Assembly: GCA_054661495.1 (NCBI GenBank)
Contig: BAAFSQ010000418.1
Coordinates: 1-7,069 of the forward strand
From: Zygophlyctis sp. KS116
Lineage: Eukaryota > Fungi > Chytridiomycota
Reading direction: 5' to 3'
Length of the DNA: 7,069 bases
The translations under genes were made by a program, and so were the position numbers. The notes beneath the pieces were generated by a model that saw only the letters and a list, made by a program, of their open reading frames with translations, was not told the DNA's origin and made no database searches. This document shows positions 1 to 7,069 of the stretch, one piece after another (position 1 is the stretch's first letter; every line of letters starts with the position of its first letter).

Positions 1-192
1 AGAATATTTTCAACACATCTTTGCGTTTGCAGTATTTACAGAAAATCAGAAGATAAAGTTGAGGATCATTCATAGGACGCTACTTATTCCAATCACCAAT
101 AAAATCCTTTCAATCATTGTTTTATCTTGTTTCACATAACACAGGGCCTTTGAAATGTTTTTTCAAACACCCAAAAAGACAAATGGCCTCCG

Positions 193-897
193 TTGGACAT
201 ATTTTTTTTTGATTTCTCACAGGCCGCAAGAAATGGACGCATTGAATTGGTGAAGTGGATGATACAGAGGTATCCTTCCTTTAACACGTACACAATGTCA
301 ATTGCTGCCGCTATTGATCAAGACCAAAAGATAACTGTTGAAGTAATACTTGAAATGCTTGCAAAAGAAAAGCCTGAAATGCGTATGGATGTGTATACCG
401 AATCTTTATCTTCTTTCAGGAGAAATTATGTTGAAATTATTCTAAAAAAGGCTTCAGAGAGTTTTAAAGATTCACAGAGTTTAAGTCAGTTTGGTGAAAG
501 ATTCATTATTTTGTACTCTCAGAAGAAAATGAACCCAACAGTTAGCACGTTGGATTATTTCTTTCATCAAAAAGCTTGGAATCCTAGAACAGTTAGCAGT
601 ATATTAACAGCAATATCAAAAGCAGCAGACAATGTGATGGAACGTATTGGAATGGAATTACTAAATCCTCGTTTCAAGTTTTGTGAAGCTGCAAACGGTG
701 ATCCAATAGAGAAAGCATTAGAGATGGCCAGCCAAAGGAATCAAGGAAAGTATAGAAGAGTGAAACAAGTTTTAGAAAATATTCAAAGAAAGAAATCGAA
801 TGATTCTGCTGATCAACCAATACCTTTCAAAAAACCCAGACTAAGTGCACCAGTATTTCTTGAAGGATTTGGAGCGGCTTTCCATCCTGTAGACTAA
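193..897 (+). CDS. Paralog 1: N-terminally truncated member of the ankyrin-like repeat family (true start uncertain; possibly a pseudogene or spliced)
   Basis: The ORF starts at TTG. Clear homology to the other copies begins at FSQAARNGRIELVKW and continues through NPTVSTLDYFF, WNPRTV and GFGAAFHPVD*. It has no signal peptide or N-terminal half. Confidence 0.6.
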   Translation: MDIFFFDFSQAARNGRIELVKWMIQRYPSFNTYTMSIAAAIDQDQKITVEVILEMLAKEKPEMRMDVYTESLSSFRRNYVEIILKKASESFKDSQSLSQFGERFIILYSQKKMNPTVSTLDYFFHQKAWNPRTVSSILTAISKAADNVMERIGMELLNPRFKFCEAANGDPIEKALEMASQRNQGKYRRVKQVLENIQRKKSNDSADQPIPFKKPRLSAPVFLEGFGAAFHPVD

Positions 898-939
898 TTA
901 TTGGAACTCTAATTATGGCCGCTTTTAATTTCCATTGGC

Positions 940-945
940 AATAAA
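940..945 (+). promoter_or_regulatory. Putative polyadenylation signal of paralog 1
   Basis: AATAAA starting 43 nt after the stop, similar spacing to copies 2 and 4. Confidence 0.4.
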
Positions 946-1008
946 ACCGTTGACCATGTTTAAATCTCGGATCCGCCCACCACTGAACAATGCATCTGCT
1001 TTGAGTCT

Positions 1009-1030
1009 GTAAGAATTGATCCTGATTTAG
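1009..1030 (+). other. Candidate 22-nt 5'-UTR spliceosomal intron of paralog 2
   Basis: GTAAGAATTGATCCTGATTTAG: GTAAG donor, CTGAT branch-like motif and TAG acceptor. Ends 33 nt before the ATG. Confidence 0.5.
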
Positions 1031-1063
1031 GAAAATTTCAATCTAAAAATTCATTAACAAAAA

Positions 1064-2326
1064 ATGCTAATAATTCCCATTGCATTCATTGCATTCATTG
1101 CATGCATCATTGCAGTTGATATTGACCCAGAGGCAGTAAGATCAGTTGCTCATTCATTACTAAAATTGGGAAGAATGTCTGGAAATCAGCAATTATCATC
1201 TAATCTAGCTAAACATCCCACTTATAAAAGCCTTAAAGAAGTATGGTCTTCTAACAGTATTCCTAATCTAGTAGTCAGTCATAAGATCATGCCTTTCTTG
1301 ACGTTTAGAGAAGCGATCAATGCAAAAGTAATGGATGAACGGGAAATCATTAAATATTATTCTTCAAAGGCCAATAAAGATCCCAAGGTACAGGATCAAA
1401 CCTATCAAGATATAATAGCCTATATACTAAGAGATCTGGGGAATCAGGAAATATCAGATCAAACTAGGATTAATTATCTGAAATTATTCTTGGACAATTC
1501 ACAGATCCGTGAAAAATTGAACCTTAGATACAACGATAGTTACAAGTTATTTCAATATGGGAGATTAGAAATCTTAAAATATTTAATGGATCATCGAAAT
1601 TTTTTCGAAGAATTCAAACACTTCAAATCTCTACCCTTCTTGGTAGCTGCTCGGTATGGTCAAACTGAGACGGTCAAATGGATATTAAAGATTGGACCAG
1701 AATTTTATAAACAGTTTATCTTTGATGCCTTGGAAAAAGATCAAGAACAGAATCTTTTGACTATACTTGATATAGCTGAAACGGAAACTAAAAAAATGCG
1801 AATGAACATCTTTAATTTCGCATTGGCATATTCTTTAATTTTCGAGACCAGAAATTATATTGAAATTGTTTTGGAGAGGGTCTCAGATAGCTTTGAAGAT
1901 TCAACTACATTAAGCCAGTGGGGCGAAAGATTTATTAAGATGTACGCTAGAAAGAGATGGAATCCGACAGTCAGTACTTTGGATTTTTTCTTCTCTCAGA
2001 AAGTGTGGAAGCCTAGAACAGTCCGTAGTTTATTAACAGCAATGTCAAAAGCAGCAGACGATGTGATGGAACGTATTGGAATGGAATTATTAAATCCTCG
2101 ATTTAAGTTTCGTGATACCAAAGGATCTGATCCCCTGCAAAAAGCTATTGAAATAGCCAGCTCAAAGAATCAAGCAACATATGGCAGAGTTCTACATGTT
2201 TTACAAAATATTCAAAGAAGTAATTTGAGATATTCTACAGATCAACGTTTAGTTGCTAAAAAACCTAGGCTGAAAGGACCAGTATATATTAGAGGATTTG
2301 GATCGGCTTTCCATCCTGTGGATTAA
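1064..2326 (+). CDS. Paralog 2: predicted secreted protein (420 aa) with degenerate ankyrin-like repeats and a basic C-terminal tail
   Basis: ATG in A-rich context. Hydrophobic N-terminus MLIIPIAFIAFIACIIA|VD. The Gly residues of FQYGRLEILKYL and AARYGQTETVKWIL are 33 aa apart, the ankyrin period. Ends with KKPRLK...GFGSAFHPVD*. Confidence 0.9.
   Translation: MLIIPIAFIAFIACIIAVDIDPEAVRSVAHSLLKLGRMSGNQQLSSNLAKHPTYKSLKEVWSSNSIPNLVVSHKIMPFLTFREAINAKVMDEREIIKYYSSKANKDPKVQDQTYQDIIAYILRDLGNQEISDQTRINYLKLFLDNSQIREKLNLRYNDSYKLFQYGRLEILKYLMDHRNFFEEFKHFKSLPFLVAARYGQTETVKWILKIGPEFYKQFIFDALEKDQEQNLLTILDIAETETKKMRMNIFNFALAYSLIFETRNYIEIVLERVSDSFEDSTTLSQWGERFIKMYARKRWNPTVSTLDFFFSQKVWKPRTVRSLLTAMSKAADDVMERIGMELLNPRFKFRDTKGSDPLQKAIEIASSKNQATYGRVLHVLQNIQRSNLRYSTDQRLVAKKPRLKGPVYIRGFGSAFHPVD
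1078..1103 (+). repeat. 9-nt tandem repeat (CATTGCATT x ~2.9) in the signal peptide of paralog 2
   Basis: CATTGCATT CATTGCATT CATTGCAT encodes IAFIAFIA. It makes this signal peptide 3 aa longer than in copies 3-5. Confidence 0.85.
1089..1372 (+). repeat. Direct repeat A, copy 1 (5' part of paralog 2)
   Basis: Matches 4475-4758 with 4 mismatches in 284 nt by manual alignment. Perfect over 1202-1372. Confidence 0.95.
1883..2100 (+). repeat. Direct repeat B, copy 1 (3' part of paralog 2)
   Basis: Matches 3643-3860 with 4 mismatches in 218 nt by manual alignment. Confidence 0.95.
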
Positions 2327-2370
2327 TTTAATGATAAATAGATCATAATTTGAGGATCTAAATATAAATC

Positions 2371-2409
2371 ATCAATAAATAGTAATCTACGTTCATACCC
2401 CATTTCCTA
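2371..2409 (+). promoter_or_regulatory. Conserved 3' element containing AATAAA (paralog 2)
   Basis: ATCAATAAATAGTAATCTACGTTCATACCCCATTTCCTA, similar to 5763-5800. AATAAA at 2374-2379. Confidence 0.55.
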
Positions 2410-2559
2410 CAGCTTTGCATTGATAATTACAGGCTGCATTATTGATTGGCGTTTGGAATCCGTTTATAATTCGTCCAATCTCAAATTAAAACATTCAGGA
2501 TCAAAATTTTTAGAGATCTGCATGCAGTTCCTTTGTGCCACAAAACAAAAATTTAAAAA

Positions 2560-4002
2560 ATGATGTTAATTCTATTTGCATTTATAGCATGCATCAATGC
2601 AGGCGAACATGACCAAGGAGCATTTAGATCAGCTGTTCAATCAGCCCAACAATGGAGAAGAATGTCCGGAAATCAGCAAAATGCAGTTGCATGGACTAAT
2701 AAATTAGTTTATTCTCAAACTCCTAAGTACAAAAGCATGCAAAAATTATGGGCTTCCAAGAGTCGTCCTTATAATGTTTTTACTAATGAAATCCTACCAT
2801 ATCTGACATTTAATGAAGCGATCAGTGCAAAAGTAATCGATGAAGATAAACTCACTCATTTTTTTGCTTTTAGGGAATTCATTGATCATAATTTAAAGCA
2901 TACATTATCTCAACATATAATTGGATATATAGTAAGGGATTTGGGGAATCAGCACATTTTAGCAGGGAATAGTGCTGATTATTTTGCCACTTTCTTGAAA
3001 ACGGCAAAATCTTCTGCTAGAGTTAGTCTATCAAATGATCAAATAGATCAGATATATAAATTTGGAAAATTACGAAAAGCTATTGATCCAAGAACACTTA
3101 TTAAATATTTTGCCTCAAAGGCTTATAATGATGCAAAGTTACAGGATCAAATCTATCAAGAGATAATGGACTATATCTTTAGAGATCTGGGAGATCAGGA
3201 AATATCGGACGTTATTCGGATCAATAATTTGGAATTATTCTTGAATAATTTACAGCCTTCAAAGCTTGGTTTAATGCTGCCGATTGCTATAATACGAAAG
3301 ATCTTTCAGTTTGGAAAATTGAATCTTTTGAAATATTTGGTGGAACATCAGAATTCGTTTGAGCAATTCAAAAGTATCACATATCTGCCCTTCTCTCTTG
3401 CTGCTGGAAATGGTCATTTGGAAATGGTAAAGTGGATTTTAAAAGATAGCCCTTCCCTTATTATTTATAAATTCTCAATAATAGGATCTATTATTCAAGA
3501 TCAAAAACAGATTCTAGAAACGATAGTTGAGACGGCCTCAAAGCAAAATCGTAAATTTCATATGGATGTTTTGAATGAAGCATTGGGATATTCCTTCTTT
3601 CATAATCGCGGTGATTATGTTTCCTATATTCTTAAAAAGGTTTCAGATAGCTTTGAAGATTCAACTACATTAAGCCAGTGGGGCGAAAGATTTATTAAGA
3701 TGTACGCTAGAAAGAGATGGAATCCGACAGTCAGCACTTTGGATTTTTTCTTCTCTCAGAAAGTGTGGAAGCCAAGAACAGTCCGTAGTATATTAACAGC
3801 AATGTCAAAAGCAGCAGACAATGTGATGGAACGTATTGGAATGGAATTATTAAATCCTCGTTTCAGTTTTCGTGATTCTCCACGAGGTGATCCACTAGAA
3901 AAAGCTATAGAAATTGCTAGCCAAAATAATGACTATCAAAGTGGAAAGTTGATACAAGTTTTACAAGATATTCAGAGAAAGAGATTTCAATTTTCAGGAT
4001 AA
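2560..4002 (+). CDS. Paralog 3: predicted secreted ankyrin-like protein (480 aa) with an internal duplicated module and no C-terminal tail
   Basis: Signal-like MMLILFAFIACINA|GE, RMSGNQ and LPFSLAAGNGHLEMVKWIL. Two copies of the YI(V/F)RDLG(N/D)Q...FGKL module. Ends QRKRFQFSG*. Confidence 0.9.
   Translation: MMLILFAFIACINAGEHDQGAFRSAVQSAQQWRRMSGNQQNAVAWTNKLVYSQTPKYKSMQKLWASKSRPYNVFTNEILPYLTFNEAISAKVIDEDKLTHFFAFREFIDHNLKHTLSQHIIGYIVRDLGNQHILAGNSADYFATFLKTAKSSARVSLSNDQIDQIYKFGKLRKAIDPRTLIKYFASKAYNDAKLQDQIYQEIMDYIFRDLGDQEISDVIRINNLELFLNNLQPSKLGLMLPIAIIRKIFQFGKLNLLKYLVEHQNSFEQFKSITYLPFSLAAGNGHLEMVKWILKDSPSLIIYKFSIIGSIIQDQKQILETIVETASKQNRKFHMDVLNEALGYSFFHNRGDYVSYILKKVSDSFEDSTTLSQWGERFIKMYARKRWNPTVSTLDFFFSQKVWKPRTVRSILTAMSKAADNVMERIGMELLNPRFSFRDSPRGDPLEKAIEIASQNNDYQSGKLIQVLQDIQRKRFQFSG
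3643..3860 (+). repeat. Direct repeat B, copy 2 (3' part of paralog 3)
   Basis: Matches 1883-2100 at an offset of 1760. The segment 3787-3865 also matches 598-676 of paralog 1 with 2 mismatches in 79 nt. Confidence 0.95.
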
Positions 4003-4006
4003 TAAA
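4001..4006 (+). promoter_or_regulatory. Possible polyadenylation signal overlapping the stop of paralog 3
   Basis: TAATAAA: the stop codon (4000-4002) overlaps AATAAA. AT-richness makes a chance match likely. Confidence 0.25.
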
Positions 4007-4394
4007 ATTAAGCAAGTACTTGCAAATGGATGCAAAATCAGTTGAATCTCATAGGAAATTGAATTGCATTTTAGAAAATTAAGAATCTCATAAATACTAT
4101 TTAAGTTATCTAGATTCTTTTATCATATTTTTTCCATTTTTCAAATATCCGATTATCTATTTTGTAGTTAATATTCCCCCGGACAATATCTAGATGTATT
4201 TTTTGGAATCCCTGAGCAGTCCCAATATAAAGGCAGCAATAAAAGTTCATTTTTTATAGAATTTTACAATCACGCCATGTAATATCGTTCGGACAACTCA
4301 TTACCTTTGGACAAGTAATATTTTGAATCCCAGTAGGATGTAAATGTCTATCAATGGATCAATCAAAAATAAAAAATGGAAATCAAACTGTTCG

Positions 4395-4421
4395 GTAAGC
4401 TCCCTGTTCTCAATTTTGCAG
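4395..4421 (+). other. Candidate 27-nt 5'-UTR spliceosomal intron of paralog 4
   Basis: GTAAGCTCCCTGTTCTCAATTTTGCAG: GTAAG donor and TTTTGCAG acceptor. Ends 37 nt before the ATG. Confidence 0.6.
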
Positions 4422-4458
4422 GAACAAATTTGACAACAAAAAATTCAGTATTATAGAG

Positions 4459-5715
4459 ATGATCATATTTCTATTTGCATTCATTGCATGCATCAATGCA
4501 GTTGATATTGACCCAGAGACAGTAAGATCAGTTGCTCATTCATTACTAAAATTGGGAAGAATGTCTGGAAATCAGCAATTATCAGCCAATCTAGCTAAAC
4601 ATCCCACTTATAAAAGCCTTAAAGAAGTATGGTCTTCTAACAGTATTCCTAATCTAGTAGTCAGTCATAAGATCATGCCTTTCTTGACGTTTAGAGAAGC
4701 GATCAATGCAAAAGTAATGGATGAACGGGAAATCATTAAATATTATTCTTCAAAGGCCTATAAAGATTCAAAGTTACAGAAAGAAACTTATCAAGATATT
4801 GCAAACTATATTGTGCGAGATCTGGAGAATAACAAAATATCAGAGCAAAATAGGATCAATAATTTTGAATTATTCTTTCACAACGCTAATATTGTAGAAG
4901 ACGTCGCAATTGTCTACAATAATGTAAAAATGATTTTTGAATATGGGAAATTAGATCTGTTAAAATATTCGGTAGGAAATAAGAATCTTTTTCAATTCCG
5001 AGATTTCAAATATCTACCATTAATGCTAGCTGCTAGAAATGGTCACACAGAAATGGTCAAATGGCTGTTGAAGCAGAATCCTACTTTTGATAATTATAAA
5101 AGTTTACTTTTGGCATCTGTTTACAATGATAAAAAACGAACTTTTGAAGCTATCCTTGAAACAGGGGAAAGTTTTTATAAAAGGAATAATCTGGACATTT
5201 TAAATTTAGCTCTGGCATCTTCTTTCTTTTATAATCTTCAAGAATACGTAGACTTCGTCTTATTTTTTGTTTCAAAAAAATTCAAAGACAAAAATAGTTT
5301 AAGTCGGTTTGGTGAATCTTTTTTAAAGATGTATTCTAAGCCAAATTGGCATCCGACAGTTGAAAATTTAGATAAATTCTTTAAACAAGAAGCCTGGAAT
5401 CCTAGAACCATAAGCAGTATATTAACTGCAATGTCAAAGGCACCGGATGACGTTGTTGAACGTATTGGAAAGGAATTACTGAATCATCGGCTAAAGTTTC
5501 GTGATTCTAAAGGATCTGATCCGCTAAAAACAGCTATAGATATGACCACCTCAAAGAATCAAGCAAAATATGGAAGAGTTAAACAAGTTTTAGAAAATAT
5601 TCAGAAAAAGAGATCTGTAGATGTAAGAGAACAAGCTCCATTGGCTAAAAGACCCAGACTTCAAGAACTAATATATCTTGATGGATTTGGATTGGGCTTC
5701 CATCCAGTGGATTAA
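4459..5715 (+). CDS. Paralog 4: predicted secreted ankyrin-like protein (418 aa) with a bipartite NLS-like tail
   Basis: Signal-like MIIFLFAFIACINA|VD, LPLMLAARNGHTEMVKWLL, KKR-x11-KRPRL and GFGLGFHPVD*. Confidence 0.9.
   Translation: MIIFLFAFIACINAVDIDPETVRSVAHSLLKLGRMSGNQQLSANLAKHPTYKSLKEVWSSNSIPNLVVSHKIMPFLTFREAINAKVMDEREIIKYYSSKAYKDSKLQKETYQDIANYIVRDLENNKISEQNRINNFELFFHNANIVEDVAIVYNNVKMIFEYGKLDLLKYSVGNKNLFQFRDFKYLPLMLAARNGHTEMVKWLLKQNPTFDNYKSLLLASVYNDKKRTFEAILETGESFYKRNNLDILNLALASSFFYNLQEYVDFVLFFVSKKFKDKNSLSRFGESFLKMYSKPNWHPTVENLDKFFKQEAWNPRTISSILTAMSKAPDDVVERIGKELLNHRLKFRDSKGSDPLKTAIDMTTSKNQAKYGRVKQVLENIQKKRSVDVREQAPLAKRPRLQELIYLDGFGLGFHPVD
4475..4758 (+). repeat. Direct repeat A, copy 2 (5' part of paralog 4)
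   Basis: Matches 1089-1372 at an offset of 3386. Confidence 0.95.
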
Positions 5716-5762
5716 TGAATTAAACATTCAGTGGATGAAAATAATATTTTATGGAGATCATT

Positions 5763-5800
5763 ATCAATAAATACTAATCTGCGTTCATGCACATTTCCTA
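5763..5800 (+). promoter_or_regulatory. Conserved 3' element containing AATAAA (paralog 4)
   Basis: ATCAATAAATACTAATCTGCGTTCATGCACATTTCCTA, similar to 2371-2409. AATAAA at 5766-5771. Confidence 0.55.
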
Positions 5801-6020
5801 GATAATTCTTTAGAGAATATTATGAATACAATTTTAGACACGTAATTTACTTTCAGATTTAAACAATCATTTCATAGCACCACGACTGTTGCGGACCATA
5901 CCTTTATTGTCGGACAAACAATGGTAAAATAAGTCAAATGGTAGTCCCGAAGATGCAGATAATTGAAACAATACGAATAATAACAATGATGTGAAATTCA
6001 GAAAGATTATTCACAATTAA

Positions 6021-6047
6021 GTAAAGTCCCTGATCTCAATTTTGCAG
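6021..6047 (+). other. Candidate 27-nt 5'-UTR spliceosomal intron of paralog 5
   Basis: GTAAAGTCCCTGATCTCAATTTTGCAG, with the same length and ends as 4395-4421. Ends 27 nt before the ATG. Confidence 0.6.
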
Positions 6048-6074
6048 GTTCAAATTTGACAAGAATTATTAGAG

Positions 6075-7069
6075 ATGCTAATAATTCCCATTACATTCAT
6101 AGCATGCATCATTGCAGTTGATATTGACCCAGAGACATTAAGATCAGTTGCTCATTCATTCCAACAATCTGGAAGAATGTCCGGAAACCAGCATAATGCT
6201 CCATTGCTGGTCAATCTAGCTAATTCTAAAATTCCTCAGCATAACAGTATCCAACCAGCAGAGAGCTCAGATATTATACTTACGGAGGATATCCTTCAAT
6301 CCTTGACGTTTAGAGAAGCGATCAATGGAAAAGTAATGGAAGAACAGGAAATCATTAAATATTTTGCATCAAAGGACTATGAAAATGCCCAACTTAAGAC
6401 TGAAACATATCAAGCTATAATAGCATATATACTAAGAGATCTGTGGAATCAGGAAATACCTGACCAAAATAGGATTAATAATCTTGAATTATTGTTGGAC
6501 AGCGGTAATCTCGAAGGAGAGGTCACTTTTAGCGATTATAATCTTAATCGGATATTCAAATATGGAAAACTAAAACTTTTGAAATTTTTGATAGGAAAAA
6601 GTAATTTCTATCAGTTCAGAGATGTCAGATATATAACCTTTTTGGAGATAGATGAAAACCATCTCAGCTTGATTGTGAAATGGATTCTAATGCAGAATCC
6701 ATCTTTTGATAATTACAAGTTCTCGATTAGGGATTCAATTATAAGGGATAATATTTCAACTTTAGCTACTATCCTCAAAACTGCTGAAAATCGCCTTCTA
6801 AGCAATCATCTAGATATTTTAAGTTTCGCTTTAGCAAGTGCTTTCTTTTATAATCGTCCAGATTATGTGGATTATGTCTTATCAAAGGTTTCAGAAAGCT
6901 TTCAAAATCCATATAGTTCCGGTTGGTTTAGTGAAAAGTTTTTGAAGATGTATTCAAAGGCAAATTGGAATCCGACTGTTGAAAATTTAGATTATTTCTT
7001 CTCTCAGAAAGTATGGAATCCTAGAACAGTAGGCAGTATATTATTTGCAATGTCAAAAGCTTCAAATAC
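6075..7069 (+). CDS. Paralog 5 (3'-partial, absent from the ORF track): predicted secreted family member, at least 331 aa
   Basis: Manual translation from ATG 6075 is open to the window end: MLIIPITFIACIIAVDIDPETLRSVAHSFQQSGRMSGNQH...LTFREAINGKVM...YILRDLWNQEI...FKYGKLKLLKFL...WNPTVENLDYFFSQKVWNPRTVGSILFAMSKASN. It is collinear with copies 2 and 4. Confidence 0.9.
   Translation, partial: MLIIPITFIACIIAVDIDPETLRSVAHSFQQSGRMSGNQHNAPLLVNLANSKIPQHNSIQPAESSDIILTEDILQSLTFREAINGKVMEEQEIIKYFASKDYENAQLKTETYQAIIAYILRDLWNQEIPDQNRINNLELLLDSGNLEGEVTFSDYNLNRIFKYGKLKLLKFLIGKSNFYQFRDVRYITFLEIDENHLSLIVKWILMQNPSFDNYKFSIRDSIIRDNISTLATILKTAENRLLSNHLDILSFALASAFFYNRPDYVDYVLSKVSESFQNPYSSGWFSEKFLKMYSKANWNPTVENLDYFFSQKVWNPRTVGSILFAMSKASN

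Follow-up and report, generated by a model that had tools for sequence, protein, structure and literature searches.

A tandem array of five paralogs in a freshwater fungus

The window analysed here (7,069 nucleotides, an entire 7-kb contig) raises the question of what a row of ankyrin-like genes, some with a signal-peptide-like start and a nuclear-import-like tail, does for the organism that carries it. The source is an uncultured freshwater zoosporic (flagellated) fungus, represented by a metagenome-assembled genome of 12.7 Mb; the assignment to the zoosporic fungi is based on chitin synthases and a radial-spoke protein found in this genome. A search for the TLC nucleotide transporter, a marker of intracellular parasites, gave no match here but also none anywhere else, and was thus uninformative.

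Five paralogs lie in the window in the same orientation, as a sequence-only reading of this DNA had described, and the similarity between them (E 1e-73 to 1e-158) was far beyond chance. Two copies (c2 and c4) are complete, c3 has lost its tail, c1 is 5ʹ-truncated and c5 is cut at the contig end, while bases 1–195, upstream of c1, are unrelated to the family. The features are as follows.

196..897, + strand: c1, C-terminal half only, family profile positions 182–418, with neither a signal peptide nor an ATG
within 196..897, + strand: c1 tail, intact, KK-X11-KKPRL ... GFGAAFHPVD
1064..2326, + strand: c2, complete, 420 aa
1064..1114, + strand: c2 predicted signal peptide, MLIIPIAFIAFIACIIA with VD after the predicted cleavage site, uncharged, mean Kyte-Doolittle hydropathy 3.05
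1172..1189, + strand: c2 leader motif RMSGNQ, at a fixed position about 20 aa past the predicted cleavage site
2258..2323, + strand: c2 tail, monopartite NLS-like KKPRLK, then GFGSAFHPVD
2560..4002, + strand: c3, 480 aa, in which about 85 aa from the N-terminal repeat module are internally duplicated
4003..4080, + strand: degraded remnant of the c3 tail-coding sequence, in which the profile match runs on through 5 stop codons
4459..5715, + strand: c4, complete, 418 aa, the copy used for the structure model
4459..4500, + strand: c4 predicted signal peptide, MIIFLFAFIACINA with VD after the predicted cleavage site
4669..5628, + strand: c4 helical-repeat solenoid, aa 71–390, about 9 helix-turn-helix repeats, pLDDT mostly >85
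4942..5172, + strand: c4 canonical ankyrin repeats, aa 162–238, Pfam Ank_2 36.6 bits, above the gathering score
5605..5661, + strand: c4 bipartite NLS-like signal, KKR, variable 11-residue spacer, KRPRL
5683..5712, + strand: c4 C-terminal motif GFGLGFHPVD, confined to the family in this genome
6075..7069, + strand: c5, signal peptide, leader and repeats, 331 aa visible, open to the contig end

The earlier reading had counted at least five copies as secreted proteins with NLS-like tails. This stands for c2 and c4, each of which indeed has a hydrophobic N-terminal stretch and a cleavage-type site, (I)-(N/I)-A, together with ankyrin repeats and a basic tail. It does not hold for c1, which lacks a signal peptide, or for c3, which lacks the basic tail and ends in RKRFQFSG in place of the canonical one; the tail of c5 lies beyond the contig end.

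In the whole genome, the family comprises about 13 loci over 5 contigs. Several of them stop at contig ends and some adjoin ordinary genes (STI1/HOP-like, Suc_Fer-like and DUF92), with members lying beside ordinary eukaryotic genes on contigs of 28–98 kb. Pfam found nothing except ankyrin in the family proteins, and the relatives detected among 1.8 billion cluster representatives came from freshwater metagenomes only. These results agree with the failure of the first reading to recognise the family, and they support a lineage-restricted family without an existing name. The same genome also holds a large family of F-box-like plus ANK proteins.

The N-terminus resembles a cleavable signal peptide

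Signal-peptide and NLS calls were made with consensus (heuristic) rules. Wherever the N-terminus of a core-family gene is complete (11 genes), translation from the first ATG of the open frame starts with 13–18 residues of mean hydropathy 1.9–3.1, uncharged except in C126b, where a single Lys occupies position 3. The predicted cleavage site of the core family reads C-I-(N/S/I)-A, followed by V-D or A-N, in a small-x-small arrangement, and most copies have an acidic flank (VDIDPE) after it. No second hydrophobic segment was found in the core family, the best later 19-residue window having a hydropathy of ≤1.3. By these heuristic rules, the core family carries a predicted cleavable Sec-type signal peptide. 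The N-termini of the distant relatives P0039, P0097, P0118 and P0138 differ in sequence and are equally signal-peptide-like, indicating that the property itself is conserved beyond the sequence; a further distant relative, P0044, starts inside the equivalent segment.

A leader motif with the consensus R[MVF][SA][GAP]N[QH] follows 19–20 residues past the predicted cleavage site. Among 15 family sequences in the alignment, 8 have its Met, at residue 34–37. V or F takes the place of this Met throughout one subclade (C126c, C326a, C326b and the ENA and JGI sequences) and L does so in C818b, and all these variant copies retain both the signal peptide and the tail. When the roughly 70 residues after the signal peptide were searched with regular expressions, RxLR-dEER, CRN LxLFLAK and PEXEL/TEXEL motifs were absent from every core-family member, and RRLSD was present in the distant relative P0097 alone.

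The folded domain is modelled as an ankyrin-like solenoid

In c4, residues 162–238 matched Pfam Ank_2 (PF12796) with 36.6 bits against a cut-off of 27.3, and Ank, Ank_3 and Ank_4 likewise exceeded their cut-offs, whereas c1–c3 remained under the Ank_2 cut-off with 13–20 bits (c2, 19.6). Positions 161–211 of the family profile matched hundreds of canonical multi-ankyrin proteins. There were also weak viral echoes, namely PF03158 (E 0.024) and MGF 360.

Structure modelling, which the sequence-only reading had named as a check, gave a confident helical solenoid for c4 whose best matches were ankyrin proteins. The all-helical AlphaFold model had an overall pLDDT of 79 and exceeded 85 over residues 70–390. 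Nearly all of its top structural matches in VIA-align were ankyrin proteins, the best being vaccinia K1 (3kea), with 261 residues aligned over 76–383, an rmsd of 6.4 Å and a Z of 10.7, a value within the range that unrelated helical repeats can reach. Searches of ESM Atlas and BFVD again returned ankyrin proteins, with Foldseek E-values of 0.03 or weaker; in the comparison with viral ankyrin proteins the values were 5e-3 or weaker. In repeats 5–7 of the model, the helices are 13–15 residues long, exceeding the canonical length. Considering the Z score, the rmsd, the weak Foldseek E-values and these long helices, the folded domain as modelled is ankyrin-like but only partly canonical, and it is canonical in sequence in the central repeats alone.

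By eye, the segment IPxL..I.PFLTFREAIN (aa 60–95) looked like an F-box, and this assignment was rejected. Pfam gave no F-box match at E ≤1 in c1–c4 and none at E ≤5 in the distant relatives, and hhalign against the N-termini of the F-box-like plus ANK proteins of this genome gave E 0.28 and 0.095 with the wrong regions paired.

The tail combines an NLS-like signal with a family-specific motif

The classical importin-alpha NLS reportedly (Kosugi 2009) has the consensus K-K/R-x-K/R in its monopartite form and KR-X10-12-K(K/R)x(K/R) in its bipartite form. The consensus applied here was also based on PMC3946659, where bipartite spacing is typically 10–14 residues, a range that includes the 11-residue spacer of the family. 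The monopartite K(K/R)x(K/R) was present in 11 of 13 tails. Seven of the 13 contained the bipartite form KR/KK-spacer-K(K/R)PR(L/V/I), six with X11 and one (C126c) with 9 residues, slightly under the 10–12 of the bipartite consensus. The family sequences AKRPRL and PKRLKL are similar to the c-Myc major-site peptide AKRVKL. The basic tail is missing from c3 and C126a, which are intact in other respects.

Within the bipartite form, the length of the spacer is kept while its sequence drifts, with a pN/pS of 1.26 in the spacer window. The tail of the c4 model had a pLDDT of ≤54, indicating that it is probably disordered. The motif GFGxxFHPV, which follows the NLS-like signal, is family-specific and within this genome occurs only in the family.

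Composition, evolution and expression

The mature parts of the proteins are nearly free of cysteine (0.07% vs 1.2% in 35 other open reading frames of this genome) and poor in N-x-S/T sequons (0.18 vs 0.59 per 100 aa in other open reading frames). The dN/dS of the family was 0.3–0.5, and 0.3–0.4 over the well-conserved 320-residue solenoid, indicating that purifying selection is relaxed but real and that the genes are functional, yet fast-evolving. The tail spacer was the only window in which dN/dS exceeded 1, so that an arms race is not clearly indicated.

Some copies are truncated, internally deleted or tail-less, a pattern of birth-and-death turnover. A mosaic pattern of identity among the copies suggests gene conversion, and another lake population carries a chimeric c3/c2 junction. 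One family copy is orthologous to a copy on an ENA metagenome contig, with a syntenic neighbour gene in common (dN 0.06, dS 0.20). In a lake metatranscriptome, three short contigs matched c2 and c4 perfectly, a hint that the family may be transcribed, although this library may contain DNA.

A candidate host-directed effector family and its alternatives

The evidence supports an architecture of a signal-peptide-like N-terminus, an ankyrin-like solenoid and an NLS-like tail. The near-absence of cysteine, the few sequons, the turnover and the relaxed purifying selection fit proteins that cross the secretory pathway but act in the cytosol or nucleus. We favour, with about even confidence, the reading that the array belongs to a lineage-restricted, fast-turnover family of secreted ankyrin-repeat scaffold proteins, most likely host-directed effectors. 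That these are effectors of a parasite delivered to the host nucleus is plausible, and this reading infers that the proteins are secreted, that they enter a host cell and its nucleus, and that there is a host at all. In such a mechanism, the N-terminal signal peptide of 14–17 residues would bring the protein into the ER and be cleaved off after (I/N/S)-A. The mature protein of about 45 kDa, with almost no cysteine and few sequons, would leave the fungus unmodified and get into the cell on or in which the fungus lives. There, the C-terminal (K/R)(K/R)-X11-K(K/R)PR(L/V) would bind importin-alpha, and the ankyrin solenoid would bind some host protein inside the nucleus.

The proteins might instead be secreted or cell-surface scaffolds of the fungus itself, serving for example at the wall, at the surface of zoospores or in adhesion, with the basic tail as a patch that binds polyanions, wall or membrane and is no NLS. 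The signal-peptide-like N-terminus, the best-supported feature, suits this explanation; the search for an uptake motif found none in the core family, certain intact copies do without the basic tail, and short basic clusters often arise by chance. We nevertheless consider it unlikely, as ankyrin repeats are overwhelmingly intracellular, the mature protein shuns cysteine and sequons, which proteins of the fungal wall or the extracellular space typically do not, and the exact bipartite spacing is kept while the spacer sequence drifts. The conserved NLS-like tail could also serve inside the fungus, if full-length protein went to the ER and a form without the signal peptide, started at the internal Met of RMSGNQ, went to the fungus's own nucleus. 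Alternative initiation yielding such a nuclear form has a reported precedent in PTHrP, and the Met has its fixed place at residue 34–37 in about half of the aligned sequences. However, the V/F subclade and C818b (L) lack this Met and still have signal peptide and tail, and a young, variable, lineage-restricted family fits a housekeeping nuclear role poorly, which makes dual targeting improbable.

We regard as more improbable still that the protein is a precursor, in which a Golgi Kex2-type protease would cut at the KR/KK of the tail and free, as the active product for secretion, a conserved peptide (..PVYLDGFGxxFHPVD) comprising the last 18 or so residues. The linker that holds the dibasic sites is probably disordered, in a protein predicted to cross the secretory pathway, and the most distinctive of the conserved motifs, which is family-specific, occupies the last 10 residues. 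Yet a conserved folded solenoid of 320 residues with a dN/dS of 0.3–0.4 is an unlikely peptide carrier, half of the sites are KK-P, a poor Kex2 substrate, and each protein would yield a single peptide, unlike the known repeat-type peptide precursors. Least credible to us is that viral or mobile-element remnants, or contaminating sequence taken up in the binning, make up the array, or that the family is decaying and without present function. Large DNA viruses typically carry degenerate ankyrin multigene families in tandem arrays, vaccinia K1 gave the best structural match, several copies are truncated and short contigs hold most of the copies. Against this stand the members beside ordinary eukaryotic genes on the 28–98 kb contigs, a dN/dS well below 1 and the ENA orthologue with its syntenic neighbour gene (dN 0.06, dS 0.20); a specific viral relative was sought and none was found.

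Significance

Chytrid-like fungi that parasitise freshwater plankton contribute to the control of algal blooms and of lake carbon flow. To our knowledge, and mainly by our own assessment, no molecular effectors of these parasites have been described in the literature searched. With a predicted export signal, a scaffold for protein binding and a tail that resembles a nuclear-import signal, the family members are concrete candidates for localisation and interaction work, and the family is clearly delimited and lends itself to testing. Its sequences could also serve as a marker with which to track the fungi in metagenomes and metatranscriptomes from lakes. For a free-living source, the family would be an unusual case of secreted ankyrin proteins. 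Very tentatively, and rather doubtfully, the host-directed reading could be carried further: as an effector family directed at the nucleus, it might be the first from a zoosporic (chytrid-like) fungus, the bipartite KR-X11-K(K/R)PRL with GFGxxFHPV could be a new composite host-targeting signal, and the leader R[MV]S[GA]N[QH] could be a new processing or uptake motif, placed like PEXEL or RxLR.

Comparison with known systems

Secreted ankyrin effector families are already known from bacteria and plasmodiophorids. The bacterial ankyrin effectors that enter the host nucleus include Anaplasma AnkA, Ehrlichia Ank200 and the Ank proteins of Orientia and Legionella. As we propose for the fungal family, these are ankyrin scaffolds delivered by a microbe into a eukaryotic cell, some of them into its nucleus. 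In contrast, they carry type IV or type I secretion signals where the family has a predicted ER signal peptide, they show no sequence relationship to the family, and they often have F-box or PRANC partner domains, Legionella AnkB combining a Skp1-binding F-box with its ankyrin repeats; the F-box was sought in the family and not found.

A signal peptide and an NLS are joined in the effectors Rhizophagus SP7 and crinkler (CRN) proteins, the latter including those of the chytrid Batrachochytrium. The logic, by which one and the same protein carries an ER signal peptide and an NLS and is taken to be delivered to a host nucleus, is that proposed for the family, whereas an ankyrin solenoid is lacking in SP7 and CRN proteins. 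The CRN proteins (see PMC4695088) have an LxLFLAK/HVLVxxP N-terminal module that is absent from the family.

The viral ankyrin families (the vaccinia K1 host-range protein 3kea, ASFV MGF360/530 and giant-virus ANK) resemble the family in their degenerate repeats and tandem, fast-turnover arrays; they have host-interaction roles, and they provide the best structural match (Z 10.7). Unlike the family, they lack a signal peptide and work inside the cell that produces them, and there is no specific homology (Foldseek E 5e-3 or weaker).

In the plasmodiophorid parasites, ankyrin proteins with signal peptides form the largest secreted cluster, and one of them binds host MPK3 (PMC12503489). Their host, their expression at infection time and one host target are established, in which respect they differ from the present family. 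Apart from the ankyrin repeat there is no kinship in sequence; repeats of the plasmodiophorid proteins are canonical, with 32–33 residues, and some of these proteins have SKP1/BTB domains (PMC12503489), from which the family differs, and the parts of PMC12503489 available to us report no conserved C-terminal tail of an NLS plus GFGxxFHPV. The candidates from Plasmodiophora brassicae and Spongospora subterranea, including PbANK1, nevertheless share with the family, as predicted here, a eukaryotic signal peptide and an ankyrin-like solenoid, and also a strong expansion within one lineage, as well as a conserved hydrophobic repeat core with polymorphic surface positions (PMC12503489). The role proposed for them is likewise that of binding host proteins within the host cell (PMC12503489).

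A tandem array and its family in the genome

The window spans all of contig C418 in an assembly (G000) that comprises 12.7 Mb in 1175 contigs and was linked to freshwater samples by metagenome look-ups. Its GC content is even throughout (about 0.30–0.37), and it carries five intronless paralogs (c1–c5), all in the same orientation:

196–897, +: c1, C-terminal half only, without start codon or signal peptide
1064–2326, +: c2, complete, 420 aa
2560–4002, +: c3, 480 aa; about 85 residues of the N-terminal repeat module are duplicated internally, and the usual tail is gone
4003–4080, +: degraded remnant of the c3 tail, interrupted by stops, directly after c3
4459–5715, +: c4, complete, 418 aa
6075–7069, +: c5, continuing past the contig end

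Protein search and profile search of the own genome revealed about 13 family loci in G000. Contig C126 holds three copies, one with an in-frame internal deletion and one with a diverged tail; C326 holds two copies and, in addition, a remnant full of stops and a fragment of the N-terminus, which lies at the end of the contig; C31 has a single copy, at its start; C818 has two, each cut by a contig end; and C6 carries a single distant cousin with 25%–29% identity. As several copies stop at contig ends, it is probably the arrays that interrupt the assembly. Where contigs are longer, the family adjoins ordinary eukaryotic genes (STI1/HOP-like, Suc_Fer-like, and DUF92), which argues against binning contamination.

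The whole-gene dN/dS between paralogs was 0.28–0.58, a sign of genuine though relaxed constraint on the genes, and the most conserved block comprised residues 313–360. The copies c2 and c4 were 97% identical at their 5ʹ ends (1089–1388 vs. 4475–4774), and c2 and c3 shared 89% identity across a 300-nt stretch of their 3ʹ part (1854–2153 vs. 3614–3913), while outside these near-identical segments c2, c3, and c4 were about 60%–75% identical; this mosaic suggests segmental gene conversion. Variants in other lake populations showed 90%–99% identity, and parts of the array are present in 15 studies. A 769-nt contig from another lake metagenome (run X5, contig 13) joined the middle of c3 (3277–3820) directly to the 3ʹ part of c2 (2061–2285); it represents either recombination or a further paralog in that population. 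In one lake metatranscriptome, three contigs matched stretches inside c2 and c4 perfectly, which is weak evidence of transcription because such libraries can carry DNA.

Two copies are open, in-frame short forms. In C126b (L023:6689–7576), the signal peptide and leader are fused to the C-terminal half, with family positions ~59–190 deleted; in C818a (L008:1–882), ..YSQKK is fused straight to LDGFEMGFYLVK, with ~110 residues deleted. They may be functional short isoforms or decaying genes. In one subclade, ~75 nt 5ʹ of the start codon are conserved and open in frame (..GCGSxKTAA..KITSNS-M), namely upstream of L023 8936, L020 6111, L016 1543, and L017 354 (positions local to each stretch). Only the C326 copy has an ATG inside this stretch, which is probably a conserved 5ʹ leader.

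Relatives in freshwater metagenomes

Among 5.8 billion proteins, a word-index search picked up two relatives. When 1.84 billion cluster representatives were searched with the profile, the matches fell into three kinds: one full-length close relative and about a dozen core-family fragments; five distant single-stretch relatives (P0039, P0044, P0097, P0118, and P0138); and hundreds of canonical multi-ankyrin proteins, which matched profile positions 161–211 only. The contigs traced for P0001, P0002, P0039, P0097, and P0138 all came from freshwater metagenomes or a public run assembly. An ENA metagenome contig carried an ortholog of C326a (dN 0.06, dS 0.20) together with the same 514-aa neighbor gene, indicating a conserved neighborhood. 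This neighbor (L020:3071–4612 on C326; L016:3010–4551 on the ENA contig) adjoins a family member in both and has neither a Pfam match nor a signal peptide. The family is nameless and confined to uncultured freshwater microbes; the sequence-only reading had not recognized it, and the profile and word-index searches likewise reached only freshwater-metagenome relatives and no family name.

A degenerate ankyrin-like fold

An AlphaFold2 model of c4, built with a 15-sequence family alignment, had a mean pLDDT of 79 and a pTM of 0.70; its confident part, residues 70–390, stacks about nine helix-turn-helix units and is all-helical. When the model was compared with the PDB by Foldseek, the E-values were weak and the high-probability rows were ankyrin proteins. 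Nearly all of the top 20 in an exhaustive VIA-align search were also ankyrin proteins, led by vaccinia K1 (Z 10.7, 261 residues aligned over 76–383), followed by NOMPC, ankyrin-1, DARPins, EHMT1, ASB7, RNase L, and a Legionella ankyrin protein; structure searches of the ESM Atlas and a viral library had the same outcome. Only c4 passed the Pfam ankyrin thresholds, over aa 162–238, and the profile cross-matches to canonical ankyrin proteins show the central repeats to be genuine. Outside the center, the repeats are ankyrin-like and degenerate, and the helices of repeats 5–7 are unusually long. A fair description of the predicted structure would be a "degenerate ankyrin-like solenoid". Shigella OspC and ASFV MGF360, look-alikes suggested by a protein language model, shared too few features to count as evidence.

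The mature parts contained 4 cysteines in 5422 residues (0.07%), compared to 1.2% in 35 other long ORFs of G000, and 0.18 N-x-S/T sequons per 100 residues, compared to 0.59, differences whose binomial P-values overstate significance because the paralogs are not independent. Such a composition would fit passage through the ER and Golgi of a protein made to function, without disulfides or glycans, in a reducing compartment.

A predicted signal peptide special to the family

Wherever the 5ʹ end of a core-family gene is complete, translation from the first ATG of the open frame begins with M-(L/I)-I-I...A-F-I-(A/S)-C-I-(N/S/I)-A. This run of 13–18 residues is uncharged, except for a Lys at position 3 of C126b, has a mean hydropathy of 1.9–3.1, and precedes V-D or A-N; in most copies the flank there is acidic (VDIDPE). 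The signal-peptide call on the core family was rule-based: the h-region appears too short for a membrane anchor, and its negative downstream flank predicts translocation of the C-terminal part across the ER membrane. A hydropathy scan found no later membrane-spanning segment in core-family proteins with a complete N-terminus. The N-termini of P0039, P0097, P0118, and P0138 were very different in sequence yet equally signal-peptide-like, indicating that the property itself has been kept by selection; the P0044 sequence starts within the equivalent segment.

The genome also holds a very large canonical ankyrin expansion, with at least 148 Ank_2 matches among 374 candidates in 12.7 Mb (for example L033:1057–2784, L042:1351–2475, L049:323–1423, and L053:622–1461), and many of these genes sit on short contigs. 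The signal-peptide pattern was found in none of 25 canonical ankyrin proteins inspected, most of which were plainly non-hydrophobic at the N-terminus, indicating that it is special to the studied family and not a general artefact. Three of the 25 reached the hydropathy cut-off, two of them belonging to a type, common among these proteins, that starts with an F-box-like LPxEIL..I..L motif (14–15 bits vs. the Pfam F-box threshold of 20.5). Mimicry of F-box/SCF adaptors by the studied family, suggested by aa 60–95 and by this large F-box-like plus ankyrin family, was unsupported by Pfam scans and two hhalign comparisons and was rejected.

About 19–20 residues past the predicted cleavage site, a leader motif, R[MVF][SA][GAP]N[QH], occupies a fixed position; a motif scan of the core family found no RxLR, LFLAK, or PEXEL motif. 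Disorder is predicted for the leader and the linker behind it, most of residues 1–68 having a pLDDT below 50 in the c4 model; at a pN/pS of 0.65–0.89, they form the fastest-evolving region apart from the tail spacer.

A candidate nuclear signal in the C-terminal tail

Behind the last helix of the c4 model lies a low-confidence segment (pLDDT 41–54). K(K/R)x(K/R) occurred in 11 of 13 tails examined, and in seven of the 13, KR or KK is separated by a spacer from a downstream K(K/R)PR(L/V/I), the spacer being 11 residues long in six tails and 9 in one. Bipartite linkers are typically 10–14 residues (PMC3946659). The spacer drifts in sequence yet retains its length (pN/pS 1.26, the sole window above 1), as would be expected of a bipartite importin-alpha signal with the upstream pair at the minor site and the downstream cluster at the major site. 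Among the tail sequences, AKRPRL and PKRLKL resemble AKRVKL, the major-site peptide of c-Myc. The basic signal is missing from two otherwise intact copies, c3 and C126a. As for a class-3 minor-site signal, KRx(W/F/Y)xxAF, only c2 (IRGFGSAF) is similar, and the D/E at the basic positions of the other copies means that the family as a whole does not have it.

The tail ends in (D/E)GFGxxFHPV(D/L); C326b and the copy on C31 have the variant FGMPFHPVD, and FGMPLYEI in the C6 cousin is a fainter echo. In a back-translated pattern search of G000, strict GFGxxFHP(V/L) did not occur beyond the studied family, and the looser FGxxFHP gave eight further matches, seven of them by chance: six lay in short frames or had the motif away from the C-terminus, and one was inside a metabolic enzyme, which we take to be a GMP-synthase-type GATase. 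A tail module common to other secreted families was accordingly rejected. The eighth match (L065, C126:15345–15364, +) closes an open frame of 109 codons that lies about 10 kb away from the family cluster on C126; it ends ..KKTIFGIPFHPTAYERLKTF, resembles the FGMPFHPVD variant, and may represent either a remnant or a terminal exon. Within the scope of our searches, the leader motif and the C-terminal motif both appear to be new.

The sequence-only reading had described c2 and c4 as combining a signal peptide, degenerate ankyrin-like repeats, and a basic tail. The gene, N-terminus, fold, and tail analyses bear out this anatomy, the repeats agreeing with the all-helical stack and its ankyrin structural matches.

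A possible host-nucleus effector family

G000 encodes a radial-spoke protein of the flagellum and, at several loci, chitin synthases of fungal type; both would fit a zoosporic fungus. The TLC nucleotide transporter, a marker of intracellular parasites of the rozellid/microsporidian type, had no match in G000, and the same search also had none in control genomes.

The sequence-only reading argued, reasonably, that routing to secretion together with a nuclear signal would fit delivery into another cell, and we put the chance that the family acts as effectors in a host nucleus at about even. Four rival explanations were considered, given here from the most to the least probable. The proteins could be endogenous secreted or surface scaffolds whose basic tail is not a nuclear signal, a reading favored by the two intact copies without the signal and opposed by the spacer, which drifts in sequence but not in length. 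Alternatively, an internal Met could direct a second form to the nucleus of the fungus itself, which is weakened by a whole subclade that does not have this Met. The tail might also be a C-terminal peptide released by Kex2, or the family a viral or decaying relic.

For the effector reading, there is direct precedent in eukaryotic parasites. As described in PMC12503489, ankyrin proteins with a signal peptide make up the largest cluster of secreted proteins in Plasmodiophora and Spongospora, and one of these plasmodiophorid proteins binds host MPK3. Systems of this kind, in which secreted ankyrin-repeat effector candidates with nuclear signals form an expanded family, are already known.
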